A stretch of 64,000 bases of DNA from Heterodontus francisci. Taxonomy: Eukaryota. The stretch covers positions 123,241,593 to 123,305,592 of the forward strand of contig NC_090378.1 in NCBI RefSeq assembly GCF_036365525.1. The letters run 5' to 3'. The position numbers and the translations under genes are program-made. The notes below the pieces were generated by a model. The model did not search any database. It was given only the letters and a program-made list of their open reading frames with translations, and was not told the origin of the DNA. Positions 1 through 64,000 of the stretch are shown in pieces (the first letter of the stretch is position 1; each line of letters opens with the position of its first letter).

Positions 1-210
1 ATCCACCTGACATTTATCATAAGCAGACTTTTTCTTCTTTATCTTAACCTCTGTCTCTTTTGTCATCCAGGGAGCTCTGGATTTGTTTGCCCCACGTTTC
101 CCCTTCGTGGAAATACACCTTGGTTTTGCCCGAACTATCTCTTCTTTAAAAGCAGCCCATTGTTCAGTTACAGTTCTCCAATTTATCTGGGTCAGATCCA
201 TTCTTACCCG
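1..210 (-). mobile_element. CR1-type LINE ORF2 fragment (EN-RT linker)
   Basis: Minus strand reads ...TVTEQWAAFKEEIVRAKPRCISTKG..NKSRAPWMTKE.., the typical CR1 linker (W..FK / PW motifs). Confidence 0.65.
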
Positions 211-1030
211 AAGAGAGAGAGAGACACAGGGGCACACACCGGGAAGTAAACACAGAGAGAGACACACACAAATACAGACGGAGAGACAGACACACACACA
301 GAGGCACACACCGAGAAGGAAACACAGAGAGAGACACACACACAAATACAGACAAAGAGAGGCACACACAGGGAAGGAAACACAGAGAGAGACACACACA
401 CAAANNNNNNNNNNNNNNNNNNNNNNNNNNNNNNNNNNNNNNNNNNNNNNNNNNNNNNNNNNNNNNNNNNNNNNNNNNNNNNNNNNNNNNNNNNNNNNNN
501 NNNNNNNNNNNNNNNNNNNNNNNNNNNNNNNNNNNNNNNNNNNNNNNNNNNNGAGAGAGACACACACACAAATACAGACGGAGAGACAGACACACACACA
601 GAGGCACACACCGGGAAGTAAACACAGAGAGAGACACACACACAAATACAGACGGAGAGACAGACACACACACAGAGGCACACACCGAGAAAGAAACACA
701 GAGAGAGACACACACACAAATACAGACAGAGAGAGACACACACACAGAGGCACACACCGAGAAGGAAACACAGAGAGAGACACACACACAAATACAGACA
801 GAGAGAGACACACACACAGAGGCACACACCGAGAAGGAAACACAGAGAGAGACACACACACAAATACAGACAGAGAGACAGACACACACACAGAGGCACA
901 CACAGGGAAGGAAACACAGAGAGAGAGAAAGAGAGACACACACACACACACAAATACAGACAGAGAGAGAGAGACACAGTGACAGTGAAAGACAGAGAGA
1001 GTGTGAGAGTGAGTGAGTGAAACACAGAGC
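211..1030. repeat. (GA)/(CA)-rich minisatellite (~60-bp unit) spanning an assembly gap (N at 405-551)
   Basis: Repeated gagagacacacacacaaatacagac...gaggcacacaccgagaaggaaacaca units on both sides of the N run. Confidence 0.9.
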
Positions 1031-1033
1031 AGA

Positions 1034-1072
1034 GGATATTGTACAGCCCCTGCACTGGAAGCTGTCAGTGTG
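1034..1072 (+). promoter_or_regulatory. 23-bp-spacer recombination signal sequence of the J segment
   Basis: Nonamer GGATATTGT (1034-1042, 7/9 to GGTTTTTGT), 23-nt spacer starting ACAGCC (1043-1065), heptamer CAGTGTG (1066-1072, 6/7) abutting the J coding sequence. A J with a 23-RSS is the kappa-type configuration. Confidence 0.9.
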
Positions 1073-1107
1073 GTTAACGTTTGGTAAAGGAACCAAGCTC
1101 AGACTGA
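1073..1107 (+). CDS. IGKJ: Immunoglobulin light-chain J segment (kappa / NS4-type), germline, unrearranged
   Basis: Encodes LTFGKGTKLRL (FGxG motif). Phase-1 donor GTAAGT at 1108-1113 splices in frame to the C exon (A|GC = Ser). Confidence 0.95.
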
Positions 1108-1685
1108 GTAAGTAAACCTCAATCCTCCGTTACTAATCCTTTAAATACTGAAACATTCTAAAACACAAATGCTGAATAGTGGAAGGTGTTAGTAAGGAGC
1201 TGCAGTCAATGAAATGGTTCATTGAAGAGCACTGTGTATAACAGGGTGCCCAGCTGTATTTCTTTAGTTACATTCCCCCTTTAACCAACAAGATATAAGT
1301 AACCAACTTTTACCGAGTGTGTAGAGGAGATCTGGACGTTTGCAGACTGTGGTCACATTCCTGCTCCATGGAGTGAAATCCCTCACTAGATTCCTGCCAG
1401 TCTCAGTGTGAGCTCTGGGTCTCTGTCACAGTCTCTGATATAACTGATCTCAGCACCAGCACAGTGAGACACCGAGGTCCCACCTCCCCCAGCTTTAACT
1501 CTGTTCTGTCCACTCCCTGCTTATCTCTTGTCAAAGTTCTGATGACAAACAGTGACAGCAGGGCTCCCAATCCAGTGGCTTCAGTGTTCCAGGGTTTTGG
1601 GGAGACTCTCAGTTGCTTTCTCTTTGGGTGAAGTTCAGGCCAAAATTTATCTCTGAACCGACATTGCTAAAAATGCTCATTTACC

Positions 1686-1845
1686 TCATTGCTGTTTGTG
1701 GGATCTTGCTGTGCACAAATTGTCTGCCACATTTCCTACATTCCAACAGTGACTGCTCTTTAAACAAGTCCTTCATTGTCTGTAAATGACTTTGGGAGGT
1801 CCTGAGGTGTGAAATACTCGATATAAATACAAGTCTTTCTTTTCT
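1686..1845 (+). mobile_element. 3' tail fragment of shark DeuSINE/SacSINE1-like element
   Basis: cattgctgtttgtgggatcttgctgtg...gaggtgtgaaa...aagtctttc matches the tail of the copy at 2255-2640. Confidence 0.6.
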
Positions 1846-2254
1846 TTTTATTAACCGGGAGCTCCCACAATACCCTGTTGATTAAAGCTGAACCCAGCAG
1901 AAAATCCACAGAAAACTGACTAATGTTTGTCTGATTTGTCTGTGTGTTTATTAGACATGACTGAGCAGATAGCAAGAGTTTCAGCAGCAACAAAGGTGTT
2001 ACTCTAGTGCCCCTCCCACTTTCCCCATCGACTTACATAATACTTACGGGGAAAGGGCTCAGCACCTGCCATCGACTGGTTAAATGTCACCCCTCTAGAC
2101 TACAGGCCTCCCGTAATCTGCTCTCCATCTCTCTCCTGAAGGCACTATCTCTGGCTGGGGCACAGCTCCACCCTCCCCAAGTGGCCTCATTCCTCCAAGT
2201 GTGAGCCGGGAGGTTGAGAATGGCAGGCTATTCGACTGTGAGGTTTTAGTGTTG

Positions 2255-2640
2255 TCTCAGTGGGTAACACTCTCACCTCTGAGTCAGAATGTCGTGGCTT
2301 CAGGTCCCACTCCAGAGACTGGAGCACATAATCCAGGCTGACACTGCAGTGCAGTATTGAGGGAATGCTGCACTGTCAGAGGTGCTGTCTTTCAGATGAG
2401 ACAAACTGACGTCTGCCCTCTCAGGTGAATGTAAAGGATCCCACTGCACTATTAGAAGAGCAGGGGAGTTCTCCCCGGTGTCCTGGACAATGTTTATCAC
2501 TCAACCAACACCATTAAAAATCAGATTATCTGCTCAGTATCACTCAGCTGTCTGGGATCTTACTGTGAACAGTTGGCTGTAAAATACTTGAAGATATGCT
2601 GAGGTGGTGACAGGCGCTATAGAAATGCAAGTCTTTCTTT
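2255..2640 (+). mobile_element. tRNA-derived DeuSINE (SacSINE1-like)
   Basis: tRNA-like head followed by the Deu core ggtgctgtctttcagatgag...gtctgccctctcaggtg..aaggatccc..gaagagcaggggagttctccccggtgtcctgg. Confidence 0.75.
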
Positions 2641-3779
2641 GAGGTTGGAGGCTCCTGATCCTGACCCTCGCCCATTGTCCGCACACTCTCACCTTCCAGG
2701 GGTCATGGGATCATTCGGAGCAGTGACCCTGCCTGACCCCAGTGCACTGAGACTAATTATAGCCTCACCCTTGACCTCACCCCAGTGCTGGGCAGGAAGG
2801 TTTTAAATGACATCTAGAACCTTCTACACTGACACCCAACCCTTCTCCATCCCTCCATCCTCCCCCACGTCATCCAACCCTTCTCCATCCCTCCATCCTT
2901 CCCCCCGTCTGAGACTAAACCAGACTGTTCACAGCCTTGGTGTCATATTTCTGACCTCATGTTCCGGCCATCACTAAGACCCCCTATTTCCACCGCAGTA
3001 ACATCACACGACTGTGTCCCTGCTCAGCTCATCTGCTCATCATCTACCTCACTTTCCTCCTTTATCTCCATTTGTGGCTCAGTGTCATATTTCTGTTTTA
3101 TAATGCTCCTGTGAAGCACATTGAGATGTTTTAAATGCTTAATGAGATTAAAGGCGCTATACACCACAGCTGCCACCATGTAATGAGAAGCTTTTTATGT
3201 TGTCTGATGCAACATGAATGAGGTATGTGGAGATCTGGCTGTTGAAGATCTCAAATAGTGGTGCTCACCTCATTAGCATACAAAGATCTTAAAGGTACAT
3301 TATTCTTAAAAGCAATCACTGAACATATAAATACAAGTTATTGTTTTGGTTGTTGTTATTTCTGAAGTGTGTTGAGACAAGTCTGTTCCAGTGTTCCGGA
3401 GAAAGTTCTCCCGATGTGTATGTGTGATCTGAGATTTGTTAACACTGAGCCTGTTTCCTCCAGATGGACTGATCTATAGTTCGAGCTTCCTGTCAGGTTA
3501 ACAGTGTCTTAAAGGGACACTGAGTCTTCAAACACTCTTACTATAACCATTTCAGTGCTGAATTTGTGGTAACCCTTCATTACAGATTTAAAAAACTGTC
3601 CAACACGATTTAACCATCTGAACATCAAATGATTCAATGTATTTATATTTAGACTAACCTTAGCAAGCTAGGCAAAACAGAAGGAAATCAAGAATTAATG
3701 GTTCTCACCTCTAATGGTTAAACACAAACAGGAGTTCATCAACCCAGCTGTCTGTTATCCAATGTGAATTCCAATGTAG

Positions 3780-5100
3780 AAACACCCACAGAGAGACACA
3801 GACGAATATACACATAGACCACTCAAATAGACTCAAAACATACAAATAAACACAGAATACACAAACACACAGCACAGAAATATAAACACACAGAACACAC
3901 AAATATGAACACAGAATTTACAAAAATATATAGAGAACACAGAAGCATAGACATAGAACACAAAAATGCACAGATAATGCAAATATACACTGAAACACAT
4001 AAATACACAAAGAGCACACAAATACACGAAGAACAAAATAATATATATTGTTCCGACCAAGGTGGAAGAAATAAATATTAATTCAGTCCCACTTCTTCAC
4101 GGGTCACAGCTGTTTCTTAGGAATAGAAGGAAAAATAAAATAAATCAGTTTGTCACGTTCTTGATATGAAGTTCTTCAGTTGAATGAGGTGTCCCAGAGT
4201 TGAATAGTCGGATGCCACTCAAAGTCTCTCCAGGAGAAGTTGATGAACAGTCTGTGATGGGTCGGCGTTCAGGGCAATTCGGCTACAGTAGGCGTCACAC
4301 AGGACTTTTGGCAGGGGTGTAGCAACAGGTCTGCTGAGGGCTCACAGCAGCAGTATTGCAGTAGAAGCTTTCTTCAGGTTCCAGGATTTCCCAAAACACA
4401 GCAGGCAACAGGAACCATGCTGGATGCAGGAATTCTTCAGAGACAGGAGGCAATCGGAATCTGCCACCTTTCAAATGCAGGGTTTCTTTTCAAGAGATGC
4501 AAGTTTCCTTTACAGAGAGAGGTCTTTTTTGGTCTTCAACTTTGATCTCAAGGCAGATCAGCAACCAAATTTCAAATGCCTGCTTTTTGTCTAACTCATT
4601 GGATTTTAAAAGGGTCTGAAGTGACAGTAAACCTTCCTGAGCCAATCACATGACCAGACATAGAGTATCCACTGTCATTCAAAGTGATGCTCTGAGGAGG
4701 TCAAAAACCCCTTGGCAGGCTTCCTTGAAACGGTTTGCTTTTCCTATTCTTGTATACAAAGTCAACATCCAAAAATTTCAGCTAGTTGCAGGTGTCCATG
4801 TCCACTGGAAATCCTGTTTTCAATTTTTAAAAACACACAGAATTCTAAGATTTTAGTACAAAAATAAATCTCTTGTAACAATATGCAGAACACACACATA
4901 TACACAGAACAAATAAATATATACTCAGAATACATAAATATTTATAGAACACACAAATATATATAGAACACATAAATACACACACAGAACACACAAATAT
5001 ACACACAGGAAACACAGATATACACAGAATATGCAAAAATGCACAAAGAACACATATACCCACAACACACAAATATATACACCGAGCACACAAACATGCA
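3780..5100. repeat. A/C-rich low-complexity tract (acacaaatatacac-like) upstream of the C exon, split by a solo LTR
   Basis: Direct inspection of 3780-4048 and 4881-5100. Confidence 0.8.
4049..4880. mobile_element. Solo LTR in the J-C intron
   Basis: TGTT...AACA termini flanked by 4-bp TSD ATAT (4045-4048 and 4881-4884). The ttaattcagtccc block is shared with the LTR at 28713. Confidence 0.8.
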
Positions 5101-5130
5101 GTGATTAACAGTTTTTCTCTTCTCTTTCAG

Positions 5131-5459
5131 GCCGAGAGAAGTCTCAACCCACACTGACCCTGCTGCCCCCCTCGGAGGAGGAGGTCAAGGCCAAGGGCAC
5201 TGCCACCCTGGTGTGCCTTGCCGATCACTTCTATCCCGATGAAGTGGGGGTAGAGTGGAAGAAGGACGGTGCAGCCATTTCGGCCGGGGTTCAGACCAGC
5301 AACTACCTGCGAGCTTCGGATAGCACCTACAGTGTCAGCAGCCTGCTGACCCTCTCTGGCTCTGACTGGGAGTCCAACGCCCGCTTCTCCTGTGCCCTGA
5401 TCCATGAGACCCTCTCCTCTCCCCTCAGTAAGAGTGTGAGCAGATCAGAATGTGTGTAG
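5131..5459 (+). CDS. IGKC: Immunoglobulin kappa-type (NS4/type III) light-chain constant exon, intact
   Basis: Acceptor tttttctcttctctttcag. Translation (S)REKSQPTLTLLPPSEEEVKAKGTATLVCLADHFYPDEVGVEWKKDG...STYSVSSLLTLSGSDWESNARFSCALIHETLSSPLSKSVSRSECV* is a C1-set domain with both Cys, Trp, FYP and the penultimate interchain Cys. Confidence 0.97.
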
Positions 5460-5616
5460 AGTGTTAGAGACAGTCCGCAGAGGAGACACAACTTTAAATA
5501 TAACAGGGGTGAGCTGGGAGGATAAAGGTCATTTTCAACACGGAATTTCAACTCTCTTCCTTCTCGTGACTGGGTCTGAGACACTTCTGAGGATCAGGGG
5601 TTAAGGCTCGAAATTG

Positions 5617-5762
5617 GGACAGTGTAGAGGGAGCTTTACTCTGTATCTCACCCGTACTGTACCTGCCCTGGGAGTATTTGATTGGACAATGTAGACGGAG
5701 CTTTACTCTGTATCTAACCCGTACTGGACCTGCCCTGGGAGTGTTTGATTGGACAATGTAGA
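5617..5762. repeat. 67-bp tandem repeat (2.2 copies) in the Ig 3' UTR
   Basis: ggacagtgtagagggagctttactctgtatct..cctgccctgggagtgtttgatt units start at 5617, 5684 and 5751. Confidence 0.9.
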
Positions 5763-5955
5763 CTCGTGATGCCAAGTAAAACCTCTCTAAGATGCTGAAG
5801 ACTGTCAGCTGAGCTAAAATAATGTGAACCTCAGAATTCGCCGCTCAGTAAACCAGACCTCCTTCCTGCTCACTCTGCAGTTACAATTTAAAGTTTAGTC
5901 TCTGTTTAAAGCGACAGGATTCTCATGTTATTGAGAAAATCTCCACAACTGTTTT

Positions 5956-6056
5956 AATAAACCTCCATTCTCCCTGTGAATTTCTCCAGCTACCTCTCGC
6001 TGGGCTGTTTATTCAAGTCTTTTTTCTGTAAATGTAAATCAGTAAAAGGTAATAAA
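5956..6056 (+). terminator. Candidate polyadenylation signals of the light-chain transcript
   Basis: AATAAA at 5956-5961 and 6051-6056, ~500-600 nt after the C stop. Confidence 0.7.
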
Positions 6057-6099
6057 CATTAAGAATATTCAGTAAATGTCTTGGGAGTGCTTTGGAAAT

Positions 6100-6215
6100 G
6101 TCCCACCTTCCTGTCAGCTGATTGGCTGCATTTCAGCAAGTGAATCTGATGATTGGCTGGTTGACCTGTCAATCAATAACATGTCAGAAGCAGAATTGAT
6201 TCATAGCCAATTGTA
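6100..6215. promoter_or_regulatory. Promoter-like motif cluster (NF-Y CCAAT x3, PBX-PREP/MEIS decamer, ETS core)
   Basis: CTGATTGGCTG (~6118), TGATTGGCTGG (~6150), AGCCAAT (~6206), CTGTCAATCA (6166-6175 = TGATTGACAG on minus), CTTCCTG (~6108). Confidence 0.45.
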
Positions 6216-6341
6216 AATCATATTAAAATGATCAGTTTTATCTCAAATCCCTTGAGATTACAAGATTAAAAACAGAAACTGAAAGCAGCTGGAATTAAAT
6301 CATCACAATCCCAGCATTCACACATCACTCTTCACACTGGA

Positions 6342-6379
6342 GGTGTTGGTGTAGCCCCAGCTGGTGGGATCGCACTGTG
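6342..6379 (+). promoter_or_regulatory. Candidate orphan RSS (J orientation) downstream of the C exon
   Basis: GGTGTTGGT (7/9 nonamer) + 22-nt spacer GTAGCCCCAGCTGGTGGGATCG + perfect heptamer CACTGTG. No J reading frame follows. Confidence 0.45.
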
Positions 6380-6564
6380 CACTCTGTGCTGACTGCTGAG
6401 CAATACCTGAAATGAGCCTGGGACAATCTCAGGGCTGGAGGCCACACTCACAATGTTCATTTCTCCCACCTTAACCAATGCCTCATGGTAACAGTACAAA
6501 ACTGAACCAAGTGAGGTCTCAGTTTAGAGAGAGGAGCAGTCAGGGTATCATTGTGTACATGACC

Positions 6565-9500
6565 CTGAGTGTGGGTGTGACTGTTACCCAGTACTGTCTG
6601 TAGGTGAGTGTCTCTGAGTGTGGGGGTGTTACCCAGTACTGTCTGTAGGTGTGTGTCTCTGAGTATGGGTGTGTTACCCAGTACTGTCTGTAGGTGTGTG
6701 TCTCTGAGTGTGGGTGTGTTACCCAGTACTGTCTGTAGGTGTGTGTCTCTGAGTGTGGGTGTGTTACCCAGTACTGTCTGTAGGTGAGTGTCTCTGAGTG
6801 TGGGTGTGTCACCCAGTGCTGTCTGTAGGTGTGTGTCTCTGAGTATGGGTGTCTCACCCAGTACTGTCTGTAGGTGTGTGTCTCTGAGTGTGGGTGTGTC
6901 ACCCAGTACTGTCTGTAGGTGTGTGTCTCTGAGTGTGGGTGTTTTACCCAGTACTGTCTGTAGGTGTGTGTCTCTGAGTGTGGGTGTGTTACCCAGTACT
7001 GTCTGTAGGTGCGTGTCTCTGAGTGTGGATGTGTTACCCAGTACTGTCTGTCAGTGAGTGTCTCTGAATGTGGGTGTGTTACCCAGTACTGTCTGTAGGT
7101 GTGTGTCTCTGAGTGTGGGTGTGTTACCCAGTACTGTCTGCAGGTGCGTGTCTCTGAGTGTGGATGTGTTACCCAGTACTGTCTGTCAGTGAGTGTCTCT
7201 GAATGTGGGTGTGTTACCCAGTACTGTCTGTCAGTGTGTGTCTCTGAGTGTGGGTGTGTTACCCAGGACTGTCTGCAGGTGTGTGTCTCTGAGAGTGGGT
7301 GCGTTCCCCAGTACTGTCTGTAGGTGTGTGTCTCTGAGTGTGGGTGTATTACCCAGTACTGTCTGCAGGTGTGTGTCTCTGAGTGTGGGTGTGTTACCCA
7401 GTACTGTCTGTAGGTGCGTGTCTCTGAGTGTGGATGTGTTACCCAGTACTGTCTGTAGGTGTGTGTCTCTGAGAGTGGGTGCGTTCCCCAGTACTGTCTG
7501 TAGGTGTGTGTCTCTGAGTGTAGGTGTGTCACCCAGTACTGTCTGTCGGTGTGTGTCTCTGAGTGTAGGTGTATTACCCAGTACTGTCTGTAGGTGAGTG
7601 TCTCTGAATGTGGATGTGTTACCCAGTACTGTCTGTCAGTGAGTGTCTCTGAATGTGGGTGTGTTACCCAGTACTGTATGTCAGTGTGTGTCTCTGAGTG
7701 TGGGTGTGTTACCCAGGACTGTCTGCAGGTGAGTGTCTCTGAGAGTGGGTGCGTTCCCCAGTACTGTCTGTAGGTGTGTGTCTCTGAGTGTGGGTGTGTT
7801 ACCCAGTACTGTCTGTAGGTGAGTGTCTCTGAGTGTGGATGTGTTACCCAGTACTGTCTGTCGGTGTGTGTCTCTGAATGTGGGTGTATTACCCAGGACT
7901 GTCTGTAGGTGAGTGTCTCTGAGAGTGGGTGCGTTCCCCAGTGCTGTCTGTAGGTGTGTGTCTCTGAATATGGGTGTATTACCCAGTACTGTCTGTAGGT
8001 GAGTGTCTCTGAGTGTGGGTGTGTTACCCAGGACTGTCTGCAGGTGTGTGTCTCTGAGAGTGGGTGCGTTCCCCAGTACTGTCTGTAGGTGTGTGTCTCT
8101 GAGTGTGGGTGCATTACCCAGTACTGTCTGTAGGTGTGTGTCTCTGAGTGTGGGTGTGTTACCCAGTACTGTCTGTAGGTGTGTGTCTCTGAGTGTGGGT
8201 GTGTTACCCAGTACTGTCTGTAGGTGTGTGTCTCTGAGTGTGGGTGTATTACCCAGTACTGTCTGTAGGTGTGTGTCTCTGAGTGTGGGTGTGTTACCCA
8301 GTACTGTCTGTAGGTGTGTGTCTCTGAGTGTGGGTGTGTTACCCAGTACTGTCTGTAGGTGTGTGTCTCTGAGTGTGGGTGTGTTACTCAGTACTGTCTG
8401 TAGGTGTGTGTCTCTGAATGTGGGTGTATTACCCAGTACTGTCTGTAGGTGTGTGTCTCTGAGTCTGGATGTGTTACCCAGTACTGTCTGCAGGTGAGTG
8501 TCTCTGAGAGTGGGTGCGTTCCCCAGTACTGTCTGTTGGTGTGTGTCTCTGAGTGTAGGTGTGTTACCCAGTACTGTCTGTCGGTGTGTGTCTCTGACTG
8601 TGGGTGTATTACACAGTACTGTCTGTAGGTGAGTGTCTCTGAGTGTGGGTGTGTTACCCAGTACTGTCTGTCGGTGTGTGTCTCTGAGTGTGGGTGTGTT
8701 ACCCAGTACTGTCTGTAGGTGTGTGTCTCAGAGAGTGGATGCGTTCCCCAGTGCTGTCTGTAGGTGTGTGTCTCTGAGTGTGGGTGTGTTACCCAGTACT
8801 GTCTGTAGTTGTGTGTCTCTGAATGTGGGTGTATTACCCAGTACTGTCTGTAGGTGAGTGTCTCTGAGTGTGGGTGTGTTACCCAGGACTGTCTGCAGGT
8901 GTGTGTCTCTGAGAGTGGGTGCGTTCCCCAGTACTGTCTGTAGGTGTGTGTCTCTGAGTGTAGGTGTGTCACCCAGTACTGTCTGTCGGTGTGTGTCTCT
9001 GAGTGTGGGTGTATTACCCAGTACAGTCTGTCAGCGTGTGTCTCTGAGAGTGGGTGCGTTCCCCAGTACTGTCTGTAGGTGTGTGTCTCTGAGTGTGGAT
9101 GTGTTACCCAGTGCTGTCTGTAGGTGCGTGTCTCTGAGTGTGGATGTGTTACCCAGTACTGTCTGTCAGTGAGTGTCTCTGAATGTGGGTGTGTTACCCA
9201 GTACTGTCTGTCAGTGTGTGTCTCTGAGTGTGGGTGTGTTACCCAGAACTGTCTGTAGGTGTGTGTCTCTGAATGTGGGTGTATTACCCAGGACTGTCTG
9301 CAGGTGTGTGTCTCTGAGAGTGGGTGCGTTCCCCAGTACTGTCTGTAGGTGTGTGTCTCTGAGTGTGGGTGTATTACCCAGTACTGTCTGTCAGTGTGTG
9401 TCTCTGAGTGTGGGTGTATTACCCAGTACTGTCTGTAGGTGTGTGTCTCTGAGTGTGGGTGTATTACCCAGTACTGTCTGTAGGTGTGTGTCTCTGAGTG

Positions 9501-12500
9501 TGGGTGTGTTACCCAGTACTGTCTGTAGGTGTGTGTCTCTGAGTGTGGGTGTGTTACCCAGTACTGTCTGTAGGTGTGTGTCTCTGAGTGTGGGTGTGTT
9601 ACCCAGTACTGTCTGTAGGTGTGTGTCTCTGAGAGTGGGTGCGTTCCCCAGTGCTGTCTGTAGGTGAGTGTCTCTGAGTGTGGGTGTGTTACCCAGTACT
9701 GTCTGTAGGTGTGTGTCTCTGAGTGTGGGTGTGTTACCCAGGACTGTCTGCAGGTGTGTGTCTCTGAGAGTGGGTGCGTTCCCCAGTACTGTCTGTAGGT
9801 GTGTGTCTCTGAGTGTAGATGTGTTACCCAGTACTGTCTGCAGGTGAGTGTCTCTGAGAGTGGGTGCGTTCCCCAGTACTGTCTGTAGGTGTGTGTCTCT
9901 GAGTGTAGGTGTGTCACCCAGTACTGTCTGTCGGTGTGTGTCTCTGAGTGTGGGTGTATTACCCAGTACTGTCTGCAGGTGAGTGTCTCTGAATGTGGGT
10001 GCGTTACCCAGTACTGTCTGTAGGTGTGTGTCTCTGAGTGTGGGTGTATTACCCAGTACTGTCTGTCAGTGTGTGTCTCTGAGTGTGGGTGTGTTACCCA
10101 GGACTGTCTGCAGGTGTGTGTCTCTGAGAGTGGGTGCGTTCCCCAGTACTGTCTGTAGGTGTGTGTCTCTGAGTGTGGGTGTGTTACCCAGTACTGTCTG
10201 TAGGTGCGTGTCTCTGAGTGTGGATGTGTTACCCAGTACTGTCTGTCAGTGAGTGTCTCTGAATGTGGGTGTGTTACCCAGTACTGTCTGTAGGTGTGTG
10301 TCTCTGAATGTGGGTGTATTACCCAGGACTGTCTGCAGGTGTGTGTCTCTGAGAGTGGGTGCGTTCCCCAGTACTGTCTGTAGGTGTGTGTCTCTGAGTG
10401 TGGGTGTGTTACCCAGTACTGTCTGTAGGTGCGTGTCTCTGAGTGTGGATGTGTTACCCAGTACTGTCTGTCAGTGAGTGTCTCTGAATGTGGGTGTGTT
10501 ACCCAGTACTGTCTGTAGGTGTGTGTCTCTGAGTGTGGGTGTGTTACCCTGTACTGTCTGTAGGTGTGTGTCTCAGAGAGTGGATGCGTTCCCCAGTGCT
10601 GTCTGTAGGTGTGTGTCTCTGAGTGTGGGTGTGTTACCCAGTACTGTCTGTAGGTGTGTGTCTCTGAATGTGGGTGTATTACCCAGTACTGTCTGTAGGT
10701 GAGTGTCTCTGAGTGTGGGTGTGTTACCCAGGACTGTCTGCAGGTGTGTGTCTCTGAGAGTGGGTGCGTTCACCAGTACTGTCTGTAGGTGTGTGTCTCT
10801 GAGTGTAGGTGTGTCACCCAGTACTGTCTGTCGGTGTGTGTCTCTGAGTGTGGGTGTATTACCCAGTACTGTCTGTCAGTGTGTGTCTCTGAGTGTGGGT
10901 GTGTTACCCAGGACTGTCTGCAGGTGTGTGTCTCTGAGAGTGGGTGCGTTCCCCAGTACTGTCTGTAGGTGTGTGTCTCTGAGTGTGGGTGTGTTACCCA
11001 GTACTGTCTGTAGGTGCGTGTCTCTGAGTGTGGATGTGTTACCCAGTACTGTCTGTCAGTGAGTGTCTCTGAATGTGGGTGTGTTACCCAGTACTGTCTG
11101 TAGGTGCGTGTCTCTGAGTGTGGGTGTGTTACCCAGTACTGTCTGTAGGTGCGTGTCTCTGAGTGTGGATGTGTTACCCAGTACTGTCTGTCAGTGAGTG
11201 TCTCTGAATGTGGGTGTGTTACCCAGTACTGTCTGTCAGTGTGTGTCTCTGAGTGTGGGTGTGTTACCCAGTACTGTCTGTAGGTGTGTGTCTCTGAATG
11301 TGGGTGTATTACCCAGGACTGTCTGCAGGTGTGTGTCTCTGAGAGTGGGTGCGTTCCCCAGTACTGTCTGTAGGTGTGTGTCTCTGAGTGTGGGTGCATT
11401 ACCCAGTACTGTCTGTAGGTGTGTGTCTCTGAGTGTGGGTGTGTTACCCAGTACTGTCTGTAGGTGTGTGTCTCTGAGTGTGGGTGTGTTACCCAGTACT
11501 GTCTGTAGGTGTGTGTCTCTGAGTGTGGGTGTGTTACCCAGTACTGTCTGTAGGTGTGTGTCTCTGAGAGTGGGTGCGTTCCCCAGTGCTGTCTGTAGGT
11601 GTGTGTCTCTGAGTGTGGGTGTGTTACCCAGTACTGTCTGTAGGTGTGTGTCTCTGAATGTGGGTGTATTACCCAGTACTGTCTGTAGGTGTGTGTCTCT
11701 GAGTCTGGATGTGTTACCCAGTACTGTCTGCAGGTGAGTGTCTCTGAGAGTGGGTGCGTTCCCCAGTACTGTCTGTTGGTGTGTGTCTCTGAGTGTAGGT
11801 GTGTTACCCAGTACTGTCTGTCGGTGTGTGTCTCTGAGTGTGGGTGTATTACCCAGTACTGTCTGTAGGTGAGTGTCTCTGAGTGTGGGTGTGTTACCCA
11901 GTACTGTCTGTCGGTGTGTGTCTCTGAGTGTGGGTGTGTTACCCAGTACTGTCTGTAGGTGTGTGTCTCAGAGAGTGGATGCGTTCCCCAGTGCTGTCTG
12001 TAGGTGTGTGTCTCTGAGTGTGGGTGTGTTACCCAGTACTGTCTGTAGTTGTGTGTCTCTGAATGTGGGTGTATTACCCAGTACTGTCTGTAGGTGAGTG
12101 TCTCTGAGTGTGGGTGTGTTACCCAGGACTGTCTGCAGGTGTGTGTCTCTGAGAGTGGGTGCGTTCCCCAGTACTGTCTGTAGGTGTGTGTCTCTGAGTG
12201 TGGATGTGTTACCCAGTACTGTCTGTAGGTGAGTGTCTCTGAGAGTGGGTGCGTTCCCCAGTACTGTCTGTAGGTGTGTGTCTCTGAGTGTAGGTGTGTC
12301 ACCCAGTACTGTCTGTCGGTGTGTGTCTCTGAGTGTGGGTGTATTACCCAGTACTGTCTGTAGGTGAGTGTCTCTGAATGTGGGTGCGTTACCCAGTACT
12401 GTCTGTAGGTGTGTGTCTCTGAGTGTGGGTGTATTACCCAGTACTGTCTGTCAGTGTGTGTCTCTGAGTGTGGGTGTGTTACCCAGGACTGTCTGCAGGT

Positions 12501-15500
12501 GTGTGTCTCTGAGAGTGGGTGCGTTCCCCAGTACTGTCTGTAGGTGTGTGTCTCTGAGTGTGGGTGTGTTACCCAGTACTGTCTGTAGGTGCGTGTCTCT
12601 GAGTGTGGATGTGTTACCCAGTACTGTCTGTCAGTGAGTGTCTCTGAATGTGGGTGTGTTACCCAGTACTGTCTGTAGGTGTGTGTCTCTGAATGTGGGT
12701 GTATTACCCAGGACTGTCTGCAGGTGTGTGTCTCTGAGAGTGGGTGCGTTCCCCAGTACTGTCTGGTAGGTGTGTGTCTCTGAGTGTGGGTGTGTTACCC
12801 AGTACTGTCTGTAGGTGCGTGTCTCTGAGTGTGGATGTGTTACCCAGTACTGTCTGTCAGTGAGTGTCTCTGAATGTGGGTGTGTTACCCAGTACTGTCT
12901 GTAGGTGCGTGTCTCTGAGTGTGGGTGTGTTACCCAGTACTGTCTGTAGGTGCGTGTCTCTGAGTGTGGATGTGTTACCCAGTACTGTCTGTCAGTGAGT
13001 GTCTCTGAATGTGGGTGTGTTACCCAGTACTGTCTGTCAGTGTGTGTCTCTGAGTGTGGGTGTGTTACCCAGTACTGTCTGTAGGTGTGTGTCTCTGAAT
13101 GTGGGTGTATTACCCAGGACTGTCTGCAGGTGTGTGTCTCTGAGAGTGGGTGCGTTCCCCAGTACTGTCTGTAGGTGTGTGTCTCTGAGTGTGGGTGTAT
13201 TACCCAGTACTGTCTGTAGGTGTGTGTCTCTGAGTGTGGGTGTATTACCCAGTACTGTCTGTAGGTGTGTGTCTCTGAGTGTGGGTGTATTACCCAGTAC
13301 TGTCTGTAGGTGTGTGTCTCTGAGTGTGGGTGTATTACCCAGTACTGTCTGTAGGTGTGTGTCTCTGAGTGTGGGTGTGTTACCCAGTACTGTCTGTAGG
13401 TGAGTGTCTCTGAGAGTGGGTGCGTTCCCCAGTACTGTCTGTAGGTGTGTGTCTCTGAGTGTAGGTGTGTCACCCAGTACTGTCTGTCGGTGTGTGTCTC
13501 TGAGTGTGGGTGTATTACCCAGTACTGTCTGTAGGTGAGTGTCTCTGAATGTGGGTGTGTTACCCAGTACTGTCTGTAGGTGTGTGTCTCTGAGTGTGGG
13601 TGTATTACCCAGTACTGTCTGTAGGTGTGTGTCTCTGATTGCGGGTGTGTTACCCAGTACTGTCTGTAGGTGTGTGTCTCTGAGAGTGGGTGCGTTCCCC
13701 AGTACTGTCTGTAGGTGTGTGTCTCTGAGTGTGGGTGTGTTACCCAGTACTGTCTGTAGGTGTGTGTCTCTGAGTGTGGGTGTGGTACCCAGTACTGTCT
13801 GTAGGTGAGTGTCTCTGGGTGTGGGTGCGTTACCCAGTACTGTCTGTATGTGTGTGTCTCTGAGTGTAGGTGTGTCACCCAGTACTGTCTGTCGGTGTGT
13901 GTCTCTGAGTGTGGGTGTATTACCCAGTACTGTCTGTAGGTGAGTGTCTCTGAATGTGGGTGCGTTACCCAGTACTGTCTGTAGGTGTGTGTCTCTGAGT
14001 GTGGGTGTATTACCCAGTACTGTCTGTCAGTGTGTGTCTCTGAGTGTGGGTGTGTTACCCAGGACTGTCTGCAGGTGTGTGTCTCTGAGAGTGGGTGTGT
14101 TACCCAGTACTGTCTGTAGGTGCGTGTCTCTGAGTGTGGATGTGTTACCCAGTACTGTCTGTCAGTGAGTGTCTCTGAATGTGGGTGTTTTACCCAGTAC
14201 TGTCTGTAGGTGTGTGTCTCTGAATGTGGGTGTATTACCCAGGACTGTCTGCAGGTGTGTGTCTCTGAGAGTGGGTGCGTTCCCCAGTACTGTCTGTAGG
14301 TGTGTGTCTCTGAGTGTGGGTGTGTTACCCAGTACTGTCTGTAGGTGCGTGTCTCTGAGTGTGGATGTGTTACCCAGTACTGTCTGTCAGTGAGTGTCTC
14401 TGAATGTGGGTGTGTTACCCAGTACTGTCTGTAGGTGTGTGTCTCTGAGTGTGGGTGTGTTACCCTGTGCTGTCTGTAGGTGTGTGTCTCAGAGAGTGGA
14501 TGCGTTCCCCAGTGCTGTCTGTAGGTGTGTGTCTCTGAGTGTGGGTGTGTTACCCAGTACTGTCTGTAGGTGTGTGTCTCTGAATGTGGGTGTATTACCC
14601 AGTACTGTCTGTAGGTGAGTGTCTCTGAGTGTGGGTGTGTTACCCAGGACTGTCTGCAGGTGTGTGTCTCTGAGAGTGGGTGCGTTCCCCAGTACTGTCT
14701 GTAGGTGTGTGTCTCTGAGTGTAGGTGTGTCACCCAGTACTGTCTGTAGGTGTGTGTCTCTGAGTGTGGGTGTATTACCCAGTACTGTCTGTCAGTGTGT
14801 GTCTCTGAGTGTGGGTGTGTTACCCAGGACTGTCTGCAGGTGTGTGTCTCTGAGAGTGGGTGCGTTCCCCAGTACTGTCTGTAGGTGTGTGTCTCTGAGT
14901 GTGGGTGTGTTACCCAGTACTGTCTGTAGGTGCGTGTCTCTGAGTGTGGATGTGTTACCCAGTACTGTCTGTCAGTGAGTGTCTCTCAATGTGGGTGTGT
15001 TACCCAGTACTGTCTGTAGGTGCGTGTCTCTGAGTGTGGGTGTGTTACCCAGTACTGTCTGTAGGTGCGTGTCTCTGAGTGTGGATGTGTTACCCAGTAC
15101 TGTCTGTCAGTGAGTGTCTCTGAATGTGGGTGTGTTACCCAGTACTGTCTGTCAGTGTGTGTCTCTGAGTGTGGGTGTGTTACCCAGTACTGTCTGTAGG
15201 TGTGTGTCTCTGAATGTGGGTGTATTACCCAGGACTGTCTGCAGGTGTGTGTCTCTGAGAGTGGGTGCGTTCCCCAGTACTGTCTGTAGGTGTGTGTCTC
15301 TGAGTGTGGGTGTATTACCCAGTACTGTCTGTCAGTGTGTGTCTCTCAGTGTGGGTGTATTACCCAGTACTGTCTGTAGGTGTGTGTCTCTGAGTGTGGG
15401 TGTATTACCCAGTACTGTCTGTCGGTGTGTGTCTCTGAGTGTGGGTGTGTTACCCAGTACTGTCTGTAGGTGTGTGTCTCTGAGTGTAGGTGTGTTACCC

Positions 15501-17709
15501 AGTACTGTCTGTAGGTGTGTGTCTCTGAGTGTGGGTGTGTTACCCAGTACTGTCTGTAGGTGTGTGTCTCTGAGAGTGGGTGCGTTCCCCAGTACTGTCT
15601 GTAGGTGTGTGTCTCTGAGTGTGGATGTGTTACCCAGTACTGTCTGTAGGTGAGTGTCTCTGAGAGTGGGTGCGTTCCCCAGTACTGTCTGTAGGTGTGT
15701 GTCTCTGAGTGTAGGTGTGTCACCCAGTACTGTCTGTCGGTGTGTGTCTCTGAGTGTGGGTGTATTACCCAGTACTGTCTGTAGGTGAGTGTCTCTGAAT
15801 GTGGGTGCGTTACCCAGTACTGTCTGTAGGTGTGTGTCTCTGAGTGTGGGTGTATTACCCAGTGCTGTCTGTCAGTGTGTGTCTCTGAGTGTGGGTGTGT
15901 TACCCAGGACTGTCTGCAGGTGTGTGTCTCTGAGAGTGGGTGCGTTCCCCAGTACTGTCTGTAGGTGTGTGTCTCTGAGTGTGGGTGTGTTACCCAGTAC
16001 TGTCTGTAGGTGCGTGTCTCTGAGTGTGGATGTGTTACCCAGTACTGTCTGTCAGTGAGTGTCTCTGAATGTGGGTGTGTTACCCAGTACTGTCTGTAGG
16101 TGTGTGTCTCTGAATGTGGGTGTATTACCCAGGACTGTCTGCAGGTGTGTGTCTCTGAGAGTGGGTGCGTTCCCCAGTACTGTCTGTAGGTGTGTGTCTC
16201 TGAGTGTGGGTGTGTTACCCAGTACTGTCTGTAGGTGCGTGTCTCTGAGTGTGGATGTGTTACCCAGTACTGTCTGTCAGTGAGTGTCTCTGAATGTGGG
16301 TGTGTTACCCAGTACTGTCTGTAGGTGCGTGTCTCTGAGTGTGGGTGTGTTACCCAGTACTGTCTGTAGGTGCGTGTCTCTGAGTGTGGATGTGTTACCC
16401 AGTACTGTCTGTCAGTGAGTGTCTCTTAATGTGGGTGTGTTACCCAGTACTGTCTGTCAGTGTGTGTCTCTGAGTGTGGGTGTGTTACCCAGTACTGTCT
16501 GTAGGTGTGTGTCTCTGAATGTGGGTGTATTACCCAGGACTGTCTGCAGGTGTGTGTCTCTGAGAGTGGGTGCGTTCCCCAGTACTGTCTGTAGGTGTGT
16601 GTCTCTGAGTGTGGGTGTATTACCCAGTACTGTCTGTAGGTGTGTGTCTCTGAGTGTGGGTGTATTACCCAGTACTGTCTGTAGGTGTGTGTCTCTGAGT
16701 GTGGGTGTATTACCCAGTACTGTCTGTAGGTGCGTGTCTCTGAGTGTGGATGTGTTACCCAGTACTGTCTGTCAGTGAGTGTCTCTGAATGTGGGTGTGT
16801 TACCCAGTACTGTCTGTAGGTGAGTGTCTCTGAGAGTGGGTGCGTTCCCCAGTACTGTCTGTAGGTGTGTGTCTCTGAGTGTAGGTGTGTCACCCAGTAC
16901 TGTCTGTCGGTGTGTGTCTCTGAGTGTGGGTGTATTACCCAGTACTGTCTGTAGGTGAGTGTCTCTGAATGTGGGTGCGTTACCCAGTACTGTCTGTAGG
17001 TGTGTGTCTCTGAGTGTGGGTGTATTACCCAGTACTGTCTGTAGGTGTGTGTCTCTGATTGCGGGTGTGTTACCCAGTACTGTCTGTAGGTGTGTGTCTC
17101 TGAGAGTGGGTGCGTTCCCCAGTACTGTCTGTAGGTGTGTGTCTCTGAGTGTGGGTGTGTTACCCAGTACTGTCTGTAGGTGTGTGTCTCTGAGTGTGGG
17201 TGTGGTACCCAGTACTGTCTGTAGGTGAGTGTCTCTGGGTGTGGGTGCGTTACCCAGTACTGTCTGTAGGTGAGTGTCTCTGAGTGTGGGTGTGTCACCC
17301 AGTACTGTCTGTAGGTGTGTCTCTGAGTGTGGGTGTATTACCCAGTACTGTCTGTAGGTGAGTGTCTCTGAATGTGGGTGCGTTACCCAGTCCTGTCTGT
17401 AGGTGAGTGTCTCTGGGTGTGGGTGCGTTACCCAGTACTGTCTGTAGGTGAGTGTCTCTGAATGTGGGTGCGTTACCCAGTACTGTCTGTAGGTGAGTGT
17501 CTCTGGGTGTGGGTGCGTTACCCAGTACTGTCTGTAGGTGAGTGTCTCTGAGTGTGGGTGTGTCACCCAGTACTGTCTGTAGGTGTGTCTCTGAGTGTGG
17601 GTGTATTACCCAGTACTGTCTGTAGGTGAGTGTCTCTGAATGTGGGTGCGTTACCCAGTACTGTCTGTAGGTGAGTGTCTCTGAGTGTGGGTGTGTTACC
17701 CAGTACTGT
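6565..17709. repeat. 45-bp tandem satellite, ~247 copies, with higher-order duplications
   Basis: Consensus GTTACCCAGTACTGTCTGTAGGTGTGTGTCTCTGAGTGTGGGTGT. One 1-bp insertion (~12766) and two 2-bp deletions (~17315, ~17585). Confidence 0.98.
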
Positions 17710-17849
17710 GGGTGTGTGTTGAAGACGGATAATGCTCCAGGGTTGAAGTCACAGATGAGTCCATGTGTCACTGGTTCCAGCCGTTATGGTGATGTGACAG
17801 GGCTGATAACCTGATTGGAGAAATTCAATGAAGATTTGTGGATAATAGG

Positions 17850-18315
17850 AACAATGAGGCAAAAATATGAAAAATCACTAAAAGTAGTGACACAGGTGAA
17901 TAAAGACTTAAACAAAGCAAATCAAGCAGCTGGATTTATTTCTAGAGGCTTCGAATTGAAAAGCAGTGAATTTCTGTTGAACTGCTGTACAATGTTGTTG
18001 AGGCCACACTCGACGTACACTGAACGGTTCGAGCCTCCATATTCTGAAAAGGATCTCGAGCCAGTGGAGAAGGTGCAAAATAGATTTACCAGAACTGAGA
18101 GGATAAACTGATCAGGAAAGGCTAAACAGGCTGGGGCTCTTTGGTGACCTCATGAATGTCTTTCAGGATATGAAGAGGTTTGATAGAGTAGATGTTGAGA
18201 AGATTCTTCCAATTGTGGGTGAGATCAGAACATACAATAATCAACATTAAATCCAATAGGGAATTCAGGAGCAACTTTTTTAACCAGAGAGAGGTTAGAA
18301 TGTGGAACTCATTCT
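17850..18315 (+). mobile_element. Old CR1 LINE 3' fragment
   Basis: LKVVTQVNK..KANQAAGFISRGFELKS..LLRPH..EKVQNRFTR and a degenerate FF.QR.V..WNS tail. Confidence 0.8.
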
Positions 18316-18541
18316 GGCAAACAACACCGAGAGACAGCAATGGTGTAAAATAATAGATTTTATTCTGTTTCATTGGACAGAAAACATTGTATACTGGAAA
18401 TTCATTGTTTTGCAGTCAGTCACCTCCTGATTTTAGCTGAGCAGAGACAGAGAAACGCTGACGGTGGGAAGACAGTAGAAATTGGAAACAGGAGGTTTGA
18501 AAGTGGATGAAACAGGATATTTAAATCCAAAATACCTGGAC

Positions 18542-18838
18542 TCACAGGACTGTTAGACCCTGTTCCCCCAATACTGCCAGCTCCCTGCTCCGCCCCCCCA
18601 ATACTGCCAGCTCCCTGCTCCCCCCCCCCAATACTGCCACTCCCTGTACCCTCCAATACTGCCACTCCCTGTACCCTCCAATACTGCCAGCTCCCTGTAC
18701 CCTCCAATACTGCCAGCTCCCTGCAGCCTCCAATACTGTCAGCTCAATGTCTACGAATTCCTGCTGGTACTGGCGCCGGAGGCTGTCACCCACCTCCCGG
18801 AGGACGCGGTTGAGCTTTCCCGGCATGGATGGTGGGAA
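18542..18838 (-). other. Putative exon/ORF with Bcl-2-family BH3-like motif, expanded by a ~26-28-bp minisatellite
   Basis: FPPSMPGKLNRVLREVGDSLRRQYQQEFVDI (LxxxGD core). Donor GTGAGT at 18545-18540, pyrimidine-rich acceptor at 18437, AATAAA at 18364-18359. Confidence 0.45.
18566..18745. repeat. ~26-28-bp minisatellite (ccaatactgccagctccctgtaccct), ~7 copies
   Basis: Direct inspection. Confidence 0.9.
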
Positions 18839-18864
18839 CTGATGAAATGTTTTATTACCTGCAT

Positions 18865-19100
18865 CCCCTTCACTCCCCCCGCTTCCCCTTCCCAGCTCCC
18901 CCCTCCCAGCTCACCCCCCCCAGCACCCTCTTACCCCACCCCCTCCCCCCTCGCAACCCCTTCCCAGCTCCCCCCTTGCACCATCTTCCCCCTGCACCCC
19001 CTTCGCCTGAACCCCCCCCACCCCTCTACAGCCCCCTTCCCAGCTCCCCCTCGCACCCCCTTCCCTCCACCCCTCCCCCTCGCACCCCCTCCTCCCACCG
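18865..19100. repeat. C-rich low-complexity tract (G-run rich on minus strand)
   Basis: Many C4-C9 runs. Confidence 0.85.
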
Positions 19101-22100
19101 GCATCCACCTAGCCCTGAGCAGGGGCCCTAACAACCCCACTGCCTTGTTGGCGTCTTGGGAGAGTCCAAGGCTAAGGCAGTAAACCCTAACAGAAATCCG
19201 GAGCGGAACCCCGTAGGCGGTCATGTGTCACTTTAGGCATGTTTCCGGCAGTTCCTGCAGCCATACCGGTGCCAAATATCGTGCTCTGCACTCCTTTGGA
19301 CCCCACCAGAAGGCCGAGAGGGGGGTTTTGACGCTTGGGCAACTCACAACCTCCATACATTCACCCAGGCAAGCGCCATGGAGAGGTCACTCCAAAGTCG
19401 CCTCACAGCAACCGAAACAACACGGAAGGCAACAGTTACAGGTTATAAGTCCAGCTCAATTGGCGTAGAGATTGGGCGCCACGGGTTGCCTTTGTCAGTG
19501 GAAGAGGTCATCGCACCTCAGTGGACAGCTACCGCCCGCCTCAAACCGGGAAGCCCCCAGTCAATAAGGTTCTGTCCCCCCACAGTCCACCTGCTTCAAT
19601 GGGTGCTTGGAGCTCAGGGTTATTGCCCGAAAAGCGGACTGCAACACTGCACCAAACAGCACGAAAAAAGGAAAGAAGGTACCAGCCCTTCGTTTTGCAA
19701 ACTGGAACGTCAGAACTATGTGTCCTGGCCTGTCGGAAGACCTTACACAAATCAACGATTCTCGGAAGACCGCCATCATTAACAACGAGCTCAGTAGACT
19801 CAATGTGGACATTGCAGCACTTCAGGAGACATGCCTCCCAGCGAGCAGATCTCTAACAGAGCAAGACTACACCTTCTTCTGGCAGGGTAGGGTTCCTGAA
19901 GAACTAAGACAGCATGGAGTGGGCTTCGCCATCAGAAACTCTTTGCTCAGCATGATAGAGCCACCTTCAAATGGCTCAGAACGCATACTGTCCATCCGAC
20001 TGCTCACCACCTCTGGTCCAGTACACCTACTCAGCATCTATGCTTCAACACTCTGCTCCCCACATGAAGATAAAGACCAGTTCTACGAGGAACTCCATAA
20101 TATCATTGGTAGCATCCCAAATACCGAACATCTGTTCCTGCTGGGGGACTTTAATGCCAGGGTTGGGGCCGACCATGACTCATGGCCCTCCTGCCTTGGG
20201 CGCTATGGCGTTGGAAGGATGAATGAGAATGGACAGAGACTGCTTGAGTTGTGTACCTATCATAACCTCTGCATCAACAACTCGTTCTTTCACACTAAAC
20301 CCTGTCACCAGGTTTCTTGGAGGCACCCAAGATCACGTCGTTGGCACCAGCTGGACCTCATCGTCACAAGGCGAGCCTCCTTAAACAGTGTTCAAATCAC
20401 ATGCAGCTTCCACAGTGCGGACTGCGACACCGACCACTCCCTGGTGTGCAGCAAGGTTAGACTCAAACCAAAGAAGCTGCATCACTCCAAGCAGAAGGGC
20501 CACCCGCGCATCAACACGAGCAGAATTTCTTATCCACAGCTGTTACAAAAATTTCTAAATTCACTTGGAAAAGCCCTTCAAAACAATCCCACAGGGGATG
20601 CAGAGACCAAGTGGGCCCACATCAGAGACGCCATTTATGAGTCAGCCATGACCACCTATGGCAAACGTGTGAAGCGGAATGCAGACTGGTTTCAATCTCA
20701 CATTGAAGAGCTGGAACCTGTCATAGCCACTAAGCGCATTGCACTGCTGAACTACAAAAAAGCCCCCAGCGAGTTAACATCCGTAGCACTTAAAACAGCC
20801 AGAAGCGCTGCACAAAGAACAGCCAGGCGCTGCGCAAATGACTACTGGCAACACCTATGCAGTCATATTCAGCTGGCCTCTGACACCGGAAACATCATTG
20901 GAATGTATGATGGCATTAAGAGAGCTTTTGGGCCAACCATCAAGAAGATCGCCCCCCTCAAATCTAAATGAGGGGACACAATCATTGACCAAAGCAAGCA
21001 AATGGACCGCTGGGTGGAGCACTACCTAGAACTGTACTCCAGGGAGAATGTTGTCACTGAGACCGCCCTCAATGCAGCCCAGTCTCTGCCAGTCATGGAT
21101 GAGCTGGACATACAGCCAACAAAATCAGAACTCAGTGATGCCACTGATTCTCCAGCCAGCGGAAAAGACCCTGGGAAGGACGGCATTATCCCTGAAATAA
21201 GCAAGAGTGCTAAGCCTGCCAAACTCTCAGCACTCTACGAACTGCTTTGCCTGTGCTGGGACGAGGGAGCAGCACCACAGGACATGCGCGATGCCAATAT
21301 CATCACCCTCTATAAGAACAAGAGTGACCGCGGTGACTGCAACAACTACCGTGGAATCTCCCTGCACAGCATAGTGGGGAAAGTCTTCGCTCGAGTCGCT
21401 TTAAACAGGCTCCAGAAGCTGGCCAAGCGTATGTAACCTGAGGCACAGTGTGGCCTTCGAGCAGAGAGATCGACCATTGACACGCTGTTCTCCCTTCATC
21501 AGCTACAGGAGAAATGCCGTGAACAACAGATGCCCCTCTATGTTGCTTTCATTGATCTCACCAAAGCCTTTGACCTCGGCAGCAGACGTGGTCTCTTCAG
21601 GCTACTAACAAAGATTGGATGTCCACCAAAGCTACTAAGTATCATCACCTCATTCCATGACAATATGAAAGGCACAATTCAGCATAACGGCACCTCATCA
21701 GACCCCTTTCCTATCCTGAGTGGCGTGAAACAGGGCTATGTTCTCGCACCTACACTGGTTGGGATTTTCTTCTCTCTGCTGCTCTCACACGCGTTCAAGT
21801 CTTCAGAAGAATGAATTTTCCTGCACACAAGATCAGGTGGCAGGTTTTTCAACCTTGCCTGTCTAAGAGCGAAGACCAAAGTACGGAAAGTCCTCATCAG
21901 GGAACTCCTCTTTGCTGACATCTCACACTGAAGAGTGCCTGCAGAGTCTCATCGACAAGTTTGCGGCTGCCTGCAATGAATTTGTCCTAACCATCAGCCT
22001 CAAGAAAATGAACATCATGGGACAGGACATCAGAAATGCTCCATCCATCAATATCGGCGACCACACTCTGGAAGTGGTTCAACTATCCCCAGTAACCTGT

Positions 22101-22868
22101 CTCTCGATGCAGAAATCAACAAGCGCATGGGAAAGGCTTCCACTGCTATGTCCAGACTGGCCAAGAGAATGTGGGAAAATGGCGCACTGACACGGAACAC
22201 AAAAGTCCGAGTGTATCAAGCCTGTGTCCTCAGTACCTTGCTCCATGGCAGCGAGGCCTGGACAACGTATGTCAGCCAAGAGCCACGTCTCAATTCATTC
22301 CATCTTCGCTGCCTCCGGAGAATCCTTGCCATCAGGTGGCAGGACCGTATCTCCAACACAGAAGTCCTCGAGGCGGCCAACATCCCCAGCTTATACACAC
22401 TACTGAGTCAGCGGCGCTTGAGATGGCTTGGCCATGTGAGCCGCATGGAAGATGGCAGGATCCCCAAGGACACATTGCACAGCGAGCTCGCCACTGGTAT
22501 CAGACCCTCCGGCCGTCCATGTCTCCGCTTTAAAGACGTCTGCAAACGCGACATGAAGTCCTGTGACATTGATCACAAGTCGTGGGGGTCAGTTGCCAGC
22601 GATCGCCAGAGCTGGCGGGCAGCCATAAAGGCGGGGCTAAAGTGTGGCGAGTCAAAGAGACTTAGCAGTTGGCAGGAAAAAAGACAGAAGCGCAAGGAGA
22701 GAGCCAACTGTGTAACAGCCTCGACAACCAATTTTTTCTGCAGCACCTGTGGAAGAGTCTGTCACTCTAGAATTGGTCTTTATAGCTACTCCAGGCGCTG
22801 CTTTACAAACCACTGACCACCTCCAAGTGCTTACCCATTGTCTCCCGAGACAAGGAGGCCAAGGAAGA
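19100..22868 (+). mobile_element. Near full-length RTE-clade LINE (AP endonuclease + RT), lightly decayed
   Basis: ORF 19607-20971 has WNVRT, DIAALQET, GVGF, LLGDFNARVG, DTDH. RT blocks PGKDGI, NYRGISL, FIDLTKAFD, GVKQG, LFAD. C-terminal LRWLGHV and CSTCGRVCHSRIGL. A few stops and frameshifts; 5' boundary approximate. Confidence 0.92.
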
Positions 22869-25640
22869 TAGCCATTACAGGCTACAGGACGACATTGATT
22901 GGGACCTGAATATTGAAGGATATCTGGCATTTAGGAAGGACAGGAAGCTAGGAAACGGTGGAGGGGTAGCTCTGTTAATTAATGATGGCATTAGCGCAAT
23001 AGAGAGGGATGACCTAAGTTCAGGAGACCAGGATGATGAAGCAGTTTGGGTAGAGATGAGAAATCATAAAGACAAGAAGTCACATGTGGGAGTGGTGCAC
23101 AGGCTACCTAACATTAACTACACTGTGGGAAGGGGTATAAAGGAAGAAATAATGGCAGCTTGTCAGAAAGGTATAGTGATAATTGTGGGGGATTTTAACC
23201 TACATATAGACTGGAAAAATCAGATGGGCAGAGGTAGCCTAGATGAGTACATGGAATGATTTTGGGATAATTTCTTGGAACAATACGTTCAGGATCCAAC
23301 CAGAGAGCAGGCTATACTAGACCTGGTATTGTGGAATGAGATAGGAATAATTAATGACCTCATAGTTAAAGTGCCCCTAGGTAGCAGCGATCAGAACATG
23401 ACTGAATTTTACATTCAGTTTGAAGGAGAGAAGAGTGGGTCCAAGACTAGTATTTTAAACTTAAATAAGGGCAATTATGAGGGAATGAAAGCAGAGCGAG
23501 CTGAAGTGAACTAGCAAAGTAGGTTTAGGGATAGGTCAATAGAGATGCAGTGGCAGACTTTTAAGGGGATATTTCAGAATATGCAGAATAGGTACATTTC
23601 AACGAGACAGAAAAATTCCAAGGGTGGGACCCGCCATTCGTGGTTAAGTAAAACAGTTAAAGATATATAAAACTTAAAGAAAAAGCCTAAAATTGTGCAA
23701 AGATGGGAGGCAGGCCAGAAGATTGGACAGAATATAAAAAACAGCAAAGAAGGACTAAAAGATTGATAAGGAAGGTAAAGTTAGAGTACGAGAGAAAGCT
23801 AGCTAGAAATATAAAGATAGATAGTAAGAGCATCTATAAATATATTAAAAAGAAAAAAGTTAACAAAGTGAGCATTGGTCCTATAAAAAGTGAGTCCAGG
23901 GAATTATTGATGGATAATAAGGAGATGGCAGATGAATTGAAAATATATTTTGTATCAGCCTTTACTACTGAGTATACACGTAACATCCTAGTATTAGCTG
24001 TAAGTCAGGAAATGGAAGGGAGGGAGGAACTCAAGAAAATTACAATCATCAGGGACGTGGTACTGAACAAATTGTTGAAGCTGCGGGACGACAAGTCCCC
24101 AGGTCCTGATGGACTTCATCTTAGGGTATAAGAAGAAGTGGCTAGTGAGATAGTTGATGCGTTAGTTTTAATTTTCCAAATTTCCCGAGATTCAGGGAAG
24201 GTTCCTTTAGATTGGAAAATAGCAAATGTAACTCCTTTATTCAAAAAGGGAGGGAGACAGAAAGCAGGAAACTACAGGCCAGTTAGCTTAACATCTGTCT
24301 TAGGGAATATGTTTGAAGTTATTATTAAAGATGTTATAGCAGGGTATTTAGAAAAATTCAAGGTAATCAGGAAGACTCAACATGGTTTTGTGAAAGGGAA
24401 ATCATGTTTAACCAAGTTATTGGAGTTCTTTGAGGGAGTTACATGTGCTGTGGATAAAGGGGAACCAGTGGATGTATTGTACTTGGATTCCCAGAAGGCA
24501 TTTGATAAGGTGCTACATCAAAGGTTATTGCAGAAAATAAAAGCTCATGGTGTAGGGGGTAACATATTGGCATGGATAGAAGATTGGTTAGCTAACAGCA
24601 AACAGACAGTAGGCATAAATGGGTCATTTTCTGGTTGGCAAGATGTAACAGGTGGTGTGCCACAGGGATCTGTGCTGGGGGCCTCAACTTTTTACAATTT
24701 ATATAAATGACTTAGATGAAGGTATGGTCGCTAAATTTGCTGAGGACAGAAAGATAGGTAGGAAAGTAACTTGTGAAAAGGACATAAGGAGGCTACAAAG
24801 AAATACAGATCGGTTAAGTGAGTGGGCAAAGACCTGGGAAATGGAGTATAATGTGGGAAAGTGGGAAATTGTCCACTTTGGCAGGAAGAATAAAACAGAA
24901 GCATATTATCTAAATTGTGAGAGATTGCAGAGCTCTGAGATGCAGAAGAATCTGGGTGTCCTAGTGCATGAGTCAATGAATCGCAAAAGGTTAGTATGCA
25001 GATACAGCACGTAATTAGGAAAGCTAATAGAATGTTATCATTTATCACAAGGGGAATTGAATACAAAAGTAGGGAGGTTATGCTTCAGCTATACAGGACA
25101 TTGGTGAAACCACATCTGGAGTACTGTGTACAGTACTGGTCTCCTTATTTAAGGAAGGATGTAAATGCTTTGGAGGCAGTACAGAGAAGGTTTACTAGAC
25201 TGATACCTGGAATGGGTGGCCTGTCTTCCGAGGAAAGATTGGACAGGCTAGGTTGTATCCGCTGGAATTTAGAAAAGTAAGAGGCGTCTTGATTGAAACA
25301 TATAAGATCCTGGGGGGTCTTGACAGGGTGGATGTGGAAAGGATGTTTTCCCTTGTGGAAGAATCTCAAACTAGGGGTCAGAGATGAGGAGAAATCTTTT
25401 CTCTCAGAGGATCGTGAGTCTTTGGAATTCTCTTCCTCAAAAGGCAGTGGAAGCAGAGTCTTTGAATATTTTTACGGAAGAGGTAGATAGATTCTTGATA
25501 AGCAAGGGGGTGGAAGGTTATCGGGGGTAGGTGGAAATGTGGAGTAATCAGTTCAGCCATGAACTTATTGAATGGCGGAGCAGGTTCGAGGGGTCGAGTG
25601 GTCTACTCCTGCTCTGAATTTGTATGTCCGTATGTTCTCA
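22869..25640 (+). mobile_element. CR1 LINE ORF2 (EN to 3' end), decayed, 5'-truncated
   Basis: RKDR..GGGVAL, GDFNLHIDW, KSPGPDGLH, NYRPVSLTS, QHGFVKGKSCLT, GVPQGSVLG, LVKPHLEYCVQYWSP. Confidence 0.93.
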
Positions 25641-25880
25641 GTAATGGTGACTATGAAACCATTGTAGATTGTCATAAAAACCCATCTGGTTCACTAATGT
25701 CCTTTAGGGAAGGAAATCTGCTGTCCTTATCTGGTCTGGCCTATGTATGACTCCAGACCCACAGCAATGTGGTTGACTCTTAAATGCCCTCTGAAATGGC
25801 CTGGCAAGCCATTCAGTTGTACCAAATCACAAGAGAAAAGTCGAAAAGGAATGAAACTGGACAGACCTCCAGCATCAACC
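25640..25880 (+). mobile_element. Fragment of a common elasmobranch SINE-like repeat
   Basis: aaaaacccatctggttcactaatgtcctttagggaaggaaatctg...gactccagacccacagcaatgtggttgactct; recognised as a dispersed shark repeat, family not assigned. Confidence 0.5.
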
Positions 25881-25884
25881 GAGG

Positions 25885-28310
25885 TGTAGTATAAGGATGT
25901 AAAGAGTTAATACCAAAGACAATGAGACCCCTCCCACTGTGCAAGTGATGATGTAACAGTCACATGAGATAGACTTGAGAAGGAGAAGGTATAGCAGCAC
26001 GAAGGATACTAGTTTAAGTGGCTTGTGGAGAGTGTATATAGCAACTGTGAATAATAAAGAGTTATTGTTAACCTTTACCGGAATTGAAGACTTTCTGTAG
26101 AACGCCCTTAAAAACTACTAATACAAACACGACAACGCAATATGGTGGCTGCTGTGAAAGGGATCAGGAGAATTTGAAGAACGGTCAGTGACCCGAAACG
26201 TTACCTCTGCTTCTCTTTCCACAGATGCTGCCAGACCTGCTGAGTGGTTGCAGCATTTCTTGTTTTTATTTCAGACTTCCAGCATCCGCAGTATTTTGCT
26301 ATTATTATAGGAGAATTTGAAGATCTCCTTACCTTTTGAAGGAACACCAGGGGTAAAGCAGAGAAATTTAAAGATAAATACTGGTCCAGTACAGTAAGAA
26401 AATGACTTACTGGCAGAAGAGGCTGTGAAGAGGCTCTGGAGACCACACCACAGCAATGGGAGGCTCTGCGTCAGTACATCCAGCACATCCAGCGGTTGGG
26501 TCTGAGTCTTCATGCCAGACGACGATCCAGGATCGGTGGGACAGTGAAATTGGCCATTTGTTTAAACGGTGCACTGGGAAAAAAATCAGGTGCAGAAAGA
26601 GATCTCAGTCGAATCGGCGACGAGAGGTGAGTACAGTGGCAGCCATTGCTCAGCCTCACCGAGGGAAAAAAGCTTGGTATTTGTCAGAAAGTGCGTGAAA
26701 GGTCGGAGAGCGTGGGAAAGCCCCAAACAGAACGCAAACACCTCGAGCCAAGGACCACCTTAGCAAAGTCTAAAAAACGAAAGGAAGCAATATGGATCCA
26801 AAATTGGGAATGCCTGAGAGTTTCCAGAACCAAGAAGGTCTCAATCAGGTCCAAAATTGGCTAATATGGAGAATAAGGTTCTTAATATTCAGAATTGCTT
26901 CTCAACTCCAGACCAAATCTGAAATGGAGCAAGTGAACACCCTCCTGTATTCAGTAGGTGCAATAGCAGACAATGTAACTGTCCGACAAGGGATCAATGA
27001 GGCTTCTGATAAATTCAAAAATTACTCCAAGCTTTTGATAAATATTTTAATCTGCCTACCAATGAAATTTTGAAAAGAGCCAAATTTAATAAGTGGGTGC
27101 AGATGATTGGAGAGTCTGTAGATTCCTATATTAATGACCTGTACAAATTGTCAGAAGGTTGTGAACACAGTGAATGAAAAGCAGAACTAATCAGAGACAG
27201 GATAGTCATCGGCACAGCGGATGAATCCTTGTCAGACCTGTTGCAATCCAAGGAAGACCTTACACTGGAAAAGGCCATTCAAATTATAAGACAGGCTGAG
27301 GTTCACAAACAGAATAGGGACATTCTACGAGCTGAAGACAAGCTGTGGATGAGAAGGAGTCCAATTCCCAACCAACTGGTGAAGCCAAAGCCAGGGAAAA
27401 ACTTTGAGGAACAGAAAAAAAATCCAGGTGAGAAGATGCATGACACAGGAAAACCTTGTCAATGTTGTGGAGCCAAGAAGACCCACAGACGAGAGCAGTG
27501 CCCAGCAAGTAAAGCTGAGTGTTTTAATTATGGGAAGATGTGCCACAGCAAAATCTCTGCACTTAAAAGTACAAAGCAGAAAACCTTCACTCAAACAGCA
27601 GTGAATCAAGTACAGCAATATCCACAAGGGCAAGTACCAGGAGAGCTCTTGGGAGAAATCAATAATACAGACCAAAATTTCTGGACAGCAGACATCTCTG
27701 TGAATGGACGCCTCATGAAGTTTAAGCTTGACACAGGGGCGAGTATCATGGTATTGTCTGACCAAGATCCTTGGGTGAAGAGACATTACCTGCAACTGAC
27801 AGATATACAATTGCACGGTCCTGGCAGGACATAACTGTGAGTAAAAGGCAAACTCCAAGAAACTCTTCAGCACAGCGGCAGACAACTGGTAGAGAACTTG
27901 CATTTCTTGCACAATCAAGCATTTTCTTTACTAAGCAGGAATGTCTGCTGACAACTGCAGTTGATTAAAAATGTAGCCAAAGTCAAGCAAACAAAGGCTA
28001 ACAATTCCTTTCAAACAGAATTCCTGAAGCTGTGCAAAGGGCTCAGAAAACTAAAGACGGAGTACAGGATCACTCTGAAGGAAGGGGACAAATCAGTGTG
28101 TATCTTCACACAAAGAGGAATACCTCATCCCTTATTAAACAAAGCCCAAAAACAATTGGAGGAGGTGACAAGAATGGGCATTATCTCTCTGGTAAGGCAA
28201 CCAATGAACTGGTGATTAGCCATGGTTCCTGTCCTGAAGACAAATGAAACTCTGCGAATATGTGTGGATTTAACGCGGCTCAACAAAGCAGTAGTGTGTG
28301 AGATTCACTC
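25885..28310 (+). mobile_element. Ty3/Gypsy LTR retrotransposon, 5' part (LTR, PBS, gag, protease, start of RT)
   Basis: LTR from TGTAGT (25885) to ~26142 with AATAAA. PBS TGGTGGCTGCTGTG resembles the tRNA-Leu 3' complement. Gag W..WR.RF..FRIAS..EQVNTLLY and Zn knuckle CQCCG..H..CPA..C; protease FKLDTGA; RT LRICVDLTRLNK. 3'-truncated. Confidence 0.9.
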
Positions 28311-28312
28311 AA

Positions 28313-28575
28313 TGGGCTGGATTTTACCGTAGGCGGACGAGACTTCACCACTGACTTTTACGCATAGCCCGGGGATCCAACCTGCATTTTACGGGTCCCT
28401 GGGATTTAATTGTTCCGAGGCAGGACTTCCACCCACTTGAGGGAGGAGATCCTGCCTCAGTAACTTGCCGACCAATCAGTGGGCCGGCAGCTCTTAGTCC
28501 CAGCAGCTCCACTGGGAGTGGTGGCCACTGCTGAGACTGCAGCCCGTCCAATGCTATGGAGCCAGGAGTTCAGGC
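28313..28575 (+). mobile_element. Non-autonomous DNA transposon fragment (Harbinger-like terminus GGGCTGGATTTT)
   Basis: The same terminus occurs at 60182 and, inverted, at 44707-44718 (AAAATTCAGCCC). Confidence 0.5.
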
Positions 28576-31342
28576 GTGTCGAACAGCAGAAGCAGCATGT
28601 GATAGAGATAAATGATCCCACAAGCAAAGGATCAGATCTAAGCTCTGCAGTGCTGCCATATCTACTCGTGAATGACGGTGGACAATTAAACAACTAACTG
28701 GGCGAGGAGGCTTGTTACAACTGTAATGGGAGCAACACACTGTTAATTCAGTCCCGTCACTCCGCAGGTCGTAGCATATTATTAAGCTTTCACACCCAAT
28801 CGGAAAACTGCCAAATTAAACAGTAACCCCAGAATGAAACAGATCAAACCAGGCATGTTTAGACAACAATAAATTAACTATTTATTAAAATGCAATCTTA
28901 AACACTATTAAGATAAACCTATTCTAAAGACCTTATAACTTATATTAATCTAACTCCCACATTCACACACATATACTCAGAAGTAACAATAGTTAACTGT
29001 TTTTTTTATTAAAGTGGAATTTTTAAAAATTAGCTGTCTCTTAAGTATAAATAAAATAAGAAAGTGTTTGTGGATTATGTTCCTGGTGGATGAGGTCTTC
29101 TAAAGTGAAAATAGTCAAAGGTCATTTGCGGTCTTATCATGGATCTGGTGAAAACAGTCCTTCAGAAGATAGGCATTCAACTCTTCAGCTGTAGCACACA
29201 TTAAACAGTTCTTTGAACGATGAGCACAGCAATACAAATAATTTATTGAGGAAGAAAAGCTTTTCTTCTTTACTCAGGAATGAACGTGGCTTGTAGCACC
29301 TTGTAGAATTTTTCTGAGAGAAAATAATACAGCTCCTTTTCTTCAGATCGCCTCACTGGAAAGTCTCTCAAAAACTAACTGGTCTCAGCCGGTTTCTGCC
29401 AGTTTCACACACAGTTAAAATGGAAACATTACCATGTGACCTTTCTCTCTCCTGCTGTTGCCCATTTTAACAAAAATGCAGCTGGTGCACTGTGTCTCCA
29501 GGAATTCTAAAACATTCTCTCCCTTGGAGGTGCACTGTTGTTAACAGCGTCTTAAAGGCACGCACACTGTTTTTAATCTGAGAAGAAAAATAATTAAAGG
29601 TCTGTGACAGGCTCCACAAACATCCCCATCCTCAACTATGGGGGAGCCCAGCATCTCTGTGTGCAAGACAAGGCTGAAACATTTGCATCCATCTTCAGCT
29701 AGAAGTCAATGATTCATCTTGGCCTCTTCCTGAGGTCCTGAACACCATAGATGCCAGTCTTCAGCCAATTTGATTCACTTCATGTGATATCAAGAAACGA
29801 CTGAAGGCACTGGATAGAGCAAAGGCTATGGGCCCTGACAACATTTCGGCAATAGAACTGAAGACTTGTGCTCCAGAACAATCAGCGCCCCTAACAAAGC
29901 TATTCCAGAACAGCTACAGCACTGGCATCTATCCGACAATGTGGAAAATTGGCCAGGTGTGTCCTGTTCACAAAAAGCAGGACAAATTCAACCCAACCAA
30001 TTACTGCCCTATCAGTTTACTCACGATCATCAGCAAAGTGATGGAAGGGGTCGTCGACAGTGCTATCAAGTGGCACGTGCTCAGCAATAACCTGCTCACT
30101 GACACTCAGTTTGGGTTCTGCCAGGGCCACTCAGCTCTTGACCTCATTACAGCCTTGATTGAAACATGGACAAAAGAGCTAAACTCCAGAGGTGAGGTGG
30201 GAGTGACCGCCTTTGACACTATTGACCGAGTATGGCATCAAAGAGCCCTCGTAAAACTGGAGTCAATGGGAATCAGTGGAAAAACTCTCCACTGGTTAGA
30301 TTCAGACCTAGCATGAAGGAAGATGGTTGTGGTTGTTGGAGGTCAATCATCTCAGTTCTAGGATATCTCTGCAGGAGTTCCTCAGGGTAGTGTCCTAGGC
30401 CCAACCATCTTCAGCTCTTTCATCAATGACCTTTCCTCCACTTTAAGGTCAGAAGTGAAGATGTTTGCTGACGATTGAACAATATTCAACACCATTCGTG
30501 ACTCCTCAGAGACTGAAGCAGTACCTGGACAACATTCAGGCTTGTGCTGATAAGTGGCAAGTTACATTTGCGCCACACAAGTGCTAGGTACTGATCACAT
30601 CAAACAAGAGAGAATCTAACCATCTTCCCTTGACATTCAATGGCATTACTATCGCAAAATCCCCCACAATCAACATCCTGGGGGTTACCATTGACCAGAA
30701 AATGAACTGCACCAGCCACAGAAATACTATGGCTACAAGAACATGTCAGAGGCTAGGAATTCTGCAGTGAGTAACTCACCTCCTGACTCCGTAAAGGCTC
30801 TCCACCATATACAAGGCATATGTCAGGAGTGTGATGGAATACCCTCCAATTGCCTGGATGAGAGCAGCTCCAACAACAATTAAGAAGCTTGACACCATCC
30901 AGGACAAAGCAGCCCACTTGATTGGCACCCCATCCACAAACATTCACTCCCTCCACCACTGACGCACACTGGCAGCTGTATGTACCATCTACAAGATGCA
31001 CTGCAGCAAAGCACCAAGGCTCCTTTGACAGCACCTTCCAAATCTACAATCTATATCACCTAGAAGGATAAGGACAGCAGATGCATGGGAACACCACCAC
31101 CTGCAAGTTCCCCTCCAAGGCACACACCATCCTGACTTAGAACTATATTGCTGTTGCTTCACTGTTACTGGGTCAAAATTCTGGAACTCCCTTTACAACA
31201 GCACTGTGGGTGTACATACACCACAAAGACTGCAGCGGTTCAAGAAGGAGGCTCACCACCATCTTCTCAAGGGCAATTAGGGATGGGCAATAAATGCTGG
31301 CTGAGCCAGCGACACCCACATCCCGTGATAGAATAAAAAAAA
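28575..31342 (+). mobile_element. CR1-group LINE (second family), RT to 3' end, interrupted by a solo LTR
   Basis: KAMGPDNI, YCPISLL.IISKVME, QFGF, GVPQGSVLGP, MFADD. 3' end gggcaattagggatgggcaataaatgctgg...cccacatcccgtga..aataaaaaaa. Confidence 0.88.
28713..29609. mobile_element. Solo LTR
   Basis: TGTTAC...GTGACA termini with 4-bp TSD GGCT (28709-28712 and 29610-29613). Removing it restores the LINE sequence ggaggaggctccacaaa. Confidence 0.88.
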
Positions 31343-31489
31343 GTATTTTTCTTCTTTCTAAAATGGGGCAGTGTAAACTGGTACTGGGGAAATATAAGTA
31401 ATGTATAAACTTGTAGCTTAATGAGTTAAACAAATTAATATAACTACAAATTATCATTCAGTAATATTTTTAAACTTGAAACACAATCG

Positions 31490-31745
31490 AGATGTCAGGG
31501 CAGGTGATGTGTTGCAGCTGTAGCAAGTGGAAGCTGGTGGATGCCAGTGTGATTCACTGAAACCACATCTGCAGTAAGTGTCTGCAGCTCGAGGAACTTC
31601 AGCTCAGAGTTGACGAGCTGGAGTTCGAGACTCAGACACTGCGAGGCATCAGGGAGTGGGGGAAAGTTACCTGGACACTTTGTTCCAGGAGGTAGTCACA
31701 CCCCTTAGGCTTGGTATTTCAGATTTGGTACTTAAACGGCCGCCT
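31490..31745 (+). mobile_element. CR1 ORF1 N-terminal fragment (Zn finger / leucine zipper)
   Basis: MSGQVMCCSCSKW...HICSKCLQLEELQLRVDELE. Confidence 0.7.
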
Positions 31746-32126
31746 GTTTCAAAAGGCTGGGTCTACATGGAAGACAGGGTCACCTGGAAACAAAGTGTAC
31801 AGCCAGAGCAGCATTGGGGGAGGTGGTGTCTGTGACCTGAGTGTAGGAGCAGGCAGAGGGAGACGTGTCGATCTGGATTGTCTTGCTGAACTTTATTGCT
31901 TCGGACTATAAACTTGGTATAAATGAAAATGCAGGGAACTTTGCCCACTGCTGGCCTTTGCTAAGGTTCCGTCATACTCATTTCAATGGGCCATGTTGCT
32001 GTTTCACATTATCTTCTTTCTTGCACATATCCCTTTCATGTTGCTGTGTTCCATGTTGGCCATCAAATGAGTCACATATCAGCTGCGTGTTTGCACGAGT
32101 TGTTTGGGGCACTTTGGTAGAACATA

Positions 32127-33080
32127 TGGGGCTAGAATTTGGTTAGCCCCAAGTTTTGGACATGGAGGTCATGACTTGTGACCTGTCTGCGTCCATTCAG
32201 TTCAAGGTGGACAACACAAGCATCATGTCGCCACCTCAACTGAAAGATTATGGCATTGGCCTGAGCAGCTTCCGCTTTGATGTCTGATCCTGAACACTGC
32301 CTGTGGCCCCTACACACAGCAGGAGGGCCCAGCAGCATTGTTTGTAGGTCACATTGCCCAGCCAGCTTACTCTTCTTAAAGGCAGTCTGTCCCTCTTAAA
32401 GGAAAGCTGCATCATTATTTTTGTGCAATGCAAATTAGTATAACGTAAACACCAGGGTAGACAGAGGATTCCAGAGTGACAGATGCAGTGCTGGAAGCAT
32501 TAGTGGAGCAGGTGAGAAGGAGGAGAGATTCCGTGGTTCTGCAGGGAGCTAGGAGACCCTCAAGGACACCCCTCAGATGGAAGTGGGAGCTGGTGGCCAG
32601 AAAGGTCAACTCTCAGAGTCTGGACCCAAGGACCTGATAGCAGCGTCGCAAGAAGTCTAATGAGCTCATGCAGTTGGTCAGAACATGAAATCTCCGACCC
32701 ACCACACCATCAACACTTCACGCTGCTCAATGCATCCCCATCACTCATCTGACAACATTCGCTGGCACTCAGGACTCAGGTCTAATAATCAGATATTCCA
32801 CCACAACCTTCACACACCTAACAATGCTGCCAGCCTCACACCCACCTCTCACTGCCTTCACATATCTCCAGCTATTCAGCTATGGCAGACACATTACCCA
32901 AATACAGTGCTACACAAGCAGTGACATTCTGACCTCTCTCTTGCAAGACAAGGTAGTACACAATAGAATGGAGCATGGGCAAATCCAGTGGCAGAATAAG
33001 ACGCCTGCATCTCCTGAGCCCTATGGATTGATTGCAATGGGGCCCTTGGCATCTGGCATCATGGAGAACATTGACAATGT
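32127..33080 (+). mobile_element. PIF/Harbinger remnant with Myb/SANT-like ORF
   Basis: At 32470-32670: RVTDAVLEALVEQVRRRRD...WELVARKVNSQS..PRT..Q.RKK.NEL, homologous to the Myb ORF at 49660-49900. Confidence 0.7.
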
Positions 33081-34130
33081 GGATCCAAAATTGGCTTCGT
33101 GGCAGGAGGCAGAGGGTTGTTTTTGTGAGTCGAAGCCTGTGACCAGTGGTGTACCTCAGGGATCGGTGCTGAGACCCTTGCTGTTTGTAGTGTACATTAA
33201 CGATTTAGACGTGAATATAGGAGGTATGCTAAGGAAGTTCGCAGATGACATTAAAATTGGTGGTGTCGTAAATAGTGAGGAGGAAAGCCTTAGATTATGG
33301 GACGATATAGATGGGCTGGTAAGATGGGCAGAGCAGTGGCAAATGGAATTTAATCCTGAGAAGTGTGAGGTGATGCATTTTGGGTGGACTAACAAGGTAA
33401 GGGAATATACAATGGATGGGAGGACCCTAGGAAGTACAGAAAGTCAGAGGGATCTCGGTGTACTTGTCTATAGATCACTGAAGGCAGCAGCACAGTTAGA
33501 TAAGGTGGTTAGGAAGGCATATGGGACACTTGCTTTTATCAGCCGAGGCAGAGAATATAAGAGCAGGGAGGTTATGATGGAGCTGTATAAAATGCTAGTT
33601 AGGCCACAGCTGAAGTACTGTGTACAGTTCTGGGCACCACATTACAGGAAGGATGTGATTGCACTGGAGAGGGTGCAGAGGAGATTCACCAGGATGTTGC
33701 CTGGGCTGGAGCATTTCAGCTATGAAGAGAGACTGAAAAGGCGAGGGTTGTTTTCCTTAGAGCAGAGAAGGCTGACAGGGGACATGACTGAGGTATAGAA
33801 AATTATGAGGGGCATTGATAGGTTAGATGGGAAAAAAAATGTTTCCCTTAGCAGAGGGATCAATAACCAGGGAGCATAGATTTAAGGTAAGGGGCAGGAG
33901 GTTTAGAGGGGATTTGAGGAAAATTGGAATTTGGAACAGACTGCCTGAAGGAGTGGTAGAGGCAGGAACCCTCACAACATTTAAGAAGTATTTAGATGAA
34001 CACTTGAAACGCCATAGCATTTAAGGCTATGAGCCAAGTGCTGGAAAATGGGATTAGAATAGTTCGGTGCTTGATGGTTGGCATGGACAAGATGGGCCGA
34101 AGGGCCTGTTTCTGTCCTGTATAATTCTAT
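33080..34130 (+). mobile_element. CR1 LINE 3' fragment (RT C-terminal half)
   Basis: VTSGVPQGSVL.PLLF..YINDLD, KFADD, WQMEFNPEKC, LVRPQL.YCVQFW; 3' tail gggccgaagggcctgtttct. Confidence 0.92.
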
Positions 34131-34384
34131 GACTCTGTGGAAAGGTCACCTCATTCTCTGCCCTCCTGTCCCTCACCATGAGGATGCAGCAACACTCTCT
34201 AGTAAATCCAAGAACTCTCAAAAATACTCCAGAGTACTTCCAGACATTTTGCAACGGAAAAGTTGCAAAAAAATGACCTTACCTGCAATCAGGGTGCCTA
34301 ACCCTTGAAATAACGTTAATGCAGAGTCCATCTTGCTGCTTCGTGCTTGTTTTTTCTTGAGTGAACAATGCAGACACGATCTGG

Positions 34385-34490
34385 ACCGAGTTCAGATGAA
34401 AGATCACAGACCTGAAATGTTAACTCTGTTTCTCTCCTCACAGATGCTGCCAGAACTGCTGAGTGTTTCCAGCAGTTTCTGTTTTTATTC
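34385..34490 (+). mobile_element. Penelope-like element terminal-repeat fragment
   Basis: gatgaaagatcacagacctgaaatgttaactctgtttctct..cagatgctgcc.gactgctgag; related copies at 26171-26300, 52156-52280 and 61725-61930. Confidence 0.6.
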
Positions 34491-34529
34491 CTCCCTGTAC
34501 ATTCTTTGCCCAAATTTGGGACTTTATTT

Positions 34530-34845
34530 ATTTATTTAGAGATACAGCACTGAAACAGGCCCTTCGGCCCACCGAGTCTGTGCAGACCAACAACACCCAT
34601 TTATACTAACCCTACACTAACCCCATATTCTCTACCACATCCCCACCATTCTCCTACCAACTACCTACACTAGGGGCAATTTACAATGGCCAATTTACCT
34701 ATCAACCTGCAAGTCGTTTGGCGGTGGAAATCCATGCAGACACAGGGAGAACTTGCAAACTCCGCACAGGCAGTACCCAGAATCGAACCCGGGTCTCTGG
34801 TGCTGTGAGGCTGCGGTGCTAACCACTGCGTCACTGTGCCGCCCA
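34530..34845 (-). mobile_element. HE1-like tRNA-derived V-SINE
   Basis: Minus strand: A box ggcacagtg.cgcagtggttagcac, B box gggttcgattc, CR1-type tail gggccgaagggcctgtttcagtgctgtatctc(taaa)n. Confidence 0.85.
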
Positions 34846-36377
34846 TAAAAATGAATTCCATTCCTCCCTTGTCTGCACGGCCTCACAAACGCGAATCTGT
34901 TATTGTCCAGCCACCACATTCAAGCAGATCTAGTCAGCACCGCTGGAGAGATCAGAAACAGGAATCCCAGCCAGTTTTCCCCTCCCAAACCTATGGGTAC
35001 TGAGGTCAATTGGAGAGTCTCCATCACTATCTCTTTATAGACCAGGGGTTGAACTTGAGACCTTTCTGGACTGCATTGTTCAGCTGCTCATTGGAGGACC
35101 TCACTGAGCTGCTGGCTGGGGATCAGTCGTTGATTTTTATATGCGGTTACTGACATGTTCTGAAGTTTTTCCCAAAAGATAGACAGCCAGCAAGTATGAA
35201 GTCCAAATCCACCTCTCAAGAGAATGCATTGTAGAATCAGCTCTGTGGTCTCCACTTCTTATATTAGTGTAAAACTTTGCATCTTTCTCCTTTTAGCAAG
35301 TTATAATTTTCTGCATGTTATACTTCCACCCTTGGCTTTCATTTCTACACAATTTATTCTTGGCCATCTGCAATTGTGACAGATCATTCAGATGGATTTT
35401 ACATTCCTCAGCGTTCCCAATAACTGGAACTCTTTGTTCATTTGGAGTGATCTTGGATCAGATATTCATCTATTACAGGAGCTCAGTATTGTTCTCTTTT
35501 ACTTTAATACATCATTGGATCAATATACATTGTTCTTCCTCTATGAGCCATGACTTTCAATCCTGTAACTTTGAGATTTGACACTAAGGCCTGTATTTTC
35601 TTGATGTTGGATACTGGGGAGACAAGACTTCTGCTCGGCACTTTGACCTTGAATTAACCCCCAACCTGATTTCATGGTCAGAGCTCATTCGCTGTGCAAG
35701 TAAATCTCCTACAGTGATCCTTGCCACCAAGAGGGAGGCCTATGCTGCAAAGCCAGAAAATTCTGGAATTTCTCCAATGAGACTGTCACCACAGCACCTG
35801 AGGAAAAGGGGATTTTGAGAGAATGGGGGTATTTAAAGGGAACAGAAGAGCCCAGAAAGGGAGGAATGGAATTCATTTTTAGCCTCAGTCTAATCCTAAA
35901 GCCTTAAAAGATTAGTAATTGAGATCGACAGGAAGGGAGATGAGACCACTAATAACTCCTCTCCCTCCATCCAGCTGCATGGGCATTCTACTGCCACTCA
36001 CCAGTGCCTACTGCCAATTTCCAGGGCTACCACCACCCTCGAGGAACTACCACTACCTTCCAGAGCTTCCTATCACCTGCTGTTGACAGTACCAGGCACT
36101 GGCAGGGAAAACACCGGTAAGCAAGAAAATCCAGAGACTTGGTCCAGCAGTATTTGCATGTGGTCATTGGCAAATGAAATATGACAGATAAATGTGAGAT
36201 AATGCACTATGATAGGAAAAATAGAAATATCGTCTTTCCTTTGAAAATAAGAAAGTGAATGGGGCAGAAGAGAAAAGTGATCTGAGGATACAAGTGAACA
36301 AATGATTAAATGCAGCATCGTAGGTCAGTAAAGATATTAAAAATTCTAACAAAGCACTGGAATTTATATCTAGGAGT

Positions 36378-37230
36378 TGTCATGCCACGAAGGGAAGTGG
36401 TGAATTATTAAATGAACTGGAAGAATTATGAAATAAAACTCAACTGTTGAACCGAGCTACAAAAAATGGACACCTTCGTGCCGCAGACAAAATGGAGTAA
36501 AGGTCAAGTGACCCCTCCTGTATTGTCAATAAACATGTATGTCTATTGAAGATTAAACCCATTATCCACATCTGAATTAGCTTTGGGGAAAGCACATTGA
36601 AATAGAAAAAACAGCCCATTCCATGCTAACAACTCCTATCGACAGGAATGGAGCTAACAAAGACGTTTGCAGACAGATTGACTCCAAAGCCAAGGCCAAA
36701 ATTATAGGTACGAACACCTATTTATCAAAATGGACCATATTTAGACACCATCATGTAACAATTGGTTCCCATGTCCTGGAACATTGTATAAATCACCCCA
36801 GGGGACAGAGCCCTTAGTCACCTGACCGACACCCCAACCTGGTGAGTTTCTCCCTTAAAAGGTATTTCTCTGGAGAGAGAGAGATAGAGAACAGCCAATG
36901 AGCAGCCAAAGAAGGTCTTTTCCAGGCAGACCAGCTATGAGACAGTGCCAACTAAGCAGAAGCCTCAGTGATAACATCTTTTAACGACTGCAGCAGAAAA
37001 ATTGCAAGGGGAACCAGGATTTCCCACCACCAACTTCAGACTGAGGCTTAACCACAAGGAGCCTATGACACTTCATCCTTTTCAAGACAATGAACATTCA
37101 GACCTGTACGGATGAAAGATTTCCTCACAAAAAAACTTCTAAAGCTTTTTTTTAAAGACTGAACTCTTTACAATTGGAATCAATATTGCACACTACCCTC
37201 TACTCTCCATCTTTTCTTGTGTGCGTGTGT
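36378..37230 (+). mobile_element. Probable LTR fragment, interrupted by the retroviral element
   Basis: Begins TGTCATG; U3-like content with TATA-like ccttaaaagg and (GA)n. 3' end not identified. Confidence 0.4.
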
Positions 37231-39470
37231 TGTGGAGTATTCTTGAAAGCACTTCACACGAGACGGCTGTAGGTGAACTAAGGAAAATTTATTCAGAGAT
37301 ACAAGTATGCATACAGGGGAGTACATTTCTCAGTGAGATCCAAGAGGCAACTCAAAACTCCTTTGTTCAATTCACATACTTATACTTTAACTTCACATGA
37401 CATTCTCTGCGTCAACTATTTTCACATATTCACTTGGCCAGCTGCTTATTCCAACATACTTTGTTTCTACATATCAACTATTTTTTAATCATCTAACCGT
37501 TCCAAGGCCATCAGTTTGTGGTTTGATCGTTCAATTTCCTTCTTCGTTCTTGTTCCTTCCCCAGTCATGTCTCACTTTAATTATATCTTCACATGGCCCA
37601 TTGCTTCACACTTCTGAAAAACAGGTTGAGGTTACACATTATGTGCAATGTTGGCAGTTTTCAACATTCTTCTTGCTAATTATTCCATGATTCCCTACTT
37701 TAATCCCCACTTTTGACCCCTGGTCAGATACGATCTGGCCCAGGTGGCCCAGGTGGTCATTCCCTGAATCCTCCACCTGTCAAACAATCTGAGGATCTGG
37801 GACTCGACAAACTTCAAATCTCTTCCTGAGGTCCTCTTATGGCCTTACTGAGGTCTTAGTGATCTAGGCTGAGCCTGGGACTGATTCTACCTACATTACA
37901 TCATTATTACCTCTCTGAGGTTGCCCCCCCCTAAGTAGGTGCGTGACCCTGTGGGCATTGGATTGTATCTTTTGGTGGCCAGCATTACCATTAGCTCTGC
38001 TTGAGACATCATCAGTCTCTGGGAACAGCAGATACACAGGCTGATTAGCAACACTACAATGGATGCACCTGCTGCCACATATCTCTCTCTGTCCCACTAA
38101 TCATACTGCATTCTTGCTATTGTTTCACTGCCTTGTGCTGAATCCTCCAGCTTCCTGGCTTTCTCTGTTGCCTGGTGTATTTGTACTCTCCCACTGGTTA
38201 CTGCCTGGTAACTTTCCTTCGCATATTTATTGGCCATAATCAGGGCCTTACCTATCGCCTTCCTTCCAGGCTATCTCTCCTGCGCATCATCTATGCTTTG
38301 CGTTTTGTCCCACCGTGGGCTGAACATGTATCCAGTGAGAGCCCTACCAGCTATGTGGAAGTCTCCAACAGTAAATAAGTCAATTATATGCAAACAGAAA
38401 GTGTGATTGTTGCCACACTCTAAACTTCTGTTTTATCTGTCAGGAAAGACCATTGTGTGAGGAAGGTTTGGACTGCCTTGAAGGCCTTTTCCAGAGGATT
38501 CACTGACACTACAATGGCAGAACTATTACTGATGGGCTTTAAGCTGTTGCCTGAGCAGACAATGAAATGCTGTGATTCTGTACAACATTGCCGTGTTGTC
38601 ATCAGTCAGGTGGTATTCTTACTGGTCACCAAGTATTCCCGGGATCCCACCTGGTATACCCACCCAGTCTATTCTATTCCTAATGATTTGAATTTACATC
38701 CCCCTTGATAATTCTCATTGGTATGTTACTGGGGCAGGGTCATCAGAAACTTTATTATTTTCTCTCCTCCACCTGTAGTGGGTCATCAACGTTTTTAACA
38801 TCGTATCATTACCCGTACTGGTAATACAGGTCAAGTTAGACTTGTGTATGTGGCACTGACAAGAGGAGTTAATGCAGCCTGCAGGCTCATACAGCCAAGA
38901 GCCTACGTCGTCTCTACACGAGGACCACGGGTTTGGCAGGCAGAATGTAAGACCTGGTCTGGACAGTGATACCTGTGTTGTCACATCCCTCAAACTAATC
39001 GAGATGATGCGATGGCTGTCTCCGGTCATCCTGTCCAATATCCAGACATTGGGTCTCCTTACCCACTCTCCATGGCCTCCTTTGGGCAGCTGTATGTACT
39101 GGCCAGGATGCTAACAGGTGTTGTTTCTAATAACTATCAGAGGCTTTTCCCAGGCTGCCACAGTTCCCTGGAGGATGGTTGCGATGATTCCATCTCTCCA
39201 ATTCATCATTACACTGTTGGGAGAAATCACAGAGGACGCCGGTCATGACTGGTTAGTCCTTATTATCCTTTGCGCCTTTAAAAGGTTTAAGTTGGGACCA
39301 ATATTTTCAACTACCCTTTCCTCTTATATCCACACGTGCGCAAGTGTCCTTGTCATTAGGACCTCATAGGGCCCTTGCCATCGGGGTGCTAATCCTGTCT
39401 TTTCATTTAAAATCTTGACCATGACCTGATCTCCTACCCCTGGTATGTCTGAATACTATTGATTGTTCTG
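37231..39470 (-). mobile_element. Endogenous retrovirus remnant: integrase C-terminus, env-like ORF, PPT and 3' LTR
   Basis: PGVGDQVMVK...LAPRWQGPYEVL (integrase GPY module, ~39340-39445). Acceptor then env-like frame 39209-37896. PPT CAAAAGTGGGGAT at ~37715-37703. LTR 37702-37231 with AATAAA, ending ...CACA. Confidence 0.8.
37896..39209 (-). pseudogene. Decayed env-like type I membrane glycoprotein (~440 codons)
   Basis: Signal-like MMNWRDGIIATILQGTVAA, Cys-rich ectodomain with several N-X-S/T sites, membrane-proximal helical stretch, TM YVAAGASIVVLLISLCICC. Several stops and frameshifts. Confidence 0.7.
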
Positions 39471-41061
39471 ACCTTCCCCACCTACAGATCACGTCACTCA
39501 ATAATGCTCTCAACTATGAGCACATAAATACATATAATTCAAGCAATCAATCATTCATGGACTTAAGATTCTCCAGCTCTCCTTTTATCTGCATCCAACT
39601 TCTGGATAATTCTTATTAAATGCTAGACTTAGATCTTAATTGTCGCAATCCAGATTCTATATCCCTCTTTATATTAATTTCACTCCCTCTGACAGGTACA
39701 ATTCTATCTGATTAATTTAAAGTCAGTTTCTCTATGGAATACATGTCAATGCTTTGATGATTCAAAATGTTGTCTCACTCCACTGGCCACATTAACCATT
39801 TCATGTCATGCTGTTTGTCAAGTAGTTGCACATGTTTGAGAACCGTTCGTCAGTGCATTTCCACCATGCATTTTGCATGTTAATTACTTCACATGTAAAA
39901 AGTCACATCTGCACTCTTACACTGGTATCCCAATATCACGCCACACATTCTCAACTCTCAGGTGATCTTATCAAAAGATCAAAAAGTGGGGTGTCTGTCA
40001 CAAAACCTTTGCTTATCTCCCCCGTATGGTTCTGATACCTCGGGCAGTGGCTGGACATTTAAATGTGGTTTTCTTTAAAAAAAAACTCCAAAGCAAGGAT
40101 ACAAATATTTCCAAGAGAAAAGTGTCAATTACAATTCTTATCTACACATCTTAACTTCCACTGGAAAGTACTGGACTTCTCGGAAATTATACACTATACT
40201 AATTGAAGGGTTTGAATTTTAATTTTCTAATATTTGTTCCCCAAATTCCCTTATTAGCTCTTGCACCAGCCCGATTTAACTTCCAATATTATAATTAATC
40301 CCATTAATTAGAATTCGATTTCATTTTTTTGAGCCCTGGAAGAACTTTACAGTCCAATACAATATTCTAATATCTTTAAACCTGAGAACCAAACATTCCC
40401 ATTTGATCCCAGGCATTACAAGATTTTGTTTGTTCTTATTCTTAGATGGCATTTTAGTTTCTCAAAAGTAACTTGCAAAATTACGTTGGACTCTTTGCAT
40501 CTCAAAATTATCCCAAATTCAAATAACAGTGTTGTTGGAGTGACAAGTTTTATTCATGTTCTATTTATTTCTCCCCAAAAGAGCCTTATTCTCATGCACT
40601 TTGTCTTGGAAGATAACAAATGACAAAAATCTTAGAAAAGGTAAAGCCTTTCGTCCAAATCTGATGTCTGCAGATAAGTTCTTAAATTCTCGTGCTGTGG
40701 CATCAATTCTCATGTCGCCTGTTTAAAAAAAAAACACACAAAGAATCCATTGTGGCTCTGCCCCAGAGCCAAATGGGTTAACTTATCCAAATACATCTGC
40801 CGATTTAGAAACTTAAAATTTAATAATGTCCAATATATAAATTTTACACTCAGCAATGCAAAAGTTGTGTGGTGAATTAAATGAAAACGCAGATGGAGCA
40901 AAAATAATTCTCAGATTTGTCGCTTTATGTAACTTCTTTTTTCAAAATACTTTCCTGATTGAAAACAATCAAACTCCATTTTAAAATAGTTTTTTTTCCA
41001 ATTCTTTTTGGTATCCTTAGGAAGTGAAAACAGCAAAAATCATTCGTAACATCATCAACTT

Positions 41062-41366
41062 ATAGAGAGATACAGCATTGAAATAGGTCCTTCAGCCCAC
41101 CAAGTCTGTGCCGACCAACAACCACCCACTTATACTATTCCAACATTAATTCCCATATTCCCTACCACCAACCTACACTAGGGGCAATTTACAATGGCCA
41201 ATTGACCTATCAACCTGCAAGTCTTTTGGCTGTGGGAAGAAACCAGAGCACCCAGTGGAAACTCACATGGTCACAGAGAGAACTTGCAAACTCCACACAG
41301 GCAGTACCCAGAACTGAACCAAGGTCACTGGAGCTGTGAGACTGCAGTGTTAACCACTGCGCCACT
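41062..41366 (-). mobile_element. HE1-like V-SINE
   Basis: Same family as 34530-34845. Confidence 0.85.
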
Positions 41367-41929
41367 CAAACTCCAAATAAAAATGTCTCTGGCAAGGAAG
41401 TCAGCGTTTTGGATTAACTTCCAATTGTTTCCAAACTTTCTAACATCGTCTTGTAAGAGGTTTCTAACCCAATGATTTTTTGATAACAACCAGGCTGATT
41501 CCAAATTCCAGTTCACAGCAATAAACATATAAAATTCAAACTGTCAATGTTACATGAGTGAGCCTTGTATCTGGAATTAAAGAGTCTCTCAAACCTTGAT
41601 AATTTCATTGTGGTAACAAATGAAATTCCAGTTTTCCCAACTTAACAGGTTCGTTAACTTTAATGCTCCCAATTTAATTCAAATTATGGTACAGTACATG
41701 GCTCTACTTGATTGTATCATACTGTATTTGATTTGATAATATTGAAACTGTGTCACTGTGCATGCCTGTGTAATACTGGTACTATATTGCAGTACTGTAT
41801 CTGACTGTAATACTCGTACTCAACTGTATTGCTGTACTTGACTAATATATTAATAACATGCTTTCTTACAGTAAATGGCTGTGCGATATATGTACTTTTT
41901 TTTATTACTGTACCTGAATGTAATAGTGG

Positions 41930-42850
41930 TGCTTTACTGTACAGAGCAGGACAAGCTGCTGGAAGAGGGAGGAGGAGGAGGGGGAGAAGGGCTCTCAGCA
42001 GGAGGCCATGTCCACCCAGGTTGTTCAAGGAGCAATTTTCCCACCTGAACCTCAGCGAAGAACTGTGGGAAACTTGTTTTCACTTCACCAAGGAGGTCCT
42101 CACTGAAATCTGCCACAAGCTACAGCCACAACTGCAGTTCAGAGCAGGGTGAGGATGACATTGCCAGTGACTGTGAAGTCACTGTGATCGTAACCATGAA
42201 CTTTATGTGTTGGGCTCCTTCCAGGCAGCAGCAGGCAATATTTGTAACTTCTCTCAGTGTGCCAACTACTCTTGCATAAGGGAGGCCACTGAGCCTCTGT
42301 ATTGCAAGAATGCTGAATGCATTTCATTCTGTCTTGCCAGAGAGAAATAGGTGGAGCAAACATGTGGCTTCACGAGGACTGCAACTTCCCCACGGTGCAG
42401 GGTGCCACTGATTCCACACAAGTCGCGTTGCTGGCACTGCATGTTAACTCTGAGATATACCACAACTGAAAGTGATCTCACTTCCTCAATATCCAGTTGG
42501 TGTGTGACCAGATGCATGCAGGTCAATGCCCGGTATCCTGACAGCAGTCATGATGCCTTCATTCTGCAGCAGTTGGCTGTGCCATTTGTATTTCAGCCAC
42601 CACCACAAACCAGAGGGCGGCTCCTGGGCAACAAGGGCTATCTGCTGACAATATGATTCAGACTCTGGTGCACATGTTGCAGCATGCATACAATGAAAGC
42701 CACGCTGCCACACAAAATGTGAATATACAGACCATTGGGATGTTGAAACAGCGCTTCTACTGCCTGAACCATTCTGAAGGAGGCCTGCAGTACTCGGTAG
42801 AGCACGGGTCAAGGTTCATGGATGTCTGTTGCGGCCTGCAATGTTAGCAG
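41930..42850 (+). mobile_element. PIF/Harbinger DDE transposase, decayed
   Basis: RRP.PPR.F.E.FS.LNLSEE...F.FTKE...EICH.LQPQL, LPV.VK.T, ARYP.SSHDAFIL, LLG(N)KGY, YNESHAAT.NV...IG.LKQRF.CL. Confidence 0.88.
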
Positions 42851-44179
42851 TGGCCATTACTCCCAGTGGTGCTGCCTATACTGTTGGACTGCCGGACCTG
42901 TGACTGGCCAGCAGCTCTTGGAAGCAAGATCCCCAGTCGAGAGCCATAAAATCCAGCTCTTTCAGTGGAGAAGAATGTAGATGGCCTTGCAGGCCAACCT
43001 CAAGCAGCTCCAGGCCTAGTGACTGAGCTTCCACCACCTTCTGGGGCAAAGAATTCCAAAGATTCACCACCCTCTGAGTGCAGAAGTTCCTCCTCATCTC
43101 AGTCCTAAATTGCTTGCCCTTTATTCTGAGATTGTGACCCCTGGTTCTAGACCCCACAGCCAGGGGGAACATTCTTTCTGCATCTATCCTGACTATCCCT
43201 TTAAGAAATTTGTAAGTTTCTATGAGATCGCCTCTCATTATTCTAAACTCCAGAGAATACAGGCCCAGTCTCCTCCATCTCTCCACATAGGACATTCCCA
43301 CCTTCCCAGGACTCAGTCTGGTGAACCTCCGCTGCACTCCCTCTCTGGCAAGTATATCCTTCCTCAGGCAAGGGAACCAGAACTGCACACAATATTCCTG
43401 GTGCAACCTGAACAATGCTCAATACAACCGAACCAAGACTTCTTTACTCCTGTACTCAAGTCCTCTTGTGATGAAGGCTAACATACCGTTTGCCTTCCCA
43501 ATTGCTTGCTGCACCTGCATGCTAGCTTTCAATGACTTATGAACAGGGACATCTAGGTCCCTTTGGACATTAACATTTTCCAATCGCTCATCATTTAAGA
43601 AATACTCTGCACCTCCGTTCCTCCTACCAAAGTGGATATCCTCACACTTATCCACATTATATTCTATCTGCTATGATCCTACCCACTCACTCAGCCTGTC
43701 CAAATCCCCTGAAGCCTCTTTGTATCCTCCTCACAACTCACATTCCCACCAAGTTTTGTCATCCGCAGACTTGGAAATATTACAATTGTTCTCCATATCC
43801 AAATCATTGATGTAGATTGTGAGCAGCTGGGGCCAAAGCATTGATCCCGCCGGTACCCCACTAGTGACAGCCTGCCAACTGGAGAATGACCCATTTATTC
43901 CTACTCTCTATTTTCTGCCTGTTACCAATCCCCAATCCATGCTAGTATATTACCCCCAATCCCATGCACTTTAATTTTTCTTACTAACCTATGTGGGACT
44001 TTATCAAAAACTTTCTGAAAGTCCAAATACACCACATCCACTGGTTCTCCCTTATCCACTCTGCTAGTAAAACATGATTTTCCCTTCGTAACTCCATGTT
44101 GACTCAGCCCATTATTTTCTAAGTGCCCAGTAAACACATCCTTTAAAACAGATTCTGGTATTTTCCCTACTACCCACGT

Positions 44180-44718
44180 CAGGCGGTGGCTCATTAACAT
44201 GGAGGGGGTTGAACGCCCACCCCGAGGGGCGCATGCTCCGTCCTCGCCAACAGTGTCTGGAGCCACCACATAGGTGCCGGTGCCATTTTTAAAGGGCCTT
44301 CCATTGTATTAAAATTTTTAAAGGCACAGGTTTGTGAAACAATTTGAAAAAATGGAGTCACACTTCCAAACCCCTCTCCTCCCCGACTCAATGAATAATC
44401 ACAGCATTATTTTTCATGCCCCCCAAAAAATGCAAATCCTCCATCCCCACCGGCTGGAACATTAGCGTAGGATGGCTGTCACTGTAAGGTAAATCATTAT
44501 TCTATAAGTATAATTTATATACATAAGTTAATGATATTTTTTCTGCCGAGCGGCAGGGGTGCAGGGAGGGACACCACCGAGGCCTCGTCGCTGCTGGTAA
44601 AAGGGGGCGGAGCCTTCCTGGCCTCGAGGCCCATGGCAGGCCTCTCCTGGAAGCATTTTCCGGGACCTCCTGTCACAACCCCCAAGGTCGGGGGGTGGGG
44701 GTCAGTAAAATTCAGCCC
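44180..44718. mobile_element. Non-autonomous DNA transposon (Harbinger-like end) inserted in CR1
   Basis: GC-rich insert interrupting the CR1 NYRPVSLT region, ending AAAATTCAGCCC. Confidence 0.6.
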
Positions 44719-45003
44719 AAGTTTGTAGTTCCCTGTTTTTCTCTCCTTTCTGAAACAGTGGGGTTATATTTGTAATCTGCAGGCACCGTTGCAGAATTTA
44801 TGGAATTTTGAAAGATGATCAGCAATGCACCCACTATCTCTGTAGCCATCTTTTTCAACACTCTGGGGTGAAGTTCATTGAGTCCCAGGGATTTGTCAAC
44901 TTTCAATCCCATTAATTTCTCCAATACTACTTTTTTACTAATCCTAATTTCTTATTGTTCCTCATTCTCACTAGCCCCTTGGATCTCAATTATTTCAAGG
45001 AAT

Positions 45004-45343
45004 GTGTGGCGCAGTGGCTAGCACCGCAACCTCACAGCTCCAGCGACCTGGGTTCAATTTTGGGTACTGCCTGTGTGGAGTTTGCAAGTTCTCCCTGTGT
45101 CTGTGTGGGTTTTTGCCAGGTGTTCCAGTTTCCTCCCACACCCAAAGACTTGCAGGTTGAAAGGTAAATTGGCCATTATAAATTGCCCCGAGTATAGGTA
45201 GGTGGTAGGGGAATATAGGGACAGGTGGGAATGTGGTGGAAATATGGAACTAGGATAGGATTGGTAGAAATGGGTGGTTGATGGTCAGCACAGACTCAGT
45301 GGGCCGAAGGGCCTGTTTGAGTGCTGTATCTCTAAATAAATAA
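45004..45343 (+). mobile_element. HE1-like V-SINE inserted in CR1
   Basis: gtggcgcagtggctagcacc...gggttcaatt...gggccgaagggcctgttt..tgtatctc(taaa)3. Confidence 0.87.
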
Positions 45344-47920
45344 GACAGACTCAAGTAATTATTTAGCTTCTCTGCCATTTATCTATTTCCCATTATAAAT
45401 TCTCCTGTCTCTGCCTGTCATGGACCCACATTTGTCTTTGCTATTTTTTTCCTTTTTACATACCCATAGGAACTTTTACAATCTGTATATATTTTTCTTG
45501 CTAGTTTACATTCATATTCTATTCTCTCTTCTTTATCAATTTCTTGGTCCTCCTTTTCTGGATTCTAGAATTCTCCCAATGCTCTGGCTTATGACTTTTT
45601 GGCAACTTTATAAGCCTCTCTCTTTGATCTAATATTATCTTTAACTTCCTTTATTAGCCAAGACTGACTCGCTTTCCCTATTGGGTTTTTTTGCCCGAAA
45701 TGAATATTTTTTGAAAACCATGCATTAATCCTTTAAATACTAGCCATTGCCTGTCTACCGACAAACCTTTTAATGTATTTTACCAATCCACCATGGCCAG
45801 CTTGCCCCTCATACCTTCATAATTGCCCTTGTTTAAATTTAACACACTAATTTCAGATTGAACTACATTTTTTCAAACTTCATGGAAAATCTATCATACT
45901 ATGGTCACTTTTCCCTAAAGGTTCTTTTACCTCCAGATTATTAATTAGCTCTTTCTCAATGCATAATACTAAATCCAAAATAGCCTGTTCCCTAGTTGGT
46001 TCCTCAACATATTGCTCCAAAAAACCATCTCGGACACATTCCAAGAATTCTTCTTCCATAGCATTGGTGCTCACTAGATTTACCCAGTCTATATGCAGAT
46101 TTAATTCACCCATGATTATTGTATTGTCCCTGCTACATACACTTCTAATTTCCTGATTTATACCACACCCTACATTTACACTACTGTTTGGTGGCCTGTA
46201 AACCACTACCAACAATTGTTCCCCTTTTCTGTTTCTTAGCTCCATCCAAACAGGTTCTGCATCCTGTCCTTCCAATCAAGGATGCTCTCTCACTAATGCA
46301 CTAATCCCATCCCTTATTATCAGCACTTCACACTGCCTTTTCCTTTTTGCCCGTCATTCCTAAATGTTGAATATCCTTTAATATTCAGTTCCCAGTCTTG
46401 GTCACCCTGCAGCCACGTCTCTGCAATGGCAAATCAATCATACCTGTTTACTCTACTTGTGCCATCAACTCACCTTGTTGCGAATGCTACTTGCAGTCAG
46501 CTAGAGTGCCTTTAATTCTGCCTTTTGAACACTATTCTGTATTTTGACCCTGGTTGGTTCTAGCATTTGTTTCTGCTGCTTTCCACTTTCATTCACAGCT
46601 TTTCTACTTCCCATAACCAGCTTTGCTTTTCTCCTATCTGCATTTCCTCGCAGATTCCCAACCCCCTGATAAATTAGTTTAAACCCTCCGCAACAGCACT
46701 AGCAAATTTCCCCACCAGGATATTAGTCCCAGTCCTGTTAGGGTATAACCCGTCCATCTTGCAGAGGTGCCAACTACCCTGAACCGGTCCCAACTGCCCA
46801 GGAATCTAAAGCCCTCCTTCCTACACCATTTTTCTAGTCACGTGTTCATTCGCTCTATCTTCCTATTTCTAAACTCACTACCACATGGTACTGGGAGTAA
46901 TCCTGAGATTATGGCCTTAGATGTCCTGCTTTTTAATCTCCTTCCTACCTCCCTAAATTCTGCTTTCAAGACTTCATCCCTCTTTCTACTTATGTATCTC
47001 GTGTCAATGTGGACCACAATTTCTGGCTGTTCACCTTCCTCCAAAAGAATGTCCTGCAGCCATTCCATGATATCCTTGACCCTGGCACCAGGGAGGCAAC
47101 TTACCATCCTGGAGTCATGGTCTACAGCCACAAAACTGCCTGTCTGTTCCCCAAACTATCGAATTGCCTACCACTATTGCCCTACCACTGTTCTTTGCCC
47201 CTACATGTGCAGCTGAGACACTTGTGGTGCCACAACCTTGGCTCTTGTTATATTCCTCTGACGAACCATTGCCCTCACCAGTATCCAAAATGGAAAACTG
47301 GTTAGTGAGTGAGATAGACTCAGAGGACTCCTGCACTACATGCCTGCCCAATGGTCATCCATTCACTCGCTGCCTGCACGCTCTTAATCTGCAGTGTGAC
47401 CACTTGTTAAACATACTATCCACATAGTTTACAGCTTCATGGATGCACCACAGCGACTCCAACCTCCGTTCGAGTTCCAAAACACAGGAGCTTGTTTTTA
47501 CAGCTGGAGACACTTTCTGCATGTGATCGTCTGGGCCACGTGACGTGTCCACGACTCCCCACACGTCACAGAATGGCCATTCCATGCAGCCGAGCTGTCC
47601 TTCCACGCCTTAAGCTTACTTTCAGATTATTTACTTTAAACTGGAGACCAGAGAGTAGAAAGTAAAATTACTCAGCAATCAGCTCCTTCTGTGTGTACAA
47701 GGTAGGTTCTTCAGAGTTCAAGAAAAAAAAACTTTGACCTTTCTTCTACGTTTTTTCTATAATCCAATTATTAACCCACCTAAAGTTTTGAATGCGTCAA
47801 GCTCTTTACAATCAGACACTTACACTACATACTCACCAACCAATCAGCTTATGACTTTGCTGTGATATCACAGATTTTTTTCCAAATCAGTGCCTCTGAT
47901 TCCAAGGAGCTCCTGATGTG

Positions 47921-48200
47921 TCTCTGACTCCCAGGTAAGTGTCAGCCTCGATCCTCGCTCCCGATTTATAGTCTCCTATTCCGGGCTGTTTCCTCACAGA
48001 TCCAATGTCTCTCTGATTCCCAGGTAAGTGTCAGCCTCGATCCTCGGTCCTGATTTATAGTCTCCTATTCCGGGCTGTTTCCTCACAGATCCAATGTCTC
48101 TCTGACTCCCAGGTAAGTGTGGGCCTCGAGCCTCAGTCCCGATTTATAGTCTCTCACCCTGGGCTGTTTCCTCGCAGATCCAATGCCTCTCTAACTCCCA
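47921..48200 (-). repeat. 89-bp tandem monomers at the CR1 5' end (~3.2 copies)
   Basis: CAGGTAAGT recurs at 47932, 48021 and 48110. Confidence 0.9.
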
Positions 48201-50125
48201 TGGGTGGTAGTTGTCTGGGCTGGCTGGCTGGCAGCAAGGACACTGGCGAAGTGACAGTAGTGGGAGGATGAATGCTGTCAGCCTGAGAGAGGACAACAAG
48301 TTTGTTCTCCATGAGGCCACTGCCACTCCCCTGGGGTGGTGCCTCAGCAATCTCTGTAATGTGTTGCAGGACAGATTGTTGGGCTGCTGTGACACCATGC
48401 AAGCACCGTTCAACACTAGTATCCCCAGCCATGATAGAATCAGTCTGCTCGTGTGTGACAGCAAGCTGACGTTGCATAACTTGACTCCGATCTTCCACTG
48501 CAGCACCCAGAGGTTGGGAGGCTGCAACTTGTGCTGCAATAGAAACTGAGATATCGACAATCAGATGCCACAAGGGTCATGGTTTGGTCCACAAACGTGC
48601 CAATGAAGTTGGCTACCACTTCCACACTGGAAAGCATGGGCTCCAAACTCTGTGCAAAGCCCTGTGCCAAGTTGGTTCTGGGCTCCTCCATGATCCTTGA
48701 CATGGACAGTAGGATTTCTGTCAAGCCTGCTAATACACCAAGTATTTCAGTATCTATCAGTGTTCTTCTGTAGGCCACACCATAGAAGTCCTCATCTGAA
48801 TACTCTGCAGCAGAACACATGTGCAGCCATGCCCTCCAGCAAGTTGACACCTGTGCTACCCTTGTCCACTGCTTTTCTGCAAGCCACTCATGCCCAGCAT
48901 CTCACCACATGCAAACCCACCTCTCAGCTATTCTCTAAAGTACATGTAGTGTTAATATCTGAGCTGACAGCTGCAAGTGAGATCGCAAGATGCCGTTTCT
49001 CTTCACCACTATCTTCCTCCTCTTCCATTTCTTGCTCTTTCACCACTACCTGATCAGGTTGCAGTCCGTGAGTATCTGAAAGGAGAAAGGCACAAGGGTC
49101 ATGTTGTGGTGAGTGCAGGGGGAAAGCAAGAGGTGCATGTTTACAGCATCTGTACTTTGTAAATCTGAAGGGATTGTGGGATGAGGAGGAAGTGGGACGT
49201 GAGAAGGAGGATTCGGTATGAGCATGCCGTCACCTTCCATGGTTTCAGCCCCACCTCTGGCCTCAGTCGTGGCTGCTCCAATGACGGTGAGCACTGGCTC
49301 CTCCATGGGGGTAAGGCAATTCTGCTGGATCTGTTCCCCACCGGTTAGCTGCAGCTACTTTCGGTTATCCTCCATCTTGTTCTGCAAGGGAGAGGCAAAT
49401 GTGTCAGAGAGTGTGTTCCAATGTGTTTGGGTGATGTGGTTGTTATGGTTGAATAGCTGGCAGTGAATGCAAGCAATGAGATGTGGGTATGAGGTTTGCA
49501 GTAGTGCTAAGTGTGTGAGGGTGAGGTGAAACTATGCATATTAGATATGAGTCATGATTGATAGTGACTGTTGGTAGCTAGGTGATGGGGTGGGGTACAC
49601 ACAGCAGTGTATGAAGCTAATGGTGCAGTTGGTAGGAGATAACATTTGAAGATATATTCCCTGACCTTGACCACTTGTGTGAGGTCATTGAATTCTTGCG
49701 GCACTGCATCCAGGTTGTCAGGGCTGGATTCCTGGCATTAACCACAATAGCTACCCGGTCCCAGTGCCTTCTCATCATTGGTCTGGAGTGTCACCTGACC
49801 CCCTATGGATAGATAACACCTCTCCTCCTCTCCACCTCCTGCACCTAGGCCTCCAGCGCAGCATCAGAAAATCTTGCACCCTGCTCTATGTCATATTGTA
49901 CCATTCTTGTGTCTTTTCCACTTCAAAATCACTTTTAGAAAGACTTTCAGCTCCTGCTCCAGCCAACACATGCCTCCCCTTTAAGAGGTGTAGCCAGGCT
50001 TTAAGTAGTGCAGATAGTTTTAACTCATCCTCGCCGCTCATGTTTCTGTCCTCTGCTCAGGTGTGCAGCCACTCAACAGTACAGTTAGCATTGGCTGCAA
50101 GCTACAATCATTTCAATTATCAAGC
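48200..50125 (-). mobile_element. Harbinger second gene (Myb/SANT-like DNA-binding protein), decayed, multi-exon
   Basis: ATG near 49903: ...ARFSDAALEA*VQEVERRR...RRHWDRVAIVVNAR...TWMQCRK.(F)NDL. Downstream exons run to ~48200; convergent with the transposase. Confidence 0.8.
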
Positions 50126-50580
50126 AGCCTTTTTGATTATTTTCTGCTCTTGCTCGTGGCATTTTAAAGATCTATGCACCTGAACCCCCAAGTCTCTTTG
50201 GACATCCACTGTACTTAACCTCTTCCCATTTAGAAAGTACCCTGCTCTATCATTATTTGGTCCAAAATGGATAACCTCACACTTGCCCACATTGAAATCC
50301 ATCTGTCACAGTTTTGCCCATTCACCTAGTCTGTCAATATCTCCTTGCAATTTTATGCTATCATCTAGACTGTCTACAATGTCACCTAACTGTGTATCAT
50401 CAGCAAATTTGGATATAATACTTAAGATGCCATCATCCAAGTCGTTAATGAATAATGTGAATAATTTGAGGCCCCAACACAGATCGCTGTGGGACACCAC
50501 TAGTCACATCCTACCAATCAGAGTGCTTACCCATTATCCCCACTCTCTGTCGCCTACCACTCAACCAACTTCCTCACCAT
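50125..50580 (-). mobile_element. CR1 RT fragment
   Basis: LFTLFINDLDDGI...ISKFADDT..LQGDIDRLGEWA, MDFNVGKCEVIHFG. Confidence 0.85.
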
Positions 50581-50599
50581 CAGACATGAATCTTATTTA

Positions 50600-51050
50600 A
50601 TAAGGCCATAAAAAAGAAAAAAAAAACACGTGTTCATATCTAAAAGGACAGAATTGAGAAGCAGTGACATTAAGTTCAACTTGTATAGAGCCTTGGTGAG
50701 AGCACACTTGGAGTACTGTGAATAGTTATGACCTTCACATAAAGAAAAAGATATTGACGTACTAGAAAAGGTATAAAAAAGATTTGGAAGGATGTTACTG
50801 GCTCTGGGTGGTTATTCCTATCAGGAAACATTGAACAGGCTGGAGCTATTTTCTCAGGAAAAGAGAAGGCTTTGGGTAACCTGAGAGAGGCCTTTCAGGT
50901 AATGAAATATAATAGGGTAAATGTAGAGAAGATATTTCCCCTTGCAGGGAGAACAGAACTAGAGGACAAAATGTATAAGATCACCACTAATAAATTCAAT
51001 AGGGAATTCAGGAGAAAATTCTAGACTCCGAGATGGTTAGAATGTGGAAC
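50600..51050 (+). mobile_element. Old CR1 3' fragment
   Basis: LYRALVR.HLEYC, EKRRL, VRMWN motifs, degenerate. Confidence 0.7.
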
Positions 51051-51735
51051 TCAACAACAACAACAACAATAGCGCCTTTAATGTAATAAAACATCCCAAG
51101 GTACTTCACAGGAACATTATAAAACAAAATATGACATCGAGCCACAAAGGTGATCTGAGGTCAGATGAGCAAAAGTTTTAAGGAGCGTCACAAAGGAGGA
51201 AAGCAAGGTAGAGGGGCAGAGACAAGTAGGGAGGGAATTCCAGAGATTGCAGCTGAGGCAACTGAAGGTATGGCCACCAATGGTGGAGCCATTAAAATCG
51301 GGGATACAGAAGAGGCCAGAATTAGAGGAATGCAGGGATCTTGGAGGGTTACGGAGTTGGAGGGGATTGCAGAGATATGGAGGGGCAGGGCCATGCAGGG
51401 ATTTGAAAACAAGGATGAGATTTTAAAAATTGAGACGTTGCTTGACCAGGAGCCAATGTAGATCAGCGAGCAAAAGGGGGATGGGGGACAACACTTGGTG
51501 CATGTTAAGACATGGGCAGAAGAGTTGTGGATCACCTCAAGTTTACAAAGAGGAGACTATGAGACAGCAGCCAGGAGTGCTTTGGAATAGTCACACCCAG
51601 AGGTAACGAAGACATGAATGAGGTTTCAGCAGCAGATGAGCTGAGACAGGGGCGAAGGTGTTATGGAAATAGAAATAGCTGGTCTTAGTGATAGCAGGAA
51701 TATGAGGTCAGAAGCTCATTTCGGGGTCAAATGTG
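51050..51735 (-). mobile_element. L2-type LINE 3' fragment with (TTG)n tail
   Basis: Minus strand ...FKILILVFKSLHGPAPPYL...RSL.SS...LWNSLP; (caa)n at 51052-51069. Confidence 0.75.
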
Positions 51736-51739
51736 GCAA

Positions 51740-52155
51740 GCAGGCTGGTTTGCAAGGGGATTGGAGTACAGGAATAATGAAGTCTTAGTAAAATTGTACA
51801 GGGCTTTGATGAGACCACACCTGGAATACTGTGTGTAGTTTTCACATTTAAAAAAGAATATACTTGCACTGGAGGCGATGCAGTGAAGATTTACCAAATT
51901 GGTCCCTGGAATGAGGGGGTTGTCCTATAATGAGGGGGTGAATAAATTGGGCCTATATTCTATGGAGTTTAGAAGAATCAGAGGCGATCTAATTGAGACA
52001 TACAAGATTCTGAAAGGGCTTGAAAGAGTAGAAGCTGAGATTCTTTCCGTTGGTCGGGAAATCTAGAAAGCAGGGTCAGTCACAGGATAAAGGGCCGATC
52101 ATTCAGGACTGAGATGAGGAGAAATTACTACACTCAAAGGGTTATGAATCTTTGG
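51740..52155 (+). mobile_element. CR1 3' fragment
   Basis: LYRALMRPHLEYCV, LYS.EFRRIRGDLIETYKILKG, MRRNYYTQRVMNLW. Confidence 0.85.
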
Positions 52156-52716
52156 AAAGGTCACAGACCTGAAATGTTAATTCTGTTTCTCTCTCCACAG
52201 ATGTTGCCTGACCTGCTGAGCATTTCCAGCATTTTCTGTTTTTATTTCAGATTTCCAGCACCTGCAGTATTTTGCTATTCTGATTTTTTTAAGTGTTCTG
52301 CTTCCACGTTCCTAATAATAGATTCTAGTATTTTCCCATGATCTGACACTAGAACATCTTAATTTGGGGGAAATTCTGCTCAAAGAGTTTGTCCTACACT
52401 CCCATTTCTACATCTCTTGTCACAAATACTTTGAGTGACTGCAGTGCAGTGGATGCTTTATTAGGAACAAACAGCTACTCAGTCCAAATATGGCTGCCAA
52501 GGGCTGTGAATTTGCCTTTTCCTTCTAGTCCGGGCCTTAAATTCCCACCACCCACCTTAACTTGCCACATGCAGGTGGCAGTTCTAATGTAGGCGCAAGA
52601 ACCAGGGCATCATCACAACTGAAGTGTTATGTAACCTGTCCTCACATGAAAACCATGACAACACAGAAGCTGCAGGGCTGAATAAAACATAGCAAATTGA
52701 TACAAACTGTGTATAT

Positions 52717-55015
52717 GTGACTGCAACAGCAAAGAGGGAAGAGGTAAAGCCAAGTGCGTTAAAAACATCCAAATCTTTGAAAATCACCTATTTGAAAGAA
52801 ATCCGAAAGAAGCCAATCAAACAAAATCTGATTTCAATCAATGGGCTGTGGAATGAGTATAAAATGGACATCGAAGTAGATTTATTCACAGCTCTCCTTG
52901 AAGAGATCACTGAGAAAAGTGAAAAATCTCAGCAGAATATATCAAATACAATCCATCATGTAGACGCGGGGATCATTTCAACTGAAGACCATGAGCGACA
53001 GAGAGCCATGCAGACCACCTTAGAGCTACTGAAAGTTTACTGGCAGAAACTCAGTGTCAGTAACGGTGCATCTGGAAATATTATGGGGACTCTAATTGGA
53101 CGATTGATGCTGTGCTGTGCAGACAGTTCGCTACCTGTGTGACAGATGGCCCTGGTCTCTGTGTACACCATCCTGTCCATTCAGTTATAATATGAAGGTA
53201 CCGATCTGGATCAGTAACAGGAGCAGCTAGAGGATCTGAACACATTCAGAGAACAGTTAGACAACGATGACCTTTCAGTCCTCTTGCAAAAATGCCATCA
53301 GATCACAAAGGTAATTTCCAAGAATTTTCCCCATAACCAGCTGTGCAACTTGCTCCTCATGGTCTTTAAAGGACTGTCTGACCAACACCCCAGCTGTTCC
53401 TTTGCAGTCACTGTGCTCGTAAAAATCATCATTAAAGGTGAGGCAGTGATCCACGGGACCAAGTCTCAGAAATACTAGACATGCTGAGGGTTGAACTGGA
53501 GTCAGTTCCGTATGAAGATGTAAAACGTTCAGTTCTATGTAGTTTCACCATTTTGGCCTGGCACAATATACCAGCGGTTGTGTCCCATCTCCTCATCTTC
53601 CCAATCCCATCGGAGAAATTTGTCAGAGACGTGCGGACATCAGTGGCCGAAGACACAAAATGTGCAGTCACGACTATCAAGGAGCTGGTGTACACACTTG
53701 GGAAAAGCACCTGCCCCATCAGTGGGACAGAAAAACGTATTCAACCGCTGTATCACTGGCTGCCGTCTGAGTGAGATTATCACTAAGCCTGAGTTGGCAA
53801 AGGTGGTGAATACTTCATTGAGAACTGCTTAAAGCTCCACTGGTTTCAGGGTCGCAGCTCACAGACACCATGGTAAATGGTTTGATAAGGTATTTTCGGT
53901 ATGTCTCTCCTGTTACCCAGTAACTGTGTGTCTGGGTCCTGAGAAATATTAACTTTGGAGCTAAAAGTCAGTTGTGGAGCGTGATGGACACAATGATTAG
54001 CCTGTTGGGGAATGAGCAGAACTCGGAGTTGCTAACGCATGTGGTGCTGTCCTACCCGAGTAAGACATAATCCAGTCAATGGCAAACACCATCCAGCTCT
54101 TTGTGGATCCAGTCCTTACCAGAATTCAGCCACTCTTTGGGGCAGAGTCTGAGAAAGTGTGGGTGGAAGCAGTCAACATATTGGTGAACTTGACCAAGTG
54201 CGGAATTGGATGGTCCACGTCTTTCTTCTCCCAGCAGGTCCATTCCAACCTGGTGCACTTGTTGTTGCACTTGGATGGAAAGAGTGAGATCACCTGATCT
54301 TGCAATTTAACACTGTGGATGATCTTACCACTTATTGGATCTGCGAAGCATTCCTCTTTAATTGAAAGATATCTACAGGAACCCAACTGGAGTTACATGG
54401 ACTTCCTCAGACACATCTCATGCCAGTTGGTTCAAGATATCCCAACAGGGTGAATTCCTATGCCATGGATTGTGAATCATTTTTCAATGATGACCAGGAG
54501 CAGCACCGAGATCATGCAAAGTAGAGGTGTGCAAAGGAAACCTGACCCAAGTCTGAATGCTGGACCTGGAAGCTCGACCTGACCCGACCCGAACCCGACA
54601 CATGCCGTCGGGGTCAGGTCGGGGTCAGGTCGGGTCGCAGGCATTTACCCATGTACTGATGTAAAGGCCTGCCACGCAACCCGACCCCGACGGGTCCCGA
54701 CGACATATGCCCGGTTCGGGTTGGATGGGGTCGGACTTCCGGGTCTGGAATTTGGACTCACGTCGGGTTTCCTTTGCACACCTCTAACGTAAAGACTTTT
54801 TCAACTTTCCTCCTGAGGCAGCCAGCATGTTACCGCCTCAGCCGGTGGGTCACCTGGTGGAAGAACTGCTGCTGTCAAGTACCAGAATAAAGCCTAAAGA
54901 GATCCAGGCCCCGATCCTCCTCCACTTCTTCTTACCATCAAACTGATCCTCCTCTCAACATGATTTGTACATTTGTAAATTATTGTAAATAAATAAATAT
55001 TTTGTTGCAATAAAT
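52717..55015 (+). pseudogene. MROH1: Intronless MROH1-like (maestro HEAT-repeat) pseudogene, copy 1
   Basis: Resembles the MROH1 C-terminal half: GRL...CADS, SV..IL..QL.YEG, L...CH....I.K..P..QL..LL...F.GL.D, RI.P.F..E, F..QV...L..LLLHL, FL. Continuous with no introns; multiple stops and frameshifts; AATAAA cluster ~54988-55015. Confidence 0.8.
54522..54786. mobile_element. hAT-type MITE (265 bp)
   Basis: 21-bp perfect TIR TAGAGGTGTGCAAAGGAAACC; 8-bp TSD ATGCAAAG / ACGTAAAG; internal CCCGA/TCGGG repeats. Confidence 0.85.
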
Positions 55016-56139
55016 ATTCTGTTGTGCCATTGTAATTATTGGTGGATCTTCATACAGTGCAGTTTCTCCTGATGAACACACACTCACTCACACACAGACA
55101 CCAGACATTGCAACTCACATCATTTTATCGTGAGTGACACCCTCACTCACGATCTTACAAACGGGCTCTAAAAATCAGCCGTTTTGACAGACATTGAAAT
55201 ACCGGGCTTTTCTAGTCTGCTGCGTTCTGTCCTGCCCCCAAAGGATCATGTGACCAGAAAGGCTTCAGTATCGGTGTGAAGCCTCCTGCAGATACATGGG
55301 GAACAGGCCACAGACTTGTCAGTACTAAATGCAAGACAAAGATTGCAGTTGATAGTTTGACTGTGGCCGTGTGAGTGACTGGGAGTCAGAGAGAGGCAGC
55401 GGGCTGGGATTTGGTGCTTTGTGAACAGGGATCTACTGGATCCCGAGTGTTTAAACACAACATTGGTGTCGAATCTCTTTCGGAGGAATCAGTTTGCAGC
55501 TTTCTCTAGAGCATGAGACTCAATGACCAGATGACAATCTAATTAGGTTTGATATAAAAACTGAAAATGAAAGAGGACAATCTGTGATAAATGTTCGTTA
55601 CTGGGGCCAATTTCAATCAGTTAAAAAGAGAAGCAGCCCAGATCGATTGGAAAGAAAAGATGGCAAATAAGACAGTGCAGAAATCAGGGGAAATGATTAA
55701 ACTGGAGATGATTGGAGAACAAACTTCACAGAACAACATTTACAACTGATAAGAGAGACTGAGCAATAACACAGAGAGAAATATATTGATAAACAACATA
55801 CAGACAGGTAAAATCAAACACTTAGAAACAAAAAAAACACATATACAAAAAGTATTTACAAATAACACACAGATGTAAGTACATTGATAATAATACACTT
55901 ATTTTTGTTTATCCGGACTATTTTGATTGGTCAGTTAAAGGGGGGCTTCTGTTGCTGGGTGATGCCTGTCGCACACAGAGGCACATGGGACACGCGGAGG
56001 ATTGGAGTACGTGATGTACGTAGGTTGTCAACGGTTGGTGGCTGCAGCAATGGCAGGCTGTGGTTTGGGGAGAACAAAAACATTGGAAGGTAAGGGGAGC
56101 ACAACAAAGTTACCCTGACTGGAGAGATTGTTTCCATAA

Positions 56140-56300
56140 AGGATGGGATGGGATGGGATTGATGGGAATGGCATGAGAGGGATGGAAGGAATGGGATGGC
56201 ATGAGAGGGAAGGCATGGGAAGGATGTAATGGCATGGGATTGGTATGGCATGAGATGGAGGGAATGGCATGGGGTGTGGTTGAGATGGTGGAATTGATTA
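56140..56300. repeat. Degenerate (GGGAT/GGCAT/GGAAT)n pentamer repeat
   Basis: Direct inspection. Confidence 0.8.
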
Positions 56301-56399
56301 AGAATAGCAAAATGGAAGGGAATTATTATTATTATTCGAAAGCTATTCTCGTGCTAAAAATGAAGCTTCACTAGATTTGAATAAAAGAGTTTTGGAAAA

Positions 56400-57150
56400 G
56401 CTGCCATGATGGGGAAGCCATGTTGGATCATCCACGCAGCTCTTCTGGTTGAAGATGGTTACAATTGCTTCAGTTATCTTCAGCCTTGTCTTTTGCACTC
56501 TCATGTAGGCTCTGCCATCATTCAGGATACGAATGTTCTCGGAGTCTCCTCCTCCTGTTGTTTAATTGTCAACCACTATTCACGGCTGAATTCATTGATT
56601 GTGAATTCCTTTGCTGTCTAAAGCATGCTGCTCCCACTGTTCAGTCCTGTGTTGCAGCTTCACAAGTTACAACTCATTTTCAGGTACACCTGGTGTTCCT
56701 CCTAGCATATTCTTCTATACTCCTCATTGAACCAGGTTTGGTCTCCTGGCTTGATGGTAAAGGCAAAGTGAGGGATATGCTGGGCCATGAGGTTACAGAT
56801 TGTGCTGTTGGCCCTGAGCACTTCATGGATGCCCAGTTTTGAGCTGCTAGATCTGTTCTGATTATATCCCATTGAGCACATTGATAGCACTACATAACAC
56901 AATGGAGGATATCGTCAATTAAAGGGTGGGACTTTGACTCCACAAGGACTGTGTGCTGGTCACTCCTCCTAATGCTGTTATGGACACATGCAACTACGAC
57001 AGGTAGACTGATGATGACAAGGTCAAGTAGGCTTTTGCTTCACGGTGTTCTCATCACCTGGAAAAGCTCAGGCTTGCAATCATATCCTTTAGAACTTAGC
57101 CAGCAATGCTGCTACCAAGCCACTCTTTGTCATGGACATTGGTACTTTCC
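56400..57150 (-). mobile_element. Heavily decayed CR1-group LINE fragment (endonuclease/linker)
   Basis: TICNLMAQHIPH...TIKPGDQ.WFNEE.RR, and SDQHTVLVE-like motifs on the minus strand. Confidence 0.6.
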
Positions 57151-57679
57151 TCTGATTAAGCTGGGAGGATTCAGTCTCCAAAAGAAGTGGTGTTATGGGA
57201 TATTTAACACGGACCCCTCTGTTCCATCTCAAAGATGTAAGTTAATGTTGTTACCAGCACTTGCTTCTAAAAATTAGGCCTGTTGCCCAATGTTATTTGC
57301 CCCACTTCTTCACTGCTGTCTCCTCCTACTAAGGACCACCTGAACTTCGGGCCTTAAAGCTCCTAGCTCTACAATCCAAGAAACTGCATTCATGAAAATC
57401 AGTTTCAGGATGCTTAAAATGATAGTTTTTGTATCTTCACACTTTTCCTTTTGAAGTAGTGCGTGGTAGGTTAATGCTTTACAGGCCGATTTATCATCCA
57501 CTAGGCTGCAACAGGAACACGTTTTATGACTGTAACCATCTTTACACCAGTTAGTTGGGTGGTAAATCCAATATGGCAGGAGGGTTAGGCACACCCATCT
57601 GACATGAAAAACCCTCTGGATAATCAACCCAGAGCCTGAGCTCTGATCTCTATTCATGCAAACAGTCCACAGGACTGAG

Positions 57680-58256
57680 ACAAGTGAGGGTTGAAATCGT
57701 GCAGGCACTGGCCATAGTTTTTCAGTCTTCCTTAGACTCGGGCGTGGTGCCAGAGGACTGGAGAATTGCAAACGTTTCACACCCTCGTTCAAAAAGGGGT
57801 GCAAAGATAAGCCCGTCAACTATAGGCCAGTCAGTTTCACTGAGTTTTTTTGAGGAGGAAACAGAAAGGGTTGATGAGGGCAATGCAGTTGATGTGGTGT
57901 ACCTGGACTTTCAAAAGGAGTTTGAGACAGTACCACACAACAGACTTGTGAGCAAAGTTAAAGCTTATGGATTAAAAGGGACAGTAGCAACACCAATACG
58001 GAATTGGTTGAGTGACAGGAAACAGAGTCGTGATTAATGGATGCTTTATCGGCTAGAAGAAGGTTTGAAGTGTTGGGACCTGGACCTTTATGTACAGGGC
58101 AAAAATTCAAAGTCTGCAGACAATATGAAACTATGAAGCATTGTGAAGTGTGAGGAGGATAGTGTAGAACTTCAAAAGGACACAGACAAGTTGGTGGAAT
58201 GCGCGGACAGGTGGCAGATGAAGTTCAAAGCAGAGAAATGTGACGTGATTCATTTT
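57680..58256 (+). mobile_element. Old internally deleted CR1 RT fragment (continues at 59659-59805)
   Basis: IVFQSSLDSGVVPEDWRIANV, VDEGNAVDVVYLDFQK.F, WQMKF..EKC.VIHF. Confidence 0.8.
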
Positions 58257-59660
58257 TAGAATTAGTATTAGAACATTACAGCGCAGTACAGGCCCTTCGG
58301 CCCTCGATGTTGCACCGACCTGTGAAACCATCTGACCTACACTATTCCATTTTCATCCATATGTCTATCCAATGACCACTTAAATGCCCTTAAAGTTGGC
58401 GAGTCTACTACTGTTGCAAGCAGGGCGTTCCACGCCCCTACTACTCTCTGAGTAAAGAAACTACCTCTGACATCTGTCCTATATCTATCACCCCTCAACT
58501 TAAAGCTATGTCCCCTCGTGTTTGCCAACACCATCCGAGGAAAAAGACTCTCACTATCCACCCTATCTAACCCTCTGATTATCTTATATGTCTCTATTAA
58601 GTCACCTCTCCTCCTCCTTCTCTCCAACGAAAACAACCTCAAGTCCCTCAGCCTTTCCTCGTAAGACCTTCCCTCCATACCAGGCAACATCCTAGTAAAT
58701 CTCCTCTGCACCCTTTCCAAAGCTTCCACATCCTTCCTATAATGCGGTGACCAGAACTGCACGCAATACTCCAGGTGCGGTCTCACCAGAGTTTTGTACA
58801 GCTGCAGCATGACCTCGTGGCTCCGAAACTCGATCCCCCTACTAATAAAAGCTAACACACCATATGCCTTCTTAACAGCCCTATTAACCCGGGTAGCAAC
58901 TTTCAGGGATTTATGTACCTGGACACCAAGATCTCTCTGTTCATCTACACTACCAAGAATCTTCCCATTAGTCCAGTATTCTGCATTCCTGTTACTCCTT
59001 CCAAAGTGAATCACCTCACACTTTTCCGCATTAAACTCCATTTGCCATCTCTCAGCCCAGCTCTGCAGCCTATCTATGTCCCTCTGTACCCTACAACATC
59101 CTTCGGCACTATCCACAACTCCACCGACCTTCGTGTCATCCGCAAATTTACTAACCCACCCTTCGACACCCTCTTCCAGGTCATTTATAAAAATGACAAA
59201 CAGCAGTGGCCCCAAAACAGATCCTTGCGGTACACCACTAGTAACTAAACTCCAGGATGAACATTTGCCATCAACAACCACCCTCTGTCTTCTTTCAGCT
59301 AGCCAATTTCTGATCCAAAGCTCTAAATCACCTTCAACCCCATACTTCCGTATTTTCTGCAATAGCCTACCGTGGGGAACCTTATCAAACGCCTTACTGA
59401 AATCCATATACACCACATCCACTGCTTTACCCTCATCCACCTGTTTGGTCACCTTCTCGAAAAACTCAATAAGGTTTGTGAGGCACGACCTACCCTTCAC
59501 AAAACCGTGCTGACTATCGCTAATGAACTTATTCTTTTCAAGATGATTATAAATCCTGTCTCTTATAACCTTTTCCAACATTTTACCCACAACCGAAGTA
59601 AGGCTCACAGGTCTATAATTACCAGGGCTGTCTCTACTCCCCTTCTTGAACAAGGGGACA
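58257..59660 (-). mobile_element. Young 5'-truncated CR1 LINE with uninterrupted RT reading frame
   Basis: ~440 aa open from NVPLFKKG through NYRPVSLTS, GVPQGSVLGP, SKFADDTK to FKWSLDRHM. 3' UTR gggccgaagggcctgtactg and (TTCTAA)-type tail; flanked by CATTTT repeats. Confidence 0.96.
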
Positions 59661-60299
59661 TTTTGGTAGGAAGAGCATGCCTCTTCCAGCAAGTTAAATA
59701 ACTGTGGAGTGGTCTCAAAGCATCTAGTCATGATGGACCAGGTTTGGGGTAGGCTTGATGGACCAGCTGGTCCTTTCCTGTCCGTCAATTTTGTATGTTC
59801 ATATGTACTCCAGAAGTGATGTGCTTTGAGATCTTTCACTGACATGATAAGCAACCAGATACATCTTATGTAAAGGTGAAGGAGGTTTATGGTGGACTAT
59901 CTGGCACTCAATGTCAGTTTTATTGGTGTCTTGGAGATCCTTGTGTAGCATCACCTTCTGTATGAAGTAGCTTCAGTGATGTCACCCCCTCACTTCCTGG
60001 AATGGCTCTACGGTAAAGATCAGGATGTCGTGAGTTCACTCTGACCTTCCAGCTACTAGACTCCAGGAATTCATGCTGCAAGCGGGGCAATCTGCATCCA
60101 CAGTCAGCAGGGTGGCCTCCAGATCAATCTGGAGTTTAGGCCACCCGTCTCCTCCAACTTTGACCATGCAACTGACTCCTTGGGCTGGATTTTATTTCTA
60201 CAATGGAAGTCTGGGCAACAGGTCAGAAAGTGGGAGGGACAATCCTGCCTCGGCCCTTTATCAGACCCCCATCCGAATTCAACTGGGCAGTTAATTAAC

Positions 60300-60853
60300 C
60301 TGCTGGCCAACTTGGAGTTTTGAATTGTGCTCACAGGACAGTTTGGCCAAACTGCTGCCTGGCTCTCTCTCTCACTTTCTCACAAGTCTCCGGACCCGCT
60401 GAAGTTGCTAAAACTTCAAGAGTGGAAAACCTCAGACACTGAAACAAGTTAAAGCGTGCGCTGGGCCCCAACGAACAGCAAGACTTACCGACAACCAGAG
60501 ACTCAACATCAAACTCAAAGGACTGTAACTACAATCCATCTGTTGCCTCAAACTTTTCCCTTTATTCTTTCTACCTTTCCTCTCTCTATCTGCATGTGTG
60601 TTTATCGTGTGGTCACATTGCATGTTCGTAGTCGTTAATTGGATTAGAGTTTAAGATAAATAAACTTCCACCTTGTTTAAATCTAATACAATCTGTCTAA
60701 TTAATTTGTTTGTCTTACAATTGGAAAACAGTGAACAAGGATTCGCTCAGGGGGAACAAAAATCACGGTGTTTTTAAAATTAAACCCTGTTATGGTTACA
60801 CCAGGCAAAGGCTGAGAGGGAACCCCAAGATCCCTATCTCACTTGGTCGGAAC
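60300..60853 (+). mobile_element. LTR 3' portion
   Basis: AATAAA at ~60659; ends CTTGGTCGGAACA, the reverse complement of the terminus of the LTR at 4049 (TGTTCCGACCAAG). Confidence 0.65.
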
Positions 60854-61254
60854 AATACAGAGGAACAAAGGTCGGCCTTTTCAGCTGACAAGGCCGCTTT
60901 GTTATTTTGTTGGCCTGGCAACATCTACATATTTAAACCCAATTTCGTTACCCGTGCTCCAGATGTCTCAATTCATTCTGCATCTGTCGCCTTCTGCATT
61001 CCACATTTTCACAGCCCTGTGTCTGAATTTATTTGTTTTCAATTTTAACCCTCAAAAGAGTAAGCCACTTTATGCATTGTGTGGTGCTCGAGCCAGCTGC
61101 ACCAGTTCATTAATGCTGACAGAAGACTTTCACTCCATCATTCTGGGCTGGATTCTAACCCAGGTCCCAAAGGTGAGAGGACAGTATTCTACCCAGTACC
61201 GTGCAGCCCCGGCATAAATCATTTCACAGCAAGTTGTTATGTCGGTGGATACTT

Positions 61255-61615
61255 TACCTTGCTAGTATCAAGAGTGGACTGGGCTTTCTCCAACACTCAC
61301 TCCCTTCATCACTGGTGCACAGCGGCAGCAGTGTGCACCATCTACAGGATGCACTGCAGCAACTCATCAACTCTCCTTTGACAGGACCTACCACCTAGGG
61401 GGACAGGGGCAGCAGACCCATGGGAACACCACCACTGTGGGTTTCCCTTCAAGTCACACACCATCTTGATTTGGAAATATACCACAGTTCCTTCACTGTC
61501 GCTGGTCAAAAATTTGGAAACACCTGCCTGGCAATGCTGTGGGTCTGCCTGCACCACATGGACTGTGGCGGATCAGGAAGGTGGCTCACTACCAACTTTT
61601 TAAGGGCAATTAGAC
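61255..61615 (+). mobile_element. CR1-group LINE 3' fragment (same family as 28575-31342)
   Basis: cactccctt catcactgg..gcagtgtgcaccatctacaggatgcactgcagcaactc..catgggaacaccacc..aagggcaatta. Confidence 0.8.
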
Positions 61616-61724
61616 TACACTGCTTGCTACAACCTCAAAAAATTCCATGAGATTCGTCAATTAAGATTTGCCTTTCATAAATCCATGTTGACTCGGTCAA
61701 AACACATTATGATTCTTTAAGTAA

Positions 61725-61930
61725 AAACTGAAATGTTGAAATACTCAGCAGGTCAGGCAGCATCTGTGGAAACAGAAACAGAGTTAACGTTTCAGATTTG
61801 TGACCTGATGAAATGTCACAGATTACAATGTTAACTGCTTCTCTCTCCACCGATGCTGCCTGACCTGCTGAGCATTTCAGCATTTTCTGTTTTTATTTCA
61901 GATTCCCAGCATCTGCAATATTTTGCTTTA
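61725..61930. mobile_element. Penelope-like terminal repeat with inverted halves (long hairpin)
   Basis: ctcagcaggtcaggcagcatc..gagttaac ... gttaac..gatgctgcctgacctgctgag form an inverted repeat. Confidence 0.7.
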
Positions 61931-62369
61931 ATGATTCTTGAAGTGTTCATGCCCCTAATAATAGATTCCAGCATTTTCCCATGATCTGACACTTGAACAT
62001 CTTAATTTGGGGGAAATTCTGCTCAAAGAGTTTGTCTGACACTCCCATTTCTACATCTCTTGTCACAAATACTTTGAATGACTGCAGTGCAGTAGATGCT
62101 TTATCAGGAACAAACAGCTGCTCAGTCCAAATATGGCTGCCAAGGTCTATGAATTTGCATTGTCCCTATGGTCTGCATCTCAGGCCTTAAATCCCCACCA
62201 CCCACCTTAACTGGCTACACGCAGGTGGTAGGTCTTGTGTGGTGCAAGATCCAGGGCCACATCAATACTGAAGAGTTATGTAACCTGCCCCTCACCAGAG
62301 AACCATGACGACACAGAAACTGCAGGGCTGTATAAAACACAGCAAATTGTTACAAACTGTGCACATGTG

Positions 62370-64000
62370 TCTGCAAGAGCAAAGAGGGAAGAGGCAAAGC
62401 CAAGTGCGTTAAAAACATCCAGTGAAGATCACTGATTCAAAAGGAATCCAAAAGAAGTCAACCAAACAAAATCTGATTTCAATCAGTAGGCTGTGGAATG
62501 AGTATAAAATGGACATCAAAGAAGATTTATTCACAGCTCTCCTTAAAGAGATCACTGAGAAAAGTGAAAATTCTCAGCAGAATATATCAAATACAATCCA
62601 TCATGTAGAGGAGGGGATCATTTCAACTGAAGACCATGAGTGACAGAGAGCCATGCAGACCACCTTAGAGCTTCTGAAAGTTTACTGGCAGAAACTCAGT
62701 GTCAGTAAACGGTGTGTCTGGAAATATTATGGGGACTCTAATTGGACAATTGATGCTGCACTGTGCAGACAGTTCGCTACCTGTGTGACAGATGGCCCTG
62801 GTCTCTGTGTGCACCATCCTGTCCATTCAGTTATAATATGAAGGTACCGATCTGGATCAGCAACAGGAGCAGCTAGAGGATCTGAACACACTCAGAGAAC
62901 AGTTAGACAACAATGACCTTTCAGTCCTCTTGCAAAAATGCCATCAGATCGCAAAGGTAATTTCCAAGAATTTTCCCCATAACCAGCTGTGCAACTGCTC
63001 CTCATGGTCTTTAAAGGACTGTCTGACCAACACCCCAGCTGTTCCTTTGCAGCCGCTGTGCTCGTAAAAATCATCATTAAAGGTGAGGCAGTGATCCACG
63101 GGACCAAGTCTCAGAAATACTAGACATGCTGAGGGTTGAACTGGAGTCAGTTCCTTATGAGGATTCAAAATGTTTTGTTCTATGTAGTTTCACCATTTTG
63201 TCCTGGCACAATATACTAGCAGTTGTGTCCCATCTCCTCAGCTCCCTGGACCCATTGGAGAAATTTGTCAGAGACGTGTGGAGATCAATGGCCAAAGACA
63301 CAAATGTGCAGTCAGGACTATTAAGTAGCTGGTGTACACACTTGAGAAAAGAACCTGCCCCATCAATGGAAACAGAAAACCCTATTCAACCGCTGTATCA
63401 CTGGCTGCCATCTGCAGGTTGTGTGAGATTATCACTAAGCCTGTGTTGGCAGAGGTGCTGAATACATTATTTCCACTGATATTCAGTACCCTAATTATTT
63501 TGTTAACCAGCTGCGTTAATATTTCTCTGTTCGATTGTTCAGATACTGAATTGCAGCAGAGAGATTTCACAGCCCTATTTCAAACATCACCAAGTTGCGA
63601 TCTGTATAAGAAGTGTGTACAGACACTAAAGGTCCTTCCAGGCCAAGCAACAAATGGAGGCGTCATTGAAAACATGAATAGAAATGGAGGATGGTGCCAA
63701 AGGATGAAGCTGAACCACTTCGACAAGGGGGTTGTTCTGCTGGCCAGAGCAATGGCAGAACATGCTGGCTACAGTCTGCCTCATATCGTGAACCAATTGG
63801 CTTCTCACATCATGAGGCTCCAAGACTATCAGGCAGTTAAAGTAATCACCTCCTCGGAGAACTGCTGAAAGCTCCACTGGTTTCAGAGCTGTAGCTCACA
63901 GACACTGTGCTAAACAGTTTGATAAGGTATTTGCTGTATGTCTCTCCTGTTAGCCAGTTGCTGTGTGACTGGGTCCGGAGAAATATTAACTTTGGAACTA
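62370..64000 (+). pseudogene. MROH1: Intronless MROH1-like pseudogene, copy 2 (runs off window end)
   Basis: Colinear with copy 1, plus an extra ~400 bp (LFPLIFSTL...GGW...F.KGV.LLARAM) that also resembles MROH1. Confidence 0.8.

What the first reader, a model, noticed from the sequence alone, without database searches (positions are those of the whole stretch)
6342..6379. Candidate kappa-deleting element: orphan J-oriented RSS just 3' of a shark C-kappa exon
Seen: ~880 bp after the C stop lies GGTGTTGGT-22nt-CACTGTG, a perfect heptamer with a 7/9 nonamer, in the same orientation as the J RSS and with no FGxG/J frame or splice donor after it. Its spacer (GTAGCCCCAGC..TGG) resembles this locus's own J spacer (ACAGCCCCTGCACTGG), suggesting descent from a J signal. 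Established: in mammals the KDE/RS is a coding-less 23-type RSS downstream of C-kappa that recombines with V-kappa or an intronic heptamer to delete C-kappa. Inference: this could be a cluster-inactivation or receptor-editing switch in a shark V-J-C minilocus, where a single J leaves no room for ordinary nested editing. I know of no description in cartilaginous fish. Caveats: the spacer is 22 not 23, and the nonamer A-tract is broken (ACCAACACC).
Basis: partly seen in the sequence, partly recalled or inferred. Interest (0 to 1): 0.8.

Follow-up and report, generated by a model that had tools for sequence, protein, structure and literature searches.

The report
RSS-like motif behind shark kappa constant exon
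A well-formed look-alike of an antibody-gene cutting signal really sits just behind a shark kappa constant exon, placed so that cutting there could delete the exon, but nothing shows that it is used, so it is most likely a silent by-stander.

Summary
The motif is real. GGTGTTGGT, a 22-nt spacer and CACTGTG lie at 6342-6379, in J-type orientation, 882 nt after the C-kappa stop. That is about 270-300 nt beyond the mRNA end. No J or V coding adjoins it. It is the best 23-type RSS-like site in the 64-kb window, and by consensus count it equals or beats the cluster's own J signal.

It is not in a dispersed repeat. Its flank occurs in another species at about 87% identity with the spacer length unchanged.

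The case for use by the recombinase is weak:
- Nonamer position 6, one of five critical RSS positions in mammals, is broken.
- Similarity to the J spacer is marginal (p about 0.03), and the flanks show no homology.
- Contig depths suggest that only part of the kappa clusters carry this flank.
- No joints were seen at the heptamer border, although contigs could hardly show them.

This scan had already noted the same motif at other kappa clusters of this genome. RSS-like elements 3' of CL were proposed earlier for zebrafish.

Verdict: a cryptic signal inherited with its flank. A true deleting element is not excluded (about 0.12).

The parts
6342..6350 (+). nonamer-like GGTGTTGGT (7 of 9; read as ACCAACACC, positions 3 and 6 are C instead of A)
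6351..6372 (+). 22-nt spacer; contains an E-box CAGCTG at 6358-6363; the first 11 nt share 8 with the J spacer
6373..6379 (+). perfect heptamer CACTGTG; a cut would fall between 6379 and 6380
6380..6581 (+). flank on the 'coding' side of the heptamer: no J frame, no V remnant on either strand, unique sequence up to the satellite
1034..1072 (+). the cluster's own J signal: GGATATTGT, 23 nt, CAGTGTG (nonamer 7/9, heptamer 6/7)
1073..1113 (+). J segment (FGKGTKLRL) with splice donor GTAAGT
   Evidence: J-C spliced loose end in RNA contigs
1460..1466 (+). isolated V-type heptamer CACAGTG in the J-C intron (nonamer at 12 nt only 4/9): the only possible in-cluster partner after V-J joining
5131..5459 (+). 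kappa C exon with stop TAG at 5457-5459; 105 of 108 residues equal to a Heterodontus francisci kappa chain (P0004)
5956..6056 (+). two AATAAA signals (5956, 6051); RNA contig depth falls from about 1e6 to 1.7e4 at 6031-6079 and to 50 or less beyond 6080
6582..17709 (+). 11-kb satellite of 45-nt units that bounds the unique 3' flank

Best explanation
This is a cryptic 23-type recombination-signal look-alike. It sits in a low-copy 3' flank about 0.4-0.7 kb long, beyond the poly(A) site, and that flank was inherited with cluster duplication. A subset of the kappa clusters of this shark (probably Heterodontus francisci) carry it, and so does a second species. Because it lies in recombinase-accessible chromatin next to an active V-J-C cluster, RAG could occasionally pair it with the V 12-RSS and delete J and C. 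I infer that any such events are rare by-products rather than a selected switch. What is shown: the motif, its position and orientation, the absence of adjoining coding sequence, its place outside the mRNA, its low copy number, and the presence of the flank in another species. What is inferred: lack of selected function, and occasional RAG use.
For: Nonamer position 6 is C. Positions 5 and 6 of the nonamer and CAC of the heptamer are the five critical nucleotides in mammals (PMC212687, Introduction passage). Sequences that pass RSS scoring thresholds occur about once per 500-720 bp in human and mouse, and they predict in vivo cutting poorly (PMC2896083, passages). A DNA contig covering 6052-6560 differs from the window at only 2 places, so the paralogues are too alike for the motif's identity among them to mean anything. 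Depth of the flank contig is 34. That compares with 91.6 for the C-exon contig and 115-139 at 6080-6177. A more abundant variant (depth 78.4 in DNA) ends at about 6178-6179, and its RNA counterpart (depth 50.7) leaves the window there. All three contigs that reach the heptamer cross it in germline form: X1 record 8, X2 record 23 and X16 record 16. No extended homology to the J region was found.
Against: By consensus count the motif is as good as or better than the true J signal of the same cluster. That J signal itself breaks a 'critical' position (nonamer position 5 is T), so the mammalian rule may not bind here. The chance of such a site in this 1.1 kb and this orientation is about 0.0014. 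The spacer length is kept in another species whose flank is 13% diverged: all 7 gap letters of that contig lie outside 6342-6379. The spacer resembles the J spacer at p about 0.03. Absence of junctions in contigs has no weight, because contigs drop rare variants.
Confidence: 0.6

Rival explanations
1. It is a working cluster-deleting element, a functional analogue of mammalian KDE/RS. RAG pairs the 22-nt-spacer signal at 6342-6379 with the V 12-RSS, which removes J and C. After V-J joining it would pair instead with the intronic heptamer at 1460-1466, which removes C. Either event silences a non-productive or self-reactive kappa cluster.
For: It has the right place, orientation and spacer class, a perfect heptamer and no coding segment. 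It is the best 23-type site in 64 kb. One perfect V-type heptamer stands in the intron. The flank and the spacer length are kept in a second species. First readers noted the same 38-nt motif at other clusters (unchecked notes, not independent).
Against: Nonamer position 6 is broken. No junction was seen (low power). The flank seems present in only part of the clusters. The intronic heptamer has no nonamer (4/9), and one perfect heptamer in 4 kb is about what chance gives: 19 per 128 kb of both strands works out to roughly 0.6 expected. Selective conservation is unmeasured.
Confidence: 0.12
2. It is a relic of a real signal, for example a duplicated J signal whose J decayed or a product of germline RAG activity, now without function.
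For: Spacer likeness to the J spacer: 8 of the first 11 nt, with 3.4% of 5000 shuffles scoring as well. Same orientation and spacer class as J. Germline RAG activity in shark light-chain clusters is on record (abstract of PMC2193156 as listed).
Against: Local alignment of 900-1300 against 6200-6581 gives no homology beyond the signal: score 20 against a shuffle mean of 18.9, and 35% of 300 shuffles score as well. There is no J-like frame after the heptamer. There is no V-type 12-RSS upstream in 5460-6342 that would mark an inserted signal-ended fragment.
Confidence: 0.13
3. The conserved block is a 3' regulatory region (an enhancer). The RSS resemblance is incidental to selected transcription-factor sites such as the E-box inside the spacer.
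For: Two exact TGATTGGCTG copies lie 31 nt apart at 6119 and 6150, the only exact copies in the window. GAAACTGAAAGCAGCTG lies at 6275-6291. E-boxes stand at 6115, 6286 and 6358. The block 5735-6474 is kept at 87% in another species. That these resemble NF-Y, IRF and E2A sites is recalled knowledge, not a test.
Against: No functional or comparative test was made. With one mismatch the first motif is no more frequent than chance: 7 matches against 6.1 expected. The second pattern was written after seeing the site. This reading does not explain a perfect heptamer at the right distance from a nonamer-like run.
Confidence: 0.15

Closest known systems
Mammalian kappa-deleting element / recombining sequence (KDE/RS)
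   Same: A coding-less heptamer-spacer-nonamer signal in J-type orientation 3' of C-kappa, able to pair with a V-kappa 12-RSS or an isolated heptamer in the J-C intron (mechanism as described in PMC3014032, passage; abstract of PMC2118853 as listed).
   Different: It lies 0.9 kb from C, not tens of kb (the mammalian distance is recalled). The spacer is 22 nt. Nonamer position 6 is broken. No rearrangement is shown. Sequence homology to KDE/RS was not tested.
RSS-like elements in the 3' region of zebrafish CL genes (Zimmerman, Romanowski and Maddox 2011)
   Same: Heptamer/nonamer look-alikes 3' of CL in cluster-type fish light-chain loci, proposed as kappa-like recombining/deleting elements. 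I saw the title in reference lists and one sentence of the review PMC3570791.
   Different: Those are in a teleost, not a cartilaginous fish. The paper itself is not held, so their sequence, spacer and evidence could not be compared. The same group's 2008 paper had found no Kde/RS homologues (PMC3014032, passage).
Cryptic RSS (cRSS) outside gene segments
   Same: RSS-like by sequence, no adjoining gene segment, function not shown. Such sites are very common by scoring thresholds: about 1 per 500-720 bp (PMC2896083).
   Different: Its consensus quality is well above the usual cRSS (0.16 expected per 64 kb). It lies inside an active antigen-receptor cluster, in the one orientation that would delete C.
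Embedded 3' cryptic heptamer of VH genes used in VH replacement
   Same: A conserved cryptic signal that allows secondary RAG events at an already joined gene (abstract of PMC3526766 as listed).
   Different: That signal lies inside V coding sequence and replaces V. This one lies behind C and would delete it.

Membership tests
KDE/RS-type deleting element | Lies 3' of the kappa C exon, outside the mature mRNA | tested here: met
   It starts 882 nt after the stop. RNA contig depth drops from about 1e6 to 50 or less by 6080.
KDE/RS-type deleting element | Heptamer, 23-type spacer and nonamer in J-type orientation, with no coding segment beside the heptamer | tested here: met
   Perfect heptamer, 22-nt spacer, 7/9 nonamer. 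No J frame. No V remnant: of 27 kappa proteins, 0 hit 6380-6760 at E<1, and 2 stop-free pieces gave 0 Pfam families.
KDE/RS-type deleting element | The five critical RSS positions intact (heptamer CAC, nonamer positions 5 and 6) | tested here: not met
   CAC and nonamer position 5 are intact, but position 6 is C. The rule comes from PMC212687. The cluster's own J signal also breaks position 5.
KDE/RS-type deleting element | Somatic joining to a V 12-RSS or an intronic heptamer in B-lineage cells | tested here: inconclusive
   No joint or loose end at 6379/6380 among those listed. 106 joints and 638 loose ends were not shown, and all 4 runs were contigs.
KDE/RS-type deleting element | Heptamer and nonamer conserved above the flank across species and paralogues | tested here: inconclusive
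   The flank is present in organism C at 87% identity, with no indel in the motif. Its substitutions were among 118 rows not shown. The paralogue contig differs at only 2 of 509 places, so it has no power.
KDE/RS-type deleting element | Sequence homology to mammalian KDE/RS | not tested
Cryptic RSS | RSS-like sequence without a gene segment and without shown use | tested here: met
Dispersed repeat or transposon fragment | Many copies genome-wide | tested here: not met
   At 6276-6560 one DNA contig of depth 34 was laid, against depths of 1e5-1e7 over the true repeat at 5590-5785. There is no second copy in the window.

The most novel reading that the evidence does not exclude
The motif is a true cluster-deleting element of cartilaginous fish. 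In developing B cells RAG joins the V 12-RSS, or the intronic heptamer at 1460-1466, to the signal at 6373-6379 and removes J-C or C. This silences single kappa clusters that otherwise could not be edited. RAG-mediated locus inactivation behind C would then date back to the first jawed vertebrates, and part of the shark kappa clusters would be 'erasable'.
Probability: 0.12. Interest if true: 0.75.

Novelty: new member of a known kind. Interest (0 to 1): 0.4.

Why it matters
Shark light-chain genes are single V-J-C clusters, so a bad or self-reactive joint cannot be replaced by nested rearrangement. How such clusters are silenced is an open question. A signal behind C that deletes the constant exon would give sharks the locus-killing step known from mammalian kappa, and would move its origin to the base of jawed vertebrates. 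The motif defines an exact and cheap test: PCR or long reads across V or 1466 to 6380 in lymphoid DNA against non-lymphoid DNA. If the motif is only a cryptic signal, it still marks a likely site of off-target RAG breaks inside an active antibody locus.

Tried and rejected
Inverted V remnant. Read on the minus strand, the heptamer flank ends in ..RYCSAVSTE or ..GLQP*D..QQS, which looked like the 3' end of a V gene with a 23-type signal. It was rejected: tblastn of 27 kappa chains against the window hit only J and C, with 0 hits at 6380-6760 at E<1, and 2 stop-free pieces (22 and 48 aa) gave 0 Pfam families at E up to 10. V genes of lambda, sigma, TCR or VH type were not tested as proteins.

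Decayed J duplicate. No FGxG frame follows the heptamer, and the flanks show no homology to the J region.

Inserted signal-ended fragment (RAG transposition). There is no V-type 12-RSS at 6/7 and 6/9 or better in 5460-6342.

D-like unit. A weak V-type 12-RSS look-alike stands at 6449-6476 (6/7, 6/9), but it is one of 11 such sites in the window, so I take it as chance.

Dispersed repeat. Rejected.

Paralogue within the window. There is none.

Fetching paralogous and orthologous 3' flanks. The C exon was searched alone (3 proteins at E<=1e-10 among 10 candidates). A second search used region 40-149 of the database protein P0001 and gave 26 proteins at E<=1e-15 among 40 candidates.

Papers not held: PMC2736800, the 2017 J Immunol shark isotype-exclusion paper (by DOI), and PMC3129705. 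Zimmerman et al. 2011 is known to me only by its title and one review sentence. Supplements were not opened, and any RSS tables in them could bear on the zebrafish comparison.

Full report
WHAT IS THERE. The left part of the window holds the J-C part of one shark kappa-type light-chain cluster.
- The J signal is at 1034-1072 (GGATATTGT, 23 nt, CAGTGTG).
- The J segment follows (FGKGTKLRL, donor GTAAGT ending at 1113).
- A 4-kb intron separates J from the C exon at 5131-5459, which ends in stop TAG at 5457-5459.
- The C exon translated alone matches shark kappa chains. It equals a Heterodontus francisci kappa chain (P0004) at 105 of 108 residues, so the genome is probably the horn shark.
- I searched the C exon by itself and did not join J and C into a spliced model.
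- No V gene lies in the window. A 74-nt-unit satellite and an N run precede J, and an 11-kb satellite of 45-nt units starts at 6582.
- The rest of the window holds long ORFs that look like retrotransposon genes (not tested further).

GGTGTTGGT (6342-6350), 22 nt of spacer and CACTGTG (6373-6379) stand in the same orientation as the J signal. The nonamer starts 882 nt after the stop.
- After the heptamer, none of the three + frames has a J-like FGxG, and all have stops.
- The bare heptamer is not enriched in the window: 19 matches against 28.5 expected. The full motif, however, is rare.
- With a perfect heptamer, a nonamer of at least 7/9 and a spacer of 22-24 on both strands, it is the only site in 64 kb.
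- Allowing one heptamer mismatch outside CAC adds exactly one further site, the true J signal.
- In 300 Markov simulations the mean was 0.16 sites per window. The expectation for this 1.1-kb interval and this orientation is 0.0014.
- That figure is post hoc. By published scoring thresholds, cryptic signals occur about once per 500-720 bp in human and mouse, and they predict cutting in vivo poorly (PMC2896083, passages).

WHAT IT IS NOT.
- It is not the signal of a hidden gene segment. The minus-strand reading of the flank looked faintly V-like. However, 27 kappa chains hit only J and C in the window, and two stop-free pieces gave no Pfam family.
- It is not in a dispersed repeat. The window has no second copy. 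In the laid DNA run only one contig (depth 34) covers 6276-6560, whereas the true repeat at 5590-5785 reaches depths of 1e5 to 1e7.
- It is not part of the mRNA. Run X1 is RNA, because its contigs carry the J-C splice at 5131. Its depth is about 1e6 over C and the 3' UTR. It falls to 1.7e4 at 6031-6079, behind the AATAAA signals at 5956 and 6051, to 50 at 6080-6177, and to 1-6 beyond.

RELATION TO THE J SIGNAL. The spacers share AGCCCC.GC..TGG. The global score is reached by 3.4% of 5000 shuffles and by 2.7% of 5000 random window 22-mers. The flanks show no homology: local score 20 against a shuffle mean of 18.9. Descent from a J signal is therefore possible but weakly supported.

The one read-laying run (23; runs X1, X2, X9 and X16; window 5100-6560; likeness 80) gave partial answers.
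(a) In the DNA run of the same sample, a 543-nt contig covers 6052-6560 with 2 differences (at 6324 and 6401) and none in the motif. At 0.4% divergence this says nothing about selection.
(b) Depths suggest that the flank is not universal. The flank contig has depth 34, the C-exon contig 91.6, and 6080-6177 has 115-139. A more abundant variant ends at about 6178-6179 as a short DNA contig (depth 78.4). Its RNA counterpart, contig X1 record 7 (depth 50.7), leaves the window there with 61 unlike letters. The tool warns that holes prove nothing, so this is only a hint.
(c) In another species (organism C), an 856-nt contig follows 5735-6474 with 96 other letters and 7 gap letters, which is 87% identity. 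All 7 gap letters are listed and lie outside 6342-6379, so the 22-nt spacing is kept. The substitutions of that contig were among 118 rows not shown, so the state of its heptamer and nonamer is unknown. Even full identity of the 16 positions would have p of only about 0.1 at 13% divergence.

USE. No joint or loose end at 6379/6380 is among those listed, and the three contigs that reach the heptamer cross it in germline form. All runs were contigs, which drop rare variants, and 106 joints and 638 loose ends were not shown. This is absence of evidence only.

SIGNAL QUALITY. Read as ACCAACACC, the nonamer has C at positions 3 and 6. In mammals the heptamer CAC and nonamer positions 5 and 6 are nearly invariant, and mutating any of them essentially abolishes recombination (PMC212687, Introduction passage). 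This counts against efficient use. The cluster's own J signal, however, has T at nonamer position 5 and a 6/7 heptamer. Either the rule is looser here or this cluster's J is itself weak. A 22-nt spacer is within the accepted 23 +/- 1 (PMC2896083, abstract).

MECHANISM IF USED. By the 12/23 rule the motif could pair with the V 12-RSS. The V and its 12-RSS are reported only in earlier notes of this scan, and I did not see them. That pairing would excise J and C.
- After V-J joining, the single V signal is gone.
- The only in-cluster partner then is an isolated V-type heptamer at 1460-1466, whose nonamer at 12 nt matches 4/9. One perfect heptamer in a 4-kb intron is about the chance number.

WHAT ELSE THE BLOCK MAY BE. 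Between the poly(A) site and the motif lie two exact TGATTGGCTG copies 31 nt apart, GAAACTGAAAGCAGCTG at 6275-6291 and three E-boxes, one of them inside the spacer. This looks like a regulatory block, but it is untested.

COMPARISON WITH WHAT IS KNOWN. The layout works like mammalian KDE/RS as described in PMC3014032 (passage) and in the abstract of PMC2118853 as listed. Membership is not established: one defining feature (the critical nonamer position) is not met, and use, conservation and homology are untested or inconclusive.
- For zebrafish, RSS-like heptamers and nonamers in the 3' region of most CL genes were reported and likened to KDE (review PMC3570791, passage). The primary paper, Zimmerman et al. 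2011, is not held.
- For cartilaginous fish I found no description. 'kappa deleting element' with 'shark' returned 4 papers. 'deleting element' with 'cartilaginous fish' returned 5. 'horn shark' with kappa and RSS returned 2. In the passages I read, none reports such an element in a shark. Most subscription papers are not in the library.

EARLIER NOTES. This scan had already noted the same kind of 38-nt motif behind C-kappa at other clusters of this genome (s1-873545, s1-873712, s1-872288). One follow-up reached the reading I also reach: a cryptic signal inherited with its flank. These notes are not independent evidence.

VERDICT. The interpretation can be neither confirmed nor refuted with the tools that were open. 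The most likely reading is a cryptic signal (0.6). A true deleting element keeps about 0.12.

Noticed in passing
window 6115-6291: Possible 3' regulatory block just beyond the poly(A) site: two exact TGATTGGCTG (inverted CCAAT-like) copies at 6119 and 6150, GAAACTGAAAGCAGCTG at 6275-6291, and E-boxes at 6115, 6286 and 6358.
   Followed up: partly
window 6050-6179: A second, more abundant paralogue variant (DNA contig depth 78.4, RNA contig depth 50.7) shares at least 7 differences over 6082-6148. The DNA contig ends at about 6178/6179 and the RNA contig leaves the window sequence there, so kappa clusters seem to fall into at least two 3'-flank families.
   Followed up: partly
window 5590-5785: Very high-copy dispersed repeat (67-nt unit, 2.2 copies here) inside the kappa 3' UTR. 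Depth is 1e5-1e7 in all four runs, including another species.
   Followed up: partly
window 6582-17709: An 11-kb satellite of 45-nt units (247 copies, 90% matches) begins about 200 nt after the motif. Earlier notes describe other large satellites between V and J of these clusters.
   Followed up: no
window 6449-6476: Weak V-type 12-RSS look-alike (CACAATG, 12 nt, ACCTTAACC) 69 nt after the candidate heptamer, giving a D-segment-like layout. It is one of 11 sites of that quality in the window, so probably chance.
   Followed up: partly
proteins P0001 and P0002: Shark kappa cDNA-like proteins are filed in NCBI under Aeromonas veronii and Salmonella enterica, on contigs of 507 and 990 nt. This looks like shark contamination in bacterial assemblies.
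   Followed up: no
window 1034-1072: The cluster's own J signal has T at nonamer position 5 and a 6/7 heptamer, against the mammalian 'critical position' rule. Several predicted kappa proteins of other sharks align through this signal region, because their gene models read it as coding.
   Followed up: partly
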